Shown: positions 1-5,378 of the stretch, in pieces
How positions within the stretch are numbered: position 1 is the first letter of the stretch
How the letters are laid out: each line of letters opens with the position of its first letter
Source of the DNA: a virus
Lineage: Duplodnaviria > Heunggongvirae > Uroviricota > Caudoviricetes
Direction: 5' to 3' (one strand)
IMG/VR virus record: IMGVR_UViG_2695420579_000006
Span: 1 to 5,378 of that record
Length of the DNA stretch: 5,378 nt
Notes under the pieces: generated by a model
The model's input: only the letters and a program-made list of their open reading frames with translations
Database searches by the model: none
Told to the model about the DNA's origin: nothing
Position numbers and translations under genes: made by a program

Positions 1-58
1 TACTTAAGTATTTTTGATTCTATTCCGGCACCATCTAAAACTTCAAACGCGTTGAAAA

Positions 59-84
59 TAAAAACAAAAACCCGCCGAAGCGGG
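59..84 (-). terminator. Rho-independent terminator at the 3' end of hok-family transcript copy A
   Basis: Minus-strand hairpin CCCGC-UUCG-GCGGG (plus 71-84) followed by a U-run (plus-strand A-run 61-70). Confidence 0.6.
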
Positions 85-154
85 TTAAGTGTGGGTGCAT
101 TGAGGATGCCTGACCCATCAGAGGTGGCGAGGGATTTCTCCCCCGCCTGGTCTC

Positions 155-172
155 TTACTCCTCAGGTTCGTA
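155..172 (-). CDS. hok: 3' fragment of a hok-family toxin gene, HokD/RelF-like C-terminus (...YEPEE, stop at 155-157); the 5' part is lost in the N gap
   Basis: Minus-strand translation of 158-172 gives YEPEE then TAA. The flanking 3' UTR (97-172) is homologous but diverged from the copy B 3' UTR (284-359). Confidence 0.5.
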   Translation of the reverse strand, partial: YEPEE

Positions 173-193
173 NNNNNNNNNNNNNNNNNNNNN
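173..193. other. Assembly gap (21 N); true length and content unknown
   Basis: Run of n characters in the sequence. Confidence 0.95.
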
Positions 194-238
194 CTATCTG
201 CGAAGGTGCGCGAATCAAATTCACCGGAAATAAACAAC

Positions 239-282
239 AAAAAACCCGCCGAAACGCTGAGAGATCACAGCGATGGGCGGGT
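239..282 (-). terminator. Rho-independent terminator of hok mRNA copy B
   Basis: Minus-strand stem CCCGCC(282-277)/GGCGGG(250-245) with an inner CGCUG/CAGCG pairing, followed by a U-run (plus-strand A-run 239-244). Confidence 0.6.
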
Positions 283-353
283 TAAGTGCGGGTGCGTTGA
301 GGATGCCTGACACATCAAAGGTGGCGGGAGATTACTCTCCCGCCTGGTCACTC

Positions 354-509
354 TTACTCTCTAGATTCGTAGTCTACGAAAACAGCGACCTCCGTCTGGC
401 CGATTCGGATTCGTACCTCGCAGAGGTCTTTCCTCGTTACCAGTGCCGTCACTATGACGGTTAAACAGATGACGATCAGGGCGATTAACATCGCCTTTTG
501 CTGCTTCAT
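354..509 (-). CDS. hok: Hok/Gef-family type I toxin (51 aa: MKQQKAMLIALIVICLTVIVTALVTRKDLCEVRIRIGQTEVAVFVDYESRE), copy B
   Basis: Internal ATG at 509-507 of the 70-aa ORF 354-566, preceded by AAGGAGAAG. Strong similarity (from memory) to HokD/HokC: single TM helix and the conserved RKDLCEVRIR...TEVAVF core. Confidence 0.85.
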   Translation of the reverse strand: MKQQKAMLIALIVICLTVIVTALVTRKDLCEVRIRIGQTEVAVFVDYESRE

Positions 510-566
510 AGCCTGCTTCTCCTTGCCTTTCGGCACGTAAGAGGCTAACCTACATTTGTGAGACAT
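354..566 (-). CDS. mok: mok-like reading frame: in-frame 19-codon N-terminal extension of hok (70 aa), copy B
   Basis: ATG at 566-564 with GAGG 10 nt upstream. Its position matches mok of hok/sok loci (and MokC, as I recall it) relative to the sok promoter, which lies inside it. Confidence 0.5.
   Translation of the reverse strand: MSHKCRLASYVPKGKEKQAMKQQKAMLIALIVICLTVIVTALVTRKDLCEVRIRIGQTEVAVFVDYESRE
523..551 (+). promoter_or_regulatory. Predicted sok antisense promoter (-35 TTGCCT 523-528, 17-nt spacer, -10 TAACCT 546-551), copy B
   Basis: Sigma70-like hexamers with 17-nt spacing on the strand antisense to mok/hok. Same position and similar sequence to the plasmid R1 sok promoter as I recall it. 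Confidence 0.5.
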
Positions 567-628
567 AGATTGGGCCTCAGATTAATGTTAAGCGTCTTGC
601 AGGACGCGTAATGTTAACTGGGGCTTTT
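556..628 (+). ncRNA. sok: Predicted Sok-like antisense RNA (about 65-70 nt), copy B; ends approximate
   Basis: Starts just downstream of the predicted promoter and is antisense to the mok start and SD. Ends in a stem GCCUCAG(574-580)/CUGGGGC(615-621, one G-U pair) followed by UUUUCUCU. Confidence 0.5.
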
Positions 629-666
629 CTCTGTCTGCCTTACAGTGACATACCCGAGGCAGACAG

Positions 667-681
667 CCTCAAGCACCCGCA
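667..681 (-). promoter_or_regulatory. Candidate 5' tac-like element of hok mRNA, complementary to the 3' fbi-like element at 287-302
   Basis: Minus-strand 5'-UGCGGGUGCUUGAGG (681-667) is complementary, with one bulged base, to minus-strand CCUCAACGCACCCGCA (302-287) about 380 nt downstream in the same transcript. Confidence 0.45.
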
Positions 682-684
682 GCA

Positions 685-720
685 ATCTTACCGACACCGA
701 TAAGAAAACGCTATTTTTTA
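685..720 (-). promoter_or_regulatory. Approximate hok promoter region, copy B (-10 candidate TAAGAT at 690-685; no clear -35)
   Basis: Position inferred from the predicted 5' end of hok mRNA; the -35 match is poor. Confidence 0.3.
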
Positions 721-847
721 TTGCCAGCACCATCTATCCAGGCTAGTTTATCTGCGTCAGAACGGCGCAATGCGCTCGCCTGAGATACGTTTACTTGCCA
801 TGGTAACAACAGGTAACGGCAATTGCTGTTTCTGTTTTGTTTCCTTC

Positions 848-878
848 AAAAACCCCGGACCATCAATCCGGGGTTTTT
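848..878. terminator. Bidirectional intrinsic terminator between the upstream operon and the hok module, copy B
   Basis: Stem CCCCGGA(853-859)/UCCGGGG(867-873) flanked by an A-run (848-852) and a T-run (874-878). Confidence 0.65.
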
Positions 879-883
879 GTTTG

Positions 884-967
884 TTAACCCCAACGGCAAA
901 TCGAATACACCACCAGCGCCACCGCCATCGCAATTCCTACCGTTGTTAATGCTTCAGGCCAGGTCAT
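884..967 (-). CDS. Conserved 27-aa micro-ORF ([27 protein letters not shown]), predicted small hydrophobic peptide, copy B
   Basis: ATG at 967-965 overlaps the TGA of the 114-aa gene (ATGA). GGAGG lies 10 nt upstream, and the stop sits immediately before the terminator. An identical arrangement occurs in copy C with a different upstream gene. Confidence 0.45.
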
Positions 968-1308
968 CGTAAAATATCCTCCACGCTTATCAGTCCGTTC
1001 CGCTCCAGATAACTCATCGCCTTATCCGGTAATTTGCAGTCTGGCTTCGCTTTCCTCAGTTGCCAGGTTAACTGCTTTACCAGCATGGTTAACTCATCGA
1101 CCAGACGCTGATATCCCACTGGTTTGTATTCATGCAATTTACCGGCTGGCTCTGCTGCCAGCGATACCAGTGCGATTTCCAGAACAGCAATATCCATCTT
1201 ATATGTGCGGATGATGTCATGGTCGATTGTGCCCGGTATGCACAGTCTCTGTGCTTCAATAGTCTCCTCTGCGTGAGCTATTAACTGCTCTCTGGTAAAA
1301 GTCGTCAT
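964..1308 (-). CDS. Hypothetical prophage protein, 114 aa, carrying the shared N-terminal MTTFTREQ...[10 protein letters not shown] module
   Basis: Full ORF with AAGGGG SD 8 nt upstream of the ATG. Start overlaps the stop of the 55-aa ORF (ATGA). Confidence 0.7.
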
Positions 1309-1472
1309 GCCGTAGCCCCTTCTTGATATTTTTCAAACCAGAACACAACCGGCTCTGCTTCCAGCGATGCCAGCGCAATCCGTGCCAGTTCCATTTGTTC
1401 ACCACGGGTAAGCCCGTTTTCAAGCGGGTTTTTAATGAACAATTCAATACGTTCTTTGGTAATAGTGGTCAT
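1305..1472 (-). CDS. 55-aa mosaic ORF: N-terminal module related to the 221-aa gene, C-terminal 16 aa identical to the HNH C-terminus
   Basis: AAGGAG SD then ATG at 1472-1470. The 5' end is near-identical to 4476-4455. The 3' block 1306-1353 is identical to 4474-4521. Confidence 0.55.
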
Positions 1473-1482
1473 GTGTTACTCC

Positions 1483-1681
1483 TTAACCCGCAGTGCTTTC
1501 AACTGATGAGGGGAACAAAATCTTTTCATCAAACCCTGCATTCATATCATGAACAGCAACACACCAATCCATCGACGAACGATTATCAAGAGCCTCCATG
1601 ATTTCATCCATGCGGCGTAGGTCATACAGGTAAATGCTTTTATCGCCAATGGTGTAAAAGCCAATTTTTTTCGGTGATGGA
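1483..1681 (-). pseudogene. 3' remnant (about 66 codons) of a gene interrupted by the IS600-like element
   Basis: The open frame runs from the IS end at 1682 to TAA at 1485-1483. The first 10 codons of the listed 76-aa ORF come from IS terminal sequence. Confidence 0.45.
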
Positions 1682-1724
1682 TGAGGTGTACTGGCAATAG
1701 CGGACACTACCATTTGTTCTTTTT

Positions 1725-2543
1725 TTAAGCAGCCATCTGATGATATTTTTCCCTGAAGGCTGCCGGGGAGATATTCCCCAGACGAGAGTGACGACGCTGA
1801 CGATTGTAGAAAATCTCAATGTATTCCCGTATTACTGAGATGGCTTCATCCCGGTTATTAAAACGATAGTGGCTCAGGCTCTCATTTTTCAGCGTTCCCC
1901 AGAAGCTTTCCATCGGAGCGTTGTCGTAACAGTTACCTTTACGCGACATTGATGTTTTCAGACCAGACTGCTCCTGTATGACCCGGTAATCGTATGCGCA
2001 GTACTGTGAACCTCGATCAGAGTGGTGGATTAGCCCGGCAGGTGGGCGCTGGCTCCTGAGCGCCATAAACAGGGCTTTACCTGTCAGCTCTTTTGTCATG
2101 CGCTCTCCCATGGCGTAGCCGACAATTTCGCACGTATAAACATCTTTGATGCCAGCGAGGTACAACCATCCCTCCTGTGTGGCAACATACGTCAGGTCCG
2201 CCACCCAGACCTGATTTGGTGCTGTAGGAGCGAACGTCTGGTTCAGCAGATTTGGCGCAACTGGCAGATTGTGGTTCGAGTTCGTAGTCGCTCTGAACTT
2301 GCGTTTCTGCTTACAGCGTAGCCTTAGCTCCTTACGAAGACGTGCCAGTCGGTCACGACCAACGATGATGCCATTCTCTGCCAGCTCCGTCTGGAGCCGC
2401 CGGGTTCCATATGTTTCGCGAGTGCGGATATGTGCCACCTTAATCTCCAGTTTTAGCCGCTCATCACTTTGTTTTCTGTCTGAGGGTTCATGCTGTACCC
2501 AGTTGTAATAACCGCTCCTGGATACACCAAATACCTGACACAT
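1725..2543 (-). CDS. insB: IS3-family transposase OrfB (272 aa from the first ATG; frame stays open upstream into the frameshift window)
   Basis: Protein carries the rve/DDE integrase core (from memory). It is in the -1 frame relative to orfA. Confidence 0.9.
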   Translation of the reverse strand: MCQVFGVSRSGYYNWVQHEPSDRKQSDERLKLEIKVAHIRTRETYGTRRLQTELAENGIIVGRDRLARLRKELRLRCKQKRKFRATTNSNHNLPVAPNLLNQTFAPTAPNQVWVADLTYVATQEGWLYLAGIKDVYTCEIVGYAMGERMTKELTGKALFMALRSQRPPAGLIHHSDRGSQYCAYDYRVIQEQSGLKTSMSRKGNCYDNAPMESFWGTLKNESLSHYRFNNRDEAISVIREYIEIFYNRQRRHSRLGNISPAAFREKYHQMAA

Positions 2544-2578
2544 CGCTTCAATGGGAAATTGTTGTCGCCATTGTTCGA

Positions 2579-2819
2579 TTAACGCGTATTTTTCAGCGAC
2601 TCCTGTGCAAAATACGCTGTTGCTTTTTTTAATATATCTCGCTCAAGGCGAGCTTCATTTAACGCCTTACGCAGTTGCAGAATTTCAGATTCCAGTTCAG
2701 CCACCGTGCGGGAACCAGGAGTACCGAGCCCTTTTCTGGCGGCGGTAACCCATTGTCCTAAAGTGCCTTCAGGAAGAGATAATCGGGAAGCGCCTTCACT
2801 GATCGAAAGTTGATTTTCA
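2579..2819 (-). CDS. insA: IS3-family transposase OrfA, 5'-truncated (residues ~22-100; helix-turn-helix and leucine-zipper region)
   Basis: Translation ENQLSISEGASRLSLPEGTLGQWV...ILKKATAYFAQESLKNTR matches IS600 OrfA as I recall it. The native start codon is absent. Confidence 0.8.
2584..2630 (-). promoter_or_regulatory. Programmed -1 ribosomal frameshift site (A AAA AAA G at 2630-2624) with downstream 9-bp stem (2618-2610 / 2592-2584) producing OrfAB
   Basis: A heptanucleotide run of A in the orfA zero frame. The -1 frame is continuous into orfB. The stem GCGUAUUUU/AAAAUACGC begins about 6 nt downstream. Confidence 0.6.
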
Positions 2820-2820
2820 N
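2820..2820. other. Single ambiguous base at the junction between the truncated IS and the hok copy C 3' region
   Basis: IS orfA homology ends at 2819; hok-module homology (equivalent to 339 onward) begins at 2821. Confidence 0.9.
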
Positions 2821-2835
2821 CCCGCCTGGTCACTC

Positions 2836-2991
2836 TTACTCTCTAGATTCGTAGTCTACGAAAACAGCGACCTCCGTCTGGCCGATTCGGATTCGTACCT
2901 CGCAGAGGTCTTTCCTCGTTACCAGTGCCGTCACAATGACGGTTAAACAGATGACGATCAGGGCGATTAACATCGCCTTTTGCTGCTTCAT
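2836..2991 (-). CDS. hok: Hok/Gef-family type I toxin, copy C (identical protein to copy B)
   Basis: Same as copy B, offset +2482. It differs by one synonymous third-position change (ATA to ATT, Ile, at 2935). Confidence 0.85.
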   Translation of the reverse strand: MKQQKAMLIALIVICLTVIVTALVTRKDLCEVRIRIGQTEVAVFVDYESRE

Positions 2992-3048
2992 AGCCTGCTT
3001 CTCCTTGCCTTTCGGCACGTAAGAGGCTAACCTACATTTGTGAGACAT
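2836..3048 (-). CDS. mok: mok-like in-frame extended reading frame, copy C
   Basis: Identical to copy B at offset +2482. Confidence 0.5.
   Translation of the reverse strand: MSHKCRLASYVPKGKEKQAMKQQKAMLIALIVICLTVIVTALVTRKDLCEVRIRIGQTEVAVFVDYESRE
3005..3033 (+). promoter_or_regulatory. Predicted sok promoter, copy C (-35 TTGCCT 3005-3010, -10 TAACCT 3028-3033)
   Basis: Identical to copy B at offset +2482. Confidence 0.5.
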
Positions 3049-3110
3049 AGATTGGGCCTCAGATTAATGTTAAGCGTCTTGCAGGACGCGTAATGTTAAC
3101 TGGGGCTTTT
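3038..3110 (+). ncRNA. sok: Predicted Sok-like antisense RNA, copy C; ends approximate
   Basis: Identical to copy B at offset +2482. Confidence 0.5.
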
Positions 3111-3329
3111 CTCTGTCTGCCTTACAGTGACATACCCGAGGCAGACAGCCTCAAGCACCCGCAGCAATCTTACCGACACCGATAAGAAAACGCTATTTTT
3201 TATTGCCAGCACCATCTATCCAGGCTAGTTTATCTGCGTCAGAACGGCGCAATGCGCTCGCCTGAGATACGTTTACTTGCCATGGTAACAACAGGTAACG
3301 GCAATTGCTGTTTCTGTTTTGTTTCCTTC

Positions 3330-3360
3330 AAAAACCCCGGACCATCAATCCGGGGTTTTT
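3330..3360. terminator. Bidirectional intrinsic terminator, copy C
   Basis: Identical hairpin to 848-878. Confidence 0.65.
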
Positions 3361-3365
3361 GTTTG

Positions 3366-3449
3366 TTAACCCCAACGGCAAATCGAATACACCACCAGCG
3401 CCACCGCCATCGCAATTCCTACCGTGGTGAATGCCTCAGGCCAGGTCAT
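3366..3449 (-). CDS. Conserved 27-aa micro-ORF, copy C ([27 protein letters not shown])
   Basis: ATG at 3449-3447 overlaps the TGA of the DUF551-like gene (ATGA), with AGGAGG 7 nt upstream. The three differences from copy B are all at codon third positions. Confidence 0.45.
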   Translation of the reverse strand: MTWPEAFTTVGIAMAVALVVYSICRWG

Positions 3450-3811
3450 TGATTCACCTCCTGCGGTGGTTCCGGTAGCGGCATCCAGTGAGTTGAGCTC
3501 TCTACTTCAACGCCGTCTTTGTCCACAAAAGCCATCTTATTCCCGCCACGAGTGGGGCAAAAAACCTTATCCCAGGAACCGGGGAATACATTCCCGAGAT
3601 CATCGAGAAGAATCACATCGCAATATTCAGCAGGAACTGCATCACTACAGCTTATCCAGCCAGCCGGAGCTACCGGAGAGTTGCCAGCCTTACGCATGGC
3701 CATTTCCACGATTTCAACCATATCTCCTGGTGGAATTTTACAAAGTTGCCCAATACATTTCTGCTGCCTGGCATATTCGAGAATGTGCTCCAGTTTGGTT
3801 CGATTAATCAT
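3446..3811 (-). CDS. Prophage protein, 121 aa, DUF551-like (C-terminal THWMPLPEPP motif)
   Basis: Full ORF with GGGAG SD. Start overlaps the stop of the 221-aa gene (TAATG). The DUF551 call rests on the recalled C-terminal motif only. Confidence 0.65.
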   Translation of the reverse strand: MINRTKLEHILEYARQQKCIGQLCKIPPGDMVEIVEMAMRKAGNSPVAPAGWISCSDAVPAEYCDVILLDDLGNVFPGSWDKVFCPTRGGNKMAFVDKDGVEVESSTHWMPLPEPPQEVNQ

Positions 3812-4476
3812 TATTTATCTCCCTTAAGCATGGCAGCGCGGCAGGCGTTCCAGCCATCAACATAATCAAACGTATTACTATCGTTTGGCCCGATTTCATC
3901 CGGCACTATCGGCTCTGGTTGGATAGTGACGTTGGCAAAGGCAGCACGCAAACCGGTTTTAATTTCTTCGATTTCATCAGAGCCAAGCGATGAATCTGAC
4001 AGTGCGTGATGGAATGCGTAAGCCATGTCGTCGTTTACTGCAACCGGCACTGCCGGCGCTGCGTAAAGCGGTGTTATATCTGCCCGAAAATCACATGCTT
4101 TATGCAGTCGTACCCAACACTCAACTTCCGCTTTGTCAAAATATATAGCAGTGAACGTATTAGATTCCTGGTCAACTTGAGTAAACGTCACCTTCCACGC
4201 TACAGCTACGGCTTTCCATCCATCAGGTTGTCGCATTCGCGGGGCAGCATAAAGCTCATGCATTCCATCAGGCAGCGAGTGACCCACATACTCACCGAAC
4301 CCGTCAATACACATGCCCCCATCTTCAACAATGCATTCCGCTACAGGCTCTGCTTCCAGTGATGCCAGAGCGATAAGCGCCAGTTCACGAATTTCACCGC
4401 CGTCTATATCGTCAATATCATCGCGGCCAGAAATGTTAGCCAGCCATTGCAGTCGCTCTTTGGTAATAGTGGTCAT
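3811..4476 (-). CDS. Hypothetical prophage protein, 221 aa, with the shared N-terminal module (MTTITKER...[10 protein letters not shown]) and two LYAAP motifs
   Basis: Full ORF with AAGGGG SD 8 nt upstream. Start overlaps the HNH stop (ATGA). Confidence 0.75.
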   Translation of the reverse strand: MTTITKERLQWLANISGRDDIDDIDGGEIRELALIALASLEAEPVAECIVEDGGMCIDGFGEYVGHSLPDGMHELYAAPRMRQPDGWKAVAVAWKVTFTQVDQESNTFTAIYFDKAEVECWVRLHKACDFRADITPLYAAPAVPVAVNDDMAYAFHHALSDSSLGSDEIEEIKTGLRAAFANVTIQPEPIVPDEIGPNDSNTFDYVDGWNACRAAMLKGDK

Positions 4477-4838
4477 GCCGTAGCCCCTTCTTGATATTTT
4501 TCAAACCAGAACACAACCGGGTCAGATTTCATTTCAACCAATCCCATACGAACCAGCGCTTTGCCTTTCCCGGACGCAAGGAATTCACGACGACCATCAC
4601 TGATAATTCGTCGATAATCTTCCAGGCTACTGCAATGCTTGTGCAGATTGCATGGGTGGCATGCTGGTACCATGTTGGATATATCGTCACGTTCCTGGTG
4701 AAGCATATTTCCATCAAAACGAATGACCGGTTTTACATGGTCTGCATGCCACTTTTCGCCAAGTTCGCAGCCGCAATAAGCGCAGCGACCACCGAACTTC
4801 ATGCGCAGTTCTGCACGTTGTTTTTTCGTCAGTGCCAT
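4473..4838 (-). CDS. HNH endonuclease, 121 aa from the internal ATG at 4838
   Basis: HNH signature CAYCGC...WHADHVKP...ACHPCNLHKH. The start is chosen at MALTKKQ, with AAGGAAA upstream and 1 nt after the stop of the 72-aa ORF. The longer 151-aa frame would overlap that ORF. Confidence 0.8.
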   Translation of the reverse strand: MALTKKQRAELRMKFGGRCAYCGCELGEKWHADHVKPVIRFDGNMLHQERDDISNMVPACHPCNLHKHCSSLEDYRRIISDGRREFLASGKGKALVRMGLVEMKSDPVVFWFEKYQEGATA

Positions 4839-4839
4839 A

Positions 4840-5058
4840 TCAGCTTTCCTTATACGGATTAATTTTATTGTGCAGTGTGTTGAATGACGCCCATACCACG
4901 TCGTTATACAATTCAATAACTGGCTCAATTATTTTTCCGATTATCCAGACAAAAATTAGCGGGGATATCGGTGTCATCAACACGATAAACAGAATGAGAA
5001 ACAGGAATTCTGTTGTTCTACTCTTTCGCGGATATTTTTTTCTAAATAATGTAACCAT
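4840..5058 (-). CDS. Small membrane protein, 72 aa: basic N-terminus, one long hydrophobic segment; sits in a locally AT-rich segment
   Basis: ORF MVTLFRKKYPRKSRTTEFLFLILFIVLMTPISPLIFVWIIG.... Stop is 1 nt before the HNH start. The leader is structured (see hairpin feature). Confidence 0.5.
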   Translation of the reverse strand: MVTLFRKKYPRKSRTTEFLFLILFIVLMTPISPLIFVWIIGKIIEPVIELYNDVVWASFNTLHNKINPYKES

Positions 5059-5064
5059 TCATTA

Positions 5065-5086
5065 CCGCCCTTTCGGGCGGTCTCCT
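5065..5086 (-). promoter_or_regulatory. Leader hairpin CCGCCC-GAAA-GGGCGG (5080-5065) between an AGGAG (5086-5082) and the ATG of the 72-aa ORF
   Basis: Perfect 6-bp GC-rich stem with a GNRA tetraloop. The AGGAG is 23 nt from the ATG in linear sequence but about 7 nt if the hairpin is formed. Confidence 0.4.
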
Positions 5087-5150
5087 GATGATTTGAGGGT
5101 GCAGAAATCCCTCCGGTTAAGGATTAAATTTTTAACAGTGCTAAATTTAA

Positions 5151-5378
5151 TTATTCAGTTCTGGATTTTGTCGCCCTGCGTATCCGCGCTTTCGCGTTAC
5201 GCTCAATCTGTATCAGCTTTTCTATATTTCTCCGCCTTTCCTGTTCCTCCTGGCGCAATAGCCTTACATCATCTGCCAGTCTGGTTTCTCTTTTTGCCAC
5301 AGAGAGCATCCAGTCAAACGGCTCCACAACCGCACCGCAGATTTTACAGCGGACCTGACGCTCTTTTTCGTCAACCCG
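5151..5378 (-). CDS. 3' portion (75 codons) of an unidentified gene running off the right edge; contains CKICG and a basic, coiled-coil-like C-terminus
   Basis: Minus-strand frame is open from the window edge to TAA at 5153-5151 (...RVDEKERQVRCKICGAVVEPFDWMLSVAKRE...ARIRRATKSRTE). Not in the ORF track because the start lies outside the window. Confidence 0.4.
   Translation of the reverse strand, partial: RVDEKERQVRCKICGAVVEPFDWMLSVAKRETRLADDVRLLRQEEQERRRNIEKLIQIERNAKARIRRATKSRTE

Follow-up and report, generated by a model that had tools for sequence, protein, structure and literature searches.

In the hok/sok locus of plasmid R1 a 5' tac element pairs with a 3' fbi (fold-back inhibitory) element, which keeps the full-length mRNA closed and prevents its translation; slow trimming at the 3' end gives rise to a form that is open to either Sok binding or translation (PMC9841398). 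A related gene, hokD (relF, b1562), resides in the Qin cryptic prophage of Escherichia coli K-12. Further hok genes, which PGAP labels 'HokD' or 'Hok/Gef family protein', are found in prophages of E. coli and Shigella, where they occupy a slot in the nin region of lambdoid prophages; matches to hok genes in this slot occur in more than 4,000 E. coli genomes.

Here we analysed a stretch of 5,378 nucleotides (the window), which is split by N into the pieces 1-172, 194-2819 and 2821-5378 and in which all hok features lie on the minus strand (Table 1). A preliminary description had recognised three hok-family copies in it, referred to here as copy A (a 3' end), copy B and copy C. Hereby, three hok loci are needed as references, namely X, to which we assign copy A, Y, the locus of copy C, and Z, an allele with an extended terminator. 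Copies B and C as well as the Z allele occupy the nin-region slot mentioned above. Locus X shares with hok/sok of R1 a small HOK_GEF toxin, an mRNA of about 400 nt, (predicted) tac-fbi pairing, a terminal stem-loop and a sok-type leader; the R1 system is plasmid-borne, whereas locus X is chromosomal, prophage-borne and known here from its sequence and predicted folds. Whereas K-12 hokD follows relBE and gives no match to the sok leader family RF01794, locus X has a full leader, lacks relBE and, unlike the K-12 gene, places hokD between a 114-aa ORF and Rem/DUF968. What sets the window apart from the prophage hok loci of E. coli and Shigella is the combination found in copy B, i.e. a Z terminator, a Y body and an X upstream region. 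With a probability of roughly 75%, positions 1-172 are truly the 3' end of one complete hok/sok locus of the hokD type (X), and the apparent cluster of three copies is most likely an assembly artefact.

Table 1. Positions of hok-related features, flanks and joins in the window.
Feature	Position	Strand	Remarks
X-locus hokD downstream flank	1-60	-	100% identity to L022-L031 and several IMG/VR contigs; ~95% to K-12 hokD downstream sequence
Copy A intrinsic terminator	69-86	-	CCCGC-UUCG-GCGGG at 71-84, c(UUCG)g, 5-bp G+C stem; U-run 61-70
Copy A fbi element	93-105	-	CCUCAAUGCACCC
Conserved 9-bp hairpin of copy A, GAAA loop (GNRA-capped)	126-147	-	between stop codon and fbi
Last five hokD codons (YEPEE) and stop	155-172	-	remaining CDS absent from window
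Scaffold gap, 21 N	173-193	.	cuts off hokD gene body
Z-type hok downstream flank, terminator, fbi	194-317	-	foreign to X locus; matches FDAARGOS_943/944
Copy B terminator	243-283	-	two-tier hairpin, -24.7 kcal/mol, z-score -5.3; 23-nt loop insert 254-276
Y-type hok body of copy B	318-893	-	same as copy C and closed-genome locus Y except T at 453
Copy B hairpin	323-344	-
Copy B Hok CDS	354-509	-	51 aa ending ...VDYESRE; in-frame 70-aa extended ORF to 566
Copy B sok/leader	504-678	-	RF01794, 118.1 bits
Upstream half of X locus	894-2819	-	27-aa, 114-aa and 55-aa ORFs, IS600-truncated 76-aa ORF, IS600-like element
IS600-like IS3-family element	1682-2819		internal cut at single N
Single N, second scaffold join	2820	.
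Locus Y (copy C): hok, DUF551, 221-aa ORF, HNH, DUF4014	2821-5378	-	different prophage, beside ttcA
Copy C Hok CDS	2836-2991	-	full hok leader and sok region, RF01794 118.1 bits

Identity of copy A

The reading frame of copy A ends with TAC GAA CCT GAG GAG TAA, encoding YEPEE and a stop, and the preliminary description, which matched ...YEPEE to the C-terminus of HokD, was correct on both points. Likewise, it rightly took the 3' UTR of copy A to be homologous to, but diverged from, that of copy B: positions 61-172 align with 240-370 at 88.7% identity (94 matches, 12 mismatches, one 23-nt indel corresponding to 254-276 of copy B and one 2-nt indel). The UUCG-type terminator loop of copy A and the loop insertion of copy B that it reported are both present, and the gene body of copy A is indeed missing from the window, cut off by the 21-N gap.

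The copy A terminator, for which an energy of -12.5 kcal/mol is predicted, was also detected by a simple terminator scan, and 57-61 of 63 unique hok 3' regions preserve the pairs of its stem. For the 9-bp hairpin of copies A and B the pairs are kept in 55-63 of these 63 regions, with GC/AU and GU/GC/AU alternation at two pairs.

Positions 1-172 match annotated hokD with E = 4e-79, far beyond chance. The stretch is matched in 4,127 of 5,426 complete E. coli genomes (2,802 with at least 80% coverage), always under genes that carry the PGAP label hokD, and such hokD-type 3' ends occur at a median of one and at up to six places per genome. The alignment to K-12 hokD, at about 95% identity over the 172 nt, runs through the stop codon, the hairpin, the fbi element, the UUCG terminator and the downstream flank. 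The description of copy A as HokD-like is borne out by the orthologous gene in closed genomes, whose 51-aa product is identical to K-12 HokD (b1562); a single protein, MKQQKAMLIALIVICLTVIVTALVTRKDLCEVRIRTGQTEVAVFTAYEPEE, is encoded by the genes in L001, in K-12 and in the closed Shigella-type loci. Since the window holds only five codons of the gene, membership in the Hok/Gef family was evaluated on the orthologue in one closed chromosome (L022), which is 100% identical over the shared 172 nt. This protein (MKQQ...AYEPEE) scores 82.9 bits against PF01848 (HOK_GEF; cut-off 22). Among the NCBIfam models, which do not discriminate HokD, no HokD equivalog matched and only the Hok subfamily model was hit, below its cut-off. 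Copy A thus belongs to the Hok/Gef family (PF01848) and to the hokD (relF) orthologue group, and in itself it is nothing new, as hokD and the 3' architecture of hok mRNAs are already known.

Two Rfam candidates on copy A, isrK and rsmX, stayed below threshold and were rejected as reflecting a generic hairpin-plus-terminator shape. The isrK hit covers positions 65-146 of the minus strand with 25.7 bits (gathering score 50) and is equally found on the 3' UTR of K-12 hokD (L189, 2030-2111); the signal most likely reflects the generic order of hairpin, spacer and terminator.

Locus X in closed chromosomes and the predicted fold of its mRNA

The 76-aa ORF at positions 1483-1713 belongs to a gene truncated by the IS600 insertion and therefore marks one specific locus. 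Looking up this ORF led to ten closed chromosomes of 4.8-5.0 Mb (L022-L031), which are of Shigella sonnei type; other proteins of the window lead to related chromosomes, including those of S. sonnei 75/02 (CP019689) and Ss046 (CP000038.1) (PMC5447701). All closed genomes compared here are relatives of the source strain and not the source strain itself. In these chromosomes, locus X is located in a lambdoid prophage remnant next to ompW and is flanked on one side by ompW, yciC, yciB and yciA and on the opposite side by Rem, DUF968, RusA and Q.

Positions 1-172 are 100% identical in nine of the ten closed chromosomes and 99.4% identical in the tenth, and in all ten their counterpart forms the 3' end of the sole hok gene, directly beside the gene for the 114-aa protein. 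Positions 879-2819 match the DNA that adjoins hokD in the same chromosomes, with 894-2819 being 100% identical to three of them (L023, L025, L030). The counterparts of positions 172 and 879 are separated by 345 nt, which hold the hokD body and its leader. This adjacency, with only 345 nt in between, argues that copy A and positions 894-2819, upstream of copy B, are in all probability the two halves of one locus, namely X. The claim that copy A stands in tandem with copy B hence finds no support in the chromosomes that carry the same IS600-disrupted locus.

A sok leader as modelled by RF01794 was found at the closed-genome X locus (112.4 bits; gathering score 59) and in copies B and C; for copy A it is absent from the window together with the gene body. 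We reconstructed the X mRNA (415 nt) from positions 10872-11286 of L022 and calculated its minimum free energy fold. Hereby, nucleotides 1-12 (tac, GGGUGCUUGAGG) pair with nucleotides 376-388, which are the fbi element of copy A in the window. The same tac-fbi pairing is predicted for copy B, whose fbi element is found at 290-302. In the predicted structure the 3' fbi element is thus complementary to the 5' tac element and would close the full-length mRNA, as is characteristic of hok/sok-type loci. By analogy with R1, the hokD 3' region would keep the full-length mRNA closed and untranslated via fbi-tac pairing, and slow 3' trimming would remove the fbi element and permit refolding, followed either by binding of Sok or by translation of the membrane toxin.

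The K-12 gene (L189, 1,645,119-1,645,274) gives no RF01794 leader match, whereas a full leader is found in L022 (10872-11286). This contrast marks the K-12 reference copy as the truncated form and the prophage copies as the complete hok/sok-type loci.

Composition of copy B and location of copy C

Copies B and C encode the identical 51-aa Hok protein (PF01848, 77.3 bits), each with a 70-aa in-frame extended ORF. The preliminary description had assigned the hok loci of the window to two lineages; there is indeed more than one lineage of 3' ends, their number being three, namely X (YEPEE), Y (YESRE) and Z (YESRK, with the 23-nt insert). To resolve the composition of copy B, the window was aligned in a multiple alignment with X (L022), Y (L007, the copy C locus) and Z (L004, E. 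coli FDAARGOS_943). Copy B follows Z from 194 to 317, Y from 318 to 452, has T in the X/Z state at 453, follows Y again from 454 to 893 and X from 894 onwards. Every switch falls inside an exact shared repeat of 32-82 nt; these repeats measure 40 nt (278-317), 32 nt (421-452), 82 nt (454-535) and 50 nt (894-943). Furthermore, the second piece starts within 8 nt of the point where the downstream flanks of Z and X converge into shared repeat sequence.

The Z-derived part is 100% identical over 194-290 to E. coli FDAARGOS_943/944, in which QueH and DUF1367 flank a single hok. S. flexneri SFBU1023 and E. coli ECMA0423 are 98.8% identical to it over 194-277, with the first 45 nt of the Z flank (194-238) being exact.

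As sole difference between the bodies of copies B and C we observed T at 453 versus A at 2935, synonymous in an Ile codon, where T is the X/Z state. Owing to this T, copy B is not explained by a simple copy of Y reads.

The junctions of copy B were searched for in sequence collections. A 75-mer across the Z|Y junction is absent from IMG/VR and from JGI metagenome contigs and is covered by no complete E. coli genome; as controls, the Z insert was recovered from 26 IMG/VR contigs and the X hokD junction from at least 120. An 89-mer across the Y|X junction is absent from IMG/VR and reaches 96.9% in its best E. coli match, and it is found in one metagenome contig of 1,368 bp (L179), which is 99.1% identical to window positions 278-1608. 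In this contig a Y-like hok with ten differences in the hok part is joined to the 114-aa upstream region and is followed by a Y-type terminator and then IS1. Another locus (L034) combines a YEPEE gene with a Z-type terminator. Natural mosaics among prophage hok loci thus exist. The exact Hok protein of copies B and C occurs in the Y context only (DUF4014, HNH, 221 aa, DUF551, hok, IS1; 25 of 25 contigs read, Ss046 among them) and in none of these contigs beside the 114-aa gene. The full combination of copy B, i.e. Z terminator with the 23-nt insert, Y body and X upstream region, is absent from every collection searched.

Alternative derivations of copy B were considered and discarded. Its 3' end is not that of an IS1-free ancestral locus Y, as the intact Y terminator (FDAARGOS_944) lacks the 23-nt insert and has a different flank. 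A majority-rule collapse of the three paralogues does not account for copy B either, as copy B has the Y state even where X and Z agree with each other and differ from Y. An Rfam match of the copy B hairpin to a CsrC fragment is sub-threshold and was rejected as an identity. For the junction-spanning ORF at 770-949, the gene-position index lists no gene with that product, which is uninformative.

Copy C belongs elsewhere. Positions 2821-5378 are 100% identical to locus Y (L007, L181 and L187, the latter being S. sonnei Ss046, CP000038.1), whose prophage adjoins ttcA, dbpA and zntB. In chromosome CP151357.1 (L022, L181) the X hok is located at about 1,827,634 and the Y hok at about 1,950,288, i.e. 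122.6 kb apart. In closed chromosomes, the locus Y terminator is directly followed by IS1, not by IS600. Together with the distance between X and Y, this makes the second join, the single N at 2820, suspect as well. The IS600-like element breaks off at this N about 126 bp before its end and runs straight into the middle of the 3' UTR of copy C.

Each closed-genome locus has one hok within 5-10 kb on either side. Among 177 related loci fetched, none shows tandem hok genes: 173 hold one hok-like region, and the other four hold one hok split by an insertion. The proposed clustering of three hok loci is therefore not upheld, since body and flank of copy B derive from paralogous loci, copy C lies 122.6 kb away in another prophage, and tandem or clustered arrays are lacking among the 177 loci.

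Probable origin of the arrangement

The window has an odd length of 5,378 nt and two N joins, its IS600 is truncated internally, and its ends are bounded by repeats. Together these features suggest that it is a whole small scaffold, in which three contigs were probably caught between repeats. Short-read assembly, scaffolding or gap-filling across the hok, IS600 and IS1 repeats could have produced such a scaffold. Between the X halves about 345 nt would be lacking, comprising the hokD coding body, the sok target and leader and the tac element. In their place stand the 21 N and positions 194-893, which would have been stitched together from paralogous loci, with Z providing flank and terminator and Y the body. 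The assembly probably lost the hokD body and, by graph traversal or gap filling, may have threaded the paralogous sequence in. Two findings count against an assembly artefact, namely the natural hok mosaics (L179, L034) and the T at 453; it is mainly because of these mosaics that our confidence in this explanation is not higher. Moreover, no simple link geometry readily accounts for a gap of 21 N.

Alternatively, the arrangement could be real, recombination or gene conversion between prophage hok genes having placed a hybrid copy B beside a hokD 3' end that was retained; the result would be a true tandem or else a remnant together with an intact pair. Natural mosaics (L179; L034, L144), the T that distinguishes copy B from copy C and the heavy rearrangement of Shigella genomes by IS elements speak for such a history, which we nevertheless consider unlikely, given that this layout is missing from all ten closed chromosomes that share the IS600 insertion, that the Z|Y junction was found nowhere, that the Hok protein of copies B and C is confined to the Y context and that tandems are lacking in the 177 loci. 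In addition, joining the hokD CDS to the Z flank would call for illegitimate recombination, as there is no homology at the join. That the source strain truly has a hybrid hok (Z terminator with insert, Y body, X upstream region) beside a retained hokD 3' end is, in our estimation, quite improbable. If true, the hybrid locus would record very recent recombination or gene conversion among three prophage type I toxin loci in one Shigella genome.

A further explanation takes 194-2819 as a faithful copy of a real locus and 1-172 as the misplaced contig end of a second, X-like prophage. The first piece is only 172 bp long, repeats bound both sides and hokD-type 3' ends are very common in E. coli, all of which would favour misplacement; yet in closed relatives exactly 1-172 adjoins exactly 894-2819, and the source strain would need to carry both a duplicated and a converted X locus, which renders this explanation very unlikely. 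It is hardly credible that the N run replaces precisely 21 bases that were masked or left uncalled, which would make copy A a truncated hokD relic, at most about 13 codons long, joined to the Z flank: the run is short and of fixed length and consensus sequences do contain single-base N calls such as that at 2820, but the 21 nt that precede the counterpart of 194 in native Z loci belong to a shared downstream gene region and not to hok, no related locus holds such a relic, and IS600 is cut internally at the other N.

The biological weight of the window is small, as its hokD copy is identical to that in finished Shigella sonnei-type chromosomes. It calls for caution, however: in genomes rich in IS elements and prophages, small N-joined scaffolds can juxtapose paralogous toxin loci and create hybrids. 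Thus, toxin-antitoxin counts and 'clusters' taken from draft assemblies need to be checked against closed genomes.

Apart from its role in copy B, the 23-nt insertion in the terminator loop is a natural allele, present in 26 IMG/VR contigs, S. flexneri SFBU1023, E. coli ECMA0423 and FDAARGOS_943/944 (L004, L032-L057). It roughly doubles the predicted stability of the hairpin (-24.7 vs -12.5 kcal/mol). In another locus (L144) about 31 nt of different sequence are inserted at this position, and the terminator loop may thus be a recurrent insertion site.

In several IMG/VR loci (L035, L038, L103, L149, L159) insertions of about 1-3 kb interrupt the hok leader or body, and the hokD of L082 has a premature stop codon; these are examples of the decay of prophage hok genes.

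Upstream of the Y-type hok leader we observed a segment of 192 nt (687-878 and 3169-3360) that is absent from locus X. It is associated with a strong, apparently bidirectional terminator hairpin (847-879), shows sub-threshold Rfam matches to STnc30 and PsrR1, and may shield hok from read-through. Just upstream of hok, X-type and Y-type loci share a conserved hydrophobic ORF of 27 aa, MTWPEA[LF]..., on the minus strand (884-967 and 3366-3449). This ORF overlaps the start of the next gene, is unannotated in the matches inspected and may encode a small membrane protein.

What the first reader, a model, noticed from the sequence alone, without database searches (positions are those of the whole stretch)
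523..690. Complete hok mRNA control architecture can be read off the sequence
Seen in sequence: antisense promoter inside mok (-35 TTGCCT, -10 TAACCT, 17-nt spacer); a predicted Sok RNA of about 65 nt ending in a terminator-like stem plus U-rich tail; a mok SD covered by the antisense RNA; and long-range 5'/3' complementarity (667-681 with 287-302). These correspond to the sok promoter, sokT and tac/fbi elements of plasmid R1 hok/sok (established knowledge). Inference: the chromosomal copies are likely functional, not decayed relics.
Basis: partly seen in the sequence, partly recalled or inferred. Interest (0 to 1): 0.45.

Follow-up and report, generated by a model that had tools for sequence, protein, structure and literature searches.

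The report
Prophage hok/mok/sok toxin–antitoxin locus

Summary
On the minus strand, window 678..~238 encodes a hok mRNA with every R1-type cis element. These are tac (678-667), fbi (302-290), ucb (626-618), mok SD (578-575), dcb (545-541), a 70-aa mok frame, a 51-aa Hok (Pfam HOK_GEF, 77 bits), a 3' hairpin and a terminator. On the plus strand, TTGCCT-17-TAACCT (523-551) sits in the same alignment columns as TTGCGC-17-TATCCT of an R1-type locus. It would drive a Sok RNA from about 558 to about 630: a 5' tail, a long hairpin and a U-rich end. Folding reproduces the known switch: the full-length mRNA pairs tac/fbi and ucb/SD (p about 1), and the 3'-trimmed mRNA pairs tac/ucb (p about 0.87). Rfam RF01794 scores 118 bits. 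Across 40 or more loci from Escherichia to Photorhabdus the 5' end pairs with the same 3'-UTR site, with compensatory changes.

- Sok is predicted at about 71-75 nt, not 65.
- The hexamers alone are at chance level.
- The loci are prophage-borne.
- Only copy 1 is complete in this window. Copy 2 is cut at an N beside a truncated IS600, probably a scaffold join. Copy 3 is a fragment.
- "Functional" remains untested.

Nothing here is new.

The parts
685..690 (-). hok promoter -10 box TAAGAT (TAnnnT). It places +1 at G678. The -35 is poor (TAGCGT at 713-708).
   Evidence: The sequence was read. It lies in the same alignment column as TATGAT of the R1-type locus and as TATAAT, TAGAAT and TATATT of other loci. 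The R1 -10 is TATGAT with essential T-12, A-11 and T-7 (PMC9841398).
238..678 (-). Predicted full-length hok (mok-hok) mRNA of about 440 nt. The 5' end is set by analogy with R1. The 3' end is set at the U-run of the terminator.
   Evidence: The fold has MFE -184 kcal/mol and z = -7.95. Rfam RF01794 covers 678..504 at 118 bits.
667..678 (-). tac (translational activator element), GGGUGCUUGAGG. It pairs with fbi in the full-length mRNA and with ucb in the 3'-trimmed mRNA. In the nascent transcript it pairs with 650-660, forming a metastable hairpin (650-676).
   Evidence: Pair probabilities are 0.97-1.0 for tac/fbi in the full-length form and 0.86-0.89 for tac/ucb in the trimmed form.
618..626 (-). 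ucb (anti-SD), AAGCCCCAG. It pairs with the mok SD region in the full-length mRNA and with tac in the trimmed mRNA. On the other strand the same bases form the 3' arm and U-tail of the Sok terminator.
   Evidence: AAAGCCCC is nearly invariant in 40 loci.
575..578 (-). mok Shine-Dalgarno GAGG, 8 nt upstream of the mok AUG (566-564).
   Evidence: It is invariant in the alignment. It is paired with ucb at p about 0.98 in the full-length mRNA.
354..566 (-). mok reading frame, 70 aa. It overlaps hok in frame. It has the same length as R1 mok.
   Evidence: The ORF is listed. R1 mok is 70 aa (PMC9841398).
547..571 (-). sokT target hairpin: a 9-bp stem with the loop CUCACAA (562-556), which contains a YUNR-type CUCA. 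It holds the mok AUG and is complementary to the free 5' tail of Sok.
   Evidence: The Rfam consensus structure includes it and so does the MFE fold. The loop sequence varies between loci while the stem is kept.
541..545 (-). dcb (downstream complementary box), GCCUC, complementary to the mok SD GAGGC. It lies within the invariant block TAGCCTCTTAC.
   Evidence: The Rfam consensus pairs 578-574 with 545-541. In the thermodynamic model of the trimmed mRNA this pairing has a probability of only about 0.14.
523..551 (+). Sok promoter: -35 TTGCCT (523-528), a 17-nt spacer, -10 TAACCT (546-551). The -35 is antisense to the CAA just 5' of the hok SD.
   Evidence: It is homologous in position to TTGCGC-17-TATCCT of the R1-type locus L001. 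It is not significant as a consensus match alone.
558..630 (+). Predicted Sok antisense RNA of about 71-75 nt: a free 5' tail (558-571), a long imperfect hairpin (572-626), and the tail UUUUCUCU.
   Evidence: See (z = -5.9). Both ends are predicted, not measured.
519..524 (-). hok Shine-Dalgarno AAGGAG, 9 nt upstream of the hok AUG (509-507).
   Evidence: The sequence was read. CAAGGAG is conserved in the alignment.
354..509 (-). hok ORF, 51 aa, HokD/RelF type, carrying the T36I variant.
   Evidence: Pfam PF01848 HOK_GEF scores 77.3 bits, E = 6.7e-22. Relatives are compared.
362..376 (-). Hairpin UAGA-CUACGAA-UCUA around the Tyr47 codon UAC. The loop is identical to a tRNA-Arg(ACG) anticodon loop, so this is a candidate TadA A-to-I editing site that would recode Tyr to Cys.
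   Evidence: The hairpin is predicted in the full-length MFE fold. UACGAA is invariant in 43 loci. Editing of hokB, hokC, hokD and hokE is reported in PMC12214031.
323..344 (-). 3' UTR hairpin GGCGGGAGA-GUAA-UCUCCCGCC. It is the presumed stop for 3' exonucleolytic trimming and so the presumed end of the truncated mRNA.
   Evidence: An equivalent hairpin occurs in the R1-type locus. Its role is inferred by analogy.
290..302 (-). fbi (fold-back inhibitory element), CCUCAACGCACCC. It forms 12 bp with tac, with one bulged C (296).
   Evidence: It lies 45-56 nt after the stop codon in nearly all homologues with an intact leader, and shows covariation.
239..281 (-). hok intrinsic terminator: stem CCCGCC/GGCGGG (281-276 with 250-245) and a U-run (244-239). 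The loop holds an extra 23-nt mini-hairpin insert (about 254-276).
   Evidence: The same insert is present in S. flexneri L005 and E. coli L004.
2821..3172 (-). Copy 2 of the locus. It is identical to 339-690 except for one synonymous change (453/2935). It holds the hok ORF (2836-2991), mok (2836-3048), the Sok promoter (3005-3033), tac (3149-3160) and the hok -10 (3167-3172). It is cut at N2820, so the 3' hairpin, fbi and terminator are missing here.
   Evidence: In S. sonnei complete genomes the 100% identical locus has the full 3' UTR.
65..172 (-). Copy 3: only the last 5 codons (YEPEE*), the 3' hairpin, fbi (93-105) and the terminator (69-86) of a second hokD allele. It ends at the N-run 173-193.
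   Evidence: See (repeat family D4).

Best explanation
Window 238-690 (minus strand) is a complete hokD-type hok/mok/sok type I toxin-antitoxin module. It lies between the replication and late-regulatory (antiterminator) genes of a lambdoid prophage, and the sequence is of Shigella sonnei type.

Proposed mechanism, by homology with plasmid R1:
1. A weak promoter (-10 TAAGAT) makes a roughly 440-nt mRNA.
2. While the mRNA is nascent, its 5' end is held in a metastable hairpin.
3. Once complete, tac (678-667) pairs with fbi (302-290) and ucb pairs with the mok SD. The full-length mRNA is then neither translated nor bound by Sok.
4. Slow 3' trimming back to the hairpin at 344-323 removes fbi. tac then switches to ucb, which exposes the mok initiation region (sokT hairpin).
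5. mok translation is needed to reach the hok start.
6. Sok, a short unstable antisense RNA of about 72 nt from TTGCCT-17-TAACCT, pairs through its free 5' tail with sokT. It covers the mok SD and AUG, and the duplex is destroyed.
7. If Sok supply stops, Hok is made and damages the inner membrane.
8. A further known layer, TadA editing of Tyr47 to Cys, is likely to apply.

Shown here: the homology, the presence and placement of every element, the predicted two-state folding, and covariation.

Inferred, not shown: transcription, processing, Sok instability, toxicity and biological role.
For: - Rfam RF01794 gives 118.1 bits, E = 2.4e-27, over the full model, at both copies. The same model gives 87 bits on an R1-type control locus.
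- Hok matches Pfam HOK_GEF at 77.3 bits. mok is 70 aa, as in R1.
- In the full-length mRNA, the MFE fold and the centroid both contain tac/fbi and ucb/SD, with z = -7.95. Pair probabilities are about 1.0 for tac/fbi and about 0.98 for ucb/SD in the full-length form. In the 3'-trimmed form they are 0.87 for tac/ucb and 0.11 for ucb/SD.
- The first 40 nt of the nascent transcript form the metastable tac hairpin.
- Sok folds as a 5' tail plus hairpin plus U-tail, z = -5.9.
- The order stop, 3' hairpin, fbi, terminator is the same as in the R1-type locus.
- In 43 non-identical loci from Escherichia, Shigella, Kluyvera, Citrobacter, Photorhabdus, Pantoea and Erwinia, the best duplex of the 5' 14 nt with the 3' UTR lies 45-56 nt after the stop in nearly all loci with an intact leader.
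- Covariation supports the tac/fbi helix. Pair 4-33 is UA in 9 haplotypes, CG in 7 and UG in 2. GAGG/CCUC is replaced by GAGA/UCUC. About 86% of cells are paired against 25-62% in slid controls.
- The Sok -35 TTG and -10 TAnnnT, the mok SD, ucb and the dcb block are conserved column by column.
- The context is a prophage.
- The element definitions for R1 were taken from PMC9841398.
Against: - No transcript data were available, so the Sok and hok mRNA ends are predictions.
- The Sok promoter hexamers match consensus at only 7/12, and the hok -35 is poor.
- In the trimmed mRNA the thermodynamic model favours an alternative partner for the mok SD. The canonical SD/dcb stem has p about 0.14.
- Hok carries T36I at a position that is T, S, A or D in all relatives.
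- According to the literature read here, the chromosomal hok loci that were tested did not give post-segregational killing.
- The covariation comes largely from one clade (Photorhabdus), so it reflects few independent events.
Confidence: 0.93

Rival explanations
1. The locus is structurally intact but physiologically silent. Under this view it is hitch-hiking prophage cargo whose Hok is attenuated (T36I) or whose expression is too low to kill. 'Complete architecture' would then reflect recent spread and sequence inertia rather than current function.
For: - Hok T36I is unique among about 45 relatives and present in both copies.
- The hok promoter has a very poor -35.
- The surrounding prophages are IS-riddled (IS600, IS1).
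Against: - Every cis-element is intact.
- Compensatory changes across genera show that the family is under selection for the RNA switch.
- Hok tolerates single substitutions even at conserved residues, and 42 of 45 homologues tested, including HokD, were toxic on over-expression.
- A single chromosomal copy of R1 hok without Sok is lethal.
Confidence: 0.35
2. The three hok pieces within 3.2 kb, and the truncation of copy 2, are real genome structure: an IS600-associated rearrangement has produced an fbi-less hok allele next to an intact one. Such an allele would give a constitutively 'open' hok mRNA, restrained only by Sok made from two identical sok genes.
For: The window as given reads IS600-N-hok 3' UTR at 2819-2821, and hok fragment-N(21)-flank at 172-194. 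IS insertions next to hok genes are well known. In S. sonnei complete genomes IS1 sits directly after the hok terminator.
Against: - Both junctions coincide with N characters.
- IS600 is broken internally, lacking about 125 nt of its 5' end. An internal break is not what IS-mediated events produce.
- Each block ends inside a repeat.
- None of 5,426 complete E. coli genomes spans the IS600/hok junction.
- In S. sonnei complete genomes, sequence 100% identical to 2821-5378 continues with the 3' hairpin, fbi and terminator.
- The likelier reading is three contigs joined by a scaffolder.
Confidence: 0.1
3. The promoter-like hexamers and the 5'/3' complementarity are chance matches laid over a hok gene, with no antisense RNA and no long-range pairing.
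For: Hexamer pairs of equal quality occur 68 times in the window. The promoter and terminator scan flagged neither the Sok promoter nor the Sok terminator. The bare tac/fbi duplex is reached by 2 of 200 shuffles.
Against: - The hexamers are positionally homologous to those of the R1-type locus and are conserved in 40 loci.
- tac/fbi lies at the same place in nearly all homologues with an intact leader, with compensatory changes.
- Pair probabilities are about 1, and the whole-mRNA z-score is -7.95.
- Rfam gives E = 2.4e-27.
Confidence: 0.02

Closest known systems
hok/sok (parB) of plasmid R1, with R1-type loci on IncF plasmids (compared here with L001, pMTY1886_IncFII)
   Same: - The gene layout is the same: mok overlapping hok, with an antisense Sok whose promoter lies inside the mok 5' part.
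- The order of RNA elements is the same: tac, metastable partner, ucb, hairpin, mok SD, sokT, dcb, hok SD, hok, 3' hairpin, fbi, terminator.
- mok is 70 aa in both.
- The -10 boxes of both promoters sit in the same alignment columns.
- The predicted FL/Tr folding switch is the same.
   Different: - The Hok proteins differ clearly in sequence (identity not computed here), and the nucleotide match is limited to the leader core.
- The Sok/ucb-SD hairpin is about 18 nt longer, giving a Sok of about 72 nt against 64 nt. The 64-nt figure is my own recollection of the R1 literature.
- tac/fbi has a 1-nt bulge and differs in sequence.
- The locus is in a prophage, not a plasmid.
- The sokT loop sequence differs, so cross-talk with R1 Sok is not expected. 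For comparison, chromosomal Sok RNAs do not silence R1 hok.
hokD (relF) family of lambdoid and Qin-type prophages in E. coli and Shigella
   Same: - Hok is 90-96% identical to the hokD-type proteins of the genome-contig loci (L004-L012). In two E. coli complete genomes (L002, L003) the only difference is residue 36.
- RefSeq annotates homologous places as 'type I toxin-antitoxin system toxin HokD'.
- The prophage neighbourhood is the same: DUF551, HNH and DUF4014 on one side; DUF1367, YbcO and an antiterminator on the other.
- The extended leader hairpin is the same.
- The exact protein, and 100% identical DNA for 2821-5378, occur in S. sonnei Ss046 and other S. sonnei genomes.
   Different: The K-12-like hokD copy (L009) lacks the whole 5' leader, mok and sok. 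Its upstream region does not align, in line with the genomic rearrangements reported for K-12 hok homologues. The window's copy 1 has all of these. The window's protein has T36I.
hokC (gef)/sokC and the other chromosomal hok loci (hokA, hokB, hokE) of E. coli
   Same: The family and the RNA architecture are the same. The tac sequence GGGUGCUUGAGG is identical, and fbi is at the same distance from the stop in E. albertii, E. ruysiae and E. whittamii hokC. The TadA-editable Tyr codon is shared.
   Different: Hok is 76-78% identical. The leader hairpin is short and the Sok -10 differs. In an E. coli hokC copy (L015) the fbi region is replaced, so no cognate duplex forms.
Rfam RF01794 'sok antitoxin (CssrC)'
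   Same: The full-length match far exceeds the gathering score: 118 bits against a threshold of 59.
   Different: The model matches the hok-mRNA strand and runs from the mRNA 5' end to the hok AUG. It therefore describes the hok leader in its tac/ucb ('open') form, not the Sok RNA itself. This was confirmed on the R1-type control.

Membership tests
[quoted passage not shown] | A small hydrophobic Hok/Gef toxin ORF of about 50 aa. | tested here: met
   The 51-aa ORF at 509..354 matches Pfam PF01848 at 77.3 bits, against a cutoff of 22, E = 6.7e-22.
[quoted passage not shown] | An overlapping upstream mok reading frame with its own SD, through which hok translation is coupled. | tested here: met
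   The 70-aa frame at 566..354 has GAGG 8 nt upstream of its AUG and the same length as R1 mok. The SD and AUG are conserved in the alignment. The coupling itself was not testable.
[quoted passage not shown] | The hok mRNA leader structure (covariance model RF01794). | tested here: met
   The score is 118.1 bits against a gathering score of 59, over model positions 1-157, at both copies.
[quoted passage not shown] | Long-range tac/fbi pairing that closes the full-length mRNA, with fbi just 5' of the terminator. | tested here: met
   Twelve base pairs with pair probabilities of 0.97-1.0. The position is the same and compensatory changes occur in homologues. Copy 2 in this window lacks fbi.
[quoted passage not shown] | Alternative pairings: ucb/mok-SD in the full-length mRNA, versus tac/ucb and SD/dcb after 3' trimming. 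| tested here: met
   ucb/SD has p about 0.98 in the full-length form and 0.11 in the trimmed form. tac/ucb has p = 0 in the full-length form and 0.87 in the trimmed form. SD/dcb is present in the Rfam consensus but reaches only p about 0.14 in the thermodynamic model, so that sub-feature is inconclusive.
[quoted passage not shown] | A cis-antisense Sok gene: a promoter inside the mok 5' region, a free 5' tail, a hairpin and a U-tail, with complementarity covering the mok translation-initiation region. | tested here: met
   The sequence features are present and conserved in position. Transcription was not tested.
[quoted passage not shown] | Sok is actually transcribed and unstable, and the hok mRNA is stable and slowly 3'-processed. 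| not testable with these tools
   No expression data were available. This needs Northern blots, RACE and a rifampicin chase.
[quoted passage not shown] | Hok is toxic and Sok neutralises it (post-segregational killing or an equivalent phenotype). | not testable with these tools
   There is only indirect evidence. HokD and 42 of 45 homologues are toxic when over-expressed. The T36I variant has not been tested.
TadA-edited hok transcripts (hokB/C/D/E) | A Tyr codon UAC followed by G, inside a tRNA-Arg-like anticodon stem-loop. | tested here: met
   The hairpin UAGA-CUACGAA-UCUA at 376..362 is predicted in the MFE fold. UACGAA is invariant in 43 loci. Editing itself was not testable. Literature.

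The most novel reading that the evidence does not exclude
The IS600/hok junction at 2820 is real. Copy 2 would then be a natural hok allele that has lost its 3' hairpin, fbi and terminator, so its mRNA would be born in the translatable, Sok-sensitive 'open' form. Cell survival would depend entirely on Sok from two identical sok genes. Combined with the S. sonnei-specific Hok T36I change, this would be a natural experiment in how a host tames, or re-purposes, a de-repressed type I toxin.
Probability: 0.07. Interest if true: 0.45.

Novelty: already known. Interest (0 to 1): 0.12.

Why it matters
This is a textbook system found in a known place. hok/sok loci are catalogued in nearly 80% of available Enterobacteriaceae genomes, are enriched in prophages, and are counted in S. 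sonnei Ss046.

The value of the check is mainly practical:
- It shows that the complete R1-style RNA switch can be recovered from sequence for a hokD-type prophage locus.
- It gives exact coordinates for annotation.
- It warns that the Rfam 'sok' hit marks the hok-mRNA strand.
- It warns that two of the three 'copies' in this window are cut at N characters, which look like scaffold joins.

It does not open a new question. The only loose ends are the untested T36I variant and the longer Sok hairpin of the hokD group.

Tried and rejected
1. The generic promoter and terminator scan found neither the Sok promoter nor the Sok terminator. Its rules (at least 9/12 hexamer matches, uninterrupted stem) are too strict for this family, so a negative there is uninformative.

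2. I looked for plasmid R1 itself (KY749247) in the plasmid collection. It is not held. I used an IncFII plasmid whose Hok is 100% identical to the R1 Hok sequence I recalled. Its sokT region differs slightly from my memory of R1, so it is 'R1-type', not R1.

3. I tried to confirm the exact R1 Sok promoter mutations from the supplement of PMC9841398. No supplement is held. That TTGCGC/TATCCT is the R1 Sok promoter therefore rests on my own recollection plus the alignment.

4. I tried to find the source record in the genome-contig collection. Exact-protein look-up pointed instead to S. sonnei.

5. MAFFT alignment of the fbi region put the bulged and unbulged helices out of register. I therefore counted pairs in both registers and relied on per-locus duplex prediction.

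6. The weak Rfam hits (STnc30, PsrR1, His leader, isrK, rsmX, CsrC) are all far below gathering score. They are terminator hairpins or the hok 3' UTR, so I rejected them.

7. A search for 'CssrC' in the paper library returned only unrelated material.
Full report
**What is there.** The hok gene lies on the minus strand. The ORF list shows a 70-aa frame at 566..354, and within it a 51-aa Hok from the ATG at 509 (MKQQKAMLIALIVICLTVIVTALVTRKDLCEVRIRIGQTEVAVFVDYESRE). Hok matches Pfam HOK_GEF at 77.3 bits, E = 6.7e-22. Rfam's only significant hits in the window are RF01794 'sok' at 678..504 and 3160..2986, both at 118.1 bits, E = 2.4e-27, over the full model. Both hits are on the hok strand. On an R1-type control locus (L001, an IncFII plasmid whose Hok is 100% identical to R1 Hok) the same model again hits the hok strand, from the mRNA 5' end to the hok AUG, at 87 bits. 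RF01794 therefore models the hok leader in its tac/ucb form, not Sok itself.

**Checking the four observations.**
- *Hexamers.* TTGCCT (523-528), a 17-nt spacer and TAACCT (546-551) are exactly as stated. As a consensus match they score only 7/12. The promoter scan did not report them, and 68 equally good sites occur in the window. Their weight comes from homology. In an alignment of 43 non-identical loci they occupy the columns of TTGCGC-17-TATCCT in the R1-type locus. The TTG of the -35 is invariant; it is antisense to the CAA before the hok SD. The -10 keeps TAnnnT: TAACCT, TAATCT, TATCCT, TACCTT, TAACAT and TAGCCT. That TTGCGC/TATCCT is the mapped R1 Sok promoter is my recollection of the R1 literature and could not be verified here.
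- *Antisense RNA.* From about 558 the plus strand gives a 13-14 nt free tail, a long hairpin and CUUUUCUCU, at -30.7 kcal/mol and z = -5.9. The length is 71-75 nt rather than about 65, because the hokD group has a hairpin about 18 nt longer than the R1 and hokC types.
- *mok SD.* The SD GAGG (578-575) and the mok AUG (566-564) lie inside the Sok-complementary stretch.
- *5'/3' complementarity.* This is real, 15 nt against 16 nt with one bulge.

**Does it behave like the R1 switch?** I placed +1 at G678. The hok -10 TAAGAT (690-685) lies in the same alignment columns as the R1-type -10 TATGAT. The last T of the R1 box is T-7, which puts +1 seven nt downstream of position 685.
- The 443-nt mRNA (678..236) folds at -184 kcal/mol, z = -7.95. 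Both the MFE fold and the centroid contain 678-667 paired with 290-302 (tac/fbi), and 624-618 paired with 574-580 (ucb/mok SD).
- Pair probabilities in the full-length mRNA are 0.97-1.0 for tac/fbi, about 0.98 for ucb/SD, and 0 for tac/ucb.
- When the 3' end is trimmed back to just after the hairpin 344-323, tac/ucb rises to 0.86-0.89 and ucb/SD falls to 0.11.
- The first 40 nt alone form the tac metastable hairpin.

These are the three states described for R1 (PMC9841398). One imperfection remains: in the trimmed form the thermodynamic model gives the canonical SD/dcb stem only p about 0.14 and prefers another partner for the SD.

**Comparative evidence.**
- A scan of one genome per species returned 47 loci from Escherichia species, Shigella, Kluyvera, Citrobacter, Photorhabdus, Pantoea and Erwinia.
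- In nearly every locus with an intact leader, the best duplex between the first 14 nt and the 150-nt 3' UTR lies 45-56 nt after the stop codon, just 5' of the terminator.
- The helix covaries. GGGUGC/GCACCC becomes GGGCGC/GCGCCC. GAGG/CCUC becomes GAGA/UCUC. GAAG/CUUC appears in Citrobacter.
- On 19 distinct tac/fbi haplotypes, pair 4-33 is UA in 9, CG in 7, UG in 2 and unpaired in 1. About 86% of cells are paired against 25-62% when the partner is slid.
- These changes come from few clades, so they represent few independent events.
- Loci that have lost the leader (a K-12-like hokD, L009) or the fbi (an E. coli hokC, L015) show no cognate duplex. They act as internal negative controls.

**Context and the 'copies'.**
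- Phage and genome matches place the window in a lambdoid prophage, between DUF551/HNH/DUF4014 genes on one side and DUF1367/YbcO/antiterminator genes on the other.
- The exact Hok protein is found in S. sonnei genomes, including Ss046. Window 2821-5378 is 100% identical to those genomes.
- In those genomes the locus continues with the 3' hairpin, fbi and a terminator, followed directly by an IS1 end.
- In the window, copy 2 stops 15 nt after the hok stop, at a single N next to an IS600 that lacks its first 125 nt or so. No complete E. coli genome spans that junction.
- Copy 3 (65-172) is the 3' end of a second hokD allele, ending at a 21-N run. What follows the N-run is the downstream flank of a different allele.
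- Each block ends inside a repeat, so these are most likely scaffold joins. Only copy 1 shows the whole architecture in this window.
- The 3' region of copy 1, including a 23-nt insert in the terminator loop, exists contiguously in complete genomes.

**Function.**
- Sequence cannot decide whether the locus is active.
- In favour:
  - Every element is intact.
  - The family is under selection for the RNA switch.
  - Hok tolerates substitutions, and 42 of 45 homologues including HokD are toxic on over-expression.
  - One chromosomal copy of R1 hok without Sok is lethal.
- Against, or unknown:
  - T36I is unique among relatives.
  - The hok -35 is weak.
  - Tested chromosomal hok loci did not give post-segregational killing.

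The Tyr47 codon sits in a hairpin whose loop, CUACGAA, equals the tRNA-Arg(ACG) anticodon loop. UACGAA is invariant in 43 loci. TadA editing of this Tyr to Cys is reported for hokC, hokD and hokE.

**Novelty.** There is none. hok/sok abundance in enteric chromosomes and prophages, the counts for S. sonnei Ss046, and the RNA mechanism are all published.

Noticed in passing
window 504-678 (-) and 2986-3160 (-); L001 232-403 (+): Rfam RF01794 'sok antitoxin' matches the hok-mRNA strand, from the mRNA 5' end to the hok AUG. It does not match the strand that encodes Sok. Anyone annotating Sok from the strand of this hit would place it on the wrong strand.
   Followed up: yes
window 362-376 (-), also 2844-2858 (-): The hairpin UAGA-CUACGAA-UCUA surrounds the Tyr47 codon of hok. 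Its loop is identical to the tRNA-Arg(ACG) anticodon loop, so it is a candidate TadA A-to-I editing site (Tyr to Cys), as reported for hokB, hokC, hokD and hokE. UACGAA is invariant in 43 homologous loci.
   Followed up: partly
window 402-404 (-) (codon 36 of hok), also 2884-2886: Hok has Ile at position 36 (RIRIGQ) in both copies. All of about 45 relatives have T, S, A or D there. The exact protein is widespread in S. sonnei assemblies. The effect on toxicity is unknown.
   Followed up: partly
window 173-193 and 2820: A run of 21 N and a single N separate three blocks, each of which ends inside a repeat. One end is a hok 3' end. Another is an IS600 missing about 125 nt of its 5' end. The third is a hok 3' UTR cut in mid-hairpin. 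These look like scaffold joins. S. sonnei complete genomes are not collinear with the window here.
   Followed up: yes
window 1682-2819 (-): This is an IS600 (IS3 family) copy, 99.8-100% identical to copies in Stx phages and S. sonnei. Its right end is inserted in a prophage ORF, and its left end is missing at the N.
   Followed up: partly
window about 254-276 (-): A 23-nt insert forms a mini-hairpin inside the loop of the hok terminator of copy 1. It is also present in S. flexneri SFBU1023 (L005), E. coli ECMA0423 (L004) and FDAARGOS_943/944. It is absent from the S. sonnei copy-2 locus and from strain C7.
   Followed up: partly
L055 (S. sonnei Ss046) 6142-6260: In S. sonnei complete genomes an IS1 end abuts the last U of the hok terminator U-run. 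The mRNA is left complete, but everything downstream is replaced.
   Followed up: partly
window 847-879 (both strands), also 3329-3361: A strong 13-bp GC-rich hairpin flanked by A- and T-runs lies between the upstream prophage operon and the hok promoter. It is a likely bidirectional terminator that insulates hok from read-through.
   Followed up: no
window 884-967 (-), also 3366-3449 (-): A 27-aa hydrophobic ORF ([27 protein letters not shown]) overlaps the end of the preceding 114-aa ORF by ATGA and lies just upstream of the terminator. It has no Pfam hit. It is conserved next to hok in related prophages.
   Followed up: no
window 618-632 (both strands): The same bases serve two roles. On the hok mRNA they are ucb (AAAAGCCCC, which pairs with tac or with the mok SD). 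On the opposite strand they are the 3' arm and U-tail of the Sok terminator. One stretch is therefore under double constraint, which explains its near invariance.
   Followed up: partly
window 1287-1363 vs 4455-4531, and 1348-1391 vs 4343-4386: Repeated 44-77 nt modules (84-91% identical) span gene junctions of neighbouring prophage ORFs. This is typical mosaic recombination sequence of lambdoid phages.
   Followed up: no

Follow-up and report, generated by a model that had tools for sequence, protein, structure and literature searches.

The window, i.e. the whole stretch of 5,378 nucleotides of viral DNA analysed here, contains two copies of a 27-codon open reading frame (hereafter the micro-ORF), referred to as copies B and C. 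The features at and around the two copies are:

884..967, minus strand: micro-ORF copy B, 27 codons plus TAA, from the ORF listing
3366..3449, minus strand: micro-ORF copy C, 27 codons plus TAA, from the ORF listing and the copy-to-copy comparison
964..1308, minus strand: 114-aa gene 5' of copy B, its TGA stop overlapping the micro-ORF ATG (ATGA); matches only to uncharacterised PHROGs (phrog_660/924)
3446..3811, minus strand: 121-aa DUF551 gene (PF04448) 5' of copy C, its TGA stop overlapping the micro-ORF ATG (ATGA)
978..982, minus strand: Shine-Dalgarno (SD) sequence GGAGG of copy B, 10-nt spacer to the ATG, within the final codons of the 114-aa gene
3457..3462, minus strand: Shine-Dalgarno sequence AGGAGG of copy C, 7-nt spacer to the ATG, within the final codons of the DUF551 gene
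847..879, not stranded: bidirectional intrinsic terminator hairpin of copy B, A5-CCCCGG...CCGGGG-T5, beginning 4 nt past the stop codon
3329..3361, not stranded: bidirectional intrinsic terminator hairpin of copy C, identical to that of copy B
354..566, minus strand: mok/hok toxin ORF downstream of copy B (PF01848), a neighbour outside the micro-ORF cassette
2836..3048, minus strand: mok/hok toxin ORF downstream of copy C, a neighbour of the micro-ORF
504-678: Rfam sok match on the copy B side (Rfam scan)
2986-3160: Rfam sok match on the copy C side (Rfam scan)

The two 27-codon frames described in the earlier note were found at 884-967(-) and 3366-3449(-), and at both copies the start codon of the micro-ORF shares a 4-nt ATGA with the stop codon of the gene that precedes it. 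Other gene pairs in the window overlap in a like manner (1305/1308, 3811 and 4473/4476 in the ORF listing). The two preceding genes are unrelated, as had been claimed: the 121-aa protein is a DUF551 protein (PF04448, E=3.4e-19), BLASTP at E=10 detected no mutual similarity between it and the 114-aa protein, and each gene nevertheless carries the GGAGG at proper spacing. The terminator hairpin that follows the micro-ORF has a stem of 13-15 bp and a folding energy of -25.5 kcal/mol (z=-3.5) and, because it is flanked on both sides by A5/T5 runs, would be able to act in either direction. The adjacent hok gene scores 76 bits against PF01848.

Copies B and C lie inside a ~650-bp near-identical repeat which comprises hok/mok/sok, the terminator and the micro-ORF, and in which homology ends exactly at the micro-ORF ATG. 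The two copies differ at exactly three sites (GAA/GAG, TTA/TTC and ACA/ACC), each of them a third codon position, as originally reported; one of the three, L7F, changes a residue. In themselves these differences are no sign of selection: because both copies belong to one near-identical repeat, a comparison within the window has almost no power, and it is the comparative data below that carry the case. A second conserved junction of similar style is present in the window (1287-1363 versus 4455-4531). As to the assembly itself, the window looks like a scaffold join: positions 173-193 are a run of N, an IS3-family element is cut short by one n at 2820, and part of the 3' end of hok is present a third time.

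We searched for the micro-ORF elsewhere. Using tblastn, the peptide was found in 95 phage records at 55-96% identity, including 933W, VT1-Sakai, VT2-Sakai, Stx2 II, BP-4795, YYZ-2008 and ArgO145. With the 84 nt as a blastn query, 1633 of 5426 complete E. coli genomes (~30%) were positive, at 3105 places in all; a single genome has as many as 7, and plasmids account for 163. Among GTDB species representatives, matches were confined to E. coli and Shigella, plus two contigs that are likely contaminants. The Rac, Qin, DLP12 and e14 prophages of K-12 and the int-to-N region of lambda have no copy detectable by tblastn at E<=0.05, the positive controls working.

The peptide has no significant match in Pfam, NCBIfam, PADLOC or PDB and, in these searches, no homology to a characterised protein. 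Its matches to PHROGs are weak (phrog_4612, E=0.011; phrog_35838, E=0.085), and a 45-aa extended form has none. Two assignments were considered and rejected. Identity with KdpF (TIGR02115) fails, the score being 12.5 bits where the cutoff is 26.85 (E=0.12), and the peptide is not a member of DUF551, as PF04448 matches the upstream 121-aa protein and not the peptide. Some NCBI fragments labelled “DUF551, partial”, e.g. GGESMTWPEAF..., are read-through of the micro-ORF frame. As for annotation, the expectation that so short a gene would be missed holds for all ~10 records inspected (5 RefSeq/PGAP stretches and 4 further distinct phage records), none of which annotates the micro-ORF, and fails for a few genomes in which the exact peptide has been deposited, as “putative prophage protein” (E. 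coli 042), “bacteriophage protein” (CVM9545) or under FORC locus tags; PGAP also sometimes calls the 45-aa form, which is context-specific. A “(x2) hypothetical protein” flag in Stx2 II, a candidate for an annotated micro-ORF, was discarded: the second feature there is a long antisense ORF (C38). Literature searches, which included the peptide string, returned no description of the peptide, and two papers on the exo-xis region make no mention of such an ORF. The Ribo-seq smORF study of EHEC (Sakai) by Huecker et al. 2017 considered only ORFs of >=30 aa; neither the peptide nor the name of any annotated homologue occurs in its supplements, which is uninformative given that limit.

Two sets of loci were then compared. 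The first, peptide-ascertained, was obtained by scanning small peptide alignments over IMG/VR, GTDB genomes and the phage records, and consists of 203 loci with 21 peptide variants and 53 nucleotide alleles. The second consists of 80 loci fetched by a nucleotide pattern restricted to the final 8 codons, which partly offsets the bias towards intact frames. An ATGA overlap was scored at 203/203 loci of the first set, extending to different upstream genes the coupling seen in the window, with the proviso that in the MN- clade the score arose from an ATG-AAT codon pair, the real overlap involving a start codon (ATG or GTG) that lies 3 nt further 5' in the same frame. There, the upstream start puts a true ATGA (or GTGA) on the upstream stop codon, giving a 28-aa product. 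A GGAGG-like block is found 7-10 nt 5' of the start in nearly all junction types, and the start is ATG, rarely GTG.

The limits of what is conserved are sharp. When 69 loci of distinct context are compared in pairs, identity averages ~0.35 on either flank, rises to 0.77 at -12..-7, where the SD lies, and to 0.75-1.0 over the ORF, and drops to 0.36 in the first 6 nt past the stop. As identity is confined to these two elements, the conserved unit is exactly the Shine-Dalgarno site plus the ORF. On either side of it the neighbours change. Upstream, at least 4 families occur (114-aa, DUF551, 933W L0139-like and EaA-like); downstream there are three contexts or more, with hok, with DUF4222 (xis present or not), or with terminators or other sequences. 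Most pairings of the two sides were observed. For example, a 27-codon ORF abuts the preceding gene in phage 933W (L0139 upstream, sokW/hokW downstream), YYZ-2008 (DUF551 upstream, DUF4222-xis-int downstream), TH18 (EaA upstream, ea22 downstream) and ArgO145 (114-aa gene upstream, a toxin-antitoxin pair downstream). A hok gene lies within 900 nt at 83/203 loci, and the DUF4222-xis neighbourhood, away from any hok, is equally common. The terminator seen in the window, into which the ORF runs almost directly as the earlier note had stated, is a minority context when all loci are considered, being shared by about 12/203; elsewhere the cassette is directly followed by the hok promoter, the DUF4222 start codon or other sequences. 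Judged from these alignments, the unit is a cassette of ~100 bp (SD plus 27 codons) that moves among lambdoid prophages of E. coli and Shigella, Stx phages and P1-like plasmids.

Gene order places the cassette within the phage. In hok-linked contexts, one strand carries, in order, cro, replication genes, DUF1627, DUF4014, HNH/DUF551/114-aa, the micro-ORF, hok, RusA/DUF1367, a Q-like DUF1133 gene and the lysis genes. By this synteny the micro-ORF of hok-linked contexts, the window's included, belongs to the nin-like part of the rightward early operon, with the replication genes on one side and the Q-like antiterminator gene on the other. In YYZ-2008-type phages, the micro-ORF is instead in the leftward PL exo-xis region, ahead of DUF4222-xis-int, where it is not the distal gene. 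The micro-ORF had previously been called the distal gene of the leftward operon, a description that fits neither case. In 933W it is close to the right end of the prophage, on the complement strand at about 58,829-58,912 of AF125520. It was also found on a ~95-kb plasmid encoding a homologue of DNA polymerase III theta, which we take, from this gene content, to be P1-like.

Overall, the frame is kept at ~280 related loci. In the peptide-ascertained set it is open at 203/203 loci and exactly 27 codons long at 200/203, figures that favour intact frames because most loci were ascertained by a peptide pattern, a bias that the nucleotide-anchored sample corrects only in part. In the latter, 72 of the 80 loci have an ATG and 27 codons, 2 have a GTG start, 3 have in-frame 6-nt deletions (removing W3-P4 twice and A17-L18 once) and 3 are broken, one by a W3 nonsense codon and two by a common 1-nt deletion. 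The frame is thus open at 77/80 (~96%), with indels that are mostly multiples of 3. Broken copies, which the earlier note had named as the finding that would speak against a gene, exist but are rare (~4%, 3/80); that a few copies are pseudogenised indicates that the gene is dispensable. The remaining two sense frames are interrupted by stops in every allele.

The pattern of substitution is that of a coding sequence. Among 52 alleles, variable sites are distributed 11/9/22 over the three codon positions. Calculated pairwise, dN/dS comes to ~0.24 for the sense frame, the estimate for which the earlier note had called, and four other frames give 1.0-2.9; a value of 0.24 is also obtained for the antisense frame that shares its third positions with the sense frame, an expected artefact of that coincidence. 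For 54 alleles placed on an NJ tree, parsimony yields 148 substitution events, distributed 27/26/95 over codon positions, the counts ignoring recombination, which possibly inflates their number. They divide into 86 synonymous and 62 non-synonymous events, as against a neutral expectation of ~25:75 (binomial p~1e-17, an estimate made outside any likelihood model). Replacements in the sense frame are conservative (A/V, V/I, F/L, T/S; mean BLOSUM62 +0.44), and less so in the antisense frame (mean BLOSUM62 -0.37). Across the alleles compared here, this record shows purifying selection acting on the sense-frame amino-acid sequence.

What is being conserved is, by prediction, a membrane peptide. Residues 6-24 make up a hydrophobic stretch of 19 residues whose mean Kyte-Doolittle hydropathy is 2.1-2.4, bearing out the hydrophobic character expected at the outset, and the stretch is flanked by W3 on one side and by Y21, R25 and W26 on the other. 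Among 22 variants, M1, W3, G11, A15, Y21, S22, R25 and W26 are invariant, and P4, E/D5, A6 and A17 nearly so. On a helical wheel, G11, A15, L/F18 and S22 fall within 260-320 degrees, or 240-320 degrees if P4 and R25 are added, and the G11/A15/S22 side of the helix is a face of small residues. The product is therefore predicted to be a single-pass membrane peptide. The acidic N-terminus together with R25 suggests, by the positive-inside rule, an N-out/C-in topology.

We consider it likely that the micro-ORF is a real, translated gene encoding a membrane micropeptide. The proposal that it is a genuine gene for a small hydrophobic peptide draws its strength from purifying selection, from a fixed length, from the conservation of start, SD and stop, and from exact boundaries, all of them properties of the compared sequences. 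The same properties bear on rival readings. The act of translation alone could matter in cis, by blocking Rho-dependent polarity or occluding the 5' arm of the terminator so as to tune read-through into hok and beyond, the peptide being a by-product. The stop codon in the window is 4 nt from the hairpin, i.e. inside the footprint of a terminating ribosome, and ATGA coupling is universal, both of which would suit such a role; however, amino-acid constraint (dN/dS 0.24, conservative replacements, eight invariant residues) and a length fixed at 27 codons are not what it predicts, and at about 12/203 loci the terminator is too rare a neighbour, making this reading very unlikely. It is highly improbable that the open frame is incidental, the block serving as an RNA element or as a non-coding linker for recombination where mosaic modules meet. 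The block is placed exactly where upstream and downstream modules swap, and the window holds a second, similar conserved junction (1287-1363 versus 4455-4531), but neither a linker nor an RNA structure would be expected to display three-base periodicity of 27/26/95 and a synonymous excess, ~96% of frames are intact with indels mostly in multiples of 3, and the Rfam scan gave no match for it. Barely plausible, finally, is that the coding sequence lies antisense, or that the peptide is made solely by frameshifting, as a membrane anchor fused to the C-terminus of the upstream protein. Stops are lacking from frame -1 in 51/52 alleles, and its dN/dS equals that of the sense frame. The arguments against it are indirect: its replacements are the less conservative, conservation runs no further than the sense start and stop codons, the ORF listing has nothing in that frame over copy B (frame assigned by hand), and the sole ORF in that frame at copy C (3424-3807+) covers just 26 nt, beginning within the first 26 nt of the micro-ORF and running antisense to DUF551. 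A fusion could draw on the DUF551 contexts, where the micro-ORF frame stays open 18 codons upstream (the 45-aa forms), but in the 114-aa context TGA TAA stands in that frame seven codons upstream, and inspection by eye of the listed junctions found no canonical slippery heptamer.

If the gene is real, the peptide might act as a membrane-damaging toxin, depolarising or permeabilising the inner membrane with no specific partner, in the manner of type I toxins or single-gene lysis peptides. In size and hydrophobicity it is similar to small membrane toxins such as Ibs, ShoB, DinQ and TisB, and it is often directly upstream of hok/sok (hok within 900 nt at 83/203 loci). We nevertheless regard this function as unlikely. 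With its strong SD and obligatory coupling to an upstream gene, the ORF is unlike an mRNA that stands alone and is silenced translationally; the Rfam scan placed no antisense RNA family over the ORF, and a promoter-like site was not found within it on the opposite strand; the Pfam scan returned no HOK_GEF match, and PADLOC and NCBIfam no match above threshold; contexts with DUF4222-xis, away from any hok, are equally common; copies number up to 7 per genome; and the invariant face of small residues suggests specific packing.

Known systems offer parallels for each part of the preferred reading, that of a real gene for a membrane micropeptide. AcrZ, MgrB, MgtS, KdpF, CydX and PmrR, all single-pass inner-membrane proteins of <50 aa, are alike in size, in having a single helix flanked by aromatic or charged residues, in the conservation of a helix face and in having been missed by annotation; they act by binding larger membrane proteins. 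Compared with them, the micro-ORF has no sequence relationship, is carried by a phage-borne mobile cassette and was found in none of the four lambdoid prophages of K-12. Type I toxins (Hok/Gef, Ibs, ShoB, DinQ, TisB, ZorO) are likewise tiny hydrophobic peptides, and hok/sok is often a neighbour, but the micro-ORF lacks a HOK_GEF match and an antisense RNA family and is coupled, with a strong SD. The translational arrangement, a 4-nt ATGA overlap with the SD inside the upstream coding sequence, is that of the “interlinked genes” of lambda ninR and of exo-xis chains, from which the micro-ORF differs in being only 27 codons long and in turning up, unaltered, after four or more upstream genes that are unrelated to one another. 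As an accessory, dispensable, shuffled unit of temperate phages with a predicted membrane product it also resembles phage morons and superinfection-exclusion membrane proteins; unlike morons, it has no fixed promoter or terminator of its own and would ride on upstream translation and early-operon transcription. Small ORFs of the lambda exo-xis region, encoding peptides of 7 and 31 aa, have been seen by ribosome profiling, according to the passage of PMC8614690 that cites them. As cited there, they too are unannotated micro-ORFs in an early accessory region and provide a precedent for translation; the 31-aa ORF (MNMKSKIIRELQAPFLLFAFTLKRINQQFRD) has no visible similarity to the micro-ORF peptide.

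We propose the following model. The cassette sits at the 3' side of accessory gene clusters of the ead/Ea22-, DUF551- and “114-aa”-type, in early operons of lambdoid prophages and Stx phages and on some P1-like plasmids, and would be transcribed as part of the delayed-early phage message. Translation would proceed by termination-reinitiation coupling at the ATGA, aided by the micro-ORF's own SD. The product would be a single-pass inner-membrane micropeptide, with its acidic N-terminus (M-x-W-P-E/D) in the periplasm, residues ~6-24 spanning the bilayer and R25-W26 at the cytoplasmic face. G11, A15 and S22 share one helix face with P4, L/F18 and R25, and this face would pack against another transmembrane helix, either that of a second copy of the peptide, forming an oligomer, or one belonging to an inner-membrane protein of host or phage, and the partner would be modulated during early lytic growth. 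Because these six residues line one face of the helix, and by analogy with small bacterial membrane proteins, helix packing is the most likely mode of action.

A more specific version can be put forward tentatively, and we think it possible rather than probable: the micro-ORF may be a “micro-moron”, a self-contained unit of ~100 bp (SD plus 27 codons) that is inserted by recombination, precisely at its own edges, behind many unrelated early genes, borrowing their transcription and translation, and whose peptide targets a specific host inner-membrane protein through the G11/A15/S22 face. Its target, if so, would be e.g. a transporter, a component of DNA entry or exclusion, or a membrane-bound defence effector, and it would represent a host-manipulation function common to Stx phages, other lambdoid prophages and P1-like plasmids that has so far gone unrecognised.

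That such a gene should exist will not surprise the specialist, small phage and bacterial membrane proteins missed by annotation being already known. What the micro-ORF provides is a clean case of a micropeptide gene that is conserved yet shorter than length filters usually admit, with a comparative signal strong enough to warrant its addition to the annotation. The four lambdoid prophages of K-12, the strain whose small proteins are the most thoroughly catalogued, gave no match to the micro-ORF. Small membrane peptides commonly regulate transporters, sensor kinases and membrane integrity and, speculatively, a phage peptide made early in lytic growth could affect induction, exclusion and host physiology in Shiga-toxin-producing strains.

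The micro-ORF cassette, i.e. the 27-codon frame with its Shine-Dalgarno site, was also found in two further carriers. In plasmid p1303_95 (locus L206), it lies at 2501-2584 as the variant MSWPEAFATVGIVMAAALGLYSICRWW; this plasmid, of about 95 kb, encodes a DNA polymerase III theta homologue and looks P1-like. In the 134-kb record of phage vB_EcoM_TH18 (locus L005), which carries ea22/EaA-type genes and is classified in Vequintavirinae, it lies at 1501-1584, a strange place to find an accessory module of lambdoid type.

Natural variants of the micro-ORF were recovered from loci L211, L265, L252, L210, L264, L225, L261, L285, L009, L002 and L049. They comprise in-frame deletions of 6 nt that remove either W3-P4 or A17-L18, GTG start codons, a 1-nt deletion that recurs at codon 2-3, a nonsense allele at W3, a stop at W26 leaving 25 aa, and a stop-loss that extends the frame.

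The DUF551 protein encoded at 3446-3811 of the window is identical to a Shigella-named protein (P0018 in our protein collection) found on no fewer than 1000 contigs; this points to Shigella, or a close E. coli, as the likely origin of the DNA. Clusters at 90% identity mix the micro-ORF peptide with true DUF551 proteins because, among entries P0027, P0033 and P0036-P0042, NCBI/PGAP records either give fragments read through from the micro-ORF frame the name “DUF551 domain-containing protein, partial” or treat the frame as a 45-aa extended ORF (WP_423274943.1).

The window also contains two complete mok/hok/sok loci, an IS3-family element and a further small hydrophobic ORF:

80-155, hok mRNA 3’ end, third copy (partial), 88% identical to 277-352
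173-193, N-run
354-566, mok/hok of the first complete locus
504-678, sok of the first locus (Rfam, 118 bits)
1714-2820, minus, IS3-family element, cut off at the n at 2820
1725-2543, minus, IS3-family orfB
2579-2819, minus, IS3-family orfA remnant
2820, single n
2836-3048, mok/hok of the second complete locus
2986-3160, sok of the second locus (Rfam, 118 bits)
4840-5058, minus, 72-aa, strongly hydrophobic ORF (phrog_1832, E=1.5e-44)

At 65-146 on the minus strand, the Rfam model of the prophage sRNA isrK matches weakly and below threshold (25.7 bits, gathering score 50); the match overlaps the hok 3’-end repeat and finishes at a terminator-like hairpin (86-69). The IS3-family element breaks off at the n, up against the 3’ end of a hok locus, which gives the window the look of a join made in scaffolding or in a draft assembly.

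The 72-aa ORF, whose matching family is annotated “released from the phage upon host infection”, is a further small membrane protein of the same early region as the micro-ORF. A second conserved mosaic junction was observed between 1287-1363 and 4455-4531 (91% identity), where two different upstream proteins, a 55-aa ORF and an HNH endonuclease, end in a common C-terminus and then overlap, through an ATGA stop/start, with genes that begin “MTT(F/I)T...”. Throughout the region the genes form a chain, coupled by ATGA overlaps and shuffled as modules.

Follow-up and report, generated by a model that had tools for sequence, protein, structure and literature searches.

A 55-codon open reading frame of lambdoid prophages as a probable in-frame fusion of a P22 EaA-type gene start and the end of an HNH endonuclease gene

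The window analysed here is a 5,378-nt stretch of viral DNA. Judged by its sequence, the 55-aa ORF in it is a leftover fusion, in which the start of a P22 EaA-type gene is joined to the last 14 codons of an HNH gene. The best explanation overall, and one that is very probably right as a whole, is that this ORF is the in-frame product of illegitimate recombination and that the window holds two alleles of one hypervariable accessory-gene slot in lambdoid prophages of E. coli or Shigella. In what follows, the parental arrangements, the junction and its prevalence are observations; the remaining steps of this explanation are worded conditionally.

Layout of the window

The slot lies between the replication genes and DUF4014 on one side and a 27-aa ORF and hok/sok on the other (Table 1). 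The 114-, 55-, 221-aa and HNH ORFs are all encoded on the minus strand. The hok/sok type I toxin-antitoxin system is present (Pfam HOK_GEF, E=1.7e-21), and the Rfam sok family is matched at 504-678 and 2986-3160 (118 bits). The 27-aa hydrophobic ORF recurs as the last gene ahead of hok in many loci, and a second copy of it follows the DUF551 gene in the window (3366-3449). The DUF551 and 221-aa genes have a 1-nt stop/start overlap (TAATG, position 3811).

Table 1. Coordinates of features in the window
Feature	Coordinates	Strand	Evidence or remarks
27-aa hydrophobic ORF, conserved	884..967	-	ATGA overlap with 114-aa gene
114-aa gene	964..1308	-	N-module of MTTFTREQ type, then C-terminal block beginning ELTMLVKQL
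55-aa ORF, putative chimera	1305..1472	-	ORF list, codon-level comparison, PHROG matches; RefSeq WP_000207997.1, hypothetical protein
HNH-derived tail	1304..1352	-	exact 49-nt copy of 4472-4520
Crossover microhomology CCGGT	1348..1352	-	HNH-gene counterpart 4516-4520; three-way comparison
AEP islands	1148..1176 (114 aa), 1351-1379 (55 aa), 4346-4374 (221 aa)	-	
87-aa gene remnant, 3' two-thirds	1483..1681	-	phrog_1714
Partial IS600 (IS3 family)	1682..2819	-	99.9% identity to annotated IS600 copies; ORFs
121-aa DUF551 gene	3446..3811	-	Pfam DUF551, E=3.4e-19
221-aa gene	3811..4476	-	N-module of QWLANISG type, then three shuffled blocks
HNH endonuclease gene, 121 aa from its ATG	4473..4838	-	Pfam HNH, phrog_2118; annotation WP_001229296.1
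DUF4014 gene, conserved left anchor of variable slot	4840..5058	-	Pfam DUF4014, E=1.3e-25; anchor-based survey

Locus 1 (the 55-aa and 114-aa ORFs) is interrupted by IS600, which cuts off the 5' end of the 87-aa gene; homology to intact loci ends at 1681. Intact copies, one of which is seen in L001, place the 87-aa gene between DUF4014 and the 55-aa ORF. The IS600 copy breaks off at a single N (position 2820). Since locus 1 and locus 2 (the HNH and 221-aa genes) are joined in the window through this broken element and the N, their physical linkage is not established. Locus 1 is not an assembly artefact, as it is found without the IS in 315 of 5426 complete E. coli genomes (99.5-100% identity) and its junction in at least 119 viral contigs of IMG/VR.

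The HNH-derived tail

The 55-aa ORF starts with an EaA-type N-terminal module (codons 1-40) and ends with 14 codons and a stop from the HNH gene; codon 41, between the two, falls in the crossover. The final 48 nt of the ORF, stop included, are identical to the 3' end of the HNH gene (1305-1352 and 4473-4520), and the match runs on by one base downstream, which makes the exact block 49 nt long (1304-1352 and 4472-4520). This identity sits within ORFs that are otherwise unrelated, and it gives both proteins the same 14-residue C-terminus. The preliminary description had the right length of 48 bp but placed the block one base off (1306-1353 and 4474-4521), where 1353 and 4521 are mismatched. It also reported a 4-nt ATGA stop/start overlap with the next gene at both junctions, which is indeed present at 1305-1308 and 4473-4476. 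The PHROG matches of the 55-aa ORF are divided between N-module families and the HNH family phrog_2118; residues 31-54 match positions 252-275 of the latter profile only. The ORF has no HNH motif and no Pfam match, and only its last 14 residues are HNH-derived.

The identity of the two tails is by itself symmetrical, and the tail might in principle be native to a small N-module gene and have been acquired by HNH. This direction is extremely improbable. The 121-aa HNH ORF matches Pfam HNH (PF01844) above the cutoff (E=2.2e-6) and phrog_2118 over residues 1-120 (E=8.8e-57), with a visible CAYCGC...HADH...N...CHPCNLHKH motif (pattern CxxC...HxDH...N...CxxC...H). Because the phrog_2118 profile continues through the tail, the HNH gene is, on sequence grounds, taken as its native source. 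The tail is moreover present in all HNH variants, including a divergent form of 123-124 aa, and EaA-type modules usually continue with many other sequences after AEP.

The tail includes a Shine-Dalgarno-like GAAGGGG (about 1317-1323) which, read directly from the sequence, serves the 114-aa gene together with the ATGA overlap. As both the ribosome-binding site and the overlap lie within the 48 nt that were kept, downstream expression was probably preserved. The ORF itself may be a neutral remnant; its polymorphism across 55 loci consists of 8 synonymous and 7 non-synonymous variants, numbers too small to decide the matter.

Parental arrangements and the junction

Both parental arrangements are found among the genomes and contigs surveyed. 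The first, DUF4014-HNH-114aa, is present in 191 of 5426 complete E. coli genomes, and full-length HNH is followed directly by the same 114-aa gene in 25 IMG/VR contigs. The second, DUF4014-87aa followed by a full-length 289-aa EaA-like gene with the same N-module, is found in L200 and L243. As far as CCGGT, these two align with the locus-1 type (type A) at 95.7% and 99.1%, respectively; beyond it they diverge. CCGGT is thus both the endpoint of homology to the second parent and the start of homology to the HNH tail. The three-way comparison reads GCAGAG CCGGT GGCAAAG in the donor, GCAGAG CCGGT TGTGTTC in the recombinant and TCTGAC CCGGT TGTGTTC in the HNH gene. Homology between type A and type B loci extends through DUF4014, is interrupted by unrelated cassettes and resumes at the HNH tail.

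The 119 contigs with the junction include 51 with 55aa+114aa, 25 with HNH+114aa and 12 with HNH+221aa, counts from a survey which demanded an exact 40-nt tail, making it unfit to measure tail conservation, and which over-represents closely related prophages. The 114-aa gene is the commonest partner downstream (83 of the 119 loci).

The proposed event would be one illegitimate, in-frame crossover at the 5-nt microhomology CCGGT. One partner would be the EaA-like gene following the 87-aa gene in one phage; the other would be the final 14 codons of HNH in a collinear phage where that gene precedes the 114-aa gene. The left arm of the former joined to the right arm of the latter would give the order DUF4014-87aa-[N-module::HNH tail]-114aa. 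An in-frame junction would arise by chance in one case out of three anyway, and it may have been favoured because it preserves translational coupling. The descent of locus 1 from an HNH-plus-partner arrangement by in-frame deletion or recombination, as put forward in the preliminary description, is borne out by these arrangements. The ancestor pictured there resembled locus 2; an HNH-plus-partner order does fit, but the partner, and so the relevant ancestor as read from the sequences, would be HNH with the 114-aa gene and not with the 221-aa gene.

Most simply, then, this was an unequal crossover between two parents, and a deletion inside a genome like locus 2 is not required. A single prophage with the order DUF4014-87aa-EaA-like gene-(other genes)-HNH-114aa could also have undergone a microhomology-mediated deletion of all that lay between its AEP codons and the tail of HNH. 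Such a deletion predicts the same junction sequence, which cannot tell the two apart, and tandem arrangements are possible, since HNH is known in second position behind another gene (MTITTKEQ-126 followed by HNH126). It is quite unlikely all the same: an IELF-type EaA-like gene upstream of HNH+114aa was found in none of roughly 200 surveyed loci, and since each single-parent arrangement is common in this slot, an unequal crossover between collinear phages takes only one event.

The position after DUF4014 is occupied by HNH, by the 87-aa gene, or directly by an N-module gene, a presence/absence polymorphism at one site. HNH might accordingly be a free-standing homing endonuclease whose cleavage and repair drives local mosaicism, with the 55-aa ORF as the scar of its loss. 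It comes and goes at exactly the same slot, and mosaic joints cluster at both of its ends. This reading is improbable, as neither nuclease specificity nor co-conversion tracts are in evidence, P22-like ea regions that have no such HNH show the same kind of mosaicism, and the junction is explained without a homing endonuclease.

The shared N-terminal module

An MTT(I/F)T(K/R)E start (MTTITKER in one case) and an IAL(A/V)SL(E/A)AEP block are common to the 114-, 55- and 221-aa ORFs. Both features, and the conserved nucleotide core, had been described before and are present; the coordinates of that description were off by 1-2 nt. The start pattern ATGACNACTWTTACCARAGA occurs three times (1289-1308, 1453-1472 and 4457-4476) compared with 0 in 200 shuffles, and the core GGCTCTGCTNCCAGNGATNCCAGNGCNAT likewise has three occurrences (1148-1176, 1351-1379 and 4346-4374) where chance predicts 0; both patterns were taken from the same data, so this comparison shows only that they are not compositional. 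The starts of the 55-aa and 221-aa ORFs are identical over 20 ORF nucleotides and one upstream nucleotide (1453-1473 and 4457-4477). The match had been given as 22 nt, a span which contains one mismatch. The three ORFs had been called paralogs; the N-terminal module is common to them, but nothing beyond it is shared.

Proteins of the phage P22 EaA / HK620 HkaE family begin with this module, which makes up their first ~40 residues. Over its initial 42 residues, the 55-aa ORF is identical to P22 EaA at 38 positions and to HK620 HkaE at 39. The two ends of the module (the first ~7 codons and the IAL(A/V)SL(E/A)AEP block) are conserved, and the part between them can be exchanged; in the 221-aa and 114-aa ORFs the same two islands enclose different middles. 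Both conserved ends coincide with mosaic breakpoints. In databases, at least eight different continuations directly follow AEP(V). Variants of 61 and 54 aa have other module middles and an identical AEP|VVFWF junction, a secondary exchange. In such later swaps the conserved islands may have been used as homologous crossover sites.

The module is predicted with confidence to be a small helical domain, a helix-loop-helix with helices at 6-14 and 23-38 (pLDDT 86-94), and the HNH-derived tail of the 55-aa ORF is unstructured in the model; fold searches with the module gave no matches. It could act as an oligomerisation or partner-binding head. The earlier suggestion of a recombination linker or an interaction domain is thereby settled in part, since the module ends at breakpoints and is also predicted to fold.

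A stricter version holds that the module is solely a DNA-level recombination linker and translation-start signal with no protein function, its residue conservation being a by-product. The core CTG G(C/T)A TCG CTG GAA GCA GAG CC is almost invariant in 31 distinct module versions, synonymous sites included. The unrelated genes that can follow DUF4014 in the slot (HNH, the 87-aa gene, EaA-like genes and MATLQELI-95) all start with M(T/A)(T)(I/L)TK(E/K)-like codons, and one HNH variant begins MTTITKKQRAEL. This version is nonetheless unlikely. Codons beside the core differ synonymously with residues unchanged, and over 14 codons the 55-aa and 221-aa islands differ by 5 synonymous changes and 1 non-synonymous change. 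Phages of Yersinia, Edwardsiella and Enterobacter retain the module with 52-69% amino-acid identity, and it is modelled as a confident two-helix unit. The linker role and the protein role are not mutually exclusive.

A bolder proposal is that the N-module is a purpose-built in-frame shuffling cassette, with ends kept partly at the DNA level so that accessory proteins could exchange heads and bodies. On its own, the 55-aa product would be a free head that modulates paralogues, such as the co-translated 114-aa protein, by hetero-oligomerisation. Near-invariant ends do flank an unalignable middle, and the product does consist of the module and a disordered tail, but the proposal is a speculative one with little chance of being right.

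Comparison with known phage systems

On sequence grounds all three ORFs are EaA-type mosaic proteins of the known, heavily mosaic P22 EaA / DUF550 / DUF551 / Ead-Ea22-like assemblage. P22 EaA and HK620 HkaE ('Eaa' proteins, DUF550/DUF551 early-region accessory) have the same MTTITKE start and IALASL(E/D)AE block as the 55-aa ORF, and in ST64T an 87-aa homologue lies immediately upstream of an EaA-like gene. Unlike P22 EaA-type proteins, the three window ORFs have neither DUF550 (PF04447) nor DUF551 (PF04448). None of them matches a Pfam family, DUF551 being found on the separate 121-aa gene (3446-3811), and the 55-aa ORF keeps only the module. EaA belongs to the P22 ea region, whereas the window ORFs lie downstream of replication genes (nin-like) in Rac/Qin-type lambdoid prophages.

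Ea22 of lambda and Stx phages (Ead_Ea22, PF13935) is a block mosaic with a common N-terminal part, interchangeable C-terminal domains and a portable DUF551 (PMC10834534), and a pro-lysogenic phenotype has been reported for it (PMC7093339). The window proteins resemble it in architecture. In the 221-aa protein the borders of the three shuffled blocks fall at AEPV and LYAAP motifs, alignment ends cluster at residues 46, 79-90 and 134-142, and alignment A1 displays the block mosaic; the structure model of the protein is poor (pLDDT 49). In some of its relatives (P0164, P0174) an N-terminus of the Ea22 type replaces the EaA module. PF13935 itself has no match in the three ORFs at E<=0.1 and occurs only in some database relatives with common downstream blocks. 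The N-terminal region of Ea22 is a long coiled coil, whereas the module here is predicted to be a 40-aa helix-loop-helix.

Two models of phage mosaicism bear on the region (summarised in PMC3233612 and PMC3945230). In the conserved boundary ('linker') model (Susskind & Botstein 1978; Clark et al. 2001, via PMC3233612), short conserved sequences lie at borders, and the gene-start and AEP islands are likewise short, conserved at borders, common to unalignable neighbours and coincident with breakpoints. They differ from it in lying within coding sequence and encoding conserved residues. Linker recombination was rejected for the 55-aa/HNH junction, where only CCGGT (5 nt) is common to the partners. 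In the model of illegitimate recombination followed by selection (Hendrix and colleagues, via PMC3233612), there is no essential difference from the case described here: the joint is non-homologous with 5-nt microhomology, and it survives by leaving genes and signals intact. The case is a textbook one, and both parental arrangements persist in the population.

Conclusions

The region offers a well-resolved case of lambdoid mosaicism as already known and adds no new type of element, system or function. Its value is that a mosaic junction between phages is resolved to the single nucleotide while both parental arrangements still circulate. Two classical models stand side by side in one small region: a 5-nt illegitimate crossover would have made the chimera, and conserved in-frame islands (gene start, AEPV, LYAAP) then apparently channelled later exchanges. 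There is also a warning for annotation, in that 'hypothetical proteins' of the WP_000207997.1 type would be fusion remnants and not independent families.

Gene organisation of the two loci

The relevant genes of the window all lie on the minus strand and form two loci. Locus 1 is the side of the 87-aa gene remnant and the 55-aa and 114-aa ORFs, and locus 2 is the side of the DUF4014, HNH and 221-aa genes. The modules downstream of them (339-967 and 2821-3449) differ by only 4 mismatches in 629 nt, and their likeness ends exactly at the ATGA stop/start overlap.

Features of the two loci in order of transcription, with flanking elements
Feature	Positions	Strand	Remarks
phrog_1621 protein, C-terminal part	5151-5378	-	profile 64-121 of 134; runs past window end
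DUF4014 gene	5058-4840	-	locus 2, first transcribed
HNH endonuclease gene	4838-4473	-	locus 2; 121 aa from its ATG
221-aa ORF	4476-3811	-	locus 2
DUF551 gene	3811-3446	-	locus 2
27-aa hydrophobic ORF	3449-3366	-	locus 2
Hairpin CCCCGGA-N7-TCCGGGG	3335-3360		locus 2, between 27-aa ORF and hok
sok	2986-3160		Rfam match
hok of hok/sok module	3048-2836	-	locus 2, after 27-aa ORF
IS600 (partial)	1682-2819	-	locus 1; truncates 87-aa gene
87-aa gene, native 3' two-thirds	1681-1483	-	locus 1; 5' end removed by IS600
55-aa ORF	1472-1305	-	locus 1
114-aa ORF	1308-964	-	locus 1
27-aa ORF	967-884	-	locus 1; same as in locus 2
Hairpin CCCCGGA-N7-TCCGGGG	853-878		locus 1, between 27-aa ORF and hok
sok	504-678		Rfam match
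hok of hok/sok module	566-354	-	locus 1; same as in locus 2
hok mRNA 3' region, third fragment	80-155		88% similar to 277-352

The hok copies indicate several hok loci or remnants, either in tandem or on joined contigs. IS600 is broken in orfA at a single N (2820), which looks like a scaffold join or a masked base, and the sequence resumes inside a hok/sok module; there is also a run of N at 173-193. Whether the two loci are physically linked is therefore uncertain. A 50-nt pattern lying wholly within IS600 matched 44 IS copies (S. flexneri SFBU1023, E. coli ECMA0423), none of which carried the loci of the window. A 76-aa ORF (1483-1713) was rejected as an artefact, as its first residues derive from the IS600 end.

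The 27-aa ORF starts MTWPEA(L/F), has an ATGA overlap with the last gene of each locus, and is again the last gene ahead of hok in many related loci. It is shorter than the usual ORF-length cutoffs and is without annotation in the RefSeq records examined. The GC-rich hairpin behind it has A-runs and T-runs beside it on both strands; it resembles an intrinsic terminator that acts in both directions and would close the accessory-gene operon. At the other end of the window, the truncated phrog_1621 protein has full-length counterparts of about 118 aa in related loci, with CHH...CKIC zinc-ribbon-like motifs.

Alleles of a variable slot

Locus 1 without the IS is found in 315 of 5426 complete E. 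coli genomes and locus 2 in 2 of 5426; each occurs alone. Both are preceded by replication genes (YdaU/DnaC-like, DUF977) and followed by hok and then Q/RusA-type late-regulation genes, and the host elements are Rac/Qin-like lambdoid prophages. Because their genomic position is identical, the two loci are alleles of one variable slot. Exact matches to the 221-aa protein are mostly from Shigella flexneri or sonnei.

Unrelated genes that follow DUF4014 (4836-4838 in the window; related loci L058, L187, L200, L232, L205, L214 and L195) share M(T/A)(T)(I/L)TK(E/K)-like starts. The HNH gene, the 87-aa gene, EaA-like genes and a 95-aa gene are alike over their first six to eight codons, and the same TAAGGAAAnCTGAnATG precedes their start codons. 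This could reflect a translation-start context that the genes have in common, or mosaic joints situated a few codons into the ORFs. In one IMG/VR locus (L191), the gene after DUF4014 carries ACCACTATT in tandem triplication at its start, giving MTTITTITTITRE, which suggests replication slippage at a conserved start island.

The shared N-terminal module

The preliminary description held that the 114-, 55- and 221-aa ORFs begin alike and share a conserved nucleotide core. Both features are present (one start reads MTTITKER): a 20-nt start pattern and a degenerate 29-nt core each occur three times in the window and never in 200 shuffles. The start and the AEP block are the conserved ends (islands) of a module of about 40 residues. 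Over its first 42 residues, the 55-aa ORF shares 38 of 42 with the N-terminus of P22 EaA and 39 of 42 with HK620 HkaE. In about 100 phage records the module heads proteins annotated as EaA, DUF550 or DUF551. A search of a large protein collection found at least eight unrelated continuations directly after its AEP(V): VSQTYELP, VAYMSRQ, VVYMWDSE, VGAFHIAE, VLYQS, VAKIIAHY, VAWMCEDE and VPEWTNEQ.

Partial relatives of the 221-aa protein number more than 3000. Their alignments to it stop preferentially at residue 46 (AEPVA) and at 79-90 (LYAAP), and start preferentially at residues 134-142. The protein alignment of these relatives is a plain block mosaic, in which interchangeable blocks are joined to N-modules of at least five types or, in some cases, to an N-terminus of the Ea22 type. 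The 55-, 114- and 221-aa ORFs had no matches among Pfam, NCBIfam and PADLOC models, PDB sequence searches with the 221-aa and 114-aa proteins gave none, and HNH had only generic matches to other HNH-domain models in NCBIfam/PADLOC. Confidence in the structure model of the 221-aa protein (pLDDT 49) is too low for use. Its sole fair-confidence part (pLDDT 65-81) is the block VAWKVTFTQVDQESNTFTAIYFDKAEVE.WVRLHKACDFRADITPLY at residues ~91-138, which consists of strands, one helix and one strand; many relatives contain it as a portable block.

The preliminary description offered two readings of the module, a recombination linker or a common interaction domain; signals are present at both the protein and the DNA level. 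At the protein level, the islands of the 55-aa and 221-aa ORFs differ by five synonymous changes and one replacement over 14 codons, and module identity is 52-69% (amino acid) in Yersinia, Enterobacter and Edwardsiella phages. A model from a 41-sequence alignment predicts a helix (6-14), a loop and a second helix (23-38) with confidence (pLDDT 86-94); the HNH-derived tail of the 55-aa ORF is unstructured in the same model. In Foldseek searches of PDB and BFVD with this model, the only significant match was a sequence homologue from Edwardsiella phage MSW-3. At the DNA level, the island core CTG G(C/T)A TCG CTG GAA GCA GAG CC is nearly invariant among 31 distinct module versions, synonymous positions included. 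The similar starts of the unrelated genes after DUF4014, and the start of one HNH variant described below, are further signals at this level. A comparison with Ea22, in its N-terminal and coiled-coil part, suggests that the module may be a 'head' for oligomerisation or partner binding.

Origin of the 55-aa ORF

As previously described, the 55-aa ORF and the HNH gene end in the same 48 nt, with positions corrected by one (1305-1352 and 4473-4520); one more base extends the exact block to 49 nt. The ATGA overlap is present at both junctions. The tail is native to HNH: the HNH family profile spans it, and the last part of the 55-aa ORF aligns with positions 252-275 of that profile.

An IMG/VR survey with the exact 40-nt junction as query yielded 119 loci. 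Upstream of the junction, the ORFs include the 55-aa type (54), full HNH (~50) and a 61-aa variant with another module middle (3); downstream the loci carry the 114-aa gene (83), the 221-aa gene (12) or one of many other MTT-genes. The pairings across the junction include 55aa+114aa (51), HNH+114aa (25) and HNH+221aa (12). The full-length ancestral arrangement that was to be looked for thus exists as HNH followed by the 114-aa gene, which is also present in 191 of 5426 complete E. coli genomes. Loci of type A (DUF4014-87aa-55aa-114aa) and type B (DUF4014-HNH-114aa) share two homologous arms, one reaching through DUF4014 and the other starting at the HNH tail; between these arms lie unrelated cassettes of about 350 and 280 nt.

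The other parent was found in a second survey, anchored on DUF4014. It has the order DUF4014-87aa-full-length EaA-like gene (289 aa, same IELF-type module). Two such loci match type A as far as the junction (L200 at 95.7%, L243 at 99.1%) and diverge beyond it. The joint reads GCAGAG CCGGT GGCAAAG in the donor, GCAGAG CCGGT TGTGTTC in the recombinant and TCTGAC CCGGT TGTGTTC in HNH. The crossover that made the chimera thus fell within 5 nt of microhomology; it was an illegitimate event and happens to be in frame. One unequal crossover suffices, since the two parental phages are collinear. A less likely alternative is a deletion in a single genome with both parental genes, but no such genome was seen in the surveys. 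The earlier proposal that locus 1 descends from an HNH-plus-partner arrangement by in-frame recombination is supported by the HNH+114aa loci and the mapped joint.

Two further candidates were rejected. A longer microhomology was sought in EaA variants continuing AEPVVY...; these use CCG GTG GTT TAC, which offers no more than CCGGT, and the true donor type continues AEPVAKII after the module. The start of the 87-aa gene (MATLTKKE) could be read as the HNH 5' end (MALTKKQ), so that both HNH ends were kept. This reading was rejected because distant homologues in ST64T and the Chi-like phage BSPM4 natively start MAKLT(K/R)KEQAW. In ST64T the 87-aa homologue already lies directly upstream of an EaA-like gene. 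The 87-aa gene is outside the chimera, and its MA(K/T)LTKKEQAW start is native in distant phages.

A second in-frame mosaic of the same HNH, at its 5' end, is found in one IMG/VR locus of the set L002-L120. This 124-aa upstream ORF starts MTTITKKQRAEL rather than MALTKKQRAEL and has a divergent middle (VLRHMNGSGMIHAENDTEEN).

Retention of the tail and probable later exchange

The 48 kept nucleotides hold the ATGA overlap and, seven bases ahead of the start codon of the 114-aa ORF, a Shine-Dalgarno-like GAAGGGG. In an in-frame recombinant that keeps them, the downstream gene would retain its translation signals unchanged. A strong AAGGAG site also stands six bases ahead of the start codon of the 55-aa ORF. 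This ORF is intact in all 55 loci examined; it has 8 synonymous and 7 non-synonymous variants, a number too small to indicate selection, and the survey design fixes the tail. The 61-aa and a 54-aa variant have other module middles and the identical AEP|VVFWF joint. One founding event, followed by homologous exchange via the conserved islands, is the most parsimonious history.

Relation to known phage genes

Ea22 has been described as a mosaic of a comparable kind, in which DUF551 is a portable domain (PMC10834534). Of the two classical models of mosaicism, one invokes conserved boundary sequences and the other illegitimate recombination with selection as the filter (PMC3233612, PMC3945230). 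The mosaicism in the window follows both. The genes belong to the long-known EaA/Ea22/DUF550/DUF551 accessory repertoire of P22-like and lambdoid phages. This repertoire is functionally obscure. No new kind of element is involved; the new contribution is one of resolution, in that both parents, the exact joint and the prevalence are defined.

Follow-up and report, generated by a model that had tools for sequence, protein, structure and literature searches.

The five consecutive minus-strand genes described here, found within a 5,378-nt stretch of DNA from an IMG/VR virus record (the whole stretch is referred to below as the window), are probably an ordinary stretch of mosaic accessory DNA in a lambdoid (Rac-like) Shigella/E. 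coli prophage. The original prediction proposed an exclusion or defense-type function for these genes and kept ordinary early-region accessory genes as a fallback. It is this fallback that is favored by the exchange of partners at both the first and the second gene, by the rarity of the whole combination, and by the genomic context.

Organization of the five-gene block

Both the open reading frame list and the sequence place five consecutive minus-strand ORFs at 5058-3366 (Table 1). The junctions are, in gene order, gcTGAtATGgca (TGA-t-ATG), ggcATGAcc, aaaTAATGatt, and tcaATGAcc, such that gene 2 starts 1 nt past the stop codon of gene 1, gene 3 overlaps gene 2 by ATGA, gene 4 overlaps gene 3 by TAATG, and gene 5 overlaps gene 4 by ATGA. 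For genes 2 to 5, Shine-Dalgarno-like purine-rich stretches fall within the final codons of the gene upstream (AAGGAAAG, GAAGGGG, AAGGGAG, and AGGAGG). Since these motifs are encoded in the preceding gene and each stop codon overlaps the next start codon or is 1 nt away from it, each downstream gene would be expected to be translated by re-initiation. The minus-strand reading is the real one, because DUF4014, HNH, and DUF551 domains are matched on this strand, the 221-aa protein has 3289 database relatives, and the plus-strand shadow ORFs of the block have zero Pfam matches. The five same-orientation genes with coupling-type junctions were thus as predicted, and the membrane protein, HNH, DUF551-like, and micro-ORF identities proposed earlier also proved correct (Pfam matches in Table 1).

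Table 1. Features of the five-gene block and its surroundings (positions in the window)
Feature	Positions	Strand	Evidence
Gene 1, DUF4014 small membrane protein, 72 aa	4840..5058	-	PF13198 1.3e-25; phrog_1832 1.5e-44
Gene 2, stand-alone HNH nuclease, 121 aa from ATG	4473..4838	-	PF01844 2.2e-6; phrog_2118 8.8e-57
Gene 3, 221-aa mosaic protein	3811..4476	-	piecewise PHROG matches; module map versus 120 relatives
Gene 4, DUF551 protein, 121 aa	3446..3811	-	PF04448 3.4e-19
Gene 5, 27-aa hydrophobic micro-protein	3366..3449	-	allele conservation
GC-rich GNRA hairpin CCGCCC-GAAA-GGGCGG	5064..5081	-	RNA fold of 5150-5040, z = -2.6
Bidirectional intrinsic terminator (AAAAACCCCGGA...TCCGGGGTTTTT) closing the block	3329..3361		terminator scan and sequence
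hok/sok type I toxin-antitoxin locus	2836..3160	-	RF01794 118 bits; PF01848 6.7e-22

Upstream of the block, within a 92-nt spacer, the GNRA hairpin has an AGGAG motif on one side and the DUF4014 start codon on the other, and at the other end the terminator is conserved along with gene 5 in related loci. As judged from orientation and context, the five genes would be co-transcribed within an early operon that ends at this terminator.

Overlaps of this kind are not peculiar to the five-gene block. In the closest complete prophage (L001), by our own count, about 8 of about 20 other same-strand neighbor pairs are likewise joined by a -4/-1 overlap or a +1 spacer.

The block was predicted to end at a hok/sok module. 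The two are indeed adjacent, with sok beginning about 170 nt beyond the terminator, but they do not form one unit: because the strong terminator at 3361-3329 intervenes, hok/sok lies outside the five-gene operon and is a separate transcription unit. The locus has the canonical arrangement, with sok at 3160-2986, a mok/hok ORF at 3048-2836, and hok at 2991-2836, the RF01794 match being well above its gathering threshold of 59 bits and overlapping the 5' part of the mok/hok ORF. It is a full member of the family of hokD-type chromosomal hok/sok loci of lambdoid prophages. The five-gene block is no part of such loci, and hok/sok is not always found beside the modules of the block, being missing from some contexts that hold the same modules, such as Stx phage ArgO145. 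We expect that hok/sok acts as an independent neighboring stabilization module.

A duplicate hok/sok copy is found at 354-678 and a second copy of gene 5 at 967-884, and the hok 3' UTR is interrupted at 2820/2833 by IS600-like sequence or a scaffold join. An IS-disrupted 3' end is in keeping with chromosomal hok loci in general. A real tandem duplication, comprising two hok/micro-ORF copies and a piece of IS600, was considered and rejected, as 2821-5378 is contiguous in other assemblies, in which the hok 3' end is complete and IS600 copies lie elsewhere. Because of this contiguity, the 'n' at 2820 and the N-run at about 173-194 are probably scaffold joins, and the coordinates of the block are unaffected.

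The small membrane proteins and the HNH nuclease

DUF4014 covers gene 1 almost from end to end (residues 1-71 of 72), at 90 bits versus a gathering threshold of 23.2. The AT-rich small membrane protein of the original prediction is borne out by a GC content of 36% and by one strongly hydrophobic segment at residues 19-37 in the hydropathy profile. A homolog, L0067, is present in the exo-xis region of Stx phage 933W, and a literature search found no paper on DUF4014. The PHROG label attached to this family, 'released from the phage upon host infection', could not be traced to a source and was given no weight.

Gene 5 is mostly unannotated and appears as 'prophage protein' in a few genomes. Its 102 copies comprise 34 DNA alleles, in which codons 10-27 vary mostly at wobble positions (26 synonymous versus 17 non-synonymous change types, by our own count). 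Both DUF4014 and the 27-aa peptide are predicted to be small inner-membrane proteins.

The PF01844 match of gene 2 scores 28.2 bits versus a cutoff of 21.4, which places the protein among the HNH nucleases. Its motif, CxxC ... DH ... N ... CxxCN, which contains two CxxC pairs of zinc ligands, the catalytic His, and a conserved Asn, consists of C19xxC22, D33-H34, N55, and C60xxC63-N64, which align with the small HNH protein of PDB entry 4h9d, the sole (and weak, E 0.058) match of a PDB sequence search. NCBIfam searches of the block gave sub-threshold HNH matches alone (IscB, retron HNH), which we regard as domain-level similarity. A TTG start at 4928, which would lengthen the protein to 151 aa, was rejected since it falls within gene 1, brings in no further domain, and is not used in the annotated homologs, all of which are 121-122 aa. 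The protein would be a zinc-finger beta-beta-alpha-metal nuclease devoid of a specificity domain.

Exchange of partners at standard joints

The original prediction took translational coupling as a sign of co-function, and this step finds no support in the behavior of the same joints elsewhere. We examined 80 IMG/VR viral loci encoding an HNH protein with at least 95% amino-acid identity to that of gene 2. In 80 of 80, the HNH gene has the +1 spacer upstream and the -4 (ATGA) overlap downstream, regardless of the neighbor: at least 7 clearly unrelated families are found upstream (DUF4014, MKNRKAK.., MTELTKEQ.., MEQQANAE.., an Ea22-like MSKIDYQ.., MTALNKQ.., MTITTKEQ.., and others) and about 10 gene types downstream. 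DUF4014 also keeps its +1 spacer whichever gene comes next. The gene following DUF4014 is HNH in 29 of 76 scorable loci and one of five other N-terminal types in the remaining 47 (HNH in 32 of 78 with looser criteria), these partner frequencies being biased samples since the loci were ranked by similarity to the HNH and DUF4014 of the window. The HNH gene is thus present or absent at a fixed DUF4014-TGA-n-ATG joint. As the junction format is kept through the exchange of partners, coupling says nothing about functional partnership.

The whole combination is rare. Parts of the cassette are present in 1765 of 5426 complete E. coli genomes, and at least 80% of it is found in one place in only 2. 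In Shigella, each exact block protein occurs on at least 1000 contigs and the combination is stable.

One explanation for the mobility of gene 2 is homing: the gene would be a selfish endonuclease cassette, free-standing and of the homing type, that moves from one lambdoid prophage to another, with its neighbors as bystanders at the insertion site. The same DUF4014-TGA-n-ATG joint leads either into HNH or directly into other genes, and the HNH gene retains 90-100% nucleotide identity across many different contexts (96-100% in most of the 80 loci and 90-95% in a few), whereas DUF4014 is 87-97% identical in loci with a different downstream partner, some of them with unrelated flanks. Relatives of at least 90% identity also occur in Salmonella, Citrobacter, Raoultella, and Enterobacter, and the 55-aa ORF at 1472-1305 is a chimera with the last 14 codons of the HNH gene, which reads as a recombination scar at its 3' joint. 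However, an upstream 75-aa gene fragment is conserved to the same degree as HNH (95-100%), and other cassettes, such as 87-aa and 95-aa genes, fill the same slot with the same joints, so that homologous recombination at standard junctions suffices to explain the pattern and nuclease-driven homing is not needed. There is in addition no target site, intron, or intein context at the HNH gene, and the protein has no obvious DNA-recognition domain. We consider the homing explanation unlikely. The joints are standard throughout the region: gene cassettes are swapped at them, and modules within proteins change at in-frame linkers that are short and invariant.

The 221-aa and DUF551 proteins

The 221-aa protein has no Pfam or NCBIfam match (none in Pfam at E <=0.1), and its structure was of little help. 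The AlphaFold2 model, built from a 46-sequence alignment, has a mean pLDDT of 54, with only residues ~90-139 moderately confident (block-mean pLDDT 71-83), and a Foldseek search of the model against the PDB gave no match at E <=0.001. The structure prediction suggested earlier for this protein was thus uninformative. A PDB sequence search with the 221-aa and DUF551 proteins gave nothing at E <=1 save one chance-level AsnC match, and neither protein matched the solved C-terminal domain of lambda Ea22 in sequence or fold.

Comparison with relatives, in contrast to these searches, resolved the 221-aa protein into three modules: N at residues 1-46/79 ('MTTITKER...'), M at ~88-134, and C at ~135-221 ('VAVNDDMAYAFHH...DGWNACRAAML'). 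The three-module map, the fusions of these modules to DUF551, DUF550, and PF13935, and the lambdoid accessory context together correspond to an Ea22-type mosaic architecture. The coiled-coil model PF13935 (Ead/Ea22, IPR025153) is not matched by the 221-aa protein itself and occurs in only some of the relatives with the same M and C modules (P0044, P0054, and P0093); the analogy with Ea22 rests on modules common to Ea22-like proteins, the 221-aa protein being outside PF13935. Gene 4 contains the DUF551 domain in full (1-68 of 68, at residues 51-117; 69.9 bits versus 22). Because modules of the 221-aa protein are fused elsewhere to DUF551 or Ead/Ea22 domains, genes 3 and 4 are, as far as their sequences tell, members of the EaA/Ea22-type modular family of exo-xis and nin regions. 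Variants of Ea22, which is pro-lysogenic, are themselves mosaic: they have the N-terminal part in common and differ in exchanged C-terminal domains, among them a portable DUF551 (PMC10834534). The DUF551 small beta-barrel has a highly variable core between invariant flanks, a modest curiosity alongside the standardized junctions.

How closely genes 3 and 4 belong together is a separate question. It is possible, though we lean against it, that these two genes (with or without gene 5) encode a split EaA/Ea22-type protein that assembles after coupled translation, with genes 1 and 2 unrelated to it. In many relatives, DUF551 forms the C-terminal part of a single polypeptide with the N and C modules of gene 3, and such fusions of 245-290 aa are found in many E. 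coli prophages (P0035, P0017), a Rosetta-stone type link, and the TAATG overlap joins the two genes. A protein 66% identical to the 221-aa protein (P0009) is immediately followed by a DUF551-containing protein. Against this, no DUF551 gene lies in the vicinity of the full-length relative P0008, which is 74% identical, the first 45 residues of the 121-aa DUF551 protein are its own and are absent from the fused forms, and DUF551 is attached to many unrelated N-terminal parts (PMC10834534). Diverged full-length relatives of the 221-aa protein occur after DUF4014 in a P2-like element lacking HNH and DUF551, or before a pyrophosphohydrolase-DUF551 fusion. The five products of the block would probably act separately, a statement that is too strong for genes 3 and 4, which may well work together given how often 221-aa-type modules are adjacent or fused to DUF551.

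Genomic context and related regions

In the closest complete prophage, the same five genes are present at 99.8% identity between DUF977/DnaC-like/YdaU replication genes and DUF1367/DUF1364/DUF1133, with an IS3-family element between the replication genes and the block. The block in this genome therefore occupies the lambda nin position, between replication and nin/Q-like genes. The nin region of lambda (ninA-ninI) is a tightly packed set of delayed-early genes that overlap, are dispensable, and lie between P/ren and Q, and the resemblance extends from genome position to the string of ATGA-type overlaps, the embedded terminators, and a small nuclease-type gene. None of the five block proteins is a recognized Nin protein, however; the HNH protein has a weak NinG-like match (0.0024) at 18.2 bits, below the Pfam threshold of 25.4.

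The same gene families are also found in the exo-xis (ea) region of lambda, P22, and Stx phages, among Ea22, EaA, and the orf60a/61/63 neighbors. In Stx phages ArgO145 and 933W, DUF4014, with or without HNH, accompanies EaA/Ea22-like genes in this region: DUF4014-HNH adjoins ead/Ea22-like genes in ArgO145, and in 933W the DUF4014 protein L0067 is followed two genes downstream by L0065, annotated as 'similar to EaA of P22'. The block of the closest complete prophage differs in that it sits in the rightward operon and not between exo and xis. Literature searches on the exo-xis region in connection with HNH found nothing relevant.

A further accessory cluster that holds a DUF551 protein (YfdS) is yfdQ-yfdR-yfdS-yfdT of the cryptic prophage CPS-53. 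When these proteins are oversupplied, inhibition of DnaA-dependent initiation requires YfdS or YfdT in addition to YfdQR, and YfdS has a part in the inhibition of replication initiation that follows oversupply of yfdQRS (PMC4776307). The partners in CPS-53, a DUF2303 protein and an HD-domain protein, are both absent from the block.

A role in defense

PADLOC analysis of all window proteins returned generic HNH-domain matches only (PtuB, 3.2e-8; PDC-M01B, 6.2e-6). The other four block proteins had no meaningful match, the 221-aa protein reaching a chance-level JetA match at E 0.062, and no PtuA or M01A partner gene was found in the window. The Septu PtuB and retron-associated TIGR02646 HNH effectors have in common with gene 2 the HNH beta-beta-alpha-metal core and the CxxC zinc finger, but the TIGR02646 match, at 21.8 bits versus a cutoff of 52, is at the domain level only, and PtuB is a protein of 210-300 aa that, unlike the 121-aa HNH protein here, comes with a PtuA ATPase; a retron or other partner is likewise missing. 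Literature on lambdoid hotspots and defense, and on the linker sequences, contained nothing about the genes of the block.

These results bear on the idea that the block is a dedicated multi-gene exclusion or defense system, with the HNH protein as effector, sensing or regulation by the 221-aa and DUF551 proteins, and abortive killing to which the membrane proteins and hok/sok would contribute. The domain-level resemblance to PtuB and PDC-M01B nucleases, the position in a variable cargo slot beside a toxin-antitoxin locus, and the stability and abundance of the exact combination in Shigella would agree with such a system. The Shigella copies are, however, 99-100% identical, so that a single prophage inherited clonally accounts for their abundance. 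Nor do the components vary together, with HNH and DUF4014 taking many other partners, and no conserved set of co-occurring components was found across unrelated genomes, the near-complete block being present in 2 of the 1765 part-carrying E. coli genomes. With no known partner for the nuclease and with hok/sok cut off by the terminator, we regard a dedicated system as very improbable, and the defense or exclusion function originally suggested is not supported.

This applies to the block as a system. The original prediction had named confident homology of the 221-aa and 72-aa proteins to housekeeping phage functions as evidence against itself. Neither protein showed such homology, so individual modules may have a defense or counter-defense role. 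A broader version of this thought, which we find rather unlikely, is that the genes downstream of HNH form a cassette-shuffled polymorphic family that an arms race, between phage and host or between phages, keeps under diversifying selection. They might, for instance, be counter-defense or exclusion specificity modules, and the linkers and the SD-stop-start joints would be kept as recombination sites for generating new combinations. The family would then include the 221-aa protein, the DUF551 protein, and 114-aa and 55-aa paralogs elsewhere in the window, which would have in common an N-terminal docking or oligomerization module ('MTT(I/F)T...ALASLEAEP') and carry interchangeable C-terminal modules such as DUF551.

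Implications for lambdoid prophages

Under the interpretation that we favor, an ordinary segment of a mosaic accessory region, proteins of the EaA/Ea22-type family would have a helical N-terminal module in common and carry C-terminal modules that are interchangeable. Ea22 of lambda and Stx phages serves as the analogy for the 221-aa and DUF551 proteins, whose most likely role would be to bind factors of the host and to adjust either its physiology or the choice between lysis and lysogeny.

The block matters little as a defense candidate, and the methodological lesson is the more useful result: start/stop overlaps in phage regions of this kind are a property of their standard joints and must not be taken as evidence of co-function. 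A conserved 27-aa membrane peptide is commonly left unannotated in these prophages. The EaA/Ea22/DUF551-type modular family is very widespread and uncharacterized, with combinatorial exchange at short invariant linkers, and the Shigella and Stx prophages are medically relevant.

Organization of the block

The five consecutive minus-strand ORFs described in the original prediction are borne out by the ORF list and the minus-strand sequence. There is no doubt that the minus strand is the coding strand of the block, since its products match DUF4014, HNH, and DUF551, databases contain 3289 relatives of the 221-aa protein, and the long plus-strand shadow ORFs had no match.

Features of the block and its right border
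Feature	Coordinates	Strand	Product or remark	Basis
Gene 1, DUF4014	5058-4840	-	72 aa	ORF list and sequence
Gene 2, HNH	4838-4473	-	121 aa	ORF list and sequence
Gene 3	4476-3811	-	221 aa	ORF list and sequence
Gene 4, DUF551	3811-3446	-	121 aa	ORF list and sequence
Gene 5	3449-3366	-	27 aa	ORF list and sequence
Intrinsic terminator, strong	3361-3329	both	directly after fifth ORF	

In gene order, the junctions read TGA-t-ATG, ATGA, TAATG, and ATGA, and each start is preceded, within the last codons of the gene before it, by a purine-rich Shine-Dalgarno-like stretch (AAGGAAAG, GAAGGGG, AAGGGAG, and AGGAGG). These junctions very probably give translational coupling. Upstream of the block, a GC-rich GNRA hairpin (5064-5081) separates an AGGAG motif from the start codon of DUF4014; its folding may place the Shine-Dalgarno at a normal distance from the ATG, making it a candidate hairpin-bridged ribosome binding site. 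There is also a 6-codon mini-ORF overlapping this start.

The product of gene 1 (PF13198, 1.3e-25) was predicted to be a small membrane protein encoded by an AT-rich gene, in agreement with its 36% GC and one strongly hydrophobic segment. That of gene 2 (PF01844, 2.2e-6; phrog_2118, 8.8e-57) carries the full zinc-finger beta-beta-alpha-metal signature (C19xxC22, D33-H34, N55, C60xxC63-N64), and these residues line up with those of PDB 4h9d, a small HNH nuclease. No further domain was found in this protein, and the defense-related models PtuB, PDC-M01B, retron TIGR02646, and IscB match only its HNH domain, below family thresholds. Gene 5 encodes essentially one hydrophobic helix and is ATGA-coupled to upstream genes of either the DUF551 or the 114-aa type. 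Its 34 DNA alleles among 102 copies differ, within codons 10-27, mostly at wobble positions, with 26 synonymous versus 17 non-synonymous change types (our count) where sites stand at roughly one synonymous to three non-synonymous; judged by this conservation test, it is a real gene.

Junctions are kept while partners change

Coupling had been taken to indicate co-function. We mapped all window proteins onto 80 viral contigs with an HNH at least 95% identical to that of the window and 80 with DUF4014. In the sampled contigs, HNH starts 1 nt after the upstream stop (with two exceptions, 2 and 4 nt) and always overlaps the downstream start as ATGA. Its upstream neighbors nonetheless belong to at least 7 clearly unrelated families (DUF4014, MKNRKAK.., MTELTKEQ.., MEQQANAE.., Ea22-like MSKIDYQ.., MTALNKQ.., MTITTKEQ.., and others), all terminating in K-G-E/D-stop, coded AAAGGAGAnTGA, with a single base before the next ATG. 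The downstream neighbors fall into about 10 gene types, of which the most frequent are the 114-aa gene, in 29 loci, and the 221-aa gene, in 15. At the DUF4014 +1 joint, HNH comes next in 29 of 76 scorable loci, and Ea22N-type genes, an 87-aa gene, a 95-aa gene, or others in the remaining 47. Diverged full-length relatives of the 221-aa protein have other neighbors too: one (74% identical) follows DUF4014 in a P2-like element that lacks both HNH and DUF551, and another (66% identical) is upstream of a pyrophosphohydrolase-DUF551 fusion. The block as a whole is rare: 1765 of 5426 complete E. coli genomes hold some part of its 1693 bp, and only 2 hold at least 80% in one place.

Similar -4/-1 overlaps and +1 spacers join about 8 of roughly 20 other neighboring pairs of the same prophage (packaging, lysis, nin-like, and immunity genes; our count). 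The junctions are thus the standard joint of the region, kept through partner swaps and therefore uninformative on partnership, and the step from coupling to co-function does not hold. One such joint is a 77-nt repeat (4455-4531 and 1287-1363) comprising the HNH 3' end, ATGA, and the opening codons of the gene that follows. A 55-aa ORF (1472-1305) fuses an N-terminus of the Ea22N type to the final 14 HNH codons and looks like a recombination scar at this joint.

The suggestion that the block has a defense or exclusion function is not supported either: a dedicated five-gene defense system is highly improbable, since the components do not co-vary and known partners are missing. That HNH is a selfish homing-type cassette would fit its being present or absent at one fixed joint and its high conservation across unrelated contexts, but the slot and its joints are shared by other cassettes, so ordinary homologous recombination is explanation enough and we regard homing as improbable.

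Genes 3 and 4 belong to a modular family

The 221-aa protein has no match in Pfam or NCBIfam, and its predicted structure (pLDDT 54) gave no fold match. Comparison with 120 relatives divides it into three modules, N (1-46/79), M (~88-134), and C (~135-221), which occur independently among relatives. Many E. coli prophages have N joined directly to C and running on into DUF551 as a single polypeptide of 245-290 aa (e.g., relatives P0035 and P0017). In other relatives M and C stand behind a PF13935 Ead/Ea22 domain (P0044) or ahead of a region named DUF550 in its source (P0097). Short invariant linkers part the blocks: a 12-residue one, 'LYAAPP..VVPDE', 'DGWNACRAAML', 'GNSPVTPDGWISCSERMP', and 'THWMPLPEPPQEV'. 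Gene 4 encodes DUF551 (PF04448, 3.4e-19). Because the modules of the 221-aa protein are fused to DUF551 or Ead/Ea22 elsewhere, genes 3 and 4 are two pieces of a mosaic EaA/Ea22-type family. Ea22 variants have a mosaic make-up in which DUF551 serves as a portable C-terminal domain, and Ea22 is pro-lysogenic via an unknown host partner (PMC10834534). YfdS, a DUF551 protein of prophage CPS-53, helps inhibit DnaA-dependent initiation when oversupplied with YfdQR (PMC4776307).

Genes 3 and 4 might also work as a single protein split in two, which is compatible with our overall interpretation of the block; the fused forms of their modules point this way, but the context of the relative P0008 offers no support, and we hold the idea only tentatively.

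In sampled E. coli relatives of 3446-3811, the DUF551 domain borders are invariant ('PVTPDGWISCSERMP' and 'THWMPLPEPPQEV'; alignments A2/A3). The 45-70 residues between them comprise at least 8 very different sequence types, a pattern that could reflect diversifying selection on the core or homogenization of the borders by recombination. An arms-race role for the modular family, in counter-defense or exclusion, seems rather unlikely.

Genomic context

All five exact protein sequences are already in public databases, each in at least 1000 contigs, mainly from Shigella sonnei and S. flexneri, under names including 'DUF4014 family protein', 'HNH endonuclease', 'hypothetical protein', and 'DUF551 domain-containing protein'. 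Among complete genomes, E. coli FDAARGOS_944 comes closest: its copy of the whole block, 99.8% identical, sits within a lambdoid, Rac-like prophage, between replication genes (DUF977, DnaC-like ATPase, YdaU) and nin/Q-like genes (DUF1367, DUF1364, DUF1133), with lysis and packaging genes following. The lambda nin region occupies this position. The same families lie in the leftward exo-xis/ea region in Stx phages: DUF4014-HNH adjoins ead/Ea22-like genes in ArgO145, and in 933W DUF4014 is L0067, with the 'EaA-like' L0065 two genes downstream.

On an ENA metagenome scaffold (L162, 3781-4681), DUF4014, a +1 joint, and the 74%-identical relative of the 221-aa protein lie inside the P2-like element, which carries a Phage_GPA replication protein, ParM/StbA partition genes, and a P2-type portal and terminase. 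The modules are therefore not confined to lambdoid phages.

Right border and second slot

On its right, the variable slot is bounded by gene 5 and the terminator, which together make up a conserved border. Some 170 nt beyond the terminator lies a complete hok/sok locus (sok RF01794, 118 bits; Hok PF01848, 6.7e-22). The block was said to end at hok/sok; the two are indeed adjacent, but the terminator intervenes, and hok/sok is a neighboring transcription unit rather than the operon end. In phage ArgO145 (4365-4876), an opposite-strand protein toxin-antitoxin pair follows a DUF4014-HNH-114-aa block at the place held by hok/sok in the Shigella/E. coli prophage, so this border seems to attract toxin-antitoxin modules.

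The window is a scaffolded draft, with an 'n' at 2820 and an N-run near 173-194. The region of the block is sound, since 2821-5378 is contiguous in independent assemblies. A second, paralogous block (1713-354) holds 76-, 55-, 114-, and 27-aa ORFs, the last a second copy of gene 5, then a terminator and hok/sok; its version of the variable slot (884-1713) is joined by the same ATGA-type overlaps. The 76-aa ORF is phrog_1714, its N-terminus cut by an IS600-like piece. HNH with the 114-aa and 27-aa genes is the most frequent arrangement among viral contigs.

A direct repeat of ~630 bp (339-967 versus 2821-3449; 99-100% identical) spans the 27-aa ORF, terminator, and hok/sok. The hok mRNA 3' end recurs as a third copy at ~55-160, and another 3' end is present at 229-338. 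The repeats, the 'n', and the N-run suggest scaffold joins at IS600 copies, not a true tandem arrangement. A truncated IS3-family (IS600-like) element (1715-2833; OrfA without its 5' end, OrfB intact at 272 aa) directly follows the stop codon of the hok copy adjacent to the block, in the 3' part of the mRNA on which fold-back control depends. Should the insertion be genuine, this copy of hok is probably dead or no longer regulated, as is known for chromosomal hok loci of E. coli K-12.

Interpretation

We consider it probable that this is an ordinary mosaic accessory region whose products are largely independent. The block would be transcribed within an early operon ending at the terminator, with ribosomes re-initiating at each joint. 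The products would be a nuclease, either non-specific or structure-specific, two small membrane proteins, and adaptors of the Ea22/EaA type whose interchangeable C-terminal modules might bind host factors; hok/sok would be an independent stabilization module. We observed gene order, junction architecture, module exchange, genomic context, and the family membership of three genes directly, and the biochemical role of each protein is the weakest part of this reading.

Regions of this type are already in the literature, where lambdoid phages have mosaic accessory genes at exo-xis/nin and a mosaic Ea22 carries DUF551 at its C-terminus; three of the five proteins are in named families and all five sequences are deposited. 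Least ordinary are the strictly standardized SD-stop-start joints, the invariant in-frame linkers flanking highly variable modules, the DUF551 core above all, and the 27-aa membrane peptide, which is conserved yet usually unannotated.

Follow-up and report, generated by a model that had tools for sequence, protein, structure and literature searches.

The 72-aa open reading frame (ORF) at positions 4840 to 5058 of the DNA analysed here, a stretch of 5,378 nucleotides of the caudoviricete record IMGVR_UViG_2695420579_000006 (hereafter the window), raises the question of how its translation is started. Like all the genes of the window it lies on the minus strand, with its ATG at 5058-5056 and its TGA at 4842-4840. 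The Shine-Dalgarno sequence (SD) in front of it, AGGAG at 5082-5086, is separated by 23 nt from the AUG and by a single nucleotide from the stem of a perfect hairpin at 5065-5080, formed by CCGCCC (5080-5075), GAAA (5074-5071) and GGGCGG (5070-5065) with a folding energy of -12.4 kcal/mol. The hairpin is joined to the AUG by UAAUGA (5059-5064), a spacer without SD. An earlier note on this DNA had described the AGGAG, the CCGCCC-GAAA-GGGCGG hairpin and the UAAUGA-AUG, and each of them was present on the minus strand. The linear distance between SD and AUG, 23 nt here and 23-26 nt in other copies of the element, is beyond the functional limit of about 15 nt.

The main hairpin is far above chance. 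The 52-nt start region folds at -18.2 compared to -8.4 ± 2.4 in shuffled sequences (z = -4.1; 0 of 200 as good), and a count of perfect GC-rich 6-bp hairpins in the window gave five matches, two of which are this hairpin, compared to 0.41 ± 0.69 in shuffles. In the predicted fold the AGGAG is unpaired with a probability of 0.93-0.99 and the 3' arm is fully paired (probability unpaired 0.00). With the hairpin looped out, the spacing of SD and AUG is reduced from 23 to 7 nt, or to 5 nt when A5081 and U5064 form a seventh stem pair; across the copies of the element a purine (G or A) directly precedes the stem, and in nearly all of them a U directly follows it. The duplex of the SD with the anti-SD was calculated at -7.4 kcal/mol for the window copy and at -10.3 for the majority form, which has AGGAGG. 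The predicted fold of the window variant also pairs the AUG with an upstream CAU (probabilities unpaired 0.46, 0.02 and 0.00), which other variants do not, and according to the model this pairing would hinder initiation rather than help it. Covariance models of Rfam 15 gave no match overlapping 4840-5160 at E <= 1. Two other identities for the element were rejected. An intrinsic terminator has a GC-rich hairpin as found here, but there is no T run after it on either strand and no terminator consensus, and the frame of a possible leader peptide ending at the UAA past the hairpin is open but has no ATG, GTG or TTG.

The ORF itself belongs to Pfam DUF4014 (E = 1.3e-25, 90 bits compared to a gathering cut-off of 23.2), its residues 1-71 covering positions 1-71 of the 72 in the profile, and to PHROG 1832 (E = 1.5e-44). 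It is a full-length member of the family, of which L0067 of phage 933W is an example, and nothing sets it apart from the other members. The DUF4014 family is narrow, with 127 clusters, none from outside Escherichia, Shigella and Salmonella and none below 61% identity. Judged from its diversity at codon positions 1, 2 and 3 (0.074, 0.049 and 0.131), the ORF is a real gene that is constrained at the protein level. The earlier note had taken the product for a small membrane protein, and the predicted membrane character is supported by the 19-residue Kyte-Doolittle windows, which peak at 2.68 across the 27-residue hydrophobic stretch of residues 18-44, by a net charge of +5 at the N-terminus and by the AlphaFold model (mean pLDDT 81). 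The model has helices at residues 14-28 and 31-66, and the kink between them falls at the conserved TPISP motif; the basic N-terminus would be followed by one long kinked hydrophobic helix. Names that databases give to DUF4014, such as 'sugar acetyltransferase inhibitor' or 'released from the phage upon host infection', could not be traced to any support. A literature search returned no mention of DUF4014 or of the hairpin sequence, and no result for 'acetyltransferase inhibitor'.

The setting of the gene is the early region of a Rac/Qin-like lambdoid prophage. Around the hairpin the gene order is a 118-aa ORF, the leader, DUF4014, an HNH endonuclease gene, a 221-aa ORF, DUF551 and hok/sok. 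The first of these ORFs is present with its 3' part (5151-5378) and leaves the window; its full length of 118 aa was taken from a complete genome, and it gave a weak zinc-ribbon match. The HNH gene (4473-4838) has its ATG 1 nt past the DUF4014 stop codon. E. coli FDAARGOS_944 is 100% identical to positions 5030-5165 of the window, and its copy sits in a Rac/Qin-like lambdoid prophage, 3' of the replication genes (YdaU, ATP-binding protein, DUF977) and followed by hok, DUF1367, DUF1364, a Q-like DUF1133 gene, tRNAs and holin. The Stx-type phages 933W and ArgO145 and phage mEp460 have DUF4014 or the SD and hairpin element in their leftward early region. The sole Rfam 15 family above threshold in the window was sok, at 504-678 and 2986-3160.

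The gene lies in an AT-rich segment, as had been noted before: the sliding-window GC content is 0.33-0.39 in 4850-5050 compared to about 0.48 elsewhere, and the GC content of the ORF is 0.356 compared to 0.483 for the window. The further suggestion of a separately acquired moron was not supported. GC3 is 0.425 in the ORF, 0.431 in the HNH gene, 0.428 in the 221-aa ORF and 0.459 in DUF551, and since it equals that of the neighbours the AT-richness was not accepted as evidence of a foreign origin; the low GC content is explained by a protein rich in Ile, Leu, Phe, Lys and Asn, which acts on codon positions 1 and 2. Moreover, no sigma-70 consensus was found on the minus strand and no terminator-like sites in 4400-5378, and the start of the HNH gene is 1 nt away. 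The promoter scan gave one site compared to 1.6 expected, on the plus strand at 4884-4912 within the 72-aa ORF. This site, a weak TTAAAT-16-TTTAAT match in the AT-rich leader and the small size and hydrophobicity of the protein would agree with an autonomous DUF4014 gene. It could be a moron that is transcribed from a promoter within the leader, or else a type I toxin whose plus-strand antisense RNA ends at the hairpin. We consider this extremely improbable, as the scan stayed below expectation and found no terminators, a T run after the hairpin is missing on both strands, GC3 is not deviant, the gene in 933W is packed 1 nt from both neighbours and the same hairpin serves unrelated genes. By comparison of its surroundings, DUF4014 is clearly a mosaic module of several contexts and not an autonomous unit.

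Comparison of the contexts indicates that the hairpin belongs to a cassette of about 29-30 nt, made up of SD and hairpin, and not to the DUF4014 gene. The shared core of about 29 nt reads TC-RGGAGG-CCGCCCGAAAGGGCGG-UAR. At least five unrelated ORF families were found behind it, namely DUF7167 (60 aa), DUF4014, MTELT/MAELT (proteins of 92-277 aa, with DUF551 in some), MQDIK/MQEIK and MEITK/MGITK. We determined the distance between stem and start codon over 180 distinct IMG/VR contexts, requiring an ORF of at least 40 aa, which was missing after the cassette in 25 of them. The start codon was found 6, 7 or 9 nt past the stem in 142 of the 155 others (59, 53 and 30 contexts), and 11, 8 or 2 nt past it in 9, 1 and 3 contexts. 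The spacers UAAUGA, UAAGAA, UAGUUAA, UAAUGAAAA and UAAUAAAUA are all without SD, and for cassette spacers of 6-9 nt the duplex with the anti-SD reaches no more than -3.1 to -3.6 kcal/mol. MEITK/MGITK alone has its own GGAG after the hairpin, 6 nt before the AUG. On the upstream side there are two left flanks, a conserved leader of about 95 nt and, as the alternative, the end of a 70-aa gene, whose stop codon is joined to the SD by TGTC (UGUC). Each of the two occurs together with three or more of the gene families on the right. Two cassettes 1,064 nt apart, one of each left-flank type, are present in some prophages. A general design of SD, hairpin and ATG was searched in 2 Mb of related prophage DNA, where only this cassette family fitted the pattern, and a loose pattern scan of IMG/VR (GGAGNCCGCCNNNNNGGCGGT) gave nothing but GC-rich coding noise.

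DUF4014 also occurs without the cassette. In 933W the homology to the window starts at the start codon, and the GTG lies 1 nt past the upstream stop codon, behind AAGGAG. The cassette-free genes (18 contexts plus further contigs, with at least five different upstream genes) all carry AAAGGAGAGTGAT-RTG or a close variant, that is, a canonical SD at 6 nt. These observations did not bear out the proposal that the hairpin controls a potentially toxic membrane protein: the 933W-type gene has a canonical AAGGAG 6 nt upstream and no hairpin, and the identical cassette in front of unrelated genes for non-membrane proteins gives no support to a gene-specific control, e.g. of the DUF7167 and DUF551 type.

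We propose, with a probability of roughly 0.5, that the cassette is a split ribosome-binding site like those of T4 genes 38 and 25 and at the same time a conserved boundary for mosaic gene exchange. It would be a portable intercistronic translation-start unit on the prophage early mRNA, in which a free SD (R-GGAG-G/A) is followed by a stable GC hairpin of 6-7 bp with mostly a GAAA loop, 6-9 A/U-rich nucleotides and the AUG. The hairpin would loop out 16-18 nt and place an SD that is 23-26 nt away in the linear sequence at an effective 5-9 nt from the AUG, and ribosomes would use this upstream SD across the hairpin. Since the SD would be brought near the AUG in this way, the downstream ORF, here DUF4014, would need no SD of its own. 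Of the two roles that the earlier note had offered for the hairpin, bringing a distant SD into register gave the best fit to the comparative data, with the SD predicted to be free, the 3' arm paired and the spacer without SD.

The second of these roles, hiding an SD-like AAGGG, is possible but disfavoured. The SD-like AAGGGCGG would be locked in the 3' arm and translation would stay low until the stem is opened, for example by a ribosome that ends the 70-aa ORF. The 3'-arm sequence (AAGGGCGG / AAGGGCGGU), at a distance of 6-9 nt from the AUG, could form a duplex of -8.3 kcal/mol with the anti-SD, and with the second left-flank type the stop codon is only 4 nt before the SD, so that the 5' arm would be covered by a ribosome terminating there. 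To open the stem, however, 12.4 kcal/mol are needed, more than this duplex yields, and the predicted probability of an unpaired 3' arm is 0.00. With the leader as left flank, the first stop codon on the upstream side is reached only after about 90 nt, and a stronger, free SD adjoins the stem. Sequestration is to our judgement improbable.

The split ribosome-binding site has its closest parallel in phage T4, where a hairpin cuts the spacing of SD and AUG from 22 to 5 nt in gene 38 and from 27 to 11 nt in gene 25, destabilising mutations lower translation, and an enhancing effect of the structure on initiation was established by mutations and probing (Nivinskas et al., 1999; Malys and Nivinskas, 2009; reviewed in PMC3014915). 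Both the T4 sites and the cassette have a stable hairpin that lies wholly between an SD and an AUG too distant in the linear sequence, and the change proposed for the cassette, from 23-26 nt to 5-9 nt, is comparable. There is no sequence similarity between them. The T4 hairpins are proven and each belongs to one gene junction, whereas the cassette is a candidate that is nearly invariant and stands before at least five unrelated genes of temperate prophages. The split ribosome-binding site of E. coli thrS (Sacerdot et al., as discussed in PMC3936740) is similar to the proposed reading of the cassette in that its binding site has two single-stranded parts and the ribosome tolerates a folded hairpin between them. 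In thrS, however, the hairpin is a regulatory operator that is bound by ThrRS and lies upstream of the SD, and in the cassette it lies between SD and AUG. By analogy with these systems the cassette is most likely a split ribosome-binding site in function, with its portability and its location at a mosaic junction as an added twist.

Not all contexts call for such bridging. As the hairpin is kept before the MEITK/MGITK genes, which own a GGAG, it is retained where bridging is not needed. It might then mainly stabilise or insulate the mRNA, as a barrier to exonuclease or RNase E or as a shield of the start region from upstream sequence, and translation would depend on SD-independent, A/U-rich (S1-assisted) initiation or on occasional melting of the stem. 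The spacers are A/U-rich, statistical support for selection on the bridging geometry beyond the spacing was not obtained, and in unrelated bacteria the hairpin, when a T run comes after it, is a common terminator and thus a generic stable module. Rho-independent terminators with the identical ACCGCC(C/T)GAAAGGGCGGT hairpin were found in contigs of Chloracidobacterium, Dysosmobacter, Saccharibacteria and Anaerotignum; those copies precede a T run, whereas the hairpin of the cassette precedes UAAUGA-AUG. A mere stabiliser or insulator fits less well with the conservation of a perfect AGGAGG at 0-1 nt from the stem, with the start at 6-9 nt past the stem in all SD-less families and with a canonical SD in DUF4014 exactly where the cassette is missing, and we regard it as a tentative and somewhat unlikely explanation.

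A role as a protein-binding RNA was also considered. Phage lambda boxB has the core GCCC-GAAAA-GGGC, and with its GC stem and GNRA-type loop on an early phage transcript it resembles the hairpin of the cassette. An operator of this kind, or one like a coat-protein operator, would allow a phage protein to co-regulate accessory genes or to act in antitermination, and the presence of the cassette in leftward (mEp460, ArgO145) and rightward early regions and in up to eight copies per genome would agree with it. The boxB loop is a pentaloop, whereas the cassette has a tetraloop that is variable (mostly GAAA, with GGAA, GGCA, UAAA, AAAA and GUCA also found, so that it is not strictly GNRA) and is located at start codons deep in the operon. 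The element is found at a start codon in every case and at a long distance from the early promoters, no boxA-like match was found near 5059-5160 on the minus strand, which is the sense strand, and Rfam gave no match, all of which makes the operator very unlikely. A lambda-type nut site was rejected, as there is no boxA and the element is located after the replication genes.

Of 5,426 complete E. coli genomes, 2,618 were found to contain the cassette core, with 4,725 copies in all and at most eight in a single genome. Among phage records it was found in 21, comprising Rac-type phages, mEp460, ArgO145 and other Stx2a phages; HK620, lambda and P22 are not among these 21. In 185,579 species representatives the cassette was confined to E. 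coli and Shigella, plus one evidently contaminated MAG, and the remaining matches were terminators of the usual kind, in which this stem precedes a T run. The prophages concerned are thus present in about half of the sequenced E. coli, and they include Stx phages. Should the split-site reading be true, temperate coliphages would provide a second natural system for a mechanism that is documented mainly at two T4 genes, and the cassette would be the first start module of this kind that is common to several unrelated genes. It would also account for the expression of small accessory genes without a ribosome-binding site (RBS) in the early regions of prophages, which are hypervariable. In practice, the cassette starts will be misjudged by gene callers and by start predictors that rely on the RBS, and the cassette is a compact candidate part for insulated expression.

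We compared the variation of the hairpin with that of the genes behind it. The exact hairpin was found in 118 of 166 independent contexts (71%). The commonest stem variants are C-to-U changes that give G.U pairs (12, 8 and 3 contexts). Full compensation was seen in one haplotype (CCACCC/GGGTGG), and two G.U pairs in the CTGCTC/GGGCGG stem of a DUF4014 relative with 76% identity, but there are disruptive variants as well, for example CCACCC/GGGCGG. In the DUF4014 contexts the diversity was 0.022 for the stem and 0.011 for the loop compared to 0.049 for codon position 2 and 0.131 for synonymous sites, and in the DUF7167 contexts it was 0.089 for the stem compared to 0.121 for synonymous sites (codon positions 1, 2 and 3: 0.013, 0.020 and 0.121). 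The stem thus varies far less than synonymous sites in the first group and nearly as much in the second. A permutation test on the 19 variant hairpin haplotypes gave a mean of -8.03 kcal/mol compared to -8.21 ± 0.58 for random substitutions of the same kind (P = 0.61), so the variants are no more stable than chance would give, and RNAalifold on 81 leader haplotypes, which are too similar in sequence, gave no usable covariation. Selection on the RNA fold is at most suggested by these data. As the element is confined to Escherichia and Shigella, the conservation of its sequence may merely reflect a recent spread.

The second part of the proposal concerns gene exchange. Since the same core is found between different genes in many prophages, it may also act as a recombination patch: the core of about 29 nt would be a short patch of identity within which homologous (Red/RecT-type) recombination takes place and reassorts the genes on both sides. 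Its length exceeds the minimal pairing segment of Red-beta (23-27 bp) and falls short of that of RecA (31-34 bp) (PMC3945230). In this respect the cassette fits the 'boundary sequence' model of lambdoid mosaicism, as far as sequence comparison can tell. Boundary sequences at mosaic junctions have been described by Susskind and Botstein (1978) and for HK620 by Clark et al. (2001), both as cited in PMC3233612. They too are short conserved intergenic stretches between interchangeable modules, with partners that differ on both sides, and the cassette is unlike them in that it also carries an SD and a hairpin. If the proposal is true, it would offer a concrete and testable example of this long-debated route to phage mosaicism. 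A link to the adjoining HNH gene, with the cassette as its homing target, was dropped, as HNH is absent near most cassette copies.

A boundary sequence could also be neutral, a recombination scar that has been conserved by recent spread and recombinational homogenising and has no selected RNA function; the finding would then be ordinary. The limitation of the hosts to Escherichia and Shigella, the identical hairpin in 71% of the contexts, the outcome of the permutation test and the reassorted flanks on both sides are all in line with this, as is the presence of other conserved junction sequences in the same region, namely AAAGGAGAGTGAT-RTG and a 77-nt repeat, and a leader that looks like a deletion product (see below). 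On the other hand, the genes linked to the cassette are constrained as proteins and must therefore be translated, and the purifying selection on those that have no SD implies that some start signal is needed. With, in addition, a diversity of stem and loop in the DUF4014 contexts that is lower than that of codon position 2, we find a neutral scar unlikely.

The leader upstream of the cassette contains a conserved part A at 5119-5158, with CTGAATAATTAA (5158-5147) at its left edge, which closes each of the three frames with a stop codon. Next come the two arms of an inverted repeat made up of A and T only, TTAAATTT (5150-5143) and AAATTTAA (5131-5124), and then CCGGAGGG (5116-5109). In relatives, e.g. 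SC418 and L220, the GGAGG of CCGGAGGG is the SD of a 70-aa ORF that starts 7 nt on, and the hairpin cassette comes after the stop codon of this ORF. The full leader shares both ends with this 70-aa-gene module and has 24 nt in place of the ORF, so by sequence it has the appearance of a module that underwent an internal deletion. The cassette and the all-frame stop cluster might together be an evolved 'plug-and-play' adaptor, which would supply a start signal for any incoming ORF that has no ribosome-binding site, and a fixed homology patch or a hairpin-forming DNA site for the exchange of such ORFs. By analogy it would then represent a natural gene-cassette system of Rac-like and other lambdoid prophages. 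Integron attC sites are a loose comparison for this, as the cassette would work by homologous recombination and translation. We consider such an adaptor unlikely.

The earlier note had also listed a second 5-bp stem at 5095-5113. On the minus strand it is formed by GAGGG (5113-5109), which lies within CCGGAGGG, and CCCUC (5099-5095) with a loop of 9 nt. It was present as described, but it is weak when taken alone (-5.8 kcal/mol, z = -1.9). The stem consists of the relic SD of the 70-aa ORF and the CCCUC.

Hairpin-less DUF4014 genes were found to share a conserved junction, AAAGGAGAGTGAT-RTG, which is located at 2470-2500 in phage 933W (L002) and directly upstream of the DUF4014 start in records L411-L424. 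This junction is preceded by at least five unrelated upstream genes, an arrangement suggesting that regions of this type generally carry junction sequences. Within the window, a direct repeat of 77 nt (91% identical) was detected at two gene junctions, positions 1287-1363 and 4455-4531. It codes for a common C-terminal tail, the stop codon of which is overlapped by the ATG of the next gene (MTTITKER...), and is, next to the hairpin cassette, a second conserved junction sequence of the same region.

The conserved leader ahead of the window's own DUF4014 gene begins at its left edge with CTGAATAATTAA (5147-5158, minus strand), which carries a stop codon in all three frames and is kept behind several different upstream genes. 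The leader also contains an AT-only inverted repeat, TTAAATTT-N11-AAATTTAA (5124-5150, minus strand), and in 15 of the 81 leader haplotypes one of its pairs changes orientation (A-T versus T-A). The fold energy of this repeat was not better than that of its shuffles, and the repeat may serve as a protein-binding site or form part of a weak promoter. In the second stem, which lies closer to the main hairpin, CCGGAGGG (5109-5116, minus strand) supplies the 5' arm, and the 3' arm, CCCUC, resembles the anti-SD. In relatives (L399, positions 1540-1561, and L220) a 70-aa ORF (MSNTQKIIN...) uses CCGGAGGG as its working SD. The leader of the window looks like the 70-aa-ORF module from which the ORF has been deleted.

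The window contains a hok/sok locus twice, in identical copies at 339-950 and 2821-3430, with the hok ORFs at 354-566 and 2836-3048 and sok (RF01794) at 504-678 and 2986-3160. An IS3-family element (ORFs at 1725-2543 and 2579-2833) and three small ORFs lie between the copies, and runs of N occur at 173-193 and at 2820. As the matching complete genome, E. coli FDAARGOS_944, has only a single hok, after DUF551, the window represents a different arrangement, or else its assembly is masked or composite. Terminator-like hairpins were also observed at 61-90 and 236-290 (minus strand), e.g. AACCCGC-UUCG-GCGGGUU followed by T runs; they are situated within a 76-nt repeat (80-155 and 277-352). An isrK-like match at 65-146 was weak and under the gathering score.

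For the DUF4014 family, which includes the product of window 4840-5058 and proteins P0008, P0059 and P0119, some database entries use the name 'sugar/O-polysaccharide acetyltransferase inhibitor', and PHROG 1832 is labeled 'released from the phage upon host infection'. Literature backing was sought for the acetyltransferase inhibitor name and for the PHROG label, and was found for neither.

The cassette also occurs in two records labeled with organisms other than E. coli. The record PP818812.1 (L396, 'Actinobacillus phage vB_Apl-pPE4') has an E. coli-type leader, DUF4014, a hok gene and a cassette that matches the 33-nt majority-form core query at 100%. Its host assignment may be wrong, since the record resembles a Rac-like phage of E. 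coli. Similarly, a 3-kb scaffold of a 'Collinsella sp.' MAG (L407, JAIHTM010000290.1) carries the leader known from E. coli prophages together with the cassette and the cassette-linked gene DUF7167, and is probably a contamination of that MAG.
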